Positions 1 to 64,000 of a stretch of DNA of 64,000 bases are shown one piece after another. Position 1 is the stretch's first letter. The number at the start of each line of letters is the position of its first letter. The notes under the pieces are model-generated. The model had not been told where the DNA came from, searched no databases, and saw only the letters and a program-made list of their open reading frames with translations. The position numbers were made by a program, and so were the translations under genes. Origin of the DNA: an uncultured candidate division Zixibacteria bacterium (GTDB lineage: Bacteria; Zixibacteria; MSB-5A5; UBA10806); NCBI GenBank assembly GCA_963817915.1, contig CAWFQL010000016.1, forward strand, positions 224,001-288,000. Reading direction: 5' to 3'.

Positions 1-4
1 CAGG

Positions 5-433
5 GTGATGGTGTGGGATACTGCCCAGCATATATCATTGGATGTTTCCAACGCCGTATTTTCAATCACGCCGGTCGATCACCGGCCACCGCTTGTCAAT
101 ATTTCCTCGCCTAATGGAGGTGAAAGCTTCTTTGTTGGCGGCAATCATTCGATCAATTGGACAGCTACCGACTCGGTTGGTGTTGATTCGATTTCGATAC
201 AATATTCGATCGATAATGGCGCAAGCTGGACTATAATTCAGCCATTCACCCATAGCAATCCTGGAAGCTATAGCTGGAATGTGCCTGAGACTCCGTCTCG
301 TGTCGCATTGATCAGAATTAGCGCAAAGGATCCTTCGGGTAATATTGGAACCGATAATTCTAATTCAACATTTTATATCCGCAAATCGCGAGAGGATATA
401 AAAGAGATGAAGACTATTCATCCTGCGCGATAG
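5..433 (+). CDS. C-terminal part of a secreted Ig-like repeat protein (SPNGGE-type), truncated by the window edge
   Basis: Motifs 'ISSPNGGESF...INWTATD..GV..I.IQYS.DNG.SW' and 'YSWNVP.TPS..ALIRI.A.D' are typical of Ig-like domains in FCB secreted proteins. No proper start is visible. Confidence 0.7.
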   Translation: MMVWDTAQHISLDVSNAVFSITPVDHRPPLVNISSPNGGESFFVGGNHSINWTATDSVGVDSISIQYSIDNGASWTIIQPFTHSNPGSYSWNVPETPSRVALIRISAKDPSGNIGTDNSNSTFYIRKSREDIKEMKTIHPAR

Positions 434-652
434 ACGCTCAATTATTTATCTTTTAATAGAACCATAATTCCCTAAATAAATTTCGTTGAACTATTATAAA
501 TTTGTATCTTCTTTTGTGATTTCATTGTATAAATACTCAAGAAGATAGATATGCAAGGACATCCATCAAATATTCCAAAAACCGGGAGGCACCCGGCACA
601 TATACCCAAGGGGCCTGTAAGACCTCTATCCACCAAAAAAGAGGTTATTACC

Positions 653-1315
653 ATGATACCTTTTTTTGAGAGCCTCGGTCCGGCAGAAATAGCGAATATA
701 GAGCCCCATTTTCACGAATATAAATTCGACCGAAACCAATATCTATTTCAGGAAGGCGACGCGGCTTCACTCCTTTATGTCATCAAGTCCGGCAGGGTCC
801 GTTTGCTGAAGGCAGCGGCGTCGGGCAAGGAAATGGTATTCGAAGTTATGGTGCCGGGTCAGATTTGCGGCGGAGATACTTTATTCAATGACCTGCACAG
901 AAATGGGGCACAGGCGGTTGATTCTACTGTCACATATGGGTTATCCAGGGGCGACTACGATGAGCTATTATCGAAATATCCTAAAATCGCAATGGGCATC
1001 ATCAAATTTTTGGGCGGAAAATTAATGGACGCGCACGATGTCATTATATCTTTGGTGTCATCGAAAGTGGAGAATAGAATCGCCTCGGTAATTGTCCGTC
1101 TGGCCGAGAATCACGGGACTCATACCGATAAGGGAATAATGATTAATATCCGCCTGACGCGGAGTGAAATTGCCGATATTGTCGGCGCTACTGTTGAAAC
1201 TACCATTCGCAGTATAAGCCGTTTCCAGAAAAAGGGGCTTATTTCTACTGTCGCTGGCAGATTGCTTGTCAAAGACATCGCCGCTTTCAGGGAAATGATG
1301 CAGTCCAAGAAGTAA
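653..1315 (+). CDS. Crp/Fnr family transcriptional regulator (Dnr/HcpR-like, no Fe-S Cys cluster)
   Basis: cNMP-binding fold 'LFQEGDAASLLYVIKSGRVRL' and C-terminal HTH 'LTRSEIADIVGATVETTIR'. ATG 653 follows GAGG, so it is preferred over 551. Confidence 0.9.
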   Translation: MIPFFESLGPAEIANIEPHFHEYKFDRNQYLFQEGDAASLLYVIKSGRVRLLKAAASGKEMVFEVMVPGQICGGDTLFNDLHRNGAQAVDSTVTYGLSRGDYDELLSKYPKIAMGIIKFLGGKLMDAHDVIISLVSSKVENRIASVIVRLAENHGTHTDKGIMINIRLTRSEIADIVGATVETTIRSISRFQKKGLISTVAGRLLVKDIAAFREMMQSKK

Positions 1316-1362
1316 TTCCAATCCATATAGTAGTCAATTATTGGCATTTAAAATCATTATAT

Positions 1363-1392
1363 TTGACAATTATCCAATAGCACATTTATATA
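1363..1392 (+). promoter_or_regulatory. Putative sigma70 promoter for the Fe-S oxidoreductase
   Basis: Perfect TTGACA at 1363 and TATATA 18 bp downstream. Confidence 0.4.
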
Positions 1393-1490
1393 GTATCGGT
1401 GTGTGATTTTGATGTCCGAAAAGGCTCAATTTTTTTTTATATTAGTCGATGATTCATTGGTAGATCAGTTTGTGAGATGAAGGAGCAATA

Positions 1491-3485
1491 ATGAATGGTC
1501 CCCTGGACATAACGCCAGTCGGTCTTGAAAAGATAGTATTTATAATAGCGTTTATCGCGGGTCTGGCAGTATTCGCATATATAATACAATTTTATATTCG
1601 TCTGCTCAAGTCGATGAAACCCGAAAATCGTTTCGATCAGATCGGCAAACGGTTCAAACGATTATTAGTTTTCGTATTCGGCCAGCGAAGATTGTTAGAT
1701 CAATTGGCTATGGGATCGGCCCATTTTATGATATTCTGGGGATTTATTATTGTATCATTGGCGACAATTAAATTCTTCGGCAAGGGTTTTTCGTCCGGTT
1801 TTGAATTGCCATTGTTGGGGACATTATTGCGCCAACCTTTTTTATTCCTGGTTGATCTTTTTAGCATACTAGTCTTACTTGGAATTCTAATAGCGGTCTT
1901 TAAACGATATGTCATGCGTTCGGCCAGAATGCCGCGAGGCATGGAAGCGGCGACTATTCTGCTTTTGATCGCCGGTCTGATGATTTTCGATCTGCTATCG
2001 GATGGCTGTAATATGGCGGCGCAAGGAACATTTGAGCCGGCGTCATTTGTAGGGACTTATCTGGCAGGCGTATTTGCCGGATCGGGCATACCTTCTCTAA
2101 CATTGAATATCTACGCTCATATATTCTGGTGGCTACATTTTGTATTTTTCATGATCATGATCAATTATGTTCCGATATCGAAACACATGCATGTTTTTTC
2201 ATCATTGCCGAATGTCTTCTTTTCGAGTCTCAAGTCGAATGGCAGACTGACCAAACCAAATCTCGAAGAGTCCGAGGATTTCGGTGTTACGAAAGTTGAA
2301 CAATATAGTTGGAAACAGCTTCTAGATGGTTATTCTTGCACCGAATGCGGCCGTTGCCAGGACCAATGCCCGGCATTCAATACTCAAAAGCCTTTATCTC
2401 CCAAAAAGGTCGTCATGCAGCTTCGAGAACATGCCGAAAAGAAGGGGCCGCTTTTATTCGCAGGCAAAGGCGATGAATTCAAAGAAAGATTCATCGAGGA
2501 TGTGATTACGGAAGAAGCCATCTGGGATTGCACGACCTGCTATGCCTGCATGAGAGCCTGCCCGCTTATTATCGAACATATCCCATTGCTGATGGAATTG
2601 CGCCGTTCGCTGGTGCTCAACGAAGGCCGAATCGGCTCCGAGGGAGCGTTGGCTCTGAAGAATATCGAAAAATCCGGCGATCCCTGGGGAATGGGACAAA
2701 AGGCCCGCTCCGATTGGTATAAGGGGCTCGACGTAAAACATATCAATGACAAGCCCGATGCCGAATATCTTTTCTGGGTTGGGTGCGCCGGTGCGCTCGA
2801 TGCCCGCAATGTCAAAGTCAGCCAGGCTACTGTTCGTCTGATGAACAAGGCTGGCGTATCATTCGCGATACTTGGCGAGGATGAAATCTGCAATGGCGAC
2901 CCGGCCCGCAGGCTGGGTGAGGAATATCTCTTTCAGACTCAAGCGCAGGCCGTGGTTGAATTGATAAATTCCACCGGAGTCAAAAAGATATTCTCGAATT
3001 GCCCGCATTGCTTTAATACATTGAAAAATGAATATCCCGATTTCGGCGGCAGCTGGCAGGTTTATCATACCCATGAATTGCTTGCTCATTTAATCGCCGA
3101 TGGCAAGCTCAAGCTCTCCGGCAATCCGCTTGGCGAGATAACATTCCATGACTCCTGCTATCTTGGACGGCACAACCATCTCTATGAGCCTGCGCGCAAG
3201 ATTATCGATGCGATTCCCGGCGCCAAACGGATCGAGATGGATCGTTCCAAAGAATGGTCATTCTGCTGTGGCGCGGGCGGGGGACGGATGTTCCTCGAAG
3301 AGACCCGCGGCACACGTATCAACGAAGACCGCACTAAGGAAGCATTGGCAACCGGCGCGAAGACTATCGGGACCGCCTGCCCATTCTGCATGACTATGCT
3401 TACCGACGGCCTCAAGACATTCGATAAAATCGATACCCATCAGGTAAAAGAGCTGACAGAACTGATCGCCGAACGGGCAGTCTAG
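1491..3485 (+). CDS. Membrane-bound Fe-S oxidoreductase (NarI-like TM domain + 2x[4Fe-4S] + two CCG domains; FadF/HdrF-like)
   Basis: N-terminal TM helices with His residues, 'CTECGRCQDQCP' and 'CTTCYACMRACP', CCG motifs 'FHDSCYLGR', 'CCGAGGG' and 'ACPFC'. AAGGAG RBS. Confidence 0.9.
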   Translation: MNGPLDITPVGLEKIVFIIAFIAGLAVFAYIIQFYIRLLKSMKPENRFDQIGKRFKRLLVFVFGQRRLLDQLAMGSAHFMIFWGFIIVSLATIKFFGKGFSSGFELPLLGTLLRQPFLFLVDLFSILVLLGILIAVFKRYVMRSARMPRGMEAATILLLIAGLMIFDLLSDGCNMAAQGTFEPASFVGTYLAGVFAGSGIPSLTLNIYAHIFWWLHFVFFMIMINYVPISKHMHVFSSLPNVFFSSLKSNGRLTKPNLEESEDFGVTKVEQYSWKQLLDGYSCTECGRCQDQCPAFNTQKPLSPKKVVMQLREHAEKKGPLLFAGKGDEFKERFIEDVITEEAIWDCTTCYACMRACPLIIEHIPLLMELRRSLVLNEGRIGSEGALALKNIEKSGDPWGMGQKARSDWYKGLDVKHINDKPDAEYLFWVGCAGALDARNVKVSQATVRLMNKAGVSFAILGEDEICNGDPARRLGEEYLFQTQAQAVVELINSTGVKKIFSNCPHCFNTLKNEYPDFGGSWQVYHTHELLAHLIADGKLKLSGNPLGEITFHDSCYLGRHNHLYEPARKIIDAIPGAKRIEMDRSKEWSFCCGAGGGRMFLEETRGTRINEDRTKEALATGAKTIGTACPFCMTMLTDGLKTFDKIDTHQVKELTELIAERAV

Positions 3486-3512
3486 CGAGTTATATTTATC
3501 TAGATTTCCCCT

Positions 3513-3623
3513 ATGAAAAAGCCTCGCCGACGGATACCATTGCCCAAGAAGACGGAGAAGGTCATTCCCGATAAAACCCTCTATACCCGCAGGCCAAAAC
3601 ATAAGAAGAAGAACGCGGTGTAG
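3513..3623 (+). CDS. 36-aa basic micro-protein with an ArfA-like K..Y.R..KH motif
   Basis: Read directly: MKKPRRRIPLPKKTEKVIPDKTLYTRRPKHKKKNAV*. It is below the ORF-track cutoff and has no clear SD. Confidence 0.5.
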   Translation: MKKPRRRIPLPKKTEKVIPDKTLYTRRPKHKKKNAV

Positions 3624-3643
3624 ATATACTCCCGGCAGGGCTT

Positions 3644-3703
3644 GGGATCCCTTCCTGACCCTTCCATGCTATGATGCTGTAAGGAAAGGATTCCTGACAG
3701 CGC
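3644..3703. repeat. REP-like inverted pair (GGATCCCTTCCTGAC ... GTAAGGAAAGGATTCCTGAC)
   Basis: Imperfect inverted repeat with a close relative at 56307-56373. Confidence 0.65.
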
Positions 3704-3771
3704 GATGAAATTGATCTTGCTGATTTAATTAAAAATATATTCCCAAAATTCACTTTTCCGCATTAATTACT

Positions 3772-3834
3772 GTAGGGGCCGACCTATGTGTCGGCCCGGG
3801 CAAGGCGGGCGTCCGCCGCGGCGGACGCCCCTAC
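3772..3834. repeat. GTAG-type REP doublet (REPIN-like) upstream of RAYT
   Basis: GTAG-GGGCCGAC-ctatgt-GTCGGCCC ... GGGCGTCCGCC-gc-GGCGGACGCCC-CTAC: two hairpins bounded by GTAG and CTAC. Confidence 0.85.
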
Positions 3835-3853
3835 CAGGAGAGAATGAATAATA

Positions 3854-4393
3854 TTGCCGCAAGACCCTTCAAAATATTTGCCTAAACGCAAACAAACTCG
3901 TTTGAGGGAATATGATTATTCGAATCCAGTCGCATATTTCATTACGATTTGCTCGCAAGGTAGGAAATGCATTTTCGGCGAAATTGCGGGCGAGAAGATG
4001 AACCTAAATCATTTGGGACAGTTGATTCAAGAATGGTGGCTTGAATTGTCCCGCAAATTCCCGGAGATTAAGACGGACGAATGCGTCATTATGCCCAACC
4101 ATTTTCATGGCATCATAATTATTGTAGGGGCCGACCTATGTGTCGGCCCGATCATGACGGGCGCACGCGCAGGTGCGCCCCTACAGAAAATTGTTCAATG
4201 GTTCAAAACAATGACGACAAACAGTATTTTCCGCGAAATGAAGAAGGAAAAAAAGCAAATTAAATTGTGGCAACGCTGCTATTATGAGCATGTAATCCGC
4301 AATGAAAACGAGCTAAATGCCATCAGAGAATATATCATCAATAATCCATTAAAATGGGCGCTCGATGCCGATAATCCCGCAAATTTAATCTAA
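3854..4393 (+). mobile_element. REP-associated tyrosine transposase (RAYT; IS200/IS605 Y1 HUH family)
   Basis: 'RLREYDYS..AYFITIC', HUH motif 'IMPNHFHGII', 'LWQRCYYEHVIRNE.EL.AIREYI.NNP.KW', plus flanking GTAG palindromes. Confidence 0.9.
4124..4184. repeat. GTAG REP doublet inside the RAYT coding sequence
   Basis: GTAGGGGCCGACCTATGTGTCGGCCCG is identical to the copy at 3772. The partner arm is GGGCGCACGCGCAGGTGCGCCCCTAC. Translated in frame as VGADLCVGP...GARAGAPL. Confidence 0.85.
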
Positions 4394-4551
4394 CTTGTCG
4401 GCTGTTGTAATTTAAACTATAATCAATTCAAATAATTCGTTTTTTCCATTTCTCCCATCCGGCGGAAACTATATATATTAACCGCATGTTGTGTTTGTTG
4501 GGGTAGGGGTGGGATATTATTATTTTGAATAATCTACAAAAGGAGAATACA

Positions 4552-5091
4552 ATGGGCCCGATAGAAAAACTCGTGGCTGAGCATGAGATTATTTTGCGCG
4601 GGATCGATCTTCTGGAAAAAGGCGCCGACCGTTTGCAGGACGGCGAGACTGTCGCTCCCGAATATTTCAGCAAGCTTGTCGATTTTATCCGCAATTATGC
4701 CGACAAATATCATCACGCCAAAGAAGAGGATATACTTTTTCTCGAAATGAATAAGGTCGGATTTTCATCCGAGGGCGGGCCGATTGCTGTCATGCTTTAC
4801 GACCATACACAGGGCAGAGATTTTGTCGCCAGAATGGAAAAGGCAAATGATCGTTATGCCAGCGGTGATAAAAATGCCATACCGATTATCATTACCAATG
4901 CCCGTAATTACGCGACTTTATTGAAGATGCATATCCAGAAGGAGAATGTCGTCCTGTATCCGATGGCTGAAAATGCTATGGGTGTGGCGGGAATCGCAAA
5001 AATGCAACCGGCATTCGATAAGGTCGAACAGGAAAAGGCCACCACCGAAAAGAAATATTTGGCAATTTTGAATGAATTGGAATCGATGTAG
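4552..5091 (+). CDS. Hemerythrin-like (HHE) domain protein
   Basis: 'EHEII', 'HHAKEEDILF', 'MLYDHTQGR', 'HIQKENVVLYP'. ATG 4552 follows AGGAG. Confidence 0.9.
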   Translation: MGPIEKLVAEHEIILRGIDLLEKGADRLQDGETVAPEYFSKLVDFIRNYADKYHHAKEEDILFLEMNKVGFSSEGGPIAVMLYDHTQGRDFVARMEKANDRYASGDKNAIPIIITNARNYATLLKMHIQKENVVLYPMAENAMGVAGIAKMQPAFDKVEQEKATTEKKYLAILNELESM

Positions 5092-5155
5092 GATTCAGCT
5101 TGAGATTGACATTAATTCAGTAAAGCATTATTTATATTACAAGTTCAGCCGGTTC

Positions 5156-5273
5156 GTAGACTCGACATGAAATGTCGGGGCGTGAACTTGCTGTGAGGAA
5201 GTACAAATGGCGCCAGGTCACGTCCGCGGTAGCGGATTGCAAATCCGGCTTTTGACGGACTACGACCCGGCGC
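5156..5273. repeat. Cluster of palindromes, including a nested hairpin
   Basis: GTAGACTCGACAT-gaa-ATGTCGGG; outer stem GCGCCAGGTC/GACCCGGCGC; inner CGGAT-tgcaa-ATCCG. Confidence 0.6.
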
Positions 5274-5282
5274 AACCGAGAA

Positions 5283-5774
5283 ATGATGGATATCAAAGAC
5301 ACAATAATACTGGATTTTGCCAAGCTTTGGCTGGCGCATGACGGCCTCTGGTTTCAGGCAGTCGAAAATGAATATGGTCTCGAGGCCGCTATCATGCTCG
5401 ATGCCATCGCCTGGAGCAAGTTTTCGCCGTTGGAAGCACAGCGGATTCTCGAACGGCTTGGCAAAAAGCCGGGCGGCGGACTTGATCTGCTGGCGGAAGC
5501 GCTAGACCAAAGGCTCTATGCCCATTTGAATAAGCAGCGGGTGGTCGAACAAACCGATGGTAAATTGATTTTCGAAATGAATAGCTGTCGAGTTCAGGAT
5601 GCTCGCCATCGCAAGCAATTGGCGCCATTCCCGTGCAAGGAAGTCGGAATAGTGGAATATTCGACATTCGCCAAGGCGATTGATCCGAGAATCGAAACTC
5701 GCTGCCTGCATTGCCCGCCGGATGAGTACAATGGCGAATACTGGTGCCGGTGGGAATTTTCGATTTCCAAGTAG
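5283..5774 (+). CDS. DUF6125 family protein
   Basis: 'WLAHDGLWFQAVE..YG', 'CRVQ.AR.RK.L..FPCK.VG..EY', 'CLHCPPD....YWCRWEF'. Confidence 0.75.
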   Translation: MMDIKDTIILDFAKLWLAHDGLWFQAVENEYGLEAAIMLDAIAWSKFSPLEAQRILERLGKKPGGGLDLLAEALDQRLYAHLNKQRVVEQTDGKLIFEMNSCRVQDARHRKQLAPFPCKEVGIVEYSTFAKAIDPRIETRCLHCPPDEYNGEYWCRWEFSISK

Positions 5775-6004
5775 GAATTTCATCCATAAAATATCATATT
5801 ACTATCCTATTATTTTAATGTTAAATCTTTCTTGACAAGCCAATATATTAAGTTTTACTTGCCGAAAAATACGCAGAGTTCGGAGATATTTTCTCGAACA
5901 TATTAGCGAATTTTTCTTTGGCAAGTTAAGAAGTGGCATCAAGAGACCGATTCTAAGAAAAATGGATATAAGTCGTATTATTCAAAAGATATGGAGGAAC
6001 AGGG

Positions 6005-6187
6005 TTGGCTTACAAAATTACTGAGGAATGCATCATGTGCGATGCCTGTCTGCCCGAATGCCCTCAAGAGGCAATAACGTTAGGCAATCCCAAATACAAG
6101 GTCAATGTCGAGCTCTGCGATGACTGCGGAAGTTGCGCCGAGGTTTGCCCTATCGAAGCTTGTCTCCCTATAGATGATGACGATTAA
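6005..6187 (+). CDS. 2x[4Fe-4S] ferredoxin
   Basis: Two CxxCxxCxxxCP motifs. TTG start after GGAGG. Confidence 0.92.
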   Translation: MAYKITEECIMCDACLPECPQEAITLGNPKYKVNVELCDDCGSCAEVCPIEACLPIDDDD

Positions 6188-6341
6188 CGCCTGAAACTGG
6201 CATCTCAGCATATAGAAAATAATACCGGAGGACACTTGAGTTCTTCGGTATTTATTTATAATATACACTGATGATAGAAATTAATAATGTTCGTAATCTG
6301 ATTGTTGATATTTGGGCCGCGAAATCGAGCGATAAAGTAAA

Positions 6342-8216
6342 ATGATTGTTGCCGGTTTTTCTTCTATCCTTAAATCATACCAGGGAAAAGTGATTCTCAG
6401 GGGCGCGTCAGGCGCGGTGAAAGAGGGCGAACGAATCGCGCTTTTGGGAGTCAATGGCAGTGGCAAGACAACCCTGCTCGATATCCTGGCAGGCCTTATA
6501 GATTGTGATTCGGGTAGTGTCGATATCCCCAACGCGGTTAGAAAAGGCTATCTCCCGCAGACTATCGAAATCACAAGCGGCGGGCCATTGTTCAATTATG
6601 TCCTCGAAGGATTGGGGGATTTAATTTCAATGCATAGTAGGCTGGACGAGTTGCACAACCTTCTCGAAGTACGGCATGATGAACCGTTATTGCTGAAAGA
6701 GCTTGGGAATCTTCAGGATAAATTCGATAAGGCGGGCGGGTATGACATGGAAACCAAGGCGCATGAGGTGCTGAATGGCCTTGGATTCGATCCGGAAGAC
6801 CATCAGATGGATATCCGTACGCTATCTGGGGGCCAGCGCAACAGGGCCGCGTTGGCAAGAACTCTGATAGGCAAACCGGACTTATTGCTTTTGGATGAGC
6901 CGACCAACCACCTCGATATATCCGGATTAGAATTTTTGGAAAATCATTTAAATTCGTTTCGCGGCGGAGTCATTTTTGTCTCACACGATAGAGCGTTTAT
7001 TCATAAAGCCGCCACCACGATTTGGGAAATGGTCGCCGGTAGAATAATTTCTTATCCTGGCACTTACGAAAATTATCTGACAGAACGAGAAAAACGTCTG
7101 GAATCGATGCATAAAGCATTCGAGTCTCAAAAAGAATTCATAGAAAAAACCGAAGATTTCATCCGGCGGAATATCGCCGGCCAGAAAACCAAACAAGCCC
7201 AATCGCGCCGTCAGATGCTGAAAAAAATCGAACGACTCGAAAGACCCGGCGGCACAGATGAGATCAATGGTATCCGTTTCGCTGGCGCCGAGCGAAGCGC
7301 GCGGATTGTCATCAAATGCAAGCAAACGGATTTCTCCTATGATGGAACTCCATTTCTAAAAAATCTCGATTTCGAAATCGAGCGCGGTGACAGAATCGGA
7401 TTAGTCGGCCCCAATGGAAGCGGCAAGACGACAATTATCAGACTTATCATGGGGCAATTGGAACCGACCATTGGGCAAGTATATCTTGGGAAAAAACTGA
7501 CCACGGGATATTACGATCAGTTGGCCGAAAATCTAAAACAGGATTCAACCCCCCTCGCCACAATTTACGATATCAAGCGCGAATGGAACGAAGGGCAGGT
7601 TCGAGGATATCTTGCGAAATTTCTCTTCAGAGGCGATGACGTATTTCGTCGAATAGATTCATTCTCAGGCGGCGAACAATCCCGTCTGGCGCTGGCAAAA
7701 TTGATAGTCGGTGAGCCAAATTTTCTGGTACTCGATGAGCCGACCAATCATCTCGATATCCAGTCGCGTGAGGCATTGGAAGAAGCCTTATCGACATACA
7801 GCGGTACCGTGCTCTGCGTATCGCATGATAGATATTTCCTCGATGTTTTCGCCGACAAAATATTTGCATTGGAAAATGACGAGGTGAAAATATATCTCGG
7901 CAACTACTCGGAATACCGGGAAAAATATCTCCAGTTAAACCAGCAGCCAGCACCCACTGTTCGGAGGATCAAATCAACCCCACTGCCTCCTCCTCGAAAA
8001 AAAGATAAGCGAACTAACCCACAGGTAATCGAAAAACTCGAAAGCGATATTTCGCGTATCGAAATCAATCTCAATGAAATAGAAAATACTCTGGCCAATA
8101 CCGAAAATTCATCCGACTGGCAGAAGCTTTCCAGCCTCCTCAACGAGCGAGACAGGCTTTATGCCGAGTTGGAAGAGCTTTATCAAAAGCGGCAGGATAT
8201 CGATTTGCCTCAATAA
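6342..8216 (+). CDS. ABC-F family ribosome-associated ATPase with C-terminal coiled coil
   Basis: Two NBDs (GVNGSGKT, LSGGQ, LDEPTNHLD; GPNGSGKT, FSGGE), linker 'KTKQAQSR', no TM segments. Confidence 0.92.
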   Translation: MIVAGFSSILKSYQGKVILRGASGAVKEGERIALLGVNGSGKTTLLDILAGLIDCDSGSVDIPNAVRKGYLPQTIEITSGGPLFNYVLEGLGDLISMHSRLDELHNLLEVRHDEPLLLKELGNLQDKFDKAGGYDMETKAHEVLNGLGFDPEDHQMDIRTLSGGQRNRAALARTLIGKPDLLLLDEPTNHLDISGLEFLENHLNSFRGGVIFVSHDRAFIHKAATTIWEMVAGRIISYPGTYENYLTEREKRLESMHKAFESQKEFIEKTEDFIRRNIAGQKTKQAQSRRQMLKKIERLERPGGTDEINGIRFAGAERSARIVIKCKQTDFSYDGTPFLKNLDFEIERGDRIGLVGPNGSGKTTIIRLIMGQLEPTIGQVYLGKKLTTGYYDQLAENLKQDSTPLATIYDIKREWNEGQVRGYLAKFLFRGDDVFRRIDSFSGGEQSRLALAKLIVGEPNFLVLDEPTNHLDIQSREALEEALSTYSGTVLCVSHDRYFLDVFADKIFALENDEVKIYLGNYSEYREKYLQLNQQPAPTVRRIKSTPLPPPRKKDKRTNPQVIEKLESDISRIEINLNEIENTLANTENSSDWQKLSSLLNERDRLYAELEELYQKRQDIDLPQ

Positions 8217-8311
8217 AATTAAGCAAATTCAATATCTATAGTTTATTTTCAGGCCCGAATTTATTATATAGTCCTTGTTGACAACATGTCTTTCGGAGAA
8301 ATGGAGATATT

Positions 8312-9415
8312 ATGCTTGACCCTCGAATTGAAAAATATGCAGACGTCCTTTTGAATTACTGCATAAAATTGAAAAAAGGAGAAATAGCGATTTTGGCCGC
8401 TACTCCTCTGGCGACTGATTTGGTGAAGGAGCTATTCAGGCAATCGCTTCTAATAGGAGCGTATCCTACCACGAGGATAGTCCTGGAAGGTATCGACGAA
8501 ATATTCTTTAAGAATGCCTCAAAAGAGCAATTGGAATTTGTGTCGCCTATAAGAAAATTCGAAATAGAAAAAGTTGATGCTTTGGTTTCTATTATGTCGA
8601 GCTACAATACGAAAGCCCTTTCAAATATCGATCCCAAAAAACAAGCCCTGAACCAAAAATCAAATTCCGGTATTATGAGAAGACTGATGGAGAGAACCGC
8701 CAAGGAAGAATGCACCTGGGTTGGATGTCTTTATCCAACATTCGCGTCGGCACAGGATGCCGGGATGTCACTTGTCGATTACGAGAATTTTGTTTTCGGC
8801 GCCTGCATGCTTGATAAAAAAGACCCGGTCGCGGAATGGCGTAAGGTCTCTAAATATAATTCCAGCTTGATAAAATATCTTTCCCGCAAAAAGAGTATCC
8901 GAGTTGTCGCACCCGATACTGATCTGACTTACAAGGTAACCGGCCGCAAATGGTTGAATTGCGATGGCTCTAATAATTTCCCGGATGGAGAGGTATTTAC
9001 GGGACCATTAGAGGATTCCGCCAACGGTCATATAAGATTCTCGTTCCCTGCAATCTACGCCGGGAGAGAAGTCGAAGATGTGCGGATCGAATTTAAGGAT
9101 GGAAAAGCGATAAAGGCCACTGCGGTCAAGGGCGAGAAATTTCTCAATACTATGCTCGACATGGATAAGGGAGCGCGGTATCTGGGCGAAGTTGCTATCG
9201 GTACCAATCATGGTATCCAGAAATTCACCAGGAATATACTTTTCGATGAAAAAATCGGCGGCACAGTCCATATGGCATTGGGACAATCATACCCCGAAAG
9301 CGGCGGCAAAAATAAATCAGGGCTTCATTGGGACTTGTTATGCGATTTACGCAAATCCGGCGAGTTATATGCCGATGGCGAACTGTTTTTCAAAAATGGA
9401 AAATTTCTGAAATAA
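8312..9415 (+). CDS. M29 aminopeptidase (AmpS/AmpT-like)
   Basis: 'NFPDGEVFTGP', 'GEVAIG', 'ILFDEKIGGTVHMALG.SYP', 'NKSGLHWD'. Confidence 0.92.
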   Translation: MLDPRIEKYADVLLNYCIKLKKGEIAILAATPLATDLVKELFRQSLLIGAYPTTRIVLEGIDEIFFKNASKEQLEFVSPIRKFEIEKVDALVSIMSSYNTKALSNIDPKKQALNQKSNSGIMRRLMERTAKEECTWVGCLYPTFASAQDAGMSLVDYENFVFGACMLDKKDPVAEWRKVSKYNSSLIKYLSRKKSIRVVAPDTDLTYKVTGRKWLNCDGSNNFPDGEVFTGPLEDSANGHIRFSFPAIYAGREVEDVRIEFKDGKAIKATAVKGEKFLNTMLDMDKGARYLGEVAIGTNHGIQKFTRNILFDEKIGGTVHMALGQSYPESGGKNKSGLHWDLLCDLRKSGELYADGELFFKNGKFLK

Positions 9416-9454
9416 TTATAAATATTCGTCTAAGCTGATTTGCCATTGCGCATC

Positions 9455-10909
9455 TTAATCTATCGGCAATGTAAATTCCACGACGGCGCCATTGTCGTTG
9501 TAGAATTTAATCTGGCCGCCATGTTCTTTGATTATTTTTTCGATTATGACCAGTCCCAGACCAGTGCCTCGTTTTTTCGATGTAATATAAGGCTGATCGA
9601 TCTTTTCAAGCTTTTCCCTGGGAAATCCCGGACCGTTGTCCTTGAAAATTATATTTATATTGTTTGACTGTTTGCTGACATCTATAGTGGCTTCAATATC
9701 TTTTTGCGATGCTTCGATACTGTTTTTTAGGAGATTATTGAATACTCGTGTAATCATTTGCTGATCGATACTTATTGATGGCAGGTTGTCGGGAATATTA
9801 ATTTTAATTGAGATCCTCTGGGACCCCGAATAAGACTGCGCGCAATTTTCGATTAGCTGCTTCAGAGAGCATTTCGATTTTTTTAACTCAGGCTCCCTGG
9901 CAAATGTAGCAAATTGATCGGCCAAATCCTGAAGAATCGTAATTTGATTTTGAATTGAATTCAAAGCCTGTTCGGTCTTTTCACCAGTTACCTTTTGGAT
10001 ATCGCCGCAAATTTCCCGAAGCCTGTATATTTCGATATTAATCGGAGTCAAAGGATTTCTGATTTCGTGGGCAATTCTCCGAGCTACCTCGCGCCAAGCG
10101 ACTAACCTCTGCATCTCCATCATCTTCTTCTGGTTTTCGCTGATTTCTAACGCCATCTTATTGAATGAATCAGCTAAATTAGAAAATTCGTCATCGCCGG
10201 CGAGTTCTACCTTGAAATCGAGGTTGCCTGCTCCTATCTGACGGGCGCCATTGCCGAGCACGACGAGCGGTTTCGATAGCTGCTTGCTGACAACGGCCGA
10301 CACTGCCAGGCCCGCAAATACGACCAGCCCCATGGCCATCAGAGTGGACAAGCCAAGCAGCTTCAATGATAGCTTACGATACATTTCAAGACCGCTGGAG
10401 GCCGCTACCGCCAGGGCCAATCTCTGCCCGCTCTCCGCATATCCAGCGGGCATAAGAATGGCGCATCCAATTTCAGATAAAGAATCTCCACGGGCCGCCG
10501 CAAGAAAGAAACGGCCATCGATATTCAAATGAAAGAAGCCTGATTTGCCCTTCAATTCCAACCAGAGGGAATTGGCATCAATTTGGATTGAATCGTTTAA
10601 TGCAAATAGAGTGTCGGCATTGCTTATTCTGAATGCCAGATCGACATTGTTTTCATGCGCCCATTTTAAAAGGCCGGAATTATCGGATATCGCAAAGCCC
10701 GGCTGCAATTTATCAACCAATACAGCAGATAACCTATTTTGCGATTGCTCTATCATCTGTTCGGCGTTTTCGAGGTTTTTCTCCAACGCTCCCGCGCCTA
10801 CTTTATTCAAAGTCGAATTGAGAAGGCTAAACGATAATGCCATTATCAAAATTACCGGAATCAGACCCACCGATAATATGATGATGAATATCCGCCTGCG
10901 AAATGACAT
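9455..10909 (-). CDS. Membrane sensor histidine kinase with HAMP domain, NtrY-like
   Basis: Two TM segments, HAMP 'DEFSNLADSFNKM', H-box 'AWREVARRIAHEIRNPLTPI', HATPase 'DNGPG..GTGLGL'. Confidence 0.88.
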   Translation of the reverse strand: MSFRRRIFIIILSVGLIPVILIMALSFSLLNSTLNKVGAGALEKNLENAEQMIEQSQNRLSAVLVDKLQPGFAISDNSGLLKWAHENNVDLAFRISNADTLFALNDSIQIDANSLWLELKGKSGFFHLNIDGRFFLAAARGDSLSEIGCAILMPAGYAESGQRLALAVAASSGLEMYRKLSLKLLGLSTLMAMGLVVFAGLAVSAVVSKQLSKPLVVLGNGARQIGAGNLDFKVELAGDDEFSNLADSFNKMALEISENQKKMMEMQRLVAWREVARRIAHEIRNPLTPINIEIYRLREICGDIQKVTGEKTEQALNSIQNQITILQDLADQFATFAREPELKKSKCSLKQLIENCAQSYSGSQRISIKINIPDNLPSISIDQQMITRVFNNLLKNSIEASQKDIEATIDVSKQSNNINIIFKDNGPGFPREKLEKIDQPYITSKKRGTGLGLVIIEKIIKEHGGQIKFYNDNGAVVEFTLPID

Positions 10910-10999
10910 AAGTATTAATTAGCCTTTAATTCCGTGCGATGTCAATCCTGAATTGATAGTTGGTATTAGTAAGGAAGATAAGACTGGGTGCCGATCAAT

Positions 11000-13900
11000 T
11001 TAATAAATCTTGTATATGGCTGAAAATGCCCAATAATACGGCAGGCCATTATAAATGCCATAATTATATGAATTTGCCTCGCCGACAGCCTTGGTCAATT
11101 CTATGCCATCCCGCAGATCAGTAAGCAATTTCCAAAAATAGTATGACAATGATTGTTCCGGAATTGACCAAAGAGGTTTAAGATATGAATCGAATCCATC
11201 TCTGCCAGCCAGCATTATTTCCAAGGCAATTTCCTTGCTTTTAGTCATTGAGTCTCGCGGAATTTCGCTTATAATCGAATTTGACCGGTTAATATTTTCT
11301 CCGGCAATATTTAGATATGAGCGACCGCTGATAATAATCTTTCCATAATGTTCATTACATTTACCGACCGCCTCCGCGATTCCCATAATCGCCAGCGTGG
11401 CATTATCGCTTGACGCGCTGGTGTCAATAAAGCAAGGCATGGTTTTTAAGCTTTTTCGAGTTACCGTCTTGCCGGGAAGTCCAATGGCTCTTGTTATTGA
11501 ATACATATCGGCCAGGTATGCGGCTCCGGGCCTCTTTAACGCCTCAAACGGAAATGCCATCCACTCGAAATCAGGACAAATTATCAAATCGGTTTTTTGC
11601 TCCAATTGCTTTTCGAATGGCAAAATCAGAACATTATACCAGTATTCCAACGCTGAATCAGCGCGACTCTGATATTTCATAACTTCTGAAAAAGAACCAA
11701 TATCCCTATTTATCGAAGCAGTATCTTTCGACACGCTGCTATGTATCAATGTATCCTCGTCAATGTAAAACAACTCAAGCTCAGTCGGTGTTTGATAAAG
11801 CCTTATTACCGCATTATTGCCGTTCAATTTTGTTTGCAGATCACTCAGGCTTCCGCCATACCCGGCCCAGAGCGCGATTCTACTGTTATTTTCTCCACCG
11901 GATTTTGTAAGATAATTCGAGTAATTTCCTGATGAATCATTTTCAAATAATTTTATGCTTTTGTCCAGGATCGATTCATCGACACTATCATACCTGCCAA
12001 TCAAAATATTTTCCTCTGCCAGCTCGCGCACGAAGCCGACTTCAAAATAAGCCAATGACGAAGATAGATCGCGAATTTCAATTTTATATGCAGCATAATC
12101 ATCATAAAATTGCGCGATGTTGCCATCGAGAAAATATTTATTCCTGAAGTAACCTGATTCAGTCGGAATTATCCTAACAATCGAATCAGCGCTCGCCAAG
12201 TATTTTTCTAATTGCGGTCCCTTAAGCGATTTCCCCATGTGGTAATATGCACGCCATTTCAAAAAGCGTGTAACGGCAGGGTTATTATGTTCGGCCGCGG
12301 CCAAAAATAATTCGTTCGCTTTGTTTTGATCGCCGCGCTTTTCATTTAGTAAGGCCAATTGATATTGACAGAGAGAGCGCATGAATTCGTCCGATGTGGA
12401 ATCTGATATACTCTGAAAAAGCGAATCGGCTTTCTCGCCAAGGCTCGCACGAGTAGCTGCCTGCTTAAACTCTAAAATATAGTCCTTTTCAGCCAGCGAA
12501 TCGGATTTGATATATTCCAACGCTAATCTGTATTGTTCGAGCGCACTTTTGTAATCGTTCTTCTGGCGGAGAATATCGCCGATTTGCTCATAGATACTAT
12601 GGTATGTTGGCCTCGAATCGCCGGTAGCCGTTGCCAACGCCTTTTGGGCATAAAACCAAGCCGAATCCGTCTTATCAAACCATTGATATATTTCACTCCT
12701 CTCAAGACTGCCCTGAATACCATAATATTTACTATCCGGCAGGCCTTCCAATTGAGTCAGAGCTTTTCGCGGATTGCTATTCAATAGATAAGAATGGCTC
12801 AAGAGCAGTCTGCTTCTAAAAACCGAGAATGAGTCTCCAGAAGTTTGCGAATATTTGTAAGCGTCCTGCAAAATTGTATTTTCTCGACCATAATAATAAA
12901 GAGCATTATATATTTTCGATATTGCGGACGAGACACGATAGGCATTGCGATAATCATTATTATCCAGATATGGCTGCAATGATTTCGAATAATTCGCCCC
13001 GGCTTCAGCATAATTATTCTCCATATAAAATGACTGACCGAGCGTGAAATAGGAAGCCGCCTTTAATGTATCATCATTCGCCCCCTCGGCCAAATTTACT
13101 GCCAGAATTGCATACTTTTTCATATCGTCAGGCTTTTTTAAGTCACTATAATATCGAGCGAAATCCAAATATCCTCTAACTACGATACTGGAATCACCTG
13201 ATTTAATACCGATATCGATCGATTTATTAAGCGCCAAGTATTCGTCATCGTACAGTTTCGCGTTGCGCGCGATTCGCGCGTAATCCTGCCACATTTTCGC
13301 CTGTGTATTCAATGGCCAAAACAAACCGTTTATCATTTCTTTTTGGCTGCTAAGGGCTTTGCGGGAATTGCCCGCTCTAAGATAGACTCCGACTGCGCGA
13401 TCCATCACGCTGTATTTGTCTGAAACCGATATTCCCGACCCTTGCCACTGAGCTAGCCCCGAATCATATAATCGTGCCGCCTTATTCCAATCTTTCAATG
13501 CGGCCGCGCTATCCGCTCTCGCGATCGCTTGTTTATACCATAAAGCTTTTATCGTTTGTTTGTCTTTCGAATTCCAGCCGTTATTTCCATAAAAACAGGC
13601 CTTTTCACTTTTAAAATTATTCAGGCCGGTCAATTTATAAGAAGTGTTAAATCCCTCAGCCGGACTCTGGGATTTTATTTTATCGAAAAAACTTAATAAA
13701 AATTCATTATATTGATTTTTCGAAAGGGAATCTGATAATGTTATTATGGCTCCGATACCGTTGGCCGAAAGTGATTTAAGTATCAGCCATTTATCGGCAG
13801 CTCTATTGATTTCGGGGAAGCCGGTAATAATCAATCCAAATCCATCGGTCGAGAATTTGATAATATCTTTCACATAGAATCTTTGTCTACTACTATCCGA

Positions 13901-16900
13901 ACCATCCAGCGAATATTCCCAAAATGATAGCAGCGGATTTTCGCTATCATAATTTAGATGACCATCGATGACGATCCATCCAATGCCATTTATACTATTG
14001 CCGGCTATCAAAGTATCAGGGGCTATTTCTACTGAATTCAATGAATTGAGCTCGGCAGAATCCAATATTGAATCGTCGAATTTAATATGGCATATATTTT
14101 CGAGCGAGTAATTATTCCGGTTCTGCCACTCGAGGCAATCATTAATTGAATAGGCGCTTTTTATTGTCTTTTGCGGATAATATTTATACAGCAGGTTTCG
14201 TAGATATCCGCCGAAATTCCCTAACGATGAAACTATAACCGTTTGCTTTTTCTCTAATATTTTGGCTGCTGATGTTGGCAACGAATCGTTTGACCGATTT
14301 ACGACAAACGAATTGATGCTATCGTGATCGATGGCCAGGACTTTGATGCTATCGTTATAATCCACGGGGAGAAGATACAATTCATCATTAGATATATTTT
14401 TCTGCAGTGAAATTGGAGATTCGGTTTCGAAATAGCAGGAAGGAGGCCAAGTTGGTATCGGCCGCGATCGCCTTATTCCTCATATCAGCAAGTCTTTGAT
14501 ATTGATGGGACAACTGATCACTGGTCTTTTTCAGTTCGATTTGCCCCTGGCTTCCAAGGTGTTCGAGCCGGCGTTTGGCCGATTTTAATTCGGTCAAACT
14601 ATTCGTATAATCCTTAACCTGATTGATATAGACCGAAAACAGTTTGCTTCTTGAGTCCTGTAGAGGATACAAATCGGCCCTCGCCAGTAAATTATATTTG
14701 CACTGCCTTTCGATATAAGACAATGCATCGATCAAATTATCCTTTTGCATGGATATTAGAAACGCCCGGTCGTAAAGGCTATTGACGAATTGAATATCGT
14801 CCTGAATAATTTTCGAAGGGATAATGCTCTCGTAGGAATTTATGGCATCGTTGATAGAAGTGATTGAACTATCCTGGCTGAAAAATAGCCCTGATATTCC
14901 CTCGAATTTCGAATAGATATTTTCCGATAACGACTGATTTGCTGCATGTAGCGGCAGAAGACATATCTGAATTGGCTGTCGGGATATCTGAAAGAGCCAA
15001 TGATGCTATCGAATGATTGGCAAGAAGCACGGTCATCATTGACTGCTCTCTTCCGTAGGGTATATCAGCCATAGCGTCTTGAAATAGTTTGCGGCTTTCC
15101 TGTAGCAGAGCGGTTGCGTTTGATCCCAGATTATTTAAGTCATTTATCCATTGCTCCAGATTAGCGCCATTGGGAAGTGTTTGAATTTCCATAATTTGAA
15201 TAGCCCGATAGAATGCTATAACTCCCATGATGTTTTTCAGATTAGCCCTGGCTGTATAAAATGTCGGTTGAATATTCTTAAGTAATTTCGAAATTTCATT
15301 CTTTAACTTATCAAGTTCCGCTGGATAGTTTTTACTTTTGATCATGTAGCTTGATGAAAGAACGATTTGCGACCAATTAACGAGATCGGTATACGCGCTA
15401 ATATAGTCCGCCTTTTTTACAGATATGTCATAGGCATGCTCAAAGCAGGACTGCGCCGAGTCCAGCATCCCTATCTCAAAGTAATCTCTGCCCACTTGAC
15501 TCCATGCGGAGGCTAATTTGGGCCATTCGGAATTTTTTTCTAGAATTTGGAGTATTATTCTCGATGAGCCAATGGAGATCAAACGGTTGTTTGAATCTTC
15601 TGCGACTGATAATAAAAACGCGTGATTCGCTGGTTTTGTAAAACCATCGGGGTAAAGAGATCCGCCAAATGTAAACGGAGGCAATTTTATTGTCGGAATA
15701 CTAATTTTCAGAAATGTTATTATAAATCTGACACGGTCATCCTCAGTGATTCCCCCGTTTTTGGCCAGGCCTAATTCCTTAATACCCCGAAGTGCCATGT
15801 CCGATGCCCGGGTCTTATCTCCGATTGCTTGAAAACAAATAGCCTCGCCCTTGCATATATTAGCCAACATAATATGGTCTCTAATAGAATCGAAATATAC
15901 GAGCGCTACTTCATAATATTTAAGCGCAGTATCATAATCATTAAGCAATTGATAAATCATACCCAGCTTAATCGCGAATTTTGCTTTGCTCTTATTGTCG
16001 GATATTTCGACCGCCATTGAATAAAGCGTTGAAAAACAAGCTCTTGCTATATTAAGACTATCTACTTGAAATGCCGATTCACCGTAATGCATCAAATATG
16101 GTATCGTGTTCTCCCGCCTGATAATACTGGAATCGGTTTTGATCGCCGTCAGATAATTCTCGAACGCTTTTTGATACTGCGCGATCCCGAAATAACCTTC
16201 GGCGGCATTGAGATAAAATCCGGCTCTCATAAAGGGATATTGGGATGATAGCGCGATTCCGGTCAGGGAGAGATCTATGGTCTCTTCATACAATCCCAAA
16301 GGCTTTTTCGATGTTTGTTCAAGCAGGCAATTGACATATCCCAGTGATAGATAGCTCGCGGGGTTTTTAAAATCCAACTCTCTGGCGGACAATAATTCTT
16401 TGCGAGCCTTACCCAGATATCCGGTAGATTTTTCACTTTCAAAGCGCGCGACAGATTCCAGCGCGTCAAAATATTTTCGGACAGGCTGTTTATCGATAAT
16501 GCCGGCTGTTTTTTCCCATTTATTCCAATCCTTGGTGATTTCTATGCATTTCGCCGCGCCCCATAATGTCCTGATATTGGAATGATCCAATTCAAGCGCG
16601 TTCGAAAAATAGTCATAGGCGGTTTTGGCGTCCTGTGATAAGATATTTTCGCCCATCGATACTAACAGCGATACCATACTTTCCCGATAGGACCGTCGGT
16701 CCGCCTCGCTGTCGACAATTTGAATGTAGTTTCCCGATGAATCATAATAGACTTTAGCGAGTAGATAGTCATTTCGCTTTCTGGCAAGGTCTCCAAGCCG
16801 TTCGTATGAATAAAACATGATGTCTTTTTCATTCGGATAGTTCGAAAGTATCTCATTGTATTTCCATTCGGCGGTCAGGCTTTGCCCGGAATAGTAGAAT

Positions 16901-18538
16901 CTATTGGCTTGTTCCAGGACCGCAAACGCCGATAATCTTTTGTATTCCGAAAAACTGTTTCGAATAGACTCCAACATTCCGGTGGCGATATCCGTCGGTT
17001 CTTTCCGTGTAATATTAATTATATCCCCAATCGCCGAGTCGCCCCAGGCGGCATCTTTTCCGAAATTATCGATATAATTTACATAGATGACGACCAGGTC
17101 CAATGGATCTCCGGTAAAGCTTGAAACCATATTTCGCAATTTTAGAAGCTGCAGATAGGAGACAAAGCCGCTGTCGGAAGGGTACCGTTGTATCCCTTGC
17201 GTAATAAGACTATCGCTGATGTCGATATTCCCGATAATATTCCCGGCAATGACACAATGGATATAAGCCTTCTTTACAATTTCAGATGAGAGACTCGCAT
17301 CGTTAACCAACTTACGTGTCAAATTCAAGAGGGAATCCCATCCGGTGGTCTGCAGATTCTCCAGGCCATCCTGAAAATCCAGCCAGGCTAAGTCTAATTT
17401 GATATCTGCCCGAAAATTATTATCGGTCGGTAGACAACGCCGGCGATAATTCCATCCGAGCCAGTTCTCGCAGATCCAGATTGCCGTAAATTTCTGCTGA
17501 TTTAATTAGGGAAGATTTGCAGGAATCCGGGAAATATTTATAAGCCGAATAATAAGCATCTGCCAGAACAATCGAATCTTTATAATTTAATGAAAATCGT
17601 AATATAGAGTCGGCGAATAGCTGTTGTTCCCGAAACGTCTTAAGCCTTGGTGTCAGGCCATCGATATTAAGCGAATAGATATCACCATCGCTACCGACCG
17701 CGGCCAGGCTTCGTTCCCGAGAAATCGCGGGCTGGTCGAAACCATACCCATAATATAGGTAGGTGACAGTATTATCATTTAATCTCAGGGTCGCTATATT
17801 GGGAATATCATCGAGATTGATTTTGTCATTATTGTCAGTATCCCGGTTTCTATTAGAATAAATAATCTCCGAGCCATCAGGAGTATAAACGGGATGTGTG
17901 GCGATCCCATCTCCGGTATTGAGCAAAATCTGAACGGAATTACTGACATCATAAGTCGCCAGTCGCATTAATCCTGACGAATCGACAGTTACATATACGA
18001 TACTTTCGCCTGAAGGCGCGAATGACGGTTCTTTTCCGGATGGGCCTTTAACGGAATTTTTGACTTTAGTATCATAAAAATAGATAACCGGCTGTTTTTC
18101 GTTATCGATATGAACATAGGCTATCTTCTTATTATTTGGTGAAATGACTGGGCTATCGAATGAGCCAGGGCCCCCGACTAATTTTTCCGTTTTTGTCCCT
18201 TTGATATCGCTTAAATAAATCTCGCCCCCGGCATTATCCTTGGTAGAAACATATAAAATCCGGTCATTCCCCCAGAACGACGGTGAGTATTCAGAGGATG
18301 TGTTTTTTGTGACCTGCCAGCCTTTTTTGGATTTGAGATCAACAACCCAAATATCCTCGTTCCCGCTTCGAGTCGATGTGTAGGCCAGATATCTTCCGTT
18401 AGGCGAAAACGAAGGATCATAGTCCGGAGCAAGGTGACTCGTAATCGGCGTCGGTAGATTTAATTCAGATGCGACCAGCCCTCCGCCAAGAATCAGTGAG
18501 GCGATTGCTATAATTTTGAAAATTCTGCCTATAGCCAT
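11000..18538 (-). pseudogene. Giant (~2500 aa) signal peptide-PD40/TolB repeat-TPR-CHAT-like-TPR-CHAT-like gene, split into four ORFs (18538-17420, 17328-14869, 14750-14388, 14380-11000) by three +1 frameshifts; may be intact in vivo
   Basis: At each junction the downstream frame stays open across the upstream stop. PD40 motifs 'DYDPSFSPNGRYLAYTS', many TPRs, and CHAT scaffold motifs 'LIICPDFEWMAFPFEAL', 'LWSI' and 'PYYWA'. Confidence 0.75.
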
Positions 18539-19111
18539 CTACTTCCTTTGCCATTTGCCGGATGATTCTTCAATCCACGAGCCGCTGGGAGAAGAGCGAG
18601 CCATAAGGCCGGCGAAATCCTGTCCCGCGATTTTCAAACTGTCTTGCGATGTTATCCCGCGCGAACTGGCGTAAAATTCCAATATGATTTTGCGATCATG
18701 ATTTTCGGCCTCGACCAGATTATTTACGGCATCGATCCCCTGAATTGTATCCGACATCACGCGTACTGTCCCATCGATTTTTTCGCCCACATATCCCTGT
18801 TTTTTCAATTCATTCAGGTCGCCCGAAATTGTCTGGCGGCGAATTTGGGCCAGAATCAATTCTCGTCTCGAGTTTCTATCGGATATTATGGAAGTATCCG
18901 CGGGAATTTTGAATTGATCCTGGAAAAATGTTCCCCCAGACCATACCGCGGCAACCATCAAGGGGTCTTGAGATAGCCGTTCTTGTTTTCCAAGGAGCTG
19001 ATTTTCAAGGGCGGTTTTATCGGATGTAATCTTCATCTCAGGCGGTTTTATAGTGCATCCTAATGATAAGATTAATCCTGCCAATACCATATTGCGAAGG
19101 TTTATTGCCAT
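18539..19111 (-). CDS. DUF1318 (YdbL-like) lipoprotein
   Basis: Lipobox 'LSLGC', then 'ELKKQGYVGEKIDG', 'LVEAENHDR', 'SPSGSWIE..SGKWQRK'. Confidence 0.8.
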   Translation of the reverse strand: MAINLRNMVLAGLILSLGCTIKPPEMKITSDKTALENQLLGKQERLSQDPLMVAAVWSGGTFFQDQFKIPADTSIISDRNSRRELILAQIRRQTISGDLNELKKQGYVGEKIDGTVRVMSDTIQGIDAVNNLVEAENHDRKIILEFYASSRGITSQDSLKIAGQDFAGLMARSSPSGSWIEESSGKWQRK

Positions 19112-22100
19112 CCTGCCTCCTTCAAATTATCAATTATCGTCTTTATTGGTATGCGGCCATACCTTATTGGCATCGGAATCCTCAAAATCGGGATCGCCTC
19201 CGCAAAAAATGGCTGATCCATATAAATTTCCGGATACGCGGCGCCATGTTCTATCTTAAATGAGAAACTTTTCGGTCTGTAACTTAGGTCGATTATTTTG
19301 AGAAATTTTCTGTTCAATAGAGCTCGTGTTTGAGCTACGCCGGGATTCTGATTTTGAGGATCGATGACATCCAGAACCCTATTTGCTACCTGCGGCCCCA
19401 TTTCGGTTATATTAAATACGCCATCGAGCGTATAATCGGCGCCGGGCGCTATAAGGCCTCTGCCCCTAAATGAAAAATCAGCCGAGAAAAGAGCCGAACT
19501 CTCCTGAGGTCCGAACGATCCAACAAGCTGGTTGAAATCAAGACTGGCTAATTCGAGCGACATTTCATATCCCAGCCTATCGAAATTAGGAAATTCGCGC
19601 ATCATGTTTATTTCGCTAATATCGAAACTGGATTTTCCTACGAAATTCCCACCGAGAATATTGCCGGTGATCAATGGCATCATCAGGACACCATCGCGGA
19701 ACGATAAATCGACCGAAATATTATCTACATTGATATCGGGCGCGCGTACGCTGCCAATCGTAATATTCCCGAACTTCCCTTCGGAGATCATTCCCTGTCG
19801 GTCGCGCCTGTAAGTCGATATAGGAAACATGCTCCCGACAGGTTTCTTGACGAATAACGAATCGTACATATTCATCGTACCGGTTATTGGCGCATTTCCG
19901 GTTATACCACTGCACGATATCCCCGCTGGCCCGACAATTCCGAGGCTATCGAGATTAAATTGGCCGCCGAATTTCAGCGTATCGCCAAGCTGATCGGTTT
20001 CAAAATCACAATTTAACGCTCCGTAAATCGAAATCATGCTGTTTAACGCTGAAGTATCCGGCGAATCGCGCTTAATTGAGTATTTGATATTGGAAAATGG
20101 GATATCTTTTACCGAACCAAATTCGCCGGCGCAGACAATACTTGTTCTCAATGATGGGATAAGGGCAGTCAAGTTTCCCAGTTTCCAGATTGAATCTGAA
20201 CCATAGTCCAGGCGCGCGCTTATAGGAATATTTTCAAATGCGATATCGGAGTAATTCTCGGCGTAAAGAGCGCCAACAGTATCATGAGATTCGATCGACA
20301 TTTCAAGTCCATGCAGGCTAATCTCAGATAACCCGGTAAATTGGCGGATAAGTATTTTATAATCTTCCAAAAGCACATCGGTTGGCTCGATAACAATTGA
20401 AATTGCCCCACTCGGATTAATACTGTCAGTTGGGCTGGATATATTTCCATTAATTTTAGTGAAACCCGAGATGTCCATCGGCCCCAATATCTCTGTCAGA
20501 TTTTTCGGGAAAAACGCGGGCAGTTGAGCATCGTCGATATTAAGATAAAATCTGGCGCTGATGCTGTCTTTGCTTGACTTCGATAACGGATAATTCGCGG
20601 ACAGATTACCATCGAAAACATTATCCAATTTATAATTTGCATCGGCCCTGATTCTATCTTTATCAATCATGGCATTTCCCTGAAGGTCAAATTTCCGGTC
20701 GCCCAATGAAAGAGTGTCATTTCCCGAAACAATTGACATGCCCATCCCGGCGATATCAGATTTAAACGCGACCGAGTCCCTGTGTCCCGAAAGAGAGGTA
20801 GTCATATTGATTTTGCCGTTTGCCGACATCTCGCCATTTGTCATCAGACGATTCGATAAATTCGATAGATCGAGATTATTGGCCGCGATATTGAAATTAA
20901 CATTAGATTTTTCCAAGACTGCATTTATGACCATATCGCCGCCGAAGAAATCCGCGATCTTCCCATCTAAATCGAACGTGACAATATTATCATTGATACC
21001 GCCATTTCCTTCCAACGTTAAATTAGCAATCTTCAAAGCCTTATCTTTGGCCAATAGATACCTGACACTTTCCACAGACGAAGCAATAGTGCCATTGGCC
21101 GAGCCATTTGTCCCATCCACAAGAATGCTGCCGTTGAGACCGGCCACAAACGCTGTGTCGCTATAATTTATGGCCAGATTTGAAAGCTCCAGCCCAAGAT
21201 GGTAAACGAGGCTTTCCGTCGAAATGTTTATAAGGCCTTTATCGAGCGATATCGCCCCATCAAGCTTCAATGGCATGCCGGATTGTCGGATCAAACCTGA
21301 GAATTGTTCTAATTTCCAGATAACTGGATCCAATACTATCATTACGTTGGGATTTTTGTTGATCTGCACCATCCCACCGCCCGAAATCAACCGACTGTTA
21401 TTTAGAGAGATTCTCATCGAATCAATATCAACCGAATTGTCGTTGATATTCGTGGTGGAATTCAGGGAAGCATCTACATTTCCAATATCATACTTGTTCC
21501 CAAAAGTAGCTTCAATATTCGATATGCTTATATTGAAATTCTGTCTTGATTTATCAACGGTCGAAAATTTTCCCGAAGCCGCTATATCCAAATTGCATTC
21601 GATCCCGATTGTATCCTGCTCATAATGAATTTTGCCATCCTTGCCTTCTGCCTCATATGCAAACGAGAAATTCTTGATATTTGTGAAATTCAGCTTTGAT
21701 ATTGCCAGCTCAAGGTTCATATCAGCCTGAGGGCCAATCACCGCGAATGAGCTGACGACGCAGCTATCCATAATTACCCTGAATGGCAATTCGACTGTTT
21801 TAGGTTGGGATGTATCCGGAACGGCCGCCATTAGAGATTTGGGGATATTTCCGTAATCAAGCAAACCACCATCCACCAGGATATAACGGATCTTCAGCTT
21901 TTTCGATATTAATTCATTGGGGGATATTTTGATTCTTATGCTATCCACCGAAAACCATTTGGTGGAATCTTCAGAATTAAGAAGCGTTAATCCAATAATT
22001 TTTATTTGAAGCCAGTTGTCAATCTTGAGTGATTCTATTTGAACTTCGCTTGCAGTTGATTTTCTTAATGTCTCTGAAGCTAATGTCTTTAATCGATTAT

Positions 22101-22194
22101 CACTGAAATATAGCCTGGCTGAAATAATGGCAATAATCAGAAACGCGAATAGTCCACCGATTATTCGCAACGATATTCGTATCTCTTTGCGCAC
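19102..22194 (-). CDS. AsmA/YdbH-like envelope-spanning beta-groove protein
   Basis: Single N-terminal TM anchor followed by ~1000 aa of amphipathic beta-strand pattern. Overlaps the DUF1318 gene, as in ydbH-ynbE-ydbL operons. Confidence 0.7.
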   Translation of the reverse strand: MRKEIRISLRIIGGLFAFLIIAIISARLYFSDNRLKTLASETLRKSTASEVQIESLKIDNWLQIKIIGLTLLNSEDSTKWFSVDSIRIKISPNELISKKLKIRYILVDGGLLDYGNIPKSLMAAVPDTSQPKTVELPFRVIMDSCVVSSFAVIGPQADMNLELAISKLNFTNIKNFSFAYEAEGKDGKIHYEQDTIGIECNLDIAASGKFSTVDKSRQNFNISISNIEATFGNKYDIGNVDASLNSTTNINDNSVDIDSMRISLNNSRLISGGGMVQINKNPNVMIVLDPVIWKLEQFSGLIRQSGMPLKLDGAISLDKGLINISTESLVYHLGLELSNLAINYSDTAFVAGLNGSILVDGTNGSANGTIASSVESVRYLLAKDKALKIANLTLEGNGGINDNIVTFDLDGKIADFFGGDMVINAVLEKSNVNFNIAANNLDLSNLSNRLMTNGEMSANGKINMTTSLSGHRDSVAFKSDIAGMGMSIVSGNDTLSLGDRKFDLQGNAMIDKDRIRADANYKLDNVFDGNLSANYPLSKSSKDSISARFYLNIDDAQLPAFFPKNLTEILGPMDISGFTKINGNISSPTDSINPSGAISIVIEPTDVLLEDYKILIRQFTGLSEISLHGLEMSIESHDTVGALYAENYSDIAFENIPISARLDYGSDSIWKLGNLTALIPSLRTSIVCAGEFGSVKDIPFSNIKYSIKRDSPDTSALNSMISIYGALNCDFETDQLGDTLKFGGQFNLDSLGIVGPAGISCSGITGNAPITGTMNMYDSLFVKKPVGSMFPISTYRRDRQGMISEGKFGNITIGSVRAPDINVDNISVDLSFRDGVLMMPLITGNILGGNFVGKSSFDISEINMMREFPNFDRLGYEMSLELASLDFNQLVGSFGPQESSALFSADFSFRGRGLIAPGADYTLDGVFNITEMGPQVANRVLDVIDPQNQNPGVAQTRALLNRKFLKIIDLSYRPKSFSFKIEHGAAYPEIYMDQPFFAEAIPILRIPMPIRYGRIPIKTIIDNLKEAGWQ

Positions 22195-22351
22195 GCATAA
22201 TATTTATCGGTATATTTATGCGATGTCTATAAAAAAGAATGTGGCGAAGAGGAAATCTGCTTGATAAAACATCGGCTTATGACAGCCCCAACAATAGAAA
22301 ATTTTCGCGGGATCCATTAAATTTATTAAAATTGTTCAATCAGACGGAAGT

Positions 22352-25300
22352 TCAGATTGTTTTTGTCTCGGCTGCGGTAAGGATTTCACGAACCTTTTGT
22401 AGCAATTGACTCGTTTTAAATGGTTTTGCGATAAAATTGATCGTGGAATCGAGAGCGCCGTCCTTAATTATGGTCTTGTCGGTATGGCCCGACATAAATA
22501 GCACCTTGATATTGGGGAATGAGACAGAGACGCGATCATAAACTTGTTTGCCATTCATACCGGGCATAATGATATCAGTTATTATAAGCTGAATCGGTGA
22601 ATCATAGCTGCTGCAAATAGCTATTGCCTCGCCGGGGTGAGATGCCTGCAACACCTTATAGCCTGCCTTGGATAATATTCTGAATGCCAGATCTCTGACA
22701 ATATCTTCATCTTCTACCAAAAGTATAGTTTCCGTACCGCCTAAAACCAGGCTCTTATCTTTATCTTTGCTCGATTCATCAAATACCTCTTCCGAGCGTG
22801 GTAGAAATATACTAAATACCGTGCCGACACCCGCTTCGCTCTCGACCATAATCTGTCCGCCGCTCTGTTGTACAATACCATAAACCGTTGATAGCCCAAG
22901 GCCTGTACCTTTGCCGACATCCTTGGTCGTGAAAAATGGTTCGAAGATATGGCTTCGCGTCTTTTCATCCATCCCATATCCGGTATCGCTTACCGATAAC
23001 TTTATATATCTACCCTTGCTAATTTCCACCCCGTATACGGCTGGATTATCATCAAAATTAACATTAGATGTCTCTATTATGAGCTTTCCGCCATGAGGCA
23101 TGGCGTCGCGGGCATTGACGCTCAAATTCATTACGATCTGTTCAACCTGACTGATATCCGCTTTAATATTTCCCAAATCACCGGCTAAATTCAGCTTAAT
23201 ATCTATGTTTTCCCCCATTACCCTTTGCATCATCTTGTTCATATCGACAACTACCGAATTCAGGTTAAGCGTTTTGGGCTGCAGCATCTGGCGACGGCTG
23301 AAGGCGAGGAGTTGACGAGTTAGCGACGCGGCCCTTTCGCCTGCCTTCTTGATTTCCTCAACGTCCTGCTTCATAGGATCAGAATCATCGAGCCGTTCCA
23401 GGGTTAATTCGCTGTAACCATTAATTGCGGTCAGTAGATTATTGAAGTCATGGGCGATTCCGCCGGCCAATTGGCCGATTGCTTCGAGCTTCTGCGAGTG
23501 GCGGAGTTGGTTTTCGAGCGCAACCTCTTGTGTCACATCACGTTTGACCGACACATAGTTGATGATTTTCCCCGCGCCATCGCGAATTGGCGAGATCGTA
23601 GCATCTTCCTCGTATAATTCGCCGGATTTCTTTTTATTAATGATGTGACCCTTCCAGGTTTCGCCTCTTGTAATAGTGTCCCACATCTCTTTATAGAATT
23701 TCGCGTCATGTTTGTTGCTTCTCAAAATCCGTGGGTTTTGGCCGATCGCCTCACTGGATTTGTAACCGGTTATCTCCTCGAACGCGGGATTCACATATTG
23801 GATATTTCCTTGGGCGTCTGAAATAACAATAGCTTCCGCTGACTGTTCAACAGCGGTTCCAAGTCGGCGCAATGTTTCCTGCGCGTTTCTCAATTCGGTA
23901 ATATCTCTCGCGAACACAAAATGATATTCCTGACCGTTAAATTCCTGATAATTGATATTAACTTCGACCGGGATATGGCCGCCATCTTTCTTTCTGAAAT
24001 CGGACTCTGAAATGAAATTGCCGTGTAATTTGATTTTAGTCCATAGGCCCAACCAATTTTGAGGAGTGATAAATGTATCGATATCCATGATAGTCATAGA
24101 CTGCAGTTCGTCCTTTGTGAAGCCAAGCATCGTACTTGCAACTTCATTGACATTGATAAAGTGGCCATCTGGCGCAATCCAAAATATCAAGATATCTGAA
24201 TGATCGATACCATACTGAGTCAGCTTTAAGGCGTCTTCCATCTTTTTCCGTCCGGTTATATCGCGGGCCGCCGCAAAAATGCCAATCACCTGTCCCGCAT
24301 CGTCTCGATAAACCGAGGCGTTATACAAAACCGACATTACGCTTCCACTCTTGTGCCTCAAGTCAAGGGCATAGTCTATAACTTTCTCATCGTGGAATAC
24401 TTGGAGGAATCCCTCTCGCGCCTTTTCAGGATTCGTAAAATAGCCGGAAAAATCGGTTCCGATTAGTTGATTTCGATTAAATCCGGTTGCCTTTTCCGTA
24501 GCGGCATTAACGTCGGTTATCTTGCCGTTTGGTCCGATCGTGAACATCGGATCAAGGCTGGCTTCGATCAGACTGCGGTTATAGACTCCCGCCAAGGCCA
24601 ACGCTTCCTCGGCACGTTTATGATCCGTAATATCCTCTACCATCGCCAGCGTATATGAGTTATTTTTGCTATCCTCATTCAGCATTGCAACTGTCAAATT
24701 AGCCCATATATACTCGCCGTTTCTTTTAACATATCTCTTTCTAATGCTGTAGCTTTTTACGTCGTTGGTGAATATCCGGTGGGCTTTTTCAAGGCTTTCG
24801 TCCATATCTTCAGGGTGAGTTATGTCATTGATCGTCATATTCATTAATTCTTCTTCCGTATACCCTAACATATTACAGAACGATGAATTAACTTTCGTGA
24901 AACGGAGGTCGGAATCTACGATTACAATACCCAATGGCCCGTGCTCAAATATATTCCTATATCTTTCTTCGCTGGCTTTTAACGCATCTTCCGCCCTTTT
25001 CCGTTTGGATATATCCCTGGCGGCGCTAACAAATCCTATAATATTGTTATTATTATCCCTGAGATAAGAAGCTTTTATTTCCGCCCAGATTTTGCTCCCG
25101 TCTTTCCTGATATATTCAAGCTCAATCGTTCTGTATCTAAAGGGATCGCTACTATCAACTTTTTCCAGCTCAAGATCCTCTTTGAATTCCTGATTGAGTT
25201 TATTGAATGATTCGACAGTCAGATACCGATCGACGGTTAGTTCCATCGCTTCTTCGACAGTATAGCCCAGCATATTTTTTATTGAGGGACTTATATAAGT

Positions 25301-27796
25301 GAAACGGAAATTCAAATCCAACGTCCAGATGATGTCCAGTGAATTATCCGCCAATAATCGATATCTTTTTTCGCTCTCGCGCAACGCTTCCTCGGCCAAT
25401 CTGCGTTCAGTAATATCAGCAACAAATCCTTCAAGGGCTATGACAGCGCCATCGTTTGAAAATATACCCTGGCCTTTTTCCCAAACCCATTTCTCAGTAT
25501 TATCCGCCGTAATAATCCTATAAGTAGTTTCGAATGGCTCTTTCTTAATCAAAGCCTCCTGAACATCTTCGAATACGCGCATTTTATCGTCGGGATGAAT
25601 TATATCATTATAGGTGATATTAGATTTGGTGATAAATTCATCCGGCGTATACCCGGTCAATCCGTAACAACCTTCGCTTAAAAATTCCATCGTCCAGTCG
25701 ATATCATTCCGGCAACGATATGCCATGCCGGGGAGATTGCCCATCAGGGTAGTAAGCGCCCTTTGTTTTTCGCGCAATTCATCCGAAACACTTGCCGCAG
25801 TGAGGGAAAGAGCTGCTTCTGTGGAAATAGATTCAAGCTGGTCTGCCTGCTCGGGCCCAAACGCATTGTACTGATAGCTTTGAACACTCAAGACGCCTAC
25901 CAAACGCCCCTGGGTCTTTAATGGGAAATAAGTGAGTGAACATGATGGTCTAGTAGAACCATCAATAATCGGATAATTGCTTTTCTGCAATTTCTGAATC
26001 TCTTCCGGCGTCCTGTGAATTATGACCGGACGGCCCTGAGTCATGACATGATGGAGATTTTCTCCTAATTTATGATAATTGATAACTCGGTTGGTCTCAA
26101 TTATTTTGTCGCCGCTTGCTTCCGTATCAAACCTGTAAAGGATTTCAGATGATTCATTCGGCTCCGGCGAATTTAGGAGCGCGATAAAGCCGGCGTCACA
26201 CGGCATCAATGTAGAGATGAAATCGAAAGTAGTTCTGGCTATTTCAGTTATTTCTGATAACCCCACCAATGCTTCCAAAAAGCTAGCTCGGGCCTTTGCC
26301 GTCTTTTCATCTCTCCTCGGTTCGGATATATCGGTTATACTAATAAGTAGTTTGCGACCCGATTTTCCCGATGCTCCCGAGATGCCGATTATTTCGAAAC
26401 TTAGCGTCTGGATAATATCGCCGGTGCCCGATCTGCACAGCAAATCAATTTCAAATCCGACGGGTTGTTCATATCTTTTATTGAGATACTCCGTAAGCCG
26501 TTGTCTGATTGTACTGCATGTATCCAAATTATGCTGGGATTCCATTGTCGTGGCGTTTTTGATTGATTCGATAATGCTTTTGCCGACCATGGGTTCGCGA
26601 AAAGCATTGAATTTCTTGGTAAAACCGAAATTGACATATTCAATTATAAGCTTATCATTGATGATTGCCAAGGGCGAAGGGATCGATTCGACTATCATTC
26701 TGTTCAATTCGCTCAGGCGTTGGATTTCGGCAGATTTTTGCTTTTCTAATTCAAGCTTTAGGCGCGCCTTAATCGCCCATCTCGACGAGATTCCAAACAG
26801 TACAAATAATACCACGAGGAGCAGAATCATGAACGCCATCAGTAGATAATCTTTGTTTATGGGACTTGAAAGATCATCGCGGTTGCCTACAATCGCCGAG
26901 CTAAAATGACGATTAAGAATATTTATCTCTGTGAACGCAACCAGTTCTATGGTGCCGCCCGCCAAATTATTTTTGTATTCAATTGTCCCGGATTTCTCAT
27001 CCTGAATTCGCTTTCTTACGATATCTTCCATTTCTTCTTCTTCGGGATCTATACCGTTATGCTCCGCCCGATAATCTTCTTCGATTTCTGCCCAGGTTCT
27101 ATAGAGATATTCGGGATTGGGGTGATACAAAATTCTGCCGTTGTCATCGACTATCCATATTTCGCCGCCATTAGAAGCGCCTTCCCGAATGAACGATTGG
27201 GTCCAGAATTCCCTAAGATCAATTCCGGCCATAACTACGCCAATGAAATTCATGGACTTATCATATAGCGGTAAGCTTAAAAGCAGGGCTTTTTCTGTGC
27301 TATCATACGGGCATGTACTTATTCCGGTCAAATAGGCTTTACCAGTAATGCGAGGTTGGATGAAGCCTTCCTGATTCGAAATATCGGTACCCCTTGAACT
27401 GTCATGCCTGGGATATCCAAAGAGGAAATGACCCTTTGAATCGGTCATATAAATATTCTGAATTACGTTATCGTGTGAGGCATAAAATTGCCTTATTTCT
27501 TCCATGGCTTCGGAGGTAGCCTCATTTGCCCTTATTGAATATTTAATATGGGTCAAATCCGAGTAAATATCCTCAAATTTGGCTTCTACCGAATTCTTCA
27601 GATAATGGATTGTTGTCAACTGCTGTTTCTGATATGCATCTATTAAGGCTTTTTCGTTTTGAAGATGCTTCTTATTAACCAAAAATACCAGTACCGGTAT
27701 AATAATGGCCACCAAAACCAATAGTCTTTGATGTTTTATAAAATTCTTAATATAGATTGCGAACTGAGAGAATCTCTTAAAACCTGAATTAAACAA
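22352..27796 (-). CDS. Hybrid sensor kinase: TM-Cache-TM, PAS, GAF, multiple PAS/PAC, HisKA, HATPase, REC
   Basis: Repeated PAC endings 'DITERR/DISKRK/DITDHK/DITGRK', H-box '[15 protein letters not shown]', 'KGTGLGLS', REC '[19 protein letters not shown]'. The start is uncertain (TTG). Confidence 0.9.
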
Positions 27797-27922
27797 AACG
27801 GATTACCCCCCGACAAATAATCACGGACATATTACCTCATCCCGGGCCAATATTTGCTTTCATTCTATTTAAGACGATATGGCCATATTTCATTCGTCAT
27901 ATCCCTATGTATGACATAGTAA

Positions 27923-27949
27923 ATATCGGCATTTGGCGTCGATACTTTA
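27923..27949 (-). promoter_or_regulatory. Sigma28 (FliA/WhiG)-type promoter for the hybrid kinase
   Basis: Minus strand reads TAAA-N15-GCCGATAT; consensus is TAAA-N15-GCCGATAA. Confidence 0.75.
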
Positions 27950-28078
27950 TGATATTGGGACCCCGAAATTCGGTACAATTTCCGGCTGCGGAGTATTGAA
28001 TAAGATATCTTCAGCTTTCTGACTTAATTTGAATTTATATGGCCGTAATGGATGGGGCTGAGCTTATAAAAACGAGGT

Positions 28079-28549
28079 TTAATAGCTGCAGATAGTAATC
28101 ATATTTTTGAGTTCTTTGACTTGATCAAGAGCCTTATGCAGGTCTCGGCCTTTTTGTTTGAGGGTTGTCTCCAATTCCATAATTCTCTCACCGATCTTCA
28201 GGCGCGACTTTAGCTCATTTGAATCGAATGGCCTGAATACGTAGTCATCGGCGCCAGCTTCCAACCCTTCGGCTATATCATCTTTGCGATTCTTTGTGAT
28301 CAACATTAATATATAAATATGGTAATAGGTTTCGTGCTTTCTAATTATTTTGCAGAGCTCCGCGCCGCTCATGTCGGGCTGGCTAACATCTATTATTGCT
28401 AGCCTCGGGTATTCTTTAGACGTTAATATTTCCTTTGCCTCCTTGCCGGAGCAAGCCGCGGCTACTTCGTATCCCCAGTTGGACAAGGTTGCCTCAAGAA
28501 GTTTTCTCGATATTTCATCGGGCTCGGCCACCAATACTTTGAATTTCAT
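28079..28549 (-). CDS. Response regulator (atypical REC + coiled coil)
   Basis: REC fold with altered motifs ('AEPD', 'DVSQP', 'FRPF'), a coiled coil, and the ending 'ITICSY*'. Confidence 0.8.
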   Translation of the reverse strand: MKFKVLVAEPDEISRKLLEATLSNWGYEVAAACSGKEAKEILTSKEYPRLAIIDVSQPDMSGAELCKIIRKHETYYHIYILMLITKNRKDDIAEGLEAGADDYVFRPFDSNELKSRLKIGERIMELETTLKQKGRDLHKALDQVKELKNMITICSY

Positions 28550-28603
28550 ATTTTATCCATGGATCGTAATATTTTTTTAGGATTTCACAAACCTTCAAAT
28601 ATA

Positions 28604-28630
28604 TTATCGACATAATTTCGTGCAGTTTCA
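28604..28630 (-). promoter_or_regulatory. Possible sigma28-type promoter
   Basis: Minus strand reads TGAA-N15-GTCGATAA, ~55 bp upstream of the start at 28549. Confidence 0.5.
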
Positions 28631-28687
28631 ATTTTGCTAATTCATCTGCAGATATTTCCGAAAATATAGATTTTTTATTCAAAACGC

Positions 28688-28715
28688 AAAAGCCCCGAAA
28701 AAGATTCGGAGCCTT
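28688..28715 (-). terminator. Intrinsic terminator after the che operon
   Basis: Minus strand GGCTCCGAA-tcttt-TTCGGGGCT followed by TTTGCGTTTT. Confidence 0.6.
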
Positions 28716-28819
28716 GACAGATATGCAAAATCTATTCGCATCGGCAAAAATCAAGAAGACAATGTGATTATTGCCTTTAATTAATTTTTATCTATTAATA
28801 AAATAGTATTCCTTTCATA

Positions 28820-29335
28820 TTAAACAGTCATGGAGGCCGGATCAGGAGCCTTAACTGCTGTTTCGCCAGTTCTCACTTTCATGCTGATCTCCATCACAAA
28901 ACTGCTGCCTTCCAATTTGAATGGCACGATAACAACCGGTGTGCCGGCCTTATGTGTAATGGTATGGGCATTACCCATGACGACTGTTGGGATTGAGATA
29001 TCGAATGACAGCCTCATTTCGGAATATTCCTTTTTAGCACCGCCGGCAACTATATTAGCCAGCTCGCCTACGATATCGCGAACGTCATCATTAATAGCGG
29101 TCAATGATTCATTCATCATTTTATTATAAATTTTGAGCGCCGTGGCAGTCGGAAAACTCAAAGCCACCGACCCGTAGATATTGCTGGCCGCGAATCCTAT
29201 GATTCCCGAAATATCGCCCTGCGGAATACTATCATTCTTTACCGTAGGCGCCATTCGCTCTGCGGGCATCCCCAACATCGTCTCGATAGCCGCCACAACC
29301 GAATTTATGAAAGGATTGATAAATTTAACGTCCAT
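28820..29335 (-). CDS. cheX: CheY-P phosphatase CheX
   Basis: 'INPF', 'DISGIIG', 'VGELANIVAG', 'FDISIPTVV.G'. Confidence 0.9.
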   Translation of the reverse strand: MDVKFINPFINSVVAAIETMLGMPAERMAPTVKNDSIPQGDISGIIGFAASNIYGSVALSFPTATALKIYNKMMNESLTAINDDVRDIVGELANIVAGGAKKEYSEMRLSFDISIPTVVMGNAHTITHKAGTPVVIVPFKLEGSSFVMEISMKVRTGETAVKAPDPASMTV

Positions 29336-29359
29336 TTTATCCTCCAGCTTCCACCAAGG

Positions 29360-29719
29360 TTATTTTCCAAGTGTGGCTTTAACTTTTTCGACCAGTGTTT
29401 CGGGCGTGAATGGTTTTACTATATAGTTATTAACGCCTTGCTTAAGGGCTTCCATGACCTCGGTTTTGGCTCCTTCTGTTGTAATCATTATTATCGGAAC
29501 CTGCGCCAATTCGTTACGTTTTCTTATTTCTTTTACCAGAGTAAGCCCGTCCATAATCGGCATATTCCAATCTGTAAGCACCAGCTCGACGCCTTCGATA
29601 TTATTAATTGCTTCGGCGCCGTTGCTTGCTTCGACTATCTCGCTAAATCCGGCGGATTTTAGATTTCCTCCGATAATTCTTCGCATAATGGAGGAATCAT
29701 CGACTACCATGATCTTCAT
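29360..29719 (-). CDS. cheY: Chemotaxis response regulator CheY
   Basis: Stand-alone REC 'VVDDS..LTDWNMP..MITTE..NYIVKPFT'. Confidence 0.88.
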   Translation of the reverse strand: MKIMVVDDSSIMRRIIGGNLKSAGFSEIVEASNGAEAINNIEGVELVLTDWNMPIMDGLTLVKEIRKRNELAQVPIIMITTEGAKTEVMEALKQGVNNYIVKPFTPETLVEKVKATLGK

Positions 29720-30225
29720 TAAAAACCTCCCTGCATTGCAACATTATTTTTTCCAGCCATTTGGGGACTGCCTTCCGCCACGAAGGCTGTCAAGACTTGC
29801 CCGCCAACATCAAAGGAGAGAGAAAGTATTTTTTGGGGAACATTAGTCATCGCTCCCTTTCCGATTAGCGGAAGTCCGAGCTCGAAGCTTTTATCATGTG
29901 GCGTATATTCCTTCATAAAGACGCCGGCGATCGTATTCAGGATTTCAGCCAAGGCGTCACCGACAGATTCATCCGTCACATCTTCAGACACTTCTCCGTA
30001 TAACGCTTCGGTGACCAGTCTGGCATATCCGGCAGACACTTCAATACATATTTCACCCGCGAACGGCTGCAGGATTGCGAGCCGAGCCCATAAATTTTCT
30101 TCCGGTATCACAGGAGTAACCATATCGCATCCAAGGAATTCGACTTCCTCAAAAGCCATATCCTCCATCGTCTTCTTCAGAGCAGTCATCAAAGAGGTCT
30201 TAATTAGTTCTGTATTTTCAATCAT
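29719..30225 (-). CDS. CheX/CheC-like phosphatase
   Basis: ExxN motif 'DALAEILNTIAG' and 'FELGLP'. The start at 30225 overlaps the upstream stop. Confidence 0.75.
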   Translation of the reverse strand: MIENTELIKTSLMTALKKTMEDMAFEEVEFLGCDMVTPVIPEENLWARLAILQPFAGEICIEVSAGYARLVTEALYGEVSEDVTDESVGDALAEILNTIAGVFMKEYTPHDKSFELGLPLIGKGAMTNVPQKILSLSFDVGGQVLTAFVAEGSPQMAGKNNVAMQGGF

Positions 30226-30622
30226 TGCCTGCCCCTTTTGATTTATGGGATAATGGTTCAAGGGCTTTGGCCATTTCCTGAGGTGAAATCGGTTTATTCA
30301 ATACGGCGAACGCTCCAAGGCCTTTGAGCTCGGCGGACCTGACATCATTGTTGGCGCTGGTGATCACCAGAATAGGAAGATTGGTCAATGATGGAGTTGC
30401 CTTCATATGCATAAGAAGCGAACGTCCATCCATTTGCGGCATATTCAAGTCGGTAACGAGAAGGTCGACCTTGTTATTTTTGGCCAATTCCAGCGCCTCG
30501 GCGCCGTTTTTGGCATCAAGGAATTTAGCGTCGCTGCAACCGGCGATTTCCAGACATCTCTTTATGATCATCCTGGCAGTGGCAGAATCGTCAGCAACAA
30601 TAATATTTTGAATCATGCCCAT
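30218..30622 (-). CDS. Single-domain response regulator (CheY-like)
   Basis: 'IVADDS..TDLNMPQMDG..ITS..KPI'. Confidence 0.85.
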   Translation of the reverse strand: MGMIQNIIVADDSATARMIIKRCLEIAGCSDAKFLDAKNGAEALELAKNNKVDLLVTDLNMPQMDGRSLLMHMKATPSLTNLPILVITSANNDVRSAELKGLGAFAVLNKPISPQEMAKALEPLSHKSKGAGND

Positions 30623-31494
30623 GCCTCCTCGTCGCCGGCAATAAATTTCTTGGTTTTCGAAAATTCAATTTGGACGGTCAAGAGCACTCGCGCCAAATCA
30701 TCCCTGCCAAATGTCAGGTATCGTTCGTAACCGTCGTCGATTTTGTAAGCCAGAACATCGGCGCCGGTTCCGCTTCCACCCATCATAGAAACTAAATCGG
30801 CAACATGGGTAACAAATATTAGCCCTTTATGCTTATCATCTGAATCTGCCGGTTTATGATGAAACTTTATTGCTTCAGCCAAAGACGCCGGAAGCTTCCA
30901 ATGCATTGCCAATTCATATCCTACGGCAGCGTGATTAGTGCCAATCAGTGTATCCTCGGCCGCCAGGAAATCGTTGGTCTTGCGTTCATCGCACCATTTA
31001 GTCAAAGTTTCGGTATTTCCAACCAAAAATTCGGATATAATCGCTTTCCCGATATCGTGCAGCAGACCGGCGGTGAAGGCCAGGTCCGACGATACGCCTG
31101 TACGCGCAAATTGCGAAATCTCGCGGGCAGCTATAGCTGTTTGCAGAGAATGATTCCATAAATCGCCGGCTCCGCTTTCGTATCCTTGGAGAGGCAGATT
31201 GAAAATCCTCGATGAACACGAACCGACTGCAATACCCGCCACAATCTTTTCACCAAGATGGATAATCGCACGCCCTAAAGTGGTCATGGGATATCCCGGC
31301 GAAAATGCCGCCGAATTTGCGACTCGAAGCACACGCGCTGTCAAATAGGGATCATTCTCGACAATTTTGACTACATCCTTCAGGGAATGATTGTCTTCGC
31401 CCGAAATGGCGAGGAGTCTCGACGCGACAACTGATAGCATCGGAACTTCATTGATTCTTTTTGAAACAGTTTCAAGTACGTTCATAATTCCCAT
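30613..31494 (-). CDS. HDOD domain protein
   Basis: 'DPYLTARVLRVANS', 'LWNHS', 'AFTAGLLHDIGK', 'HAAVG.ELA.HWKLP....AIKFHH'. Confidence 0.9.
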   Translation of the reverse strand: MGIMNVLETVSKRINEVPMLSVVASRLLAISGEDNHSLKDVVKIVENDPYLTARVLRVANSAAFSPGYPMTTLGRAIIHLGEKIVAGIAVGSCSSRIFNLPLQGYESGAGDLWNHSLQTAIAAREISQFARTGVSSDLAFTAGLLHDIGKAIISEFLVGNTETLTKWCDERKTNDFLAAEDTLIGTNHAAVGYELAMHWKLPASLAEAIKFHHKPADSDDKHKGLIFVTHVADLVSMMGGSGTGADVLAYKIDDGYERYLTFGRDDLARVLLTVQIEFSKTKKFIAGDEEAWA

Positions 31495-31967
31495 TCACCC
31501 CTTCCAGGTGAAGACAGCATGACTTTGCCTGTGTCGACGAATACTGTTACGGTTCTGCTGATTGCATCGCCTACGTCTTCCGCAATTGGGCCAAGTTTAT
31601 ATTTCCATAATATTTTTCTCACAGCTAATACATTTCTTTTCCCGATGTTGAATGTATTATTCGGGTCCATTATGCTCGCGCCGCCCGCGAGCTTTACTAT
31701 TACCTTTCCGTTGACATCGCTTCCAAGCTTTTTCATCTCGCTGATCAATAAGGGTATTCCGGTGTCCGCGAACATACCGGGACGTTCGCTAACCCTGCTT
31801 TTATTGATCGACGAATCCGGCAAAGCCACGTGAAGCATTCCTACGACCATTACCCGCGGATCAAGCATTATTACCCCAACACAAGAGCCCAGAGCCATGG
31901 TTTTTACAATTTCGCCACCTGTTTTAGAGGCGGCTAATTCGCCAACACCGACGTATATCGTCCCCAC
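31482..31967 (-). CDS. cheD: Chemoreceptor glutamine deamidase CheD
   Basis: 'LGSCVGV', 'GMLHVALP', 'FADT', 'KLAGGA', 'IGKRN', 'EDVG'. Confidence 0.92.
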   Translation of the reverse strand: MGTIYVGVGELAASKTGGEIVKTMALGSCVGVIMLDPRVMVVGMLHVALPDSSINKSRVSERPGMFADTGIPLLISEMKKLGSDVNGKVIVKLAGGASIMDPNNTFNIGKRNVLAVRKILWKYKLGPIAEDVGDAISRTVTVFVDTGKVMLSSPGRGEWEL

Positions 31968-33022
31968 TATACCTTCTCCGCAAATAAATTCATCACTGTC
32001 GAAGCCATTTTGTCTATTGCCACTACCCTCTCGGCTCCACCTCGTTCAAATGCTTCTTTGGGCATTCCATACACGACCGAGGATGCTTCATCCTGGGCGA
32101 ATGTCCGGGCCCCGGCTTTGCGCATGGCAACCATCCCATCAGCGCCGTCATGCCCCATTCCGGTCAGCATGACTCCAATAGCATTCGATCCAACATATTT
32201 GGCCACTGACTGCATCATGACCTCTACCGATGGTCTATGACCGCAGACTTTATCCCCTTCTTTTATATCGACAAGATAAGTTCCGCCTGATCTGCGCACT
32301 GTCATCTGAAAATCACCCGGAGCTATCAGAACCCTGCCAGCTATAATTCTATCGCCATTTTCGGCTTCCTTTACACTCATTGCGCATTGTTCGTTCAATC
32401 GTTCGGCAAACATCTTGGTAAATCCCGCGGGCATATGCTGCACGATGATCACACCAGGCATATCGGCAGGAAATTGCGTGATTACATTGCGGATTGCTTC
32501 GGTGCCGCCGGTCGATGCTCCAATGGCTACAACTTTATCGGTGGATTCAGCCAACGCATGGGAGCTTAATTTGGATCCTTTTGCGGCTACATGACGCTCT
32601 TTCTTAAATGCGCTTACATTCGCTCCGGCCACCATCTTGACCTTTGAACGCAATTCCTCGAGCATCTCATTTAGTCCGCGAGCCACGTCCGCGCTGGGCT
32701 TGGTTACAAAATCAATGGCTCCCGCTTCCAGCGCTTCCATGGTTATTTGCTTTCCGCGCTGAGTCAAAGCGCTTACCATCAATACCGGCAACGGATATTG
32801 CGGCATCAATTTGCGCAAAAATTCAACACCGTCCATTTTGGGCATTTCGACATCGAGCGTCAAAACATCCGGCTTAAGCTCGACTATTTTATCCCGGGCG
32901 ATATATGGATCCGAGGCCGCCCCAACTACCGAAATCTCCGGGTCCATCGATAAACCACGAGTCAATATTTCCCGAACCATCGCTGAATCATCTACTACCA
33001 GCACTCTGACAGTCTTGCTCAT
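31967..33022 (-). CDS. cheB: Chemotaxis methylesterase CheB (REC + esterase)
   Basis: 'IGASTGGTEA', 'VQHMP', 'HRPSV', 'LTGMGHDGA'. Confidence 0.95.
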   Translation of the reverse strand: MSKTVRVLVVDDSAMVREILTRGLSMDPEISVVGAASDPYIARDKIVELKPDVLTLDVEMPKMDGVEFLRKLMPQYPLPVLMVSALTQRGKQITMEALEAGAIDFVTKPSADVARGLNEMLEELRSKVKMVAGANVSAFKKERHVAAKGSKLSSHALAESTDKVVAIGASTGGTEAIRNVITQFPADMPGVIIVQHMPAGFTKMFAERLNEQCAMSVKEAENGDRIIAGRVLIAPGDFQMTVRRSGGTYLVDIKEGDKVCGHRPSVEVMMQSVAKYVGSNAIGVMLTGMGHDGADGMVAMRKAGARTFAQDEASSVVYGMPKEAFERGGAERVVAIDKMASTVMNLFAEKV

Positions 33023-33024
33023 TA

Positions 33025-33888
33025 TTATTGCCCTTTCCTATATACTGCTGGCTTCACATAGTTGAAATGGGCATTGGAACGTCCCAACGATTCTGAATGT
33101 CCGATAAATAAATATGCGCTATCCTCCGAATGCCGACTGAAATGCTGCAGGAGGGTATCACGGGTCGGTTTATCAAAATATATCATGACATTTCTGCAAA
33201 ATATCGCGTGGAATTTTTTTCTGAATGGATATTCTTCACGCATCAAATTTAATCTTCTGTATAATACGAGCTGTTGTAATTTTTCATGCACTTTCCAGCT
33301 ATTATCGGAAAGTTGATTAAAATATTTGTCTTGTAATATTTTCGGCATATGAGATACGTTTTCATCCGAATAAATGCCGGCTTTCGCGATCTCCAATACT
33401 TTCGATGATATATCAGTCGCCAGGATGCCGATATCCCAGAATCCAAGGTCTCTGCCAAGATATTCCATAATAAGCATCGCCAGTGTGTATGGCTCCTCGC
33501 CGGATGAGCAGCCCGCGCACCATATCCGCAGATCACGTTCATTATTTTCCTTTAAGCTTTTTATCATCGCCGGCAATGCTGTCTGCGAAAAGTACGCAAA
33601 GTGATCGTTTTCACGCCAAAAAAATGTATGATTGGTAGAAATCCTGTCAATCAATCCATTTAGCGCGTGACCGGTTGAGTCGCGCTGAACATAATCATAA
33701 TATTGTTCGAAACTGGTAAACCCGTTTTGACGAAGGATTTTATTTAATCGTCCAATTATCAATGATCTTTTTTGTTCACCCAAAATTATGCCGAATTTGT
33801 CATAAACTAATTGGCTTATCAGCTTGAATTCTTTATCCGTGAGTTGAGTTAATTCGATTATTCCAATTTCATTTGCTGCCTGAGACAT
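33025..33888 (-). CDS. cheR: Chemotaxis methyltransferase CheR
   Basis: 'TNHTFFWRE', 'RIWCAGCSSGEEPYT', 'IFCRNVMIYFD', 'GHSE'. ATG 33888 follows AGGAG. Confidence 0.95.
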   Translation of the reverse strand: MSQAANEIGIIELTQLTDKEFKLISQLVYDKFGIILGEQKRSLIIGRLNKILRQNGFTSFEQYYDYVQRDSTGHALNGLIDRISTNHTFFWRENDHFAYFSQTALPAMIKSLKENNERDLRIWCAGCSSGEEPYTLAMLIMEYLGRDLGFWDIGILATDISSKVLEIAKAGIYSDENVSHMPKILQDKYFNQLSDNSWKVHEKLQQLVLYRRLNLMREEYPFRKKFHAIFCRNVMIYFDKPTRDTLLQHFSRHSEDSAYLFIGHSESLGRSNAHFNYVKPAVYRKGQ

Positions 33889-33933
33889 GATTTGGGCTCC
33901 TACCAATTTTGTCTAAATCGTTTCTAAATGAGC

Positions 33934-33959
33934 CGGGGCATCTTGTTTTAGATGCCCCG
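33934..33959. terminator. Strong hairpin between mcp and cheR (attenuator or mRNA-stabilising)
   Basis: CGGGGCATCT-tgtttt-AGATGCCCCG, with no strong U-tract on the minus strand. Confidence 0.5.
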
Positions 33960-33972
33960 ACTTCAGTATTAG

Positions 33973-36123
33973 TTAGAATTTCCCGAATTCTGTGTCGTCA
34001 AGCGCGATAGTTGCCGCGGGTTGATTTTTAGTCATATTACTCATTTTGGCATTATGAGCGCCCCAATTTATATGCGCGCTCTTTTTTGCCTTCGGAGGCA
34101 TCTGCGCCTGCTCGGCTTTTTCTGTACGTTCGGTAGTCTGGTAATTGGAAATATTCCCATGCTTCAATGTAAACTTCGAGAGCATCTGCTTGAGCTGATT
34201 GGCCTGGCCGGATAATTCCTCGGCCGCTGATGCGCTCTCTTCGGCGCTGGCCGTATTGGATTGAGTTACCTGATCGATCTGACCTAAGCCGGTATTCACC
34301 TGCTCGATACCTTGAGCCTGCTCATTGGAAGCGCTGGCAATCTCGCCAACCAGGTCGGTTACCTTGGTTACTCCGCCGACTATCTCCTCCAGTGCCTTGG
34401 CTGTAGTGTTGGCGATATTGGTGCCATTCTCGACTTTTTTCACTGAACCTTCAATTAACTCTGTTGTCTCTTTGGCGGCTTTCGCTGAACGTTGAGCCAG
34501 ATTCCTGACTTCTTCCGCCACGACCGCGAATCCCTTGCCATGTACTCCCGCTCGGGCCGCTTCAACCGCCGCATTCAAAGCCAGCAGGTTGGTCTGGAAT
34601 GCTATTTCATCTATTACCTTGATAATCTTAGATATCTGGCTTGATGATTCATTGATTTCTTTCATCGCCGATAGCATCTCTTTCATCTGGTCATTGCCGC
34701 GACCGGCATTGTCTCTGGCGGATGACGCTAATTGATTCGCCTGGGTGGCGTTCTCGGCGTTCTGCTTGGTCTGCGAGGTCATCTCGGTCATCGATGAGGT
34801 TACTTCCTCTATCGAACTGGCTTGTTCGGTCGCGCCCTGCGATAACGCCTGGCTCGAATCCGAAACCTGCTGCGAACCGGATGCAATCTGCTCTACCGCA
34901 TTTGCGACCTGACCCAGTATATCATTGAGAGAAGCCAATGTGCCGTTAACAGCATTCTTCATGATAGCATGATCGCCCTTGTAGTCGCCGACCATAGAAC
35001 CTGAAAGATCACCCTTCGACATTTCCTCAAGAACCGCTACAGCTTCGTTCACCGGCTTGATTACCGCGTCTAATGTCTCGTTGACACCCTGGACTATCTC
35101 GGCGTAGCTTCCCTTGAAATTGCCGGCGTTACCGCGGGTTTCCAATTTGCCCTCTACGGCCGACTTGGAAAGCATACCGGTCTCATTAGCCAATCCGCGC
35201 AATGATTCGGTGACGGTCTTAATCGCGGGCGATATTTCGTCCATTGAATCTTTTGCCACGATGTTGGTTGAAAGATCGCCTTCCGCGATCTTCTTTAATG
35301 TCGCTACCACGTTATTCTGGAGGTCATCCGCGAATTCATCCATGGTGTTAGCTAGGACTCCAATTTCATCGCTTCTACGCATCCGAAGACGAGTATTAAG
35401 ATGACCCTTAGCCAGTTCCTGCAAGAGCTGGACGCCTTTGGTCATGGGATTAACAATGCTTTTCGGGTAAGAAATATGCCCAGCGCTATCGCGACGACAA
35501 ATCCAATCGCAAGTACGATTATCATTGTGGCTCTGGAACTTGACGAGGTTTTATCGCTTGCATCTGTGACCCTCGCCGCTTCAACATCAGTCAATTCAAT
35601 TTCCTTATTTAATAGCTCCTCAGCTACTTTGAATGACTTCGAAGCAACTTCCATTCCCTGATTTTTTGCTTTTTCAAATGTAGCTTCATCTTTGGTAGAA
35701 TAATATTTACGTATAATGCTTTACATATTCATCTTCGTCTGTCTTCCAGGCCTGCCACGCTGCCCAGAATTTATTCCAGATCTCCTGCTCCTCGGTTGAT
35801 TTTGGGCAATGGTTCATAAACATCTTTGGCCTTATCCGCTCTGTCGAATGCATTGGCAATATGCTGTAATTCTCGTTCGGACCGAGCCTGGTCTAATCCG
35901 GCATACCAATAATGTCCGTTCAGCGGCCTTAACCGCTGTCTGAGCCTGATAAATAATCTGCATTGATCTGACACTCGGGAAGTTCAACCTTCCCAAGTGT
36001 ATTCGCTGAATCGCCAACAGTCTTTAGGCTATAATATCCAATTCCGCCTATAATACCGGCGATAATCGCGACTGCGACGAACCCGCCAATTAATTTGGGT
36101 CCCAATTTGAGTTTGTTAAGCAT
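33973..36123 (-). pseudogene. Methyl-accepting chemotaxis protein (TM-4HB sensor-TM-multi-HAMP-MA) with ~5 frameshifts in the sensor region
   Basis: Fragments 36123-35929, 36017-35832, 35974-35771 and 35654-35442 join into a TM/4-helix sensor/TM. The signalling domain '[20 protein letters not shown]' is intact in 35445-33973. Confidence 0.85.
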
Positions 36124-36200
36124 TTTAATCCCCCTTCATTTTTAGATTTCTACTACGATTGAATTCTGCTAAAAATTCTATCTACGATTAAATTATATCC

Positions 36201-37238
36201 TCAAAATACATAAATCATTTCAAAGGCCAGTGACTGATTCGCGTTATATCTTGAATCGAATCCGCTCAGTCGTGAGCTTAGTATTGAGTAATTTATTCTG
36301 TATTCCATCAATGCCTTTATTCCTCCCGGCACTGTAACCATCGGAGCCAACGAAATAGAATGTAATTTTTCGGCGACTCCATGTTCCAGACGGGAACCAT
36401 TGATGTCATTAAAATAGTCGTATCTTGATGTCAGCCCGAATCTATCGGTCAGATTGTAATTAGTCGCAATATAATATCCCATCCAGCGCGCTTTTTCATT
36501 TGGCAGGCGGCTTTCTCCGTATGAAACATTGCCGCTTAATAGAAGATTGATAAATGGATTATATGTGCAATCCACTTCGTACAATGCCACCTTCGTTTCG
36601 TTATCGGCGCTCTCCGAACCGTAAATTGAAGAAACACCAAAACTTAATTTCTCTTCGCTGGCAAATTCGATTCTTCCGCCAACATTCTTCCCTTTTTTGA
36701 AATCCACATTCTGATTCCAACCGTTGGTGACAAAAAGCGTCAAGCCAAATGAGTTGGAAATATCCGAATAAACCATTAGCCCCGTAAGATTTTCAGGACA
36801 ACTATAGGTTGACACCAATGAGTATGAATATTGTGTTTTTTCCGCGGTATCTTCGGGCTCGCAACCCATTGGAGCGTTAAATTTGCCGAATGTTAATTCG
36901 CTTGATCTTAATCCTGGGAATTTAAGGGTGATGAATCCTTGTTCGAGGTCGAAACTAAAGCCCCCATTACCATCACTTGTCCATTCCAAATCCAACCGGG
37001 CGTTCCCGATCTCACCGACATCATTTTCGAGATCAACTTCGGCTTCATCAAAACCAAACGTGCTGGTATTCGGATTATTGGTGTAAAGGTAGCTCGCATC
37101 CATAAATCCGTTGATGCGAATGGTCTTTGCCCCTTCTGAGCCTGAAATAATCGGCATGTCTTGAGCGGCAACAGAAACCGACAAAGATATGATGAATAGA
37201 AGAATCCAAACTTCCTTGTTGTGTCTCGATAATGCCAT
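36201..37238 (-). CDS. Outer-membrane beta-barrel porin (BBP2/porin-O-like)
   Basis: Signal peptide, 'INGFMDASY', 'LTFGKFNAPMG.E', 'TNGWN..VD..KGK.VGGR', C-terminal 'MIYVF'. Confidence 0.78.
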   Translation of the reverse strand: MALSRHNKEVWILLFIISLSVSVAAQDMPIISGSEGAKTIRINGFMDASYLYTNNPNTSTFGFDEAEVDLENDVGEIGNARLDLEWTSDGNGGFSFDLEQGFITLKFPGLRSSELTFGKFNAPMGCEPEDTAEKTQYSYSLVSTYSCPENLTGLMVYSDISNSFGLTLFVTNGWNQNVDFKKGKNVGGRIEFASEEKLSFGVSSIYGSESADNETKVALYEVDCTYNPFINLLLSGNVSYGESRLPNEKARWMGYYIATNYNLTDRFGLTSRYDYFNDINGSRLEHGVAEKLHSISLAPMVTVPGGIKALMEYRINYSILSSRLSGFDSRYNANQSLAFEMIYVF

Positions 37239-37279
37239 GAACGTTCCCTCGTCTTGCAAAATGCCCTCTTATCTCAGTT

Positions 37280-38098
37280 CTAGGGCGCCACGCAACCCAG
37301 CTGTTCGATTTCATCTCCGCTAAGCAATTCATTGACATTAAGCAAAACCTTTAGGCCATTGCCTATTTTGCCCATTCCATGAATATAGCGGCTGGCCTTG
37401 CCTTCCTTGGCCCTGGGTGATGGCTCAATATTGTCATTTGGGATATCGAGAACTTCAGTAACGGAATCCACAATAAATCCGATTCGATTGCTGTTGCACT
37501 CGCTTATGATTACGATTTCCCTGACGCTATCTTTTAGAATCTTAATTGTTTCATCAAAAATTTCTCTCACGACCGCCAATTCCCTGCCCCACGCTGCGGT
37601 AACCAATTCGAGAGCTTCGGAGAACATCTGCTTTTTTTCATATTCCTTGACTGTTTCCCCAAGGGCATGGATTTTTTTATGGGGGATATCGAATTTGTTT
37701 AACTGGATTCTCAGAAGCTGGTTGTTTGTAAGAAATGTATCATACCATTTCCCGAATGCACATTTATGGGGATCTGTGGTCAATTTAAATTCCCGTTTTT
37801 CTTCAACGGATTTTTGGAGTTCTTGCAGCCAATTGATATGGTCCTGCTCTCTGGCCATCAGCAAATCGATTAAGCCCTTAATCTCATCCTGAAAACTGGC
37901 CATCCCCAAACGCTTTCTAAGATCGATTGCCGGAATTACGAGCCCTCTAAGATTAATAATACCTCTCATAAAATCCGGTGAATCAGGTAATTTTGACGGT
38001 TTACTAAGTAGCACCATTTCTTTCACGAACTCCGTTCGAATACCATACTCCTGGTGATTTAATTCAAACGTCACCCAGCTGTTTTCCATCTCTGACAT
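37280..38098 (-). CDS. cheW: CheW with an inserted CZB zinc-binding domain
   Basis: CheW halves 'GIINLRGLVIPAIDLR' and 'IGFIVDSVTEV' flank 'DHINW..HKCAFGKWY..PHKKIH'. Confidence 0.85.
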   Translation of the reverse strand: MSEMENSWVTFELNHQEYGIRTEFVKEMVLLSKPSKLPDSPDFMRGIINLRGLVIPAIDLRKRLGMASFQDEIKGLIDLLMAREQDHINWLQELQKSVEEKREFKLTTDPHKCAFGKWYDTFLTNNQLLRIQLNKFDIPHKKIHALGETVKEYEKKQMFSEALELVTAAWGRELAVVREIFDETIKILKDSVREIVIISECNSNRIGFIVDSVTEVLDIPNDNIEPSPRAKEGKASRYIHGMGKIGNGLKVLLNVNELLSGDEIEQLGCVAP

Positions 38099-38169
38099 TT
38101 TCCCAACCTCCTCTTGTCGCCCCCCATGTTTAGCGATTAAAGCAGGTAAGAAAAGACTGTCGATATTTT

Positions 38170-38685
38170 TTAATTTACCGATGTTTCCTGGATCAACTCA
38201 GCTTCGCATTTTAGCAAAAGCTGTCTGATATCCAGGAGAATCTTTACTTCCTCTCCGACTTTTCCTAATCCTTGAATGAATCTGCTCGATTCACCTTTAT
38301 TTACCTTTGGCGGCGGCTCGATATGATCGGCAGGTATATCTATTACCTCAGAAACCGAATCGACTATCAGGCCGACAGCCATATTATTAATGTTGACCAC
38401 CACGATACATGTACGTTCGTCGTACTTGCGCTCTTCAAACCCGAAACGAAGCCTTACATCGACGACGGGAATAACCTTCCCGCGAAGATTGATGACTCCC
38501 TTTACGTAATTGGGCATGTCGGGCAAATCAGTGATATTTTGAATGCCGATTATTTCGGTGACATTCTTGATTTCAATTCCATACTCTTCATTTCCAAGCG
38601 TGAAAGTCAGGTATTTCCCTTCCTGGGTATCTTCCTGTTCCTCTTCGTCGAGAAGCTCACTATTGAGTCTTTCATTCTCTGCCAT
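38170..38685 (-). CDS. cheW: Chemotaxis adaptor CheW
   Basis: 'YLTF.LG.EEYGI', 'GVINLRGKVIPVVDVR', 'GLIVDSVSEV'. Confidence 0.95.
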   Translation of the reverse strand: MAENERLNSELLDEEEQEDTQEGKYLTFTLGNEEYGIEIKNVTEIIGIQNITDLPDMPNYVKGVINLRGKVIPVVDVRLRFGFEERKYDERTCIVVVNINNMAVGLIVDSVSEVIDIPADHIEPPPKVNKGESSRFIQGLGKVGEEVKILLDIRQLLLKCEAELIQETSVN

Positions 38686-38714
38686 AACGTTCTCCTATTT
38701 TAAGGTAAGCAATT

Positions 38715-41135
38715 TCAAGCAGTTACAAGCTGTGCCTGCCCCTTTTGTGACTGCGTTATATCTATTTTTTTTGAATCTTTTTCTGCTAAGGCGAAAATTC
38801 CGGCGATATCGATAATCAGACTGATTGTGCCGTCTCCCTGTATTGTACAACCCGATACTGCCCGGATTTCACCAACATATTCGGACAAACCCTTAATCAC
38901 TATCTGTTGTTGGCCAACGACCTCATCAACAAATAGCCCCATAGTCTTATTTTCATTTTCAACAATGACAATTATCCCGTCTTCCAGTTCCATCTCCTTC
39001 TTGCCATTGTTCAGTAATGTCTGCATTCTCACGACTGGAAGTAGTTTTCCTCGGATATTTACGATTTCCTGGCCGTCCATCATTCTGGTTACATTCGATG
39101 AGTTCATTCTCAATGATTCTTTGATGGCAACTATCGGTATAATGTATCTCGTACCGCCGATCAGAACATTCATGCCGTCGATAATTGCCAGAGTCAGAGG
39201 TATTCGGAGTATAACGCTTGTGCCTTTGCCTGTCTCGCTGCGAACCTCTACTTTGCCTCTTATATTTTCGATATTACGTCTGACAACATCCATGCCCACG
39301 CCACGGCCGGAAACATCCGTAACTTTATCGGCGGTAGAAAAACCGGGCAGGAATATCATCTGCCAAACCTGATCATCGCGCAGATCGCTACCGTCGCCTT
39401 CGATTAGTCCTTTTTCCCGCGCCTTGGATAATATCCTGTCTTTATTTAGCCCCTTGCCATCGTCTTTAATAAGTATCCAAACCTCGCCGCCGACATATTT
39501 GGCTTCTAACGTTACATGGCCGATCGGGGATTTATTGGAATTTTCACGTTCTTCGGGAGTCTCTAGACCATGGTCTACCGAATTTCTGATTATATGCACC
39601 AGAGGATCGTTTATCTGTTCGATAACTGTTTTGTCGACTTCAGTCTCTTCGCCGATTATCTCGAGTTCGACTTTTTTATCAACCTTCTGGGCAAGATCGC
39701 GAACCAGCCTTATCATCTTGCGGAATGTCCCGGACAAAGGAATCATCCTAATGGCGGTCGCGATATCCTGAAGGTCGCGGGTTATTTTATTCAATTGCAT
39801 GACCGATTTATCGAATCGTTCAAGCGATATGTTCAATCCTCTTATATCCGGATTTTGAGATACCATAGCTTCGGATATTACTAATTCCCCGACCAGATCC
39901 ATTAATACATCGAGCTTTTCAATATCCACTCTTATCGATTGTTTCTGAGAAGTCTTATCCGGCGCCCTGCGATCTCCCATCCTTCTGTCTTCCCCCGAAC
40001 GGCGATCGGATTGAGACTGCTGAGCGACTACATTATGTTCCAATGTCTGGATATTTTCGGATCCCACCGCCACCATAGGAATTCTGCCCGCGGCTTCTTC
40101 TGTTTTTTGCGGAGCAATTATGGATTCCATCGAAGGGGTAGTCTGAGTATGAATCGGGACGATTTCGGGTGTGTCCTTGCCGGTCTCAGGTGATAATTTC
40201 GCGATCGCGTCTTGCATCAGGCTTATCAATCCAGCCTTGCCCGCTATTTTGGGTTCATTGCCATCATTGACCTGGGCCACTGCGCCTCGTAGAAAATCGA
40301 GAACCTCCAACAGCATCGAAAATATCTGACCATCGGCAGCAGCCTTGCCCGCTCTGATCATATCCAGTACTGATTCTGCCTTATGGCTGACTGTTTCAAT
40401 ATCCGCGAATCCAAAAAATCCCGCGTTACCCTTAAGGCTATGAAGAGACCGAAATGCCTGAGAAATATATTCATCGTGATTAGGCTCTTTTTCGAGATTC
40501 AATAACGCCTCTTCCGCTGATTCTATAAGCTCATCCGCCTCCGACGTAAACTGCTTTGTCATTTCAGGCGTGATACTTAACTGCATTGAGACCGGCGCGG
40601 CTCCGCTTGAATTTTCCGATGATACTGGCGCGGGATCAATCGTGCCCGGCTCGGCGATGGGAGCTTGTTGATTTTTTGGAGTTGGCGGCGGGGACGACTT
40701 GGCGCTATTTATTGCCGCTATCGTCTTTTTGAGGTCCTCAACAATTAATGCAGCCTCTTTTTCGAATCCTGAATCATTTAGATTGCTCTCGATATTATCA
40801 AGCAGTTGACGAATAAAATCCGCCGCCCTATTCATCAGATCGACATGTTCGCTTGATAAAACACCTACTCCCTTTCTAAAGAGATCCAGCAGGGTTTCAG
40901 CTTCGTGTGTTACTTTACTGACGGTACCGAAATTCAAAAAACCCGCCGCCCCTTTCAACGAATGGAACAGGCGAAAAATCGTATTGATTACTTCCGGGTC
41001 GACTCCGCTTGAACGATCTGATATTTTTTCCAGTTCAATTAACAGGGGCTCGACATTATCAAGCATCTCCCGCCCCTCGTCTACAAATGCCTGGATAAAT
41101 TCGCCCTGCTCGCTATCGTTATCGTATCCTGCCAT
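38715..41135 (-). CDS. cheA: Chemotaxis kinase CheA with two HPt domains
   Basis: 'FRLFHSLKG' and 'FRSLHSLKG', 'DPLVHIIRNSVDHG', 'SGRGVGMDVV', C-terminal CheW-like domain. Confidence 0.95.
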   Translation of the reverse strand: MAGYDNDSEQGEFIQAFVDEGREMLDNVEPLLIELEKISDRSSGVDPEVINTIFRLFHSLKGAAGFLNFGTVSKVTHEAETLLDLFRKGVGVLSSEHVDLMNRAADFIRQLLDNIESNLNDSGFEKEAALIVEDLKKTIAAINSAKSSPPPTPKNQQAPIAEPGTIDPAPVSSENSSGAAPVSMQLSITPEMTKQFTSEADELIESAEEALLNLEKEPNHDEYISQAFRSLHSLKGNAGFFGFADIETVSHKAESVLDMIRAGKAAADGQIFSMLLEVLDFLRGAVAQVNDGNEPKIAGKAGLISLMQDAIAKLSPETGKDTPEIVPIHTQTTPSMESIIAPQKTEEAAGRIPMVAVGSENIQTLEHNVVAQQSQSDRRSGEDRRMGDRRAPDKTSQKQSIRVDIEKLDVLMDLVGELVISEAMVSQNPDIRGLNISLERFDKSVMQLNKITRDLQDIATAIRMIPLSGTFRKMIRLVRDLAQKVDKKVELEIIGEETEVDKTVIEQINDPLVHIIRNSVDHGLETPEERENSNKSPIGHVTLEAKYVGGEVWILIKDDGKGLNKDRILSKAREKGLIEGDGSDLRDDQVWQMIFLPGFSTADKVTDVSGRGVGMDVVRRNIENIRGKVEVRSETGKGTSVILRIPLTLAIIDGMNVLIGGTRYIIPIVAIKESLRMNSSNVTRMMDGQEIVNIRGKLLPVVRMQTLLNNGKKEMELEDGIIVIVENENKTMGLFVDEVVGQQQIVIKGLSEYVGEIRAVSGCTIQGDGTISLIIDIAGIFALAEKDSKKIDITQSQKGQAQLVTA

Positions 41136-41224
41136 ACCGATCCTTCTCCGATTTTAAAAGCCATATTTATAGGGCAAAAATTTTATTCTATCTTCCTTCT
41201 CAAAAATCGAGTAAGGCATTAAGT

Positions 41225-41251
41225 TTATCGGTATTAATATGAACGCATTGA
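41225..41251 (-). promoter_or_regulatory. Sigma28-type promoter for the cheA operon
   Basis: Minus strand reads TCAA-N15-ACCGATAA, ~90 bp upstream of cheA. Confidence 0.65.
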
Positions 41252-41517
41252 TTTTGAAGCGATTGTGCTGCTCAAGTTGAAACACTCGATTTGGGCCGCT
41301 CAAAAACTACCGTAACAGCTTGAAGAATAACCGTTAAGTAAAAATACTACAGCTATTGCTAATTGCTCGCAATAAGAACTGGAATTTGATGCATTCCGAA
41401 ACAGCAAAGATGGTCATTCGCCACAAGAGGATGAACGTAAAGGATTTGTTCTGAATATCGTTTTTATTTTCAATCTTCGATGAGCTATATAGATGAATGA
41501 GCCATAAATATTAATAT

Positions 41518-41544
41518 TAAGTGTCATCCGAATAGAGCCGAAGA
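41518..41544 (+). promoter_or_regulatory. Sigma28-type promoter for the divergent dual-REC gene
   Basis: TAAG-N15-GCCGAAGA. Confidence 0.55.
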
Positions 41545-41614
41545 TAACATCAGATTTTAAAAAATGTGTAATCCCCTCGGCGGGGACTAAAATTTATTGC
41601 GGAGCTTATAATAA

Positions 41615-42364
41615 GTGAAAATCTTATTGATAGAAAATGATGCTACTGTCGTTCATGAGGTCTGCAGCATCCTGGCCAAGAACCGCTTCGATACCATGCT
41701 GGCGACTACGGTGGAAGAAGCTCTCACCTTAATGAGTTCCGGCTCTCCATTGCAAATGGTGATCGCCGATATTGAGATTATCGGTAAAGAAAATTTCGAT
41801 ATCGTAAAATTCCTGAATGCCAACTATCAGCCGAATTCTGTCCCCGTAATACTATGCGGCAATTCCGCGGAGAAGGCTACAATAGTCAAAAGCATAGGTC
41901 TTGGAGCCAATGATTTCCTGGTCAAACCAATAAAATCCGATGTACTCTTGCGCAAGGTGAATAGCGCCCTTGGAAAAGACAAGGGCTCGATTTTGCTTGT
42001 CGATGATGAAAAACTTATTCTCGACCTGCTGGCCAGAATTCTTGAATTGGAAGGATTTGAGACTATCACCGCGCAATCCGGTCCCGACGCCCTAACTCTG
42101 CTTAAAGTCAGCAAAGTCAGCTTAATCATTTCGGATATCGCCATGCCTGTTATGGATGGTTTTGAGCTAATGGCCGCGATCAAAGAGAAATTCCCTGGAA
42201 TCCCGGTGCTGCTTATCACCGGCTATTCCAAACAATATAGAAGAGAGGACGCGCTGGCCTCGGCCGCCGATGGTTTTATCACGAAACCATTCAGAAATCT
42301 CGAAATTATCAGAATGGTCAAAAGCTTCAATATTCAGCCTGCTAAAAAAGGTCTGATAAATTAA
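41615..42364 (+). CDS. Tandem-receiver response regulator (REC-REC)
   Basis: Degenerate first REC ('IENDA..ADIE..KPI') and canonical second REC ('LVDDE..SDIAMP..TG..KPF'). Confidence 0.85.
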   Translation: MKILLIENDATVVHEVCSILAKNRFDTMLATTVEEALTLMSSGSPLQMVIADIEIIGKENFDIVKFLNANYQPNSVPVILCGNSAEKATIVKSIGLGANDFLVKPIKSDVLLRKVNSALGKDKGSILLVDDEKLILDLLARILELEGFETITAQSGPDALTLLKVSKVSLIISDIAMPVMDGFELMAAIKEKFPGIPVLLITGYSKQYRREDALASAADGFITKPFRNLEIIRMVKSFNIQPAKKGLIN

Positions 42365-42404
42365 ATCATCTGAAATTATATTTTATAGAATTTTCCGAAT
42401 TAGC

Positions 42405-43460
42405 TTAGCATATGCGCGGTAACTGTTCGCCGCTCATCATATCAACAATACGGGTAGTTCCAATAACGGTCTTCATGGTCACTAATCCCGGAGATCCACT
42501 CGATACAGCGCCCAAAACAGTGGCTTCGCGGGATAAGACGTCTGCCTTTAGTATGTCAATTGCCTTGGGCACAGAATCTTTGGGCAATATAATGATAAAT
42601 CGCCCTTCATTGGCCACATAAAGCGGATCGAATCCTAATATCTCGCATGCCCCTCTGACATCTTCTCTCACCGGAATAGCGCATTCATTAATATTGATCT
42701 GCATTCCTGATGATTCCGCTATTTCTACTAACGCGCTTGCTAAGCCGCCGCGGGTCAGGTCTCTCATGCAGTGAATTTCGATTCCCGAATCAATGAGCTT
42801 CATAACAGGTGATACCAATGACGCCGAATCGCTTTCAATTATAGTCTCAAATTCCAGCCCTTCGCGGGCCGCCATTATCGCGATACCGTGCCGCCCGATA
42901 TCTCCGCTTAATATGATAGCATCGCCATCTTTTACCGATGATGGCGCTATCTTATTTGAATAATTTATTATTCCTATCCCCGCAGTGTTGATAAAGATAC
43001 CATCGCCCTTGCCCTTATCAACCACCTTGGTGTCACCGGTGACTATGGTTACGTTCGCATCTTCCGCGGCTTTTTTCATCGATTGCACAATCCGCCAGAA
43101 TTTCTCCATCGGAAGGCCTTCTTCAATAATAAACCCAACACTTATATAAAGTGGTTTTGCCCCGCACATTGCCAGATCATTCAATGTGCCGTGGATTGCC
43201 AATGACCCGATATCCCCGCCGGGGAAAAACAGCGGCTTGATTACATAGGAATCTGTCGTGAATGCGTATTTTGATCCATTCAATTGAAATACTGCTCCGT
43301 CATGACGCTCATCGAGAAGAGGATTATGGAATGACGGACCGATAATTTTTTCTATAAGCTGATGCGTAAGCTTTCCGCCGCCGCCATGTGCCATGAGAAT
43401 ATTGGGATAATCGGAAATAGGAATAGGGCAGCTTGGATTAAATTCTCTATTATCGGTCAT
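42405..43460 (-). CDS. hypE: Hydrogenase maturation protein HypE
   Basis: 'HGGGGK', '[17 protein letters not shown]', 'DLTRGG', C-terminal 'LPRIC'. Confidence 0.95.
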
Positions 43461-44562
43461 TAATGTTTCCTGCAATTTGATATTTTCGATAATGATAATA
43501 AGCCGCGCAGGTGCCTTCGGATGATACCATGGTCGCCCCTAATGGATGCTCGGGGTTGCATTTAGCGGCAAATGCCGTACAATCTTGCGGTTTTTTAATG
43601 CCCTGCAATATTAGTCCGCTGATACATTCGCCGGATTCATTCACTGTGTAATCGGTAACTCCGAATTTCAACTCGGCATCATATTCTGAGTATTCCTCAT
43701 TCAGTCCCAGTCCGCTTAATGGGATTTCCCCGATGCCGCGCCATTTACGGGATACGACTCTAAATATTTTTCTAATCAAATCCTGGGCGGGGATATTGCC
43801 ATCTCTTGTCACTGATCGGATATATTGATTTTCAACTTCGCATCGTCCCTGCTCCAGTTGTTTGACAGCCATATATATGCCGTGAAGAATATCAATCGGC
43901 TCGAAACCTGTAACTACTATGGGCGTTTTATATTTTTTGCAGATTGGCTCATATTCAGAATATCCCATCACCGCGCAAACATGCCCGGCGGCAAGGAATG
44001 CTTGCACTCGATTATTGGTCGATGACAATATGGCCTCGATGGCGGGCGGGACCAAGACATGAGATACTAATATGGAGAAATTCTTTATATTCTTAATTTT
44101 CGCCTGATAGACAGCCATACCGTTGGCGGGGGCGGTGGTCTCAAAACCGACCGCGAAGAAGACGACCTCTTTATTGGGATTATCAAGCGCCACTTTCAAT
44201 GAGTCCAATGGCGAATAGACAATCCTGATATCTCCTCCCAACGATTTGACCGAGAGCAGATCGGTCTTTGTTCCGGGAACTCGCAACATATCGCCAAACG
44301 AACAAAAAATGACATTCTGTCGCGAGGCTATCTCAATCGCTTTATCGATTAATTCCACGGGGGTAACACAGACCGGGCATCCGGGACCATGCACCAATGT
44401 TATTTTTTCAGGCAATAGCTCGTCGATTCCGAATTTTACAATAGAGTGAGTTTGCCCGCCGCAGACCTCCATGACTGTCCAGGGCTTAGTAGTGGCCCGC
44501 GATATTAATTCAGCCAATTTTTTGGCGGAATCGTTGTCGCGATATTCATCGATATACTTCAA
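43450..44562 (-). CDS. hypD: Hydrogenase maturation protein HypD
   Basis: 'MEVCGGQTH', '[10 protein letters not shown]', 'GFETTAP', '[11 protein letters not shown]'. Confidence 0.95.
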
Positions 44563-44813
44563 GATAGCTCACTTTCAGACGCGCCCAGTTCATCTACCTG
44601 ACGGAGATACTCGAAAACTTTTTCCGCTTCGGAATCATCGATAATACTAATGGCGAATCCCGCGTGGACAAGGACATAATTCCCGATTAAGGCATCGGGT
44701 GTGTATGCCAGACTTATTTCTTTCACTACTCCGCCGAAGCTGACCTTGCCCACGCGAAACATTGGATCTTCTCCATTAACACTAATTATTTTCCCAGGTA
44801 TCGCTAAGCACAT
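44559..44813 (-). CDS. hypC: Hydrogenase assembly chaperone HypC
   Basis: 'MCLAIPG' and '[10 protein letters not shown]'. Confidence 0.95.
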
Positions 44814-44816
44814 AAA

Positions 44817-47123
44817 TTACGCCTCTGAATTCTCTCTAACCGCGGCAACAATTTGTCCCAATGATATTCCGCCATCGTTGGTCGGGATTCTTTGATGCCA
44901 GTATGGGACAAAATCATTATTGCGCAATTGCCCAATTACTTTTTCTGTCAAATATTTATTTTGAAAACATCCGCCGCTCAAGACTACTTTCTTTTCGCCG
45001 ATCTTTTTGGAAATTTCAATAATGGATCGCGTCATCGTGTTGTGAAATTTCGCCGAAATTATTCCTGTAGCTATTTTCTCTTGAACGTCTGCCATAATTC
45101 CCATCATCATCGGCTTCCATTCAATTATGTACCTCGAGCTTGATTGCGAAATCTCCAAATCATAAAAATCATCTAATTTTTCTCCATCAATGGCGAATTC
45201 AAGCTCCATCGCGGCCTGGCCTTCGAAATTGGATTTCTGTCTGATGCCTAATAGGGATGATATTGCATCGAATATCCGTCCAACACTCGATGTTTTTGGA
45301 CAATTAATATCTTTTTTAAGCATCGTCTTCAATGTCTTGATGTCGTTCGAGGAAAATTTTTTCAGCAATGGTAAACTTTCCATTTTCCATAATTCATCGC
45401 CATAAATTTCATATAACATCCCTAACGCCGCCCGCCGCGGCTCTTTGACTGCGATTTCCCCTCCTGGCAGTGGAAAGGATCGAAATGTGCCGACTCGTTC
45501 GTATGATTTTTCATTTATCAAAAGGAATTCGCCGCCCCAGATTGTGCCATCCGGCCCATATCCGGTACCATCCCACGCGACCCCCAATACGGGCGGCTCG
45601 ATCTCATTCTCTGCCATACAAGAAAGAATATGCGCGTAGTGATGTTGAACTTTGATAGGAGTCTCAAAATACTTCATTGCTTGTCGAGTAGAAATATAAT
45701 CAGGATGCAAATCGCAGGCGACGGTATCGGGCTTAAAATCATATAATACGGATAATGTTTTCACGGCTTTATTAAATGCATCGAATGATTGAACATTCTC
45801 CAAATCGCCAATATGCTGGCTTATGAAGATATTATCTCTGATCGAAATTGAGACCGTATTTTTCAAATGCGCACCCAATGCCAGAATGGATGGCATGTTT
45901 TTTCTAGTCTGTATCGGCAATGGCGCATATCCGCGAGCCCGCCTGATTACCATCTCCCGTCCCATCATCTCACGACATATCGAATCATCCACATGGCGAG
46001 CGATCGGCCGATTATGAACCAGATAATAATCAGCAATTCCTTTCAAGCGTGAGAGGGCGTCGTCCTCATCGATACAAATAGGCTCATCAGATAAATTTCC
46101 GCTTGTTGCCACAATAGGGAAATCCAGTTCTTTCATCAGCAAAAGATGCAACGGAGAATATGGAAGCATTATTCCCAGGTATGGGTTTCCGGGCGCGACA
46201 TCATCGCAAACCAGGTGTTCGATATTCTGCTTTTTCTTTTTCAAAAGCACAATCGGCGATTCCGGCGAAATCAAGAGTCTTTCCTCTATAGATGAACTCT
46301 CGCAGATTTGCTGTGCTATTTCCAGGGTTGGCAGCATCAGCGCCAATGGTTTTTCTTCACGAATCTTTCGATTTCGCAATTTCCGAACCGAATTGTGATT
46401 ACGGGCATCTACAATCAGTTGAAACCCGCCAATCCCTTTGATTGCAACTATCTTTCCATGTCTGATAAATTCGACAGCCATCATCAATGCGTCATCATGC
46501 GATCTCAGCATTTTACCTTTTTCATCCCAAATCTCCAGATGCGGCCCACATGCTGGACAGGCATTGGGCTGAGCGTGAAATCTTCTATCGAGAGGATTAT
46601 TATATTCCGCACGGCATTCATCGCACATGATGAATTGCTTCATGGTCGTGTTAGCCCGGTCGTATGGTAATGATTCAATTATACTATATCGCGGCCCGCA
46701 ATTAGTGCAATTGGTAAATGGGTATCTATAACGGCGGTTGGATTTTTCGAATATATCCTTGACACAATCAGGGCAGGTCGCGATATCGGGCATTACTATG
46801 GTATTTTTTGGGCCAATGGTTTCGCTCTCAACTACCTGGAATTTTTCATAACCTATTGGATCCAAATACGATGGTTCCATGCTTTGAATAAATGATCTTG
46901 GAGGCTTTTCAGAATTGATCCGATTTATGAAATGCTGCAGTTCTTCAGAATTTCCATCGATTTCAATGACGACGCCTTGCGCCGAATTGTTTACATAGCC
47001 ATTTAATCCCATTTCTGTCGCCAGCCTGAAAACAAACGGCCTGAATCCAACCCCTTGAACGGCGCCCCTTATAACAAGCCTGAGCCGTTGCTTCCTGCCC
47101 ATTGTTAAATTATCTTGCCGCAT
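44817..47123 (-). CDS. hypF: Carbamoyltransferase HypF
   Basis: 'GAVQGVGFRPFV', zinc fingers 'CTNCGPR' and 'CPACGP', 'DLHPDY', 'QHHYAH', 'NDGGISLGQ'. Confidence 0.95.
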   Translation of the reverse strand: MRQDNLTMGRKQRLRLVIRGAVQGVGFRPFVFRLATEMGLNGYVNNSAQGVVIEIDGNSEELQHFINRINSEKPPRSFIQSMEPSYLDPIGYEKFQVVESETIGPKNTIVMPDIATCPDCVKDIFEKSNRRYRYPFTNCTNCGPRYSIIESLPYDRANTTMKQFIMCDECRAEYNNPLDRRFHAQPNACPACGPHLEIWDEKGKMLRSHDDALMMAVEFIRHGKIVAIKGIGGFQLIVDARNHNSVRKLRNRKIREEKPLALMLPTLEIAQQICESSSIEERLLISPESPIVLLKKKKQNIEHLVCDDVAPGNPYLGIMLPYSPLHLLLMKELDFPIVATSGNLSDEPICIDEDDALSRLKGIADYYLVHNRPIARHVDDSICREMMGREMVIRRARGYAPLPIQTRKNMPSILALGAHLKNTVSISIRDNIFISQHIGDLENVQSFDAFNKAVKTLSVLYDFKPDTVACDLHPDYISTRQAMKYFETPIKVQHHYAHILSCMAENEIEPPVLGVAWDGTGYGPDGTIWGGEFLLINEKSYERVGTFRSFPLPGGEIAVKEPRRAALGMLYEIYGDELWKMESLPLLKKFSSNDIKTLKTMLKKDINCPKTSSVGRIFDAISSLLGIRQKSNFEGQAAMELEFAIDGEKLDDFYDLEISQSSSRYIIEWKPMMMGIMADVQEKIATGIISAKFHNTMTRSIIEISKKIGEKKVVLSGGCFQNKYLTEKVIGQLRNNDFVPYWHQRIPTNDGGISLGQIVAAVRENSEA

Positions 47124-47128
47124 TCTGA

Positions 47129-47641
47129 TTATAACCGCTGAATATCCTCTATAATTTCATTTAGTATTTTAGGCATGACGGCTTCGATTTCAGGTGTCAA
47201 TCCCACTCCCTCATCAAAGGCTTTCCCTTCGATCCCATAAACAATTAGCTTTAGCGGCAGTTTTTGCAATGTCCACGCCATCTCAATTGCCTCTATTATT
47301 CCAAACGAATGGGTCGAAAGCTGTCCGAATATGCTTATCGGCAATGATTCTTCAATGGCGTCATATCGATGTATTGCGCCCGGCTGGGAATCGCAATAGG
47401 CCGCGTCAATAAGTACAACTTTATCTTCCGGCATCCATGAGTTCATAAGCGCCAAACCATCACCATTGGATTCCATGATTATAACATTTTTAAGCTGATG
47501 ATCTCTTAACTTGCGAGCAATTGCCAAACCGATTCCGTCATCGCCGCGGAATTCATTGCCGATGCCAATAACAATTATTTTGGTTTTTTGATCGATTCTA
47601 TCTTTTCCCAAGTCATCGGTCATCAGGCCATTCCCCATCAC
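47129..47641 (-). CDS. Hydrogenase maturation protease (HyaD/HycI family)
   Basis: 'IGIGNEFRGDDGIG', 'LIDA', 'STH'. Confidence 0.9.
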   Translation of the reverse strand: MMGNGLMTDDLGKDRIDQKTKIIVIGIGNEFRGDDGIGLAIARKLRDHQLKNVIIMESNGDGLALMNSWMPEDKVVLIDAAYCDSQPGAIHRYDAIEESLPISIFGQLSTHSFGIIEAIEMAWTLQKLPLKLIVYGIEGKAFDEGVGLTPEIEAVMPKILNEIIEDIQRL

Positions 47642-47809
47642 GCATCACTACCCATTACCGCCTCTATTTCATGCTCAAATTATGAAATAACCGCTCCGCT
47701 CTACCTAATGCAAGGCTTATTTGCCTTTATTGCACCAAACAAAATAGCTCGATAATGGTGACCTAATTCTGTGTTCGTAAATCGCTATTTCGCCCAATAT
47801 ATTTACCGG

Positions 47810-48052
47810 TCAATACTTTTCAAATGGATAGATAATCTTGTCGTCATAGATTACCCTGATAATTCGATGAAAGGGGATAATATTACCGCCCTGCGAGATG
47901 TTTTTTGATTCAATATCACATAATATCAGCGGCGCCCAGCCGATACCATTCGCGGAATCAAAATCCTTATACTCGATCTTACAAAGAGTTTGATCGAAAG
48001 TCTGGTCATGCTTGATACGATTAAGCAAATCTCGAAGCGGATTCTTTGTCAT
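47810..48052 (-). CDS. DUF504/UPF0248 (MJ1316-like) small protein
   Basis: 'LRDLLNRIKHD', 'IEYKD', signature 'IPFHRI'. Confidence 0.7.
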   Translation of the reverse strand: MTKNPLRDLLNRIKHDQTFDQTLCKIEYKDFDSANGIGWAPLILCDIESKNISQGGNIIPFHRIIRVIYDDKIIYPFEKY

Positions 48053-48067
48053 GTGATGAGATTAATT

Positions 48068-48283
48068 TCAAGACAGTCCGGTTTTTTTGGCTTCGCCCGT
48101 GCTGAATTTAAATGGCAAATATCCAGGGCAATACCGAAACAATCCAGTTAGCAACGCCAAGACGCCCAGTATTATGAATATGACCGACAAAACTGCCTCA
48201 AGTGCAAATATACCCAACACTAAAAATACTATCCCGACAATAATCCTGATTACCCGATCAGCTCCACCAACATTCGCCACCAT
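48068..48283 (-). CDS. DUF2892 (YgaP-like) membrane protein
   Basis: 'NVGGADR.IRI', two TM segments, 'TGLFRYCPGY'. GGAGG RBS. Confidence 0.85.
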   Translation of the reverse strand: MVANVGGADRVIRIIVGIVFLVLGIFALEAVLSVIFIILGVLALLTGLFRYCPGYLPFKFSTGEAKKTGLS

Positions 48284-48496
48284 ACCTCACCTCCATCGAT
48301 TGGTTCATACCGATTCTCACTTTCTCCATATTTTATCATTGCTATTACCAATTGTCCACTATGGTAATAAGATTTTTGGTATTCTTGCTTCTTGATTTGC
48401 ATTTATTTATATTACCCGGTTGTTCGAGCGGCTTGGACCGCAGCCATCAAAGAAGATGGGGGTAATATGGCATTAGAGAATATCAACCATGCCCGC

Positions 48497-48643
48497 GCCG
48501 GTTCCGCCCTGTCGATAAATCGACAGGTGAAACCCGACAGTGACTAAATCAGTTCAGTGCTCTAAATATGAAATCGATAGTTTACAAGATAAGTACCCGA
48601 AAGAGAAGTCGGGTTTCCACGACCGAAGGTCGGCGGAACCGGC
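48497..48643. repeat. Inverted pair of composite REP-like elements
   Basis: Left GCCGGTTCCGCC-[CTGTCGATAAATCGACAG]-GTGAAACCCGAC; right GTCGGGTTTCCAC-[GACCGAAGGTC]-GGCGGAACCGGC. Confidence 0.75.
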
Positions 48644-48666
48644 CCGGTGAATCGCAATAAAAATGC

Positions 48667-48695
48667 TTGACCGGGAATTATCTGCACATTATAAT
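48667..48695 (+). promoter_or_regulatory. Sigma70 promoter of uvrA
   Basis: TTGACC-N17-TATAAT. Confidence 0.75.
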
Positions 48696-48756
48696 AATGC
48701 ACCTATGGGCAGGCATTCGACAGTAACAGATTTAACAGTTTATAGGATAATAAGTT

Positions 48757-51585
48757 ATGCCACCTGAAAATATAGTAGTTAAAGGCGCTCGCGAGCACAA
48801 TCTCAAAAATATCGATGTCACTATTCCACGATCCAAGCTTGTGGTAATAACAGGTTTATCGGGTTCGGGAAAGTCATCGTTGGCATTTGATACGCTTTAC
48901 GCCGAGGGCCAGCGACGATATGTAGAATCGCTTTCAGCCTATGCCCGCCAATTCCTTGGATTGATGGAAAAACCTGATGTCGATTTTATCGACGGTCTTT
49001 CGCCGGCAATTTCGATTGAGCAACGGACTTCCGCAAGAAATCCTCGTTCTACTGTCGGGACTGTCACAGAAATATACGATTACCTTCGTTTACTCTATGC
49101 TCGAATCGGGACTCCTCATTGCTATAAATGCGGCAAGCCAATCACTCAGCAGACAGTTCAGCAAATAGCCGACACCATCATGGAGCTTCCTGAAAATAGC
49201 CGTATCCAGATCCTGGGCCCGCTTATCCGTGGCAGAAAAGGTGAATACCGTGAGATATTCGAGGAAGTCAAAAAAAGCGGATTTGTTCGGGTTCGGGTTG
49301 ATAGCAAGGTATATGATATCGAAGAAACTCCAACGCTTGACAAGCAGAAAAAGCATTCTATCGAGGTTGTAGTTGATCGTCTTGTAGTAAAAAATGGTAT
49401 TAAAAAAAGATTGACCGATTCATTGGAGACCGCGCTGAAGCTTGGAAGTGGAATGGTCATTATCGATCAAGCGGGACAAAGAGATGCCATCTATTCGGAA
49501 AATTTCGCCTGCCAGGATTGCGGGATATCGTATGAAGAGCCTGCCCCCCGAATGTTTTCATTCAATTCCCCGTTCGGTGCTTGTCCGACTTGTCTGGGGC
49601 TTGGCTTCAAGATGGAGGTTGACCCCGATCTGGTTGTCCCGGATAGAACGATTTCAATAGCCCAGGGCGCAATTGTCCCCTGGGGTGTTCCGCGTGGCAC
49701 ATATTATTTTGGAATGATTCGCGCCGTATCGGATCATTATGGATTCTCATTGAGGAAGCCATATAAGGAGCTGCCGGAAAAGGCACAGAAAATCCTATTA
49801 TTTGGTTCGGGCAAAGACGAAATCAGATTCTCATTCGAGCATAGCGAGGGCAAGGGACTCTGGGAGCATACCAATCGCTTCGAGGGAGTCGTCAACAATC
49901 TCAAACGGCGTTATCGTCAGACCGAATCGACCGGTATTCGTGAATGGATTGAAAAATTCATGGCTATCAAGCCTTGCGATGAATGTCATGGAGCCCGTCT
50001 CAAAAAGGAAGCGTTAGCTGTAAAAATCGAAGGGAAATCTATTTCCGAGGTCACATCCTATTCAGTTAAGATCGCCAATGCCTTCTTTGAGAATATGAAA
50101 TTAAACCAGCGTCAGAAAATTATTGCCAAACAAATCTTGAAAGAGATTAAAGAACGCTTGACTTTTTTGGTCAACGTTGGCCTCGATTATTTAACATTGG
50201 ATCGTTCAGCGCAAACACTCTCTGGCGGCGAAGCGCAAAGAATTAGATTAGCCACTCAAATCGGATCGCGATTGACCGGAGTGCTTTATATTCTCGATGA
50301 ACCGTCTATCGGCCTCCACCAACGGGACAATCATCGTCTTTTGGAAACATTGATTTCCCTCCGCGATATTGGCAATACGGTCTTGGTTGTCGAACACGAT
50401 CGCCAGACGATCGAATCCGCCGACTATGTGGTCGATCTCGGCCCGGGAGCGGGCAAGCTCGGCGGCGAAATAGTCGCAGAGGGTACGCCCGCAAAGATAA
50501 TGCAATCATCAAAATCCCTTACCGGCAAATATCTTTCCGGTAAACTAAAGATCGAAATTCCCAATGAACGAAGGAAAGGGAGCGGCGACAAAATCAATCT
50601 CAAGGGCGCTCGAGGCAACAATCTGAAGAAAATCAATGTCGAGTTTCCACTCGGGAGATTGATCTGTATTACAGGTGTATCCGGCAGCGGCAAATCAACT
50701 CTTATCAATGAAACCCTATATAGAATACTGTCGCGCGAATTTTACGGCTCCAAAACCCCGGCACTACTATATGATGAAGTAATCGGCTTGAAACATATCG
50801 ATAAAGTGGTGAATATCGACCAATCGCCGATAGGCAGAACACCACGAAGCAATCCCGCGACTTACACCGGTCTCTTCGCGCCAATACGCGACATATATGC
50901 CATGCTCCCCGATTCCAAGGTTCGCGGTTACGGCCCTGGACGGTTTTCATTCAATGTCAAGGGCGGCCGTTGCGAGGCTTGCGAGGGTGATGGCATAATT
51001 AAAATTGAGATGCATTTCCTGCCGGATGTCTATGTCCCCTGCGAGACCTGCAAAGGTGCACGCTACAACCGCGATACATTGGAGATCAAATACAAAGGCA
51101 AATCTATTTCCGAAGTTCTCGATATGACTGTTGAAGAAGCGCTGATATTTTTCGATCGCATCCCCCGTGTCCGACGAAAATTGGAGACATTAAAAGGTGT
51201 CGGCCTGGGATATATCCATCTCGGTCAGCAGGCTACAACTCTTTCTGGCGGCGAGGCCCAACGAATCAAGCTTTCGACCGAGCTTTCTAAGGTCGCTACC
51301 GGCAACACATTTTATATTCTCGATGAGCCGACGACCGGACTCCATTTCGAGGATATCAAGATGCTTTTGATTGTTCTTAATACGTTAGTCGATAGAGGCA
51401 ATACGGTGCTTGTGATCGAGCACAATCTCGATGTTATCAAGACCGCCGATTGGATTATCGATCTTGGTCCCGAGGGCGGCGATGATGGCGGACGAATTGT
51501 AGCAGTCGGCACTCCCGAGCAAGTCGCCCAAGTCGATTCCAGCTACACCGGCCAATTCCTGAAAGAAGAGCTGGGAATAAAATAA
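48757..51585 (+). CDS. uvrA: Excinuclease ABC subunit A
   Basis: '[10 protein letters not shown]', '[23 protein letters not shown]', zinc fingers, two 'LSGGEAQRI' motifs. Confidence 0.98.
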
Positions 51586-51605
51586 GGTTTTATGATTAAT
51601 TACTA

Positions 51606-51633
51606 TTGACTTGTTATGCGTATTCATGATAAT
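51606..51633 (+). promoter_or_regulatory. Possible sigma70 promoter for tcmP
   Basis: TTGACT-N16-GATAAT, 13 nt before an ATG that has no SD. Confidence 0.35.
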
Positions 51634-51646
51634 TTTTTAAAAATCT

Positions 51647-52543
51647 ATGAATAATCCAAATTGCAAAACCTGTTCTAAAAAAGAATATAAAACAATAGAC
51701 AATTGCCAAAAGTTTGTCGCGGATGACGGCCTGACAGCCCGTTGTGCTCCTCCTTGGACAAGCCAAAAACATAAACCGATAGGTGTATATTCGGAAATGA
51801 TAACGGAAGGGATGAAAAATAAATGGCGTGAAATAAATTATATAGATCTATATGCTGGGCCAGGCAAATATTTTGATCGGACCTCAGGAATTCTAATGGA
51901 TGGGTCACCATTAATTGCCTCAAAACTAAAATTTGACAATCTCTATCTTAATGATATAAAAAAAGAAAATGTTGATGCTCTTGAAAAACGTCTTGATGGT
52001 AGCGGAGCTAATCTACATCTTTTTTGTGATGATGCGAATGCTGTTGCCGGAAAAATCAACTCCCTACTATTGGGCAATTCCCTAAGCTTTTGTTTATTGG
52101 ATCCTAATAATATGAGTGACCTTAATTTTGATACTGTCAGGGCAATTTCAGCTAACAAAAAGAAAGTCGATCTTATGATTAATTTTGCATATGGGATGGA
52201 TTTTCAAAGATTTTCGCGGAACAAAAAATTTGAAAAGAAACAAGGAAAAATCGATTTGTTCTTTCCTTCAAATGAGTGGCGCCAAATAGAAGATAGCCAT
52301 CAAAAACGAAAAATACAATTTAGAGCCGAAAAACTAATAGATTTCTATACATCTGGATTATATCGGCTGGGATATGAAAGACCTCCCGAAGAAACCAAAT
52401 ACAAGAACTATTTTGAAATTCACAATACAAGAAATGGTAATCTTTATTATCTCATTTTCGCAAGTAAACATAAGAGAGGATATGATTTTTGTGCAAAAAT
52501 GAGGCCATACGGAAAAAATCAGACTGAATTGGATTTTAATTAA
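51647..52543 (+). CDS. tcmP: Three-Cys-motif partner protein (TcmP; SAM methyltransferase-like fold)
   Basis: 'WTSQKH', 'YIDLYAGPGKY', 'DGSPLIA', 'FCLLDP', 'DLMINF', 'YYLIFASKHKRG'. Adjacent to a DUF5131 gene. Confidence 0.8.
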   Translation: MNNPNCKTCSKKEYKTIDNCQKFVADDGLTARCAPPWTSQKHKPIGVYSEMITEGMKNKWREINYIDLYAGPGKYFDRTSGILMDGSPLIASKLKFDNLYLNDIKKENVDALEKRLDGSGANLHLFCDDANAVAGKINSLLLGNSLSFCLLDPNNMSDLNFDTVRAISANKKKVDLMINFAYGMDFQRFSRNKKFEKKQGKIDLFFPSNEWRQIEDSHQKRKIQFRAEKLIDFYTSGLYRLGYERPPEETKYKNYFEIHNTRNGNLYYLIFASKHKRGYDFCAKMRPYGKNQTELDFN

Positions 52544-52544
52544 A

Positions 52545-53267
52545 ATGGCAGCCATATCCAAAATTGAATGGACTGAATCATCCTGGAACCCCGTAACCGG
52601 ATGCGATAGAGTAAGCCCCGGATGCGCTCATTGCTATGCCGAACGCATGGCTCACCGCCTGCAACGAATCGGTCAAATTCGATATAGAGATGGATTCAGA
52701 GTTACATTGCAAGAGGATTTAATTGATCTCCCCTTAAAATGGAAAAGGCCAAGACTCATTTTTGTAAATTCGATGGGAGATTTATTTCATGAAAACATTC
52801 CGGACGAATTCATTTTCAATATTTTTCAGACAATGCAAATGGCTTCCTGGCACATTTTTCAAATTCTGACGAAAAGATCTGAAAGGCTAATGAAACTAAG
52901 CCATTTAATAGATTGGCCGGAAAATGTCTGGATGGGGGTCACTGCGGAATCGTTCAAATACATTGACCGAATAAAGGATCTGCAGAAAGTCCCGGCTAAA
53001 GTGAAATTTGTTTCAATGGAACCTCTTTTGGGCCCTATTCCTAAATTCCCATATAAAAATATAGATTGGGTTATAGTTGGCGGTGAGTCGGGCCCGAAAT
53101 CCAGACCGATGGAGGAAAATTGGGTCCTGGAAATTAGAAATCAATGCAAAGCTAATGATATTCCCTTTTTCTTCAAACAATGGGGCGGCGTTCACAAGAA
53201 GAAAAATGGCAGGCTTTTAGAAGGCAAGATATGGGATGAGACGCCCAAAATCGAATACGTCTATTAA
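52545..53267 (+). CDS. DUF5131 (phage Gp37/Gp68) radical-SAM-like protein
   Basis: 'SKIEWTESSWNPVTGCDRVSPGCAHCYAE' (Cx6Cx2C), 'IFVNSMGDLFH', 'QILTKR', 'EPLLG', 'WVIVGGESG', 'FFKQWGG'. Confidence 0.9.
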   Translation: MAAISKIEWTESSWNPVTGCDRVSPGCAHCYAERMAHRLQRIGQIRYRDGFRVTLQEDLIDLPLKWKRPRLIFVNSMGDLFHENIPDEFIFNIFQTMQMASWHIFQILTKRSERLMKLSHLIDWPENVWMGVTAESFKYIDRIKDLQKVPAKVKFVSMEPLLGPIPKFPYKNIDWVIVGGESGPKSRPMEENWVLEIRNQCKANDIPFFFKQWGGVHKKKNGRLLEGKIWDETPKIEYVY

Positions 53268-53282
53268 TTAATCTTTCTTTTC

Positions 53283-56201
53283 CTACTTCATCAACAGCAT
53301 CTTTATAGTCGCGGATTTTTCGCTAGTGTTAAGACGAGCGAAATATATTCCCGACGGATATTCGCTGGCATTCCATATAATCTCATGATACCCCGCATCC
53401 CTGCGGCCATCAAACAATTCTACTACCCGTTGACCGACAATATTGTAAATCGATATCGCGACCTCGGTAGCTTTCGGCAGTTGATAGCTGATCTTTGTCG
53501 ATGGGTTAAACGGATTCGGATAATTCTGAAGCAGCGCAACCTTATTGGGCAAAGAAGCGTTATGCTCGTCAACCGAGTTTCTTGTTTCTCCTAGTTCATC
53601 CAAAACACGATAGAGAATATCGTACGATGCCGGCTCTTCCACATAGTAAAGCGGGAATTCCATTACACCCGTATTAAAATTCTGTCCATGGTGGATTATG
53701 CCGATGGGACGATCATGATAAATCGAAGTGTCCGGATTTACGGCTACATACTTATAGATTACTTCGGAACTATCATTGGGAATCAATGTTCCAATACCCA
53801 TGAGCCGTCCCGTATGATCATTGGGGGGGACAATTATCCTGCGCGCTCTTGTCGTATCGACATCGAAATCAGGAAATCCCTCAACCACAGAATGGCCGCC
53901 GATAAACTCCGAATTGTGTGAGGATGGAAACTCCACTCCCGCTAAGTTCAAAAACCGCCAGGCAAAATCATTCGGAACATAATCATGCCTGCCATAGAAG
54001 TTCTGATTCACCACGAGCCTGGTGCCGAACAAAAGAAGGTTGCCGCCCGCATTCAGATAATCAGTATAAAGGTGACTTTGGTCTCCAGGATCGAATATTA
54101 GCCTCCCGGAATATAATTCCTTACACAACACAACAGTCGAATAGCCTACTAGATCGGAAATTGAATACGGCGCTCTGTTTAATATTGTATAGTTATATTC
54201 ACTGAAAATATTATCGTAGAACACCATCATCGAATCGTAATCGGGATTATTAAAATCATCGCGGTTACCATTGACAATCAGAATACCGGCGCCAAACCAC
54301 ATCGGAATTGCCGAGGCCGTATCCGACGCTGCCGATGAGTTGCCAACTGAATCCAAGGCCGTGATGTAATAATAATAGGTAATCCCATTCCCGACAACCT
54401 GATCGAGATAGCTGCTATCGGGCGCAAAGTCTATCAACTCAAAACCATATGTATGTTCCGAACGGTATATATTGTATCCAATAATATCATTTTCCCGCAA
54501 AACATTCCAGGTAAGCTGAACCTGCAAGTCGCCGCCAGTGGCAGTCAATCCTTGCGGCATGTGCGGCCGACCGGAATTGATCGGTATTTCGCTTGAAAAG
54601 CCTCCTTGAATACCGGAAATATCGACCGAGGCTATCGCATAATAATATTGGGTATTGTCCTGTACCGTGTTATCGACAAAAACCGTATCTGTAAAATTAT
54701 CCGGCGTGATCGGCTCTGACCCGTATACACCCGGCGCGGTCCCGCGATATAAATTGTAATGGGCAAACCGAGGGCTGTTTTTTCGACTCCATATGAAGCT
54801 GATTTGGCTGCCGCTCCATTCGGTCACTCGTAGATTACGTGGCGGGCCAAGCGGAATATTCGCGTATCCCCTATTATAAAAATTAATTGCCGAATCAGCC
54901 GAAGCATATAGATTTGAAAAATTCAAATTATTATAATATTGCCTGATCGAAATTGTATCGCCGGTATGATCTTGGAGATTCTGCGCAAAATTCTGAGGAT
55001 CTACATGGAGATGCTGACCGCCAATATACGCCACAGTCAATGTCTCAACCGAATTGGGTGAAAACTGAAACGGTCCAAATGAAATCAGGTATTGCGTGTC
55101 AATGCCATCGGCAATACTAGTGGCATTCGCGCACGGCTCAATCCATCCACTGCCGCTATAATCGATGGCTGCATACGCCTGATCGTAGTCGTGTTCGCCA
55201 TTAGACATTACCTGGTATTTTGCCTTATCTCCTCCGGGAGTCCCTCTTCCGCCGCCAGGGAAGACTCCCCATCTATCGAAATTGCTGATTAATTGCGGCC
55301 CCCAATCGATTTCCGAGCTTGTATTGCTAATCCACCAATTAAAATTTGTCTGCGGAGTTCCCTGTGATGTTCCCAATAACATCAGACCCAAAACTCCCAG
55401 CGGACTTCGATAATCAAATTGACCATTGTAAGGCTGGCCATCATTATCCGCTGTCCAGGCAATATCATGTCCCGAATATTCGACGAATCCGCTTAAATCA
55501 TCTATCCAGCCCGGATCGAAAGGATCCTCGCTCGGATAATAAACATCTCCGTTATAATATATCCCAAACCAAACATTATGAAGATTCCGTCCGCCGATAT
55601 TTTCGACCACAAACTTTAGAATCGCCAGGTCATTGTAGCCGATTGTGCTCCAGCCGAAACTATTTTGCGTAATTCTCAAACCCAGTGGTATATGCGGCCT
55701 GCCGTCATTAGGATCCGGCGCAACAAATCTCCGGTCGGTAAATGTGTCACAATATATGGCCGCGATATCCTCATCCCCAATATCATAGATTCGCCGCAAT
55801 GATTCATCAGCTGGCAATGGGGGAAACCATTCCCAGGTATTGCTCCACCATCCGTCATTGCCTACGGAAACCAGGGTATCGAGAATCGGATTGCCGGATG
55901 AATCGAATGTATCGATTTCAGCGCCAATCCAGATAGAGCCGAAAAAGAGATTCTCGATTCCTGAATTGGCCGGAAAGATGGCCCCCGGAGCATACCAGCC
56001 ATTGTCAGGGTCAGGAATGAAACTATTCATAGACCCTATCAAGCCAAAGTTCGTTACTGAAAAATTGATATTGGGCTCACGATGTACGAGCAATCGGGTT
56101 TCAGGCAAATCCAGGATATGGGAAAAATTGTTGGGTCGCTGTCCGGCAGTGGCTGATGAACAAATGACCAAAATGCTGAAAAGCAATATCACTTTTTTCA
56201 T
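53283..56201 (-). CDS. Secreted FN3-repeat protein with T9SS-type C-terminal sorting domain
   Basis: Signal peptide, two FN3 modules ('PPRNL..YNLYR..YYYAIASVD', 'PQGLTA..GYNIYRS..YYYYITALD'), CTD 'LLQNYPNPFNPST..SGIYFARL..KMLLMK'. Confidence 0.85.
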   Translation of the reverse strand: MKKVILLFSILVICSSATAGQRPNNFSHILDLPETRLLVHREPNINFSVTNFGLIGSMNSFIPDPDNGWYAPGAIFPANSGIENLFFGSIWIGAEIDTFDSSGNPILDTLVSVGNDGWWSNTWEWFPPLPADESLRRIYDIGDEDIAAIYCDTFTDRRFVAPDPNDGRPHIPLGLRITQNSFGWSTIGYNDLAILKFVVENIGGRNLHNVWFGIYYNGDVYYPSEDPFDPGWIDDLSGFVEYSGHDIAWTADNDGQPYNGQFDYRSPLGVLGLMLLGTSQGTPQTNFNWWISNTSSEIDWGPQLISNFDRWGVFPGGGRGTPGGDKAKYQVMSNGEHDYDQAYAAIDYSGSGWIEPCANATSIADGIDTQYLISFGPFQFSPNSVETLTVAYIGGQHLHVDPQNFAQNLQDHTGDTISIRQYYNNLNFSNLYASADSAINFYNRGYANIPLGPPRNLRVTEWSGSQISFIWSRKNSPRFAHYNLYRGTAPGVYGSEPITPDNFTDTVFVDNTVQDNTQYYYAIASVDISGIQGGFSSEIPINSGRPHMPQGLTATGGDLQVQLTWNVLRENDIIGYNIYRSEHTYGFELIDFAPDSSYLDQVVGNGITYYYYITALDSVGNSSAASDTASAIPMWFGAGILIVNGNRDDFNNPDYDSMMVFYDNIFSEYNYTILNRAPYSISDLVGYSTVVLCKELYSGRLIFDPGDQSHLYTDYLNAGGNLLLFGTRLVVNQNFYGRHDYVPNDFAWRFLNLAGVEFPSSHNSEFIGGHSVVEGFPDFDVDTTRARRIIVPPNDHTGRLMGIGTLIPNDSSEVIYKYVAVNPDTSIYHDRPIGIIHHGQNFNTGVMEFPLYYVEEPASYDILYRVLDELGETRNSVDEHNASLPNKVALLQNYPNPFNPSTKISYQLPKATEVAISIYNIVGQRVVELFDGRRDAGYHEIIWNASEYPSGIYFARLNTSEKSATIKMLLMK

Positions 56202-56306
56202 GTGCCCTCCTCAAAGGCAACGCAGTATTTTCTAATAATACAATAATAATGTAAGAATATTCCCCGAAACAGCAAGCTATTTTTTAATTATAAATGATTT
56301 CTTATA

Positions 56307-56522
56307 GCGGTGTCAGGAATCCCTTCCTGAAACCTTACACGGGGAACGGTCATGAAGGGATTCATGACCGCGCATCAAAAAACAATGAGCCTGTAGGGGA
56401 TTTGATTTATCAAACCCGACCTGGAATATCAAATACTTCTTGTAGGGGCGTTTGAAAAAACGCCCTTATGCTTTATGAGAATTTATAAGCATTTTCATTG
56501 TCGAAACCGTAAAGGTTTCGAT
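56307..56522. repeat. Cluster of REP-like palindromes
   Basis: GTCAGGAATCCCTTCCTGA..GTCATGAAGGGATTCATGAC; GTAGGGGATTTGATTTATCAAACCC; GTAGGGGCGTTTGAAAAAACGCCC; TCGAAACC-gtaaa-GGTTTCGA. Confidence 0.7.
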
Positions 56523-56532
56523 ATACTGCATG

Positions 56533-57894
56533 TTATTCTTGACCAGTCAGGCCGAATTTCTTGAGCTTCTTGGATAGATTCCCGCGGTCAATCTTTAATA
56601 ACTTGGAAGCCCGCGTTATATTGCCATCGGTTTCGCGCAGGATATCCTCCAATAGCGATTTTTCGAAACGTAACAGATATTCCCGCAATGATAACTGTTT
56701 GCCCGCAGGCCCTAACTTTTTTGCGTCGTCGCCCTGCATACCGGCCAATGATTCCCTGATATCGACATCCGAAACGATATCGCCGTAGCAGAGGGCGGCG
56801 CTGCGCTCGATAATATTCTTCAATTCGCGAATATTCCCCGGCCAGTCATAGGCGGTCAATGACGATATGGCGGCGGAATCGAGTTTCAAATGTCCATAGC
56901 CGAGGTTATCTAGAAAAAATCGCGCCAATAATGGGATATCTTCCTTGCGATTTCTCAATGGCGGCACAAATACGGGTATGACATTCAATCGAAAATATAA
57001 ATCCTCCCGAAAACGGCCGTCATGTGTCTCCTTCTGAAGATCCTTATTCGATGCCGATATCACACGGACATCTACTCGTATTTCCTTTGATCCCCCGACC
57101 CGTTCTATAGTGGAGGTCTCAATTGCCCGGAGAAGTTTCGCCTGATGATCCGGCCTTAGCTCCCCGACTTCATCAAGAAAGATACTTCCGCTGTCGGCCA
57201 ATTCGAATTTCCCTTTGCGCGACGCTACCGCCCCGGTAAATGACCCCTTCTCATGGCCGAAGAGCTCGGACTCGAAAAGATTTTCCGGTATGGCGGCGCA
57301 GTTGATCGCAATAAATGGCCCCGAGGCTCGATTCGACGAAAAATGAATAAACCGGGCCGCCATTTCCTTGCCTGCCCCAGGCTCGCCGTAGATATATACC
57401 CTGCTATCGGTACCCGATACCCGGCGTAATTTCTCGCGCATCGCCATTGCCGACGCCGATTCGCCGATTATGTCATTCTGTAATGCCAACGATCTGCGCA
57501 ATCGCCCGACCTCGGACTCCAAAGATTTGTGTTTGATTGCGATCTCCGAATCAAGGAGTAATTTTTGCGGATCGGGCGGCTTTTCGATGACATTGAATGC
57601 CCCCAATCTGGTGGCCTCAATCGCTTTTTGAATAGTCGCCTGCCCTGATACTATAATAACCGGCGCCGATATTTTGGCATCCTTGATAGATTTCAATAGA
57701 TCGATACCGTCGACATCCGGCAATCCCAAATCGAGAATGATAAGATCGAAGCTATTATCGCTGACTAATTCCATGGCGATGTGCCCGGTCTGCGCTCCAA
57801 CAGGTTGATACCCCTGATCGCGGTATAGTGAAGACAATGAATCAATTATATTTTTGTCGTCATCGATTATCAAAATGGTGTGTTTTTTCGACAT
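56533..57894 (-). CDS. Sigma54-dependent response regulator (REC-AAA+-HTH; NtrX/NtrC-like)
   Basis: REC 'IIDDD..LDLGLP', 'GEPGAGKE', 'ESELFGHEKGSFTGA', 'WPGNIREL', Fis-type HTH. The start is ATG 57894; the ORF-track extension runs into repeats. Confidence 0.9.
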   Translation of the reverse strand: MSKKHTILIIDDDKNIIDSLSSLYRDQGYQPVGAQTGHIAMELVSDNSFDLIILDLGLPDVDGIDLLKSIKDAKISAPVIIVSGQATIQKAIEATRLGAFNVIEKPPDPQKLLLDSEIAIKHKSLESEVGRLRRSLALQNDIIGESASAMAMREKLRRVSGTDSRVYIYGEPGAGKEMAARFIHFSSNRASGPFIAINCAAIPENLFESELFGHEKGSFTGAVASRKGKFELADSGSIFLDEVGELRPDHQAKLLRAIETSTIERVGGSKEIRVDVRVISASNKDLQKETHDGRFREDLYFRLNVIPVFVPPLRNRKEDIPLLARFFLDNLGYGHLKLDSAAISSLTAYDWPGNIRELKNIIERSAALCYGDIVSDVDIRESLAGMQGDDAKKLGPAGKQLSLREYLLRFEKSLLEDILRETDGNITRASKLLKIDRGNLSKKLKKFGLTGQE

Positions 57895-57939
57895 GGAGAT
57901 ATTTAAAGAGAATATCGGACTTAAGTCAACAAAATTAGA

Positions 57940-58350
57940 GCCTCGGTCGTAAGTGGGGTTCCAAATGAACGTGGCGCATGAGAAACCCGACAGCGGCGTA
58001 TTATTGTTGCGCGTCAGGGCTTGCCCTGACCGCAAAGACGCCAGGATGCGGTCACGGCGAGCCGTGACTCGCAGGAAAACACCCCGAGAAAATGTCTGGA
58101 CTATCGTACCCCGGCTGAGTTATTTTTGAAAAAACTGTTGCACTTCAAACGTGAATCCATCTTCCTGCTTTCGCAGGAATGACAAGAAACGCCTGTCATT
58201 CCGCATCCGTCAGTCGCCGGACTGAAGACAGCTTGATGCGGAATCCATCTTACTCTTTTAATTTTCACGCATCGTCAGTCATGTAGGTCATTTTCCCTGA
58301 AAAATGACATCAGGTATTTTTCGTCAGGTCGCAGGCGACCTGACCTATTT
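57940..58350. repeat. Intergenic mosaic of palindromic repeats
   Basis: GAAACCCGACAG (shared with 48529), GTCAGGGC-tt-GCCCTGAC, GTCACGGC-ga-GCCGTGAC, TTCCTGC-tttc-GCAGGAA-TGAC, GTCATTCCGCATC...GATGCGGAATCC, GTCAGGTCGC-ag-GCGACCTGAC. Confidence 0.75.
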
Positions 58351-58455
58351 CCCAGCATCAACTCCCTGAATTATCGTGCGAATTCTTCATTTTTATTTTT
58401 CTTGACTCAATTGGAATAATCCCTATATTGCAAGTCTATTTAGAAAGAGGAATTT

Positions 58456-58599
58456 ATGAAAAGAACATTTCAACCATCTGAAAGAAAACGAAAAAACGAC
58501 CACGGATTCCGCTCCAGAATGGCCACTAAGGCCGGACGGGATGTGCTCAAACGCCGCCGCGCCAGAGGCCGCAAGAAACTTACGGTTTCAGACGAATAA
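58456..58599 (+). CDS. rpmH: 50S ribosomal protein L34
   Basis: Read directly: [54 protein letters not shown] and upstream TTGACT-N16-TATATT. Confidence 0.97.
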
Positions 58600-58617
58600 T
58601 TCATAGTGGAGTCCGGC

Positions 58618-58977
58618 ATGGCCGAATCCAAAAAATTATTAGATTGCTCGTACCCTCGCGAGAATCGACTCCGAGGGCGTTCGAATTTTCTGAATTTATT
58701 GCGGGGCAGGGCATCAAAACGTCTCAAGGGACGATTTTGCGAAATTATTATTGGCGCATCCTCCGATAGTTTCACGAAATTTGGAATTCGGGTTTCCAAG
58801 ACTGCCGGGGATTCTCCCCGCAGAAATCGTATCAAACGGATTATCCGCGAATACCTGCGCAATAATAAGGATCATTGGCCCAAGGACAAATCGATCATTA
58901 TCAGTGTCAGATCCGTAATTGAAAACGAATCTGGATTGATTGGCGAGATCGATGATATTATTAAAGAATTCAAATGA
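58618..58977 (+). CDS. rnpA: RNase P protein component
   Basis: '[21 protein letters not shown]' RNR motif, located after rpmH. Confidence 0.88.
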
Positions 58978-59195
58978 ATAAATTGGCTGGCAGATTTTTA
59001 TCAATAATCGTTAAGGTCTATCAAAACACAATTGGCATAGCGTTCGGCGGACATTGCCGATTCTATCCATCGTGTTCTGAATATTCGAGGCAATCATTTT
59101 CAAAATATGGAGCATTTAAGGGATTCCTGATGTCGATTTGGCGAGTACTGCGCTGCAACCCATGGAATCATGGCGGCTATGACCCTGTAAAATAG
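58974..59195 (+). CDS. yidD: Membrane protein insertion efficiency factor YidD
   Basis: '[10 protein letters not shown]', '[15 protein letters not shown]'. Confidence 0.95.
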
Positions 59196-59205
59196 AAGTG
59201 GAATT

Positions 59206-60924
59206 ATGGATAAGCGTGCAATTTTAGGTTTTGTAGTAATAATGGCGTTGCTTTTGCTTTGGCAGCCGATTTGGAATACCTTTTTCCCGCCGCCGCCAAT
59301 GCCTTCCAAGCCAATTAGCGATACAACCGTTGCAACTTCGGACAGTTCAGTTGCGACCGCATCTTCTTCAAGACCATCAGCCGCACAGCCAGTCTCGCTT
59401 GCCCCGGTAGATTCTGCGGCAATCGCGGAAATGAATAAAGAACCCGAAAAACTCATCTTAATCGATACCAAACGCCTCAGAATAGTGCTATCATCGAGGG
59501 GTGGCACGGTCAAAAATATCATTTTGAAGGACTATGTCAGTTTTGACACGACCTCGGTTTCGCTGATAGACACGATCAGCAATTCCAGCTGGGGACGACA
59601 TGGAGCCCTTACAATCGGCTATTCTGATGAAATTCCAGCCTTCAATTCATATAATTTTAGGGTTGAAAGCCCCAATCTGACGCTTTCTCCTGCCGATACC
59701 ATGCAGAGTGTTATTTTTACATACCAGGCTACTTCTGGCGCCCAAATCACGAAAAAGTATACCTTTCATTACAATGGTTTCCAATTTGATTTCAATTTGG
59801 ATATAAAAAATCCACAGGAGCTTGGCCTGAAAGATGGAATTACGGTTGGTTGGTTTGCGCCTCAGCAACGGACAGAACTCGACCATTCGCAGGATAAAGG
59901 CAAACTTGGCGGATTTTTTGCCATGGGCGGAGCATTTGATAGCTTCAATGGTCTTAAGGATGGCGTATTGAAAAAAGCGGCCACCGGGCCTGTCGATTGG
60001 GTTGCAAATCGCACCAAATATTTTACGGCGGTATTGCTCGCCAAGTCCAGCCCAGGACAGGAAGTTGTCGTGGTTGGCAGCCAAACAGATCGAATTGACT
60101 ACAACGGTGCGCATTATTTATGGGAACAGTATGGTGTCGGCATGACATACAACAGTCCCGGCAGCGAAGTATCATTGGCATTCAATATTTACGCCGGCCC
60201 TCTCGATTATGACACGTTGCGCGACCTTGGATATGGGCTTTCAGGATTGGTCGATATGGGCTGGAAGGTTTTTCGGCCGTTTGCCATAGCGATTCTCTGG
60301 CTCTTCACATCGATACACAAATTTATTCCCAATTATGGCGCGGTAATAATAGTCTTCTCGATAATCATGAAATTGATCTTCTGGCCATTGTCTCAAAAAA
60401 GCGCCAAATCGATGTATAAGATGAAGGAAATACAGCCCCGGCTTCAGGAAATAAAGGAAAAATATAAAAACGAGCCAGCGAAATTCCAGCAGGAGACAAT
60501 GAAGGCCTATAAAGAATTCGGCGTCAATCCATTTGGCTCTTGTCTCCCGATGCTGATTCAATTGCCGGTATTTTGGGCGCTGTATTCAGTGCTTTCCAAT
60601 ACGATCGAATTACGGGGTGCGCATTTTATATTCTGGATAACAGATCTTTCACAGGCCGATCCATCCTCCAAATATCTGTTTGGCCTTGTCGGCATATTGC
60701 CGATTATTATGGGAGTTGCCATGTTTTTCCAGCAGAAGGCGACTATTACCGATCCCAAGCAAAAGATGATGGTGTATTTGATGCCGGTAATTTTCACGTT
60801 CCTGTTTTCGCGCTGGGCATCGGGACTTGTGCTATATTGGACAATGTTCAGCCTTATCGGGATTTTCGAGCAATGGTATATGGTGAAAAATTTGGAATCG
60901 GAGAAAAAAACCGTATCGGTATGA
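59206..60924 (+). CDS. yidC: Membrane protein insertase YidC
   Basis: 'NYGAVII..SIIMK...PL', 'GVNPFGSCLPMLIQLPV', 'WITDLS..DP', 'SGLVLYW'. Confidence 0.95.
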   Translation: MDKRAILGFVVIMALLLLWQPIWNTFFPPPPMPSKPISDTTVATSDSSVATASSSRPSAAQPVSLAPVDSAAIAEMNKEPEKLILIDTKRLRIVLSSRGGTVKNIILKDYVSFDTTSVSLIDTISNSSWGRHGALTIGYSDEIPAFNSYNFRVESPNLTLSPADTMQSVIFTYQATSGAQITKKYTFHYNGFQFDFNLDIKNPQELGLKDGITVGWFAPQQRTELDHSQDKGKLGGFFAMGGAFDSFNGLKDGVLKKAATGPVDWVANRTKYFTAVLLAKSSPGQEVVVVGSQTDRIDYNGAHYLWEQYGVGMTYNSPGSEVSLAFNIYAGPLDYDTLRDLGYGLSGLVDMGWKVFRPFAIAILWLFTSIHKFIPNYGAVIIVFSIIMKLIFWPLSQKSAKSMYKMKEIQPRLQEIKEKYKNEPAKFQQETMKAYKEFGVNPFGSCLPMLIQLPVFWALYSVLSNTIELRGAHFIFWITDLSQADPSSKYLFGLVGILPIIMGVAMFFQQKATITDPKQKMMVYLMPVIFTFLFSRWASGLVLYWTMFSLIGIFEQWYMVKNLESEKKTVSV

Positions 60925-60951
60925 CCCCTGATCTGATTATGAAAATTATTG

Positions 60952-60978
60952 GGGGTCGCGCCGTGCGGCCCCTTTTTT
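60952..60978 (+). terminator. Intrinsic terminator after yidC
   Basis: GGGGTCGCG-ccg-TGCGGCCCC followed by TTTTTT. Confidence 0.65.
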
Positions 60979-60997
60979 GTCTTTTGGAGACCAATCG

Positions 60998-61086
60998 GTC
61001 ATTGCGAGGAGACCGGCAGTTGCCGGTCGACGAAGCAATCTGAAGGCTGAACCACTCACAGATTGCTTCGCTTCGCTCGCAAAGAC
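60998..61086. repeat. GTCATTGCGAG-type palindromic element
   Basis: GTCATTGCGAG..GACCGGCA-gt-TGCCGGTC..CGAAGCAATCTG ... CAGATTGCTTCG..CTCGCAAAGAC. Confidence 0.75.
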
Positions 61087-61097
61087 AGAAAAATAAA

Positions 61098-62495
61098 ATG
61101 ACAAATCAAAAACCTGATATCATCTGCGCCGTAGCGACATCCCCCGGTAAATCGGCTTTAGCTATGATTCGGCTATCCGGAGATGGCTGCATCAAATTGG
61201 CTTCGAAGGCGATTCCGGCACTGGCAACAATCACAGCCGGAGACACCCGCAAGCTCTTTCATGATTTCATATATGACTCTAATGGCTCGCCAATCGATGA
61301 AATCACTGCCATCCCATATTTTGCCCCGAAAAGCTATTCTGGCGAGGAGATGGTCGAAATAATATGCCACGGTGGCTTTATGGCATCGCAGACTATTATT
61401 CGATTGTTGGTATCATTGGGCACGCGTATCGCCGAGCCCGGTGAATTCACCAAACGAGCCTTCCTCAATGGCCGTATATCATTATCGCAAGCGGAATCCG
61501 TAGCGGCGGCAATCGAGGCCAAATCAGAACTCGCGCTCAGGGCGGCCGCGATGAATCTCAAAGGCCAATTGCATGAACGATTGGAAAAAATTCGATCCGA
61601 TCTTGTTAATACATTGGCTCAGATTGAAGCCGAAATTGATTTTTCCGACGAAGAGATCGAAAAAACATCATCGGAGAAAATAACGCCATTGATCAATCGG
61701 CTTATCCTCGAAGCCGAGAATATTCTCAGCACGTATGATTTTGGACGAGGTCTGAATTACGGCTATAAAATCGCCATTGTCGGCAAAACCAATGTCGGCA
61801 AATCATCACTTCTCAATGCTCTCTTGCGCCGTGAACGGGCAATTGTGACCGATATCCCCGGCACAACTCGCGACACGCTCACAGAATGGATTGCAATTAA
61901 AGGCTTCCCGATCCTACTGACCGATACCGCCGGATTAAGAACCGATGGCGACGCAGTCGAGCAAATTGGCCAAAACCGAACCCGCGATGAAATCGAACGC
62001 GCCGATATTATTCTATTTTTAAATGACTGCTCTGCACTCCTTGATAATGACGACAGGCTAATCGCGGAATCGATCAAGAACAAACATGTGATTCTAGTGA
62101 AAACCAAACGTGACCTTATTCCAGCGGGCTTCGCGGCCTTAACTCAAAATACTGGCGGGAATCAAAGCTCCAAAGAATCCTGGCCGACGGTCTCGGTCTC
62201 CGCTTTGAAGGGAGATGGGCTCGAAGAGCTTAAAGATACAATCGCGAATGAACTGCATCTCGAAAAGTTTAGTCTTGAATCCGCGGTACTTGCCACCGAA
62301 CGGCAATTTCGCGCCATGACGCTCGCCCGGCAATCGTTTATTCATGCATCGGATGAATTGCGCGCCGGTCAATCAATGGAAGTGATAGCACTATTTTTGC
62401 GCGAATCATTGGAACATCTCGGTGAATTGGTAGGCGAAACCACGAATGAGGATATTTTAGAAAATATTTTCAGCCACTTCTGTATTGGGAAATAG
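61098..62495 (+). CDS. mnmE: tRNA modification GTPase MnmE
   Basis: 'EPGEFTKRAFLNG', 'GKTNVGKSSLLN', 'PGTTRD', 'DTAGLR', C-terminal 'FCIGK'. Confidence 0.97.
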   Translation: MTNQKPDIICAVATSPGKSALAMIRLSGDGCIKLASKAIPALATITAGDTRKLFHDFIYDSNGSPIDEITAIPYFAPKSYSGEEMVEIICHGGFMASQTIIRLLVSLGTRIAEPGEFTKRAFLNGRISLSQAESVAAAIEAKSELALRAAAMNLKGQLHERLEKIRSDLVNTLAQIEAEIDFSDEEIEKTSSEKITPLINRLILEAENILSTYDFGRGLNYGYKIAIVGKTNVGKSSLLNALLRRERAIVTDIPGTTRDTLTEWIAIKGFPILLTDTAGLRTDGDAVEQIGQNRTRDEIERADIILFLNDCSALLDNDDRLIAESIKNKHVILVKTKRDLIPAGFAALTQNTGGNQSSKESWPTVSVSALKGDGLEELKDTIANELHLEKFSLESAVLATERQFRAMTLARQSFIHASDELRAGQSMEVIALFLRESLEHLGELVGETTNEDILENIFSHFCIGK

Positions 62496-62616
62496 GCCGT
62501 CATTGAGGCCGATTAGCCCGGCACCTCAACCTAAATGTGGTCTAAAGAATACTTGTCAATTTATCAGCCTATATTTATATTGCCCTTGGGAAAGAACAAT
62601 TGATCACGGAGTATCA

Positions 62617-63903
62617 ATGAAAAAATCGGTCTTGAATCATACTTTAGCTCTGCTTGTTCTCATATTAGCTTGTTCAAGGAATTCCAGCATAATCGATAAT
62701 CCCGGCGATACCCTGACTCCGACCACTCCGGAAAATCTGCGAGGCTACGGAGCATCATCATCTACCGTCAAACTATTTTGGGATGATAAGTCCACTGACG
62801 AGACCGCATTTGTTATCAGGCGACAAAACCCTAATGCCGATACCTTCGTTGTCTCTGGCGAGGTGGGCCCCAATGTGATGACATTTGAAGACCAGGGCCT
62901 GACCGCAAATACCTTTTATACTTATGTCGTATCGGCACAGAATGATGCTGGGGAATCAGCATTATCAACTGTCAAAAGCCTGAAAACCTTAGATACAGAC
63001 ATTACTTTAATAGCTCATAATAGCAATATTGGAAGCAATAATCTTATTCGAGTTTCCGGCAATTACGCGTTCTTAAGCGGTGGAGATTCCACGCTCCATG
63101 TGATCGATGTATCTCAGAGACGATTCCCGGTACTTAGCCAGAATTATTTTACCAATATGGCAATCGGCCAGCTAATTCTCGATGGCGATTATGCCTATAT
63201 TTCATCGCCGTTTCATAGTGGCTATGGAATAAAGATACTAAATAAATCCAACCCTTACGGTCTCTCGCAAGCCTCAGCGATTCAGGGTTACTGGTTCAAT
63301 CATGCGGCTATTCGTAATGGCCGGGCATATTTCGTGAGTATGGGTGATGGACTTTACACATACGACGTTACCAATCCTGCCTCGCCCTCAAATATCGGAA
63401 GTTATTGGACTGCCGATAACAACATGTTCAATCTGATCGCCCTAAATGGCATGTACGCTTATTTAGGCTGCGATAACGATACTATTCAAATTATGAATAT
63501 ATTCGATCCGGTCAATGATTCTCTGGTGAATAGGAAGCCAGGCCAAGGTATTCCGAAGGATTTTTATTTGCTGGGAAATAATCTATTTGTCGCCAATAAT
63601 TCACTCGGCCTGGTTGTGTATGATATTTCCAATCCTGTTGAATGGGGAGCATCGGTCGGATTTTATTATATCCAGGGTGGCGCCAAGAGGGTTATGGCGG
63701 TCGGCCACAATGTTTATGTACTTGATAATGCCAGCAGGCTGCGAATTATTTCCGCTGAAAATATGGCCTTGTTAACTCAGGTGGGGTTTTATGACAGCGA
63801 AGTCGGCTGGGGCAATAATGATTTCTACGCTGATTCTTCGTATGTATATATTGCTGATAATAACGGCCTGACGATTATTCGCTATACACCGCCGGGACAA
63901 TAA
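62617..63903 (+). CDS. Lipoprotein with FN3 domain and LVIVD-type beta-propeller repeats
   Basis: Lipobox 'LILAC', FN3 'WDDKSTDETAF..TFYTYVVSAQN', repeats 'GNYAF..LHVIDVS', 'GLYTYDVTNP', 'GLVVYDISNP'. ATG 62617 follows GGAG. Confidence 0.82.
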   Translation: MKKSVLNHTLALLVLILACSRNSSIIDNPGDTLTPTTPENLRGYGASSSTVKLFWDDKSTDETAFVIRRQNPNADTFVVSGEVGPNVMTFEDQGLTANTFYTYVVSAQNDAGESALSTVKSLKTLDTDITLIAHNSNIGSNNLIRVSGNYAFLSGGDSTLHVIDVSQRRFPVLSQNYFTNMAIGQLILDGDYAYISSPFHSGYGIKILNKSNPYGLSQASAIQGYWFNHAAIRNGRAYFVSMGDGLYTYDVTNPASPSNIGSYWTADNNMFNLIALNGMYAYLGCDNDTIQIMNIFDPVNDSLVNRKPGQGIPKDFYLLGNNLFVANNSLGLVVYDISNPVEWGASVGFYYIQGGAKRVMAVGHNVYVLDNASRLRIISAENMALLTQVGFYDSEVGWGNNDFYADSSYVYIADNNGLTIIRYTPPGQ

Positions 63904-64000
63904 TAGAATCAATTTATTTCTCAATACGTTTGAATCCAATTTGCCTTTTATTAACCTGTGGTGGTTGCATTATTTGTCGGATTGCTGCAAATAAGTTTTG

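Follow-up and report, generated by a model that had tools for sequence, protein, structure and literature searches.

A TcmP methyltransferase-fold protein and a DUF5131 radical-SAM-fold protein paired downstream of uvrA in a Zixibacteria bacterium: a candidate conflict module

The window analyzed here, a 64,000-nucleotide stretch of a contig from an uncultured Zixibacteria bacterium, contains two adjacent genes between uvrA and a convergent gene coding for a secreted protein (Table 1). The question they raise is what a methyltransferase-like protein and a radical-SAM-like protein may do together, and why they lie at the flank of uvrA. A preliminary description named the pair TcmP and DUF5131 and proposed a DNA hypermodification or defense system, with lesion repair as the alternative. 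Its reading of the layout agrees with the coordinates of the open reading frames: the two genes are 1 nt apart, tcmP starts 61 nt after the stop of uvrA, and the convergent gene, whose product carries a type IX secretion sorting tail, ends 15 nt past the DUF5131 gene. Paralogs of this secreted protein form a large family present in all the 61 genomes searched. The neighbors in the 28 kb examined around the pair are housekeeping genes; no integrase, other defense gene, or nuclease is found there, the last as had been anticipated, and the locus has no tRNA, tmRNA, or Rfam family. No terminator-like site is seen between uvrA and tcmP. The spacer contains a promoter-like sequence, a consensus match; the region holds nine such matches, near the mean of 7.6 in shuffled sequences. 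The syntenic spacer of a relative (G007) also has one (TTGACC-17-TATAAT).

Table 1. Features of the tcmP-DUF5131 locus (positions in the window)
Feature	Position	Strand	Description
uvrA	48757..51585	+	942 aa; UvrA_inter 3.8e-42, UvrA_DNA-bind 1.3e-39 (Pfam); context gene
Promoter-like TTGACT-16 nt-GATAAT	51606..51633	+	In the uvrA-tcmP spacer; 10/12 consensus matches
tcmP	51647..52543	+	298 aa; RlmJ-like class I methyltransferase fold (predicted); AT-rich, fast-evolving partner
Four-Cys stretch of TcmP (C6, C9, C20, C33)	51662..51745	+	N-terminal, zinc-ribbon-like, subfamily-specific
TcmP motif I, YIDLYAGPG (residues 65-73)	51839..51865	+	Putative SAM-binding loop
TcmP motif IV remnant, LLDPNN (residues 150-155)	52094..52111	+	Aligned with LIDPPYE of RlmJ
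DUF5131 gene	52545..53267	+	240 aa; radical-SAM-fold enzyme (predicted); highly conserved member of the pair
CX6CX2C triad of DUF5131 (C20, C27, C30)	52602..52634	+	Presumed [4Fe-4S] site
GGESGP of DUF5131 (residues 179-184)	53079..53096	+	End of the last core strand (strand 175-179 in the model)
Convergent secreted protein gene	53283..56201	-	972 aa; Por_Secre_tail 6.4e-10; context, outside the two-gene unit

Both genes had been described as visibly more AT-rich than uvrA. This is real but uneven. It is strong for tcmP, with a GC content of 0.341 (0.268 at third codon positions) that places it, in a GC profile, within the lowest 0.25% of the 11,060 segments of 900 bp of the genome, and milder for the DUF5131 gene, which at 0.415 is at the 16th percentile. 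The corresponding values are 0.473 for uvrA and 0.448 for the whole genome.

The assignment of the second gene to DUF5131 is borne out by Pfam PF07505 (2.1e-97, 325.9 bits for a threshold of 28.9), which is matched from positions 2 to 243 of 243; the only other Pfam match is a sub-threshold one to GP88. The cysteines C20, C27, and C30 are at the positions previously given, are invariant among 46 aligned homologs, and would bind the [4Fe-4S] cluster. Their spacing is unlike that of the canonical radical-SAM motif, CX3CX2C. The triad had been called noncanonical, but it is rather the published signature of its own group, as CX6CX2C is the motif described for DUF5131, or RadicalSAM.org Megacluster-5-2, in PMC9477430. 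In GGESGP, G179 is invariant and each of the other five residues (G180, E181, S182, G183, P184) is conserved in at least 90% of the 46 sequences. By analogy with radical-SAM motifs, this stretch may contribute to SAM binding. The protein is 55-68% identical across bacteria and archaea (80 loci), and more than 8,000 clusters, a lower bound, match it at E <= 1e-30.

The radical-SAM character proposed for this protein holds at the level of the fold, from the comparison of the predicted model with solved enzymes. The AF2 model (pLDDT 91.7) has six core strands and, as modeled, shares the partial (beta/alpha)6 barrel of solved radical-SAM enzymes, which make up all of the top 24 matches of a wide VIA structure search (Z 8.5-13.9). 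Foldseek gives no match to this model at E <= 1e-3, and a sequence search of the PDB finds no chain. The best structural match is spore photoproduct lyase (PDB 4fhc), with Z 13.9 and an rmsd of 3.0 over 196 residues; it exceeds the second match by 2.8 Z units, and RadicalSAM.org groups the DUF5131 and spore photoproduct lyase subgroups in one megacluster. Both observations favor a role in DNA repair, where DUF5131, like the lyase, would use radical chemistry to reverse a lesion and TcmP would find and flip the damaged base, cooperating with nucleotide excision repair or backing it up. Against this, DUF5131 falls outside the lyase family at the sequence level. The identity to spore photoproduct lyase is 11%, and DUF5131 has 240 residues for the 340 of the lyase, which is not known to work with a methyltransferase-fold partner.

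The second match, viperin (Z 11.1), suggests instead that DUF5131 might make an antiviral nucleotide analog, as viperins do, with TcmP modifying the product or regulating the enzyme. The conservation of DUF5131 over the 80 loci would fit a universal small substrate. However, a number of unrelated radical-SAM enzymes score about as high as viperin (Z 10.3-11.1), the relatives of TcmP act on polynucleotides, and the hypervariability of TcmP is not expected of an enzyme that modifies a product. We regard this explanation as very improbable.

The first gene matches the TcmP model of NCBIfam, TIGR04474, at 3e-43 and 148.6 bits (cut-off 53) over profile positions 1 to 255 of 263, in agreement with its previous identification. 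No Pfam family is found at E <= 0.1, and RlmJ (PF04378) is thus missed; the TcmP of one relative gives 18.3 bits with this model, under its cut-off of 27. A plain sequence search of the PDB returns a single chance-level match, a profile search retrieves RlmJ chains at E 2.7e-4, and the AF2 model (pLDDT 89.9) matches 90 chains at Foldseek E <= 1e-3. Among the matches listed, every chain is a SAM-dependent methyltransferase or has a methyltransferase-like fold. The closest are the RlmJ/DUF519 structures (23S rRNA A2030-N6 methyltransferase; 2oo3 at Z 15.6, and RlmJ, 6qe5, at Z 14.6), followed by Trm1 (Z 14.5). The modeled protein has the Rossmann-like fold of class I SAM-dependent methyltransferases with a Gly-rich motif I. 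The fold, together with this motif and the D-P kept in motif IV, sustains the methyltransferase character that had been suspected.

RlmJ and TcmP have the motifs YxDxxAGxG, GSPLIA, and xDP in common. The positions previously given to YIDLYAGPG and LLDPNN are correct, and in profile alignments the former corresponds to YLDTHAGAG of RlmJ. In motif I, G71 and G73 do not vary among 60 aligned sequences, in which D67 and P72 reach a conservation of at least 90%. In motif IV, P153 is invariant and D152 is at least 90% conserved, these two being the only residues kept in the family. The second proline and the aromatic residue of the DPPY of RlmJ are absent from TcmP, which therefore does not show the motif of amino-methyltransferases. 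The protein is a short form of TcmP, with an N-terminal four-Cys stretch and without the C-terminal winged-helix domain (PF22560) found in some other, longer TcmP. At least four cysteines before the conserved tryptophan occur in 16 of the 60 aligned TcmP, all closer relatives of this copy; the stretch forms two short strands in the AF2 model (pLDDT 61-89) and may bind a metal.

That the best solved relatives of TcmP are RNA enzymes (RlmJ, Trm1, Trm5a, TYW2) raises the possibility that the pair modifies a nucleotide of host or phage tRNA or rRNA, like the pathways that combine radical-SAM and methyltransferase-fold enzymes. TYW1, RimO, MiaB, and Cfr are indeed among the fold matches of DUF5131 (Z 7.5-8.5), and the DUF5131 protein of one mycobacteriophage record is labeled "RNA methyltransferase", although by annotation only. 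Yet DUF5131 scores no better with RNA enzymes than with many other radical-SAM enzymes, a housekeeping role would not be patchy (PF07505 is present in 31 of 61 related genomes), and neither mobility nor a hypervariable partner is expected of a housekeeping modification. RlmJ itself differs on these points from TcmP, a mobile and hypervariable protein whose partner is always a radical-SAM enzyme. The winged helix of some TcmP also argues against RNA as the target, and this explanation is decidedly unlikely.

TcmP had been said to be defined by its pairing with three-Cys DUF5131 proteins. Here both family models score above their cut-offs in adjacent genes, and elsewhere at least 65 of 80 genome loci have TcmP next to DUF5131, with a gap of -4 to +14 nt in 40 of the 55 same-strand pairs. 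The two partners evolve at very different rates: over 834 locus pairs, DUF5131 has a median pairwise identity of 64% and TcmP one of 25.6%. Among 49 loci spread over many phyla, tcmP is poorer in GC than the flanking sequence in 47, by a mean of 9.6 points. Because the SAM loop and the D-P remain invariant despite this divergence, TcmP is not a decaying gene. Such asymmetry of rate and of GC content is typical of a specificity subunit associated with a constant enzyme.

The same contrast is found at a single chromosomal site. DUF5131 is encoded directly 3' of uvrA in 4 of the 12 genomes of the bacterial family, and between the syntenic copies G000 and G007 the identity is 68% for DUF5131 and 24% for TcmP. 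In the phylogenetic tree of DUF5131 (MAFFT alignment, FastTree), the protein of the window sits in a family-level clade (support 0.978), which indicates long vertical retention. Hence, rather than being a recent insert, the cassette has long resided 3' of uvrA in this bacterial family, and the partner gene tcmP has changed beyond recognition while DUF5131 stayed. That related genera keep the enzyme at this site but have a different TcmP beside it suggests that TcmP is the element that sets specificity. The preliminary description of the genes as inserted is thus right in part, as there is neither tRNA nor integrase, the only repeat is weak, and relatives show that the site has long been occupied. 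There is no close relative (across genera, the C-termini of UvrA share 82-85% identity), and as the sequence 3' of uvrA is different in nearly every genome compared, no clean empty site can be defined. A 12-nt AT-rich inverted repeat (51594-51605 / 53262-53273) was considered as the scar of a mobile element; it is weak, a 2-kb stretch holds 15 pairs of this kind, and it was judged to be due to chance.

Retention beside uvrA in these genomes would favor the repair hypothesis, as would the genes for Ada/Ogt (twice), MutL, a PolX-like protein, and DprA that flank other copies. Nevertheless, uvrA is absent from the 136 proteins flanking the pair in the 80 other loci, and about 5 of these 136 are repair proteins, a raw count that is not clearly above their usual share of a genome. 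Control by the SOS response was also considered, as the genome encodes lexA. The 61-nt spacer contains no GAAC-N4-GTTC, no CTGT-N8-ACAG, and no repeat of the type found in the promoter of its own lexA; LexA-like matches near the pair have two mismatches and are confined to coding sequence. In 68 upstream regions, four LexA-box patterns, which may not be those of the hosts, are as frequent as expected from the whole loci, and the sole perfect GAAC-N4-GTTC is at locus L094. SOS control was therefore rejected, on what is a weak negative. The repair alternative, which had been drawn from the proximity of uvrA, finds little support in these data, and a hypervariable, AT-rich partner is unexpected for a repair factor. 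We consider it improbable.

The flanks of other copies also contain defense genes. By raw count, 20 of these 136 proteins, from 17 of the 80 loci, match PADLOC models at E <= 1e-15. The pair lies between hsdS and hsdR of a type I system at locus L096 and beside an MmeI/type IIG enzyme at L107, and the direct upstream neighbors of other DUF5131 genes include an AIPR protein and AAA_16/STAND-like ATPases. The occurrence in phages noted previously is confirmed, DUF5131 being present in 180 of 50,697 phage records. TcmP is adjacent in 39 of 80 viral DUF5131 loci by profile search; in the other 41 no adjacent TcmP is detected by profile, so that DUF5131 may work alone in about half of the sampled viral loci. 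The TcmP of the window has no tblastn match in phage records, and as a phage TcmP is recovered by HMM, BLAST is too insensitive for this protein. A repressor or integrase gene is within two genes of the pair in 16 of the 39 paired viral loci, and in the Gordonia phage Fairfaxidum it lies directly beside the immunity repressor. A helicase, primase, or ligase gene is beside it in about 5 of the 39.

Self-protective modification of DNA is common in phages, and the presence of the pair there is consistent with the main reading of the preliminary description, in which TcmP and DUF5131 would jointly install a modified base on the DNA of their own cell or phage. Such a base, needing no cognate nuclease, would shield the DNA from restriction or act as an epigenetic mark. 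The pairing of two SAM-using enzymes, one with a methyltransferase fold and one radical, would suit this role, as would the lack of a nuclease near the copy in the window and the occasional MmeI/type IIG neighbor. On the other hand, it is not obvious why self-marking would entail a TcmP of such fast turnover and low GC content, the pairs of the viral loci examined are found beside repressors and integrases more often than beside replication genes, and TcmP lacks the aromatic residue of motif IV expected for amino-methylation of a base. This role appears unlikely.

The association with defense has been cataloged before. The second gene matches the PADLOC models PDC-M41B (2e-113) and PDC-M30B (1.7e-110), and the first, weakly, PDC-M41A (1.7e-11) and PDC-M30A (3.6e-9). 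Both components of the candidates PDC-M41/PDC-M30 are thus encoded here by adjacent genes on the same strand, in line with the suggestion of a candidate defense system. According to section 10 of the Payne preprint, PDC candidates were proposed because they lie within BREX, DISARM, or type I RM systems; the copy in the window has no BREX, DISARM, or RM surroundings. The main text of the preprint does not name PDC-M30 or PDC-M41. The literature searched contains no functional test of these candidates and no experiments on the TcmP-DUF5131 pair. TIGR04471, "radical SAM mobile pair protein A", is by name also part of a mobile two-gene radical-SAM unit, but its weak match (86.4 bits, far under the 355-bit cut-off) indicates another family. 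As the pair is already cataloged as PDC-M41/M30, the locus adds little as a single instance. What is new here is the long residence at the uvrA flank with TcmP replaced, the asymmetry of rate and GC content, and the repressor and integrase context in viruses.

As the best explanation, and one held tentatively at less than even confidence, we propose that the pair is a module of phage-host conflict in which TcmP picks a nucleic-acid target and DUF5131 performs radical chemistry on it. The two genes would form one translationally coupled unit acting on nucleic acid, and their products would form a complex, with DNA as the putative substrate and defense as the putative role. TcmP would be the SAM-binding, target-selecting subunit, possibly also transferring a group, and its sequence may turn over fast because the target it recognizes is foreign and changing. 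DUF5131 would be the constant catalytic subunit, whose 5'-deoxyadenosyl radical would alter or damage the base or sugar presented by TcmP. The pairing, the tight spacing, the asymmetry between the partners, and the mobile, defense, and prophage context elsewhere all support a conflict module. Against it are the lack of other defense genes in the 28 kb around this copy and the long vertical retention, which is unusual for defense genes; that the nearest solved relatives of TcmP methylate RNA is against DNA as the target.

A more specific version, which we judge rather unlikely, is restriction without a nuclease: a base-flipping pocket that TcmP would owe to a methyltransferase ancestry would read foreign bases (e.g., modified ones) or sequences, and the radical of DUF5131 would destroy or cross-link the flipped nucleotide. 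Specificity would then evolve by in-place swaps of TcmP alleles, as at the uvrA flank, and the radical enzyme would remain near-constant from bacteria to archaea and phages.

In conclusion, the copy described here is confirmed as a real instance of a widespread two-gene unit whose biochemistry has so far been predicted. Few radical-SAM subgroups that lack a known reaction are as large as DUF5131, and its partner TcmP is equally unstudied. With matched TcmP alleles at the same chromosomal site, the uvrA flank of this bacterial family constitutes a natural comparison that can be used for swaps. Finding the substrate of DUF5131 would bring a new reaction to the radical-SAM enzymes that act on nucleic acids and, if the defense reading is true, the pair would represent a new, nuclease-free way to disable invading DNA.

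Genes coding for TcmP, a methyltransferase-fold protein, and DUF5131, a radical-SAM-fold protein, tend to occur side by side. In a set of 80 loci, taken from named genomes across many bacterial phyla and Methanoregula, a TcmP open reading frame (ORF) adjoins DUF5131 in 59 of the 73 with a DUF5131 ORF retained by the caller (same-strand upstream in 53, downstream in 2, opposite strand in 4), and in 6 of the other 7 it adjoins the DUF5131 match, in agreement with the earlier statement that TcmP is defined by this pairing. The non-adjacent cases are 3 loci that stop at a contig edge and 11 with another neighbor. ORFs follow a simple longest-ORF rule, some loci having masked stretches, and the TcmP counts, in cellular and viral loci alike, miss divergent forms because the profile was built from relatives of the window copy. 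The intergenic gap is −4 to +14 nt in 40 of the 55 same-strand pairs. Given this spacing and co-occurrence, joint production of the two proteins is almost certain, and they probably work as a complex.

The partners differ in rate and composition. DUF5131 is 55–68% identical to the window copy across all 80 loci, and pairwise comparison gives a median identity of 64% for DUF5131 but 25.6% for TcmP (51 full-length pairs; 834 comparable pairs). Their divergences are uncorrelated (Spearman 0.014) in this sample, picked by DUF5131 similarity and thus narrow in its range. Database searches find at least 8,000 DUF5131 clusters at E ≤ 1e-30, with 60–71% identity among the 120 matches listed, and 192 TcmP matches at E ≤ 1e-5, where identity drops to about 30–35% past the first dozen. 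Compared with the 3-kb flanks, GC content is lower for tcmP in 47 of 49 loci (by 9.6 points on average) and for DUF5131 in 39 of 49 (by 4.8 points); tcmP also has lower GC than DUF5131 in 44 of 49.

In the window, gene 1 scores 148.6 bits with NCBIfam TIGR04474, where the cut-off is 53, and matches no family in a Pfam search; gene 2 matches PF07505 (2.1e-97) and phrog_2045, with a weak relation to TIGR04471 (86 bits, cut-off 355). These profiles bear out the assignments to TcmP and DUF5131. Among the phage-defense candidates of PADLOC, gene 2 matches PDC-M41B (2e-113) and PDC-M30B (1.7e-110), and gene 1 PDC-M41A (1.7e-11) and PDC-M30A (3.6e-9). According to the preprint of Payne et al., PDC systems are candidates because they sit inside BREX, DISARM, or type I RM operons; its main text names neither PDC-M30 nor PDC-M41. 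The motifs named in the preliminary description lie at residues 65–73 (YIDLYAGPG) and 150–155 (LLDPNN) of TcmP and at C20, C27, and C30 of DUF5131. The triad was there called non-canonical; the RadicalSAM.org paper (PMC9477430) lists DUF5131 with its CX6CX2C motif as a radical-SAM subgroup (Megacluster-5-2), and the triad is therefore the known signature of that subgroup.

Features of the cassette and its immediate surroundings in the window
Feature	Position	Strand	Basis and remarks
tcmP (gene 1)	51647-52543	+	ORF, 298 aa
DUF5131 (gene 2)	52545-53267	+	ORF, 240 aa; one base after tcmP
uvrA	48757-51585	+	ends 61 nt upstream of tcmP
Convergent gene	ends 15 nt downstream of DUF5131	-	ORF and domain match; 972 aa, type IX secretion tail
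Cys stretch of TcmP	51662-51745		residues 6-33, C-x2-C...C...C
Inverted repeat	51594-51605 / 53262-53273		12 nt, AT-rich, 11/12 complementary
Small ORF	47810-48052	-	80 aa; MJ1316 'RNA cyclic group end recognition' domain, PF04457, 4.9e-9

The ORF coordinates confirm the layout of two genes 1 nt apart between uvrA and a convergent gene. The cassette had been described as more AT-rich than uvrA (GC 0.473; genome 0.448), which holds strongly for tcmP (0.341, GC3 0.268, in the lowest 0.25% among 11,060 genome windows) and only mildly for DUF5131 (0.415, 16th percentile). A consensus-match scan of the uvrA-tcmP spacer finds a promoter-like TTGACT-16-GATAAT, and no terminator-like site was found there. 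The surrounding genes are housekeeping ones (chemotaxis, hypD, hypF, hycI, an AIR-synthase-related protein, yidC, and mnmE), with no integrase or defense gene and, as first noted, no nuclease among them. The inverted repeat brackets the whole cassette, probably by chance because 15 such pairs occur within 2 kb. The small PF04457 ORF sits between the hydrogenase maturation genes and uvrA.

PF07505 is present in 31 of 61 related genomes, the window's own (G000) included. In the bacterial family, uvrA was located in 12 of 14 genomes, and DUF5131 is found in 4 of these 12 uvrA flanks, in 3 of 6 genera. Downstream of uvrA, the relatives G004 and G008 have an AAA_16/STAND-like ATPase and then DUF5131, without TcmP; G009 has the ATPase alone, and seven other genomes have unrelated genes. 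In G007, a TcmP N-terminus (hmmsearch 8.4e-9) begins on the uvrA contig, which breaks off 70 nt-plus into it, and another contig end carries a TcmP C-terminus followed by DUF5131; the order is therefore the same, split by an assembly break. Between G000 and G007, identity is 82% for the UvrA C-terminus, 68% for the syntenic DUF5131 (5e-128), and 24% over 136 residues for the comparable part of TcmP (E 0.011). The enzyme was therefore kept in place, its partner having been replaced or having diverged past BLAST recognition. In a FastTree phylogeny of 90 tips, which leaves out G003, G006, and G009 (divergent or broken) and locus L059 (duplicate), the DUF5131 proteins of G000, G004, G007, G008, G012, G013, and a Candidatus Zixiibacteriota MAG form one clade (local support 0.978), with G010 outside. 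The linkage to uvrA is best read as inherited synteny. The placement of DUF5131 after uvrA in this family also suits a lesion-repair enzyme like spore photoproduct lyase (SPL), the alternative of the preliminary description, but no LexA-box-like site lies in the uvrA-tcmP spacer, even though the genome has lexA, and four LexA-box patterns are not above expected frequency in 68 upstream regions.

The ATPase found after uvrA in three relatives (loci L040, 1270-2478; L043, 1271-2467; L047, 952-2150) has roughly 400 aa and weak matches to BrxC/D and nSTAND1; it accompanies DUF5131 in two and is alone in one. In L047 (G008), over locus positions 13-2150, an in-frame TGA interrupts the uvrA match and the ATPase that separates it from DUF5131 is broken into ORFs of 149 and 250 aa, reflecting either decay of the flank or assembly error.

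In the other cellular loci, 20 of the 136 proteins flanking the pair, from 17 of 80 loci, match PADLOC models at E ≤ 1e-15. Among them are type I HsdR (L066), an HsdS and an HsdR that enclose the pair (L096), a type IIG enzyme, a DRT reverse transcriptase, two SoFic, RmrA-like proteins, a TIR protein, and an AriA/Old-like ATPase. Further matches, to Pfam, are toxin-antitoxin parts, an integrase, and KilA-N and ORF6N domains, and also many metabolic genes; enrichment in defense genes is an impression. The flanks further contain Ada/Ogt (twice), MutL, a PolX-like protein, and DprA, as repair would have it, yet UvrA is absent from the 136 proteins. Where TcmP is replaced directly upstream of DUF5131, one finds an AIPR protein, AAA_16 ATPases, DUF1828/DUF1829 (PDC-M24B), a KilA-N protein, or an M78 peptidase with HTH. 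The DUF1828/DUF1829 genes (about 1e-105 to PDC-M24B) adjoin DUF5131 in L073 (4826-5713), L082 (5213-5977), and L091 (2234-2998), two of the three being from Methanoregula, and occupy the usual TcmP slot in two. In L067 and L088 (a Melioribacter and a Bacteroidetes MAG), the convergent downstream neighbor (6755-7822, minus strand) is a fusion of an Ada zinc domain, an AraC HTH, and an O6-methylguanine methyltransferase. A study of S. meliloti (PMC12445080) reports a TcmP gene near hna that rises together with hna in a nolR+ strain.

As asserted earlier, DUF5131 also occurs in phages: 180 of 50,697 phage records contain it, most of them from Mycobacterium and Gordonia phages. In Gordonia phage Fairfaxidum, gp42 (DUF5131) and gp43 (annotated 'methyltransferase', TcmP by HMM at 3.6e-31) are convergent beside the immunity repressor, near the integrase. 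In IMG/VR, TcmP is adjacent in 39 of 80 loci (14 upstream and 6 downstream on the same strand, 19 convergent), which differs from the co-directional order of 53 of 80 cellular loci. Neighbors up to two genes away from these 39 pairs include a repressor or integrase in 16 loci; terminase, portal, or head genes occur there in 5, and distal tail genes in 4. Such a position is usual for prophage accessory genes rather than for a phage's own DNA-synthesis module. That the pair marks its own DNA by hypermodification, the main idea of the preliminary description, seems unlikely to us. Gene ends of the convergent pairs (L156-L210) often overlap by 4 nt. In the viral contigs L140, L143, and L162, the large terminase gene is next to the pair; two of the three have the pair between terminase and portal, where HNH endonucleases are often encoded.

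Structural statements on both proteins rest on predicted models. The AlphaFold2 model of DUF5131 (pLDDT 91.7, 46 input sequences) has six core strands. Foldseek gave no match to it at E ≤ 1e-3; in a full VIA-align search, SPL heads the list (4fhc, Z 13.9, rmsd 3.0 over 196 residues), 2.8 Z units above viperin (11.1), with SuiB at 11.0, and rows 1–24 are all radical-SAM enzymes. SPL is a DNA repair enzyme, and this modeled resemblance favors SPL-like lesion repair, which on all the evidence we consider improbable. Viperins make nucleotide products; a product of that kind is very unlikely here. The TcmP model (pLDDT 89.9, 60 input sequences) has the predicted fold of a class I methyltransferase closest to the RlmJ family (2oo3, Z 15.6; RlmJ 6qe5, 14.6) and to Trm1 (14.5), and a profile from the 60 sequences reaches RlmJ chains at E 2.7e-4. 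The two align as YiDlFaGpG/YLDTHAGAG, GSPLIA/GSPLIA, and flDP-eG/LIDPPYE (TcmP first). In TcmP sequences only about 30% identical, G71, G73, G86, S87, P153, and D175 are invariant, and D67, P72, D152, S273, and K274 nearly so. Motif IV of amino-methyltransferases is (D/N)PP(Y/F); TcmP keeps the SAM loop and the Asp-Pro and has lost the Pro-Tyr of the DPPY of RlmJ. RNA modification by the pair is, in our estimate, quite unlikely. The N-terminal Cys stretch, common to 16 of 60 relatives and missing in the rest, may represent a zinc ribbon gained by one TcmP subfamily.

We tentatively suggest a conflict module, in which TcmP would select foreign nucleic acid and DUF5131 would alter or damage it by radical chemistry. 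TcmP would retain what is needed for binding SAM and approaching a flipped nucleotide, and its variability everywhere else fits a target-selecting subunit. That DUF5131 stays constant across domains of life agrees with a catalytic subunit whose substrate, for example a base or sugar of a nucleic acid, is universal. The pair and its motif, its classification among radical-SAM proteins, and its standing as a defense candidate are already on record. New here are the replacement of the partner in place at a conserved chromosomal site, the asymmetry in GC and rate put in numbers, and, for the very large DUF5131 family, the lysogeny-module position in viral contigs.
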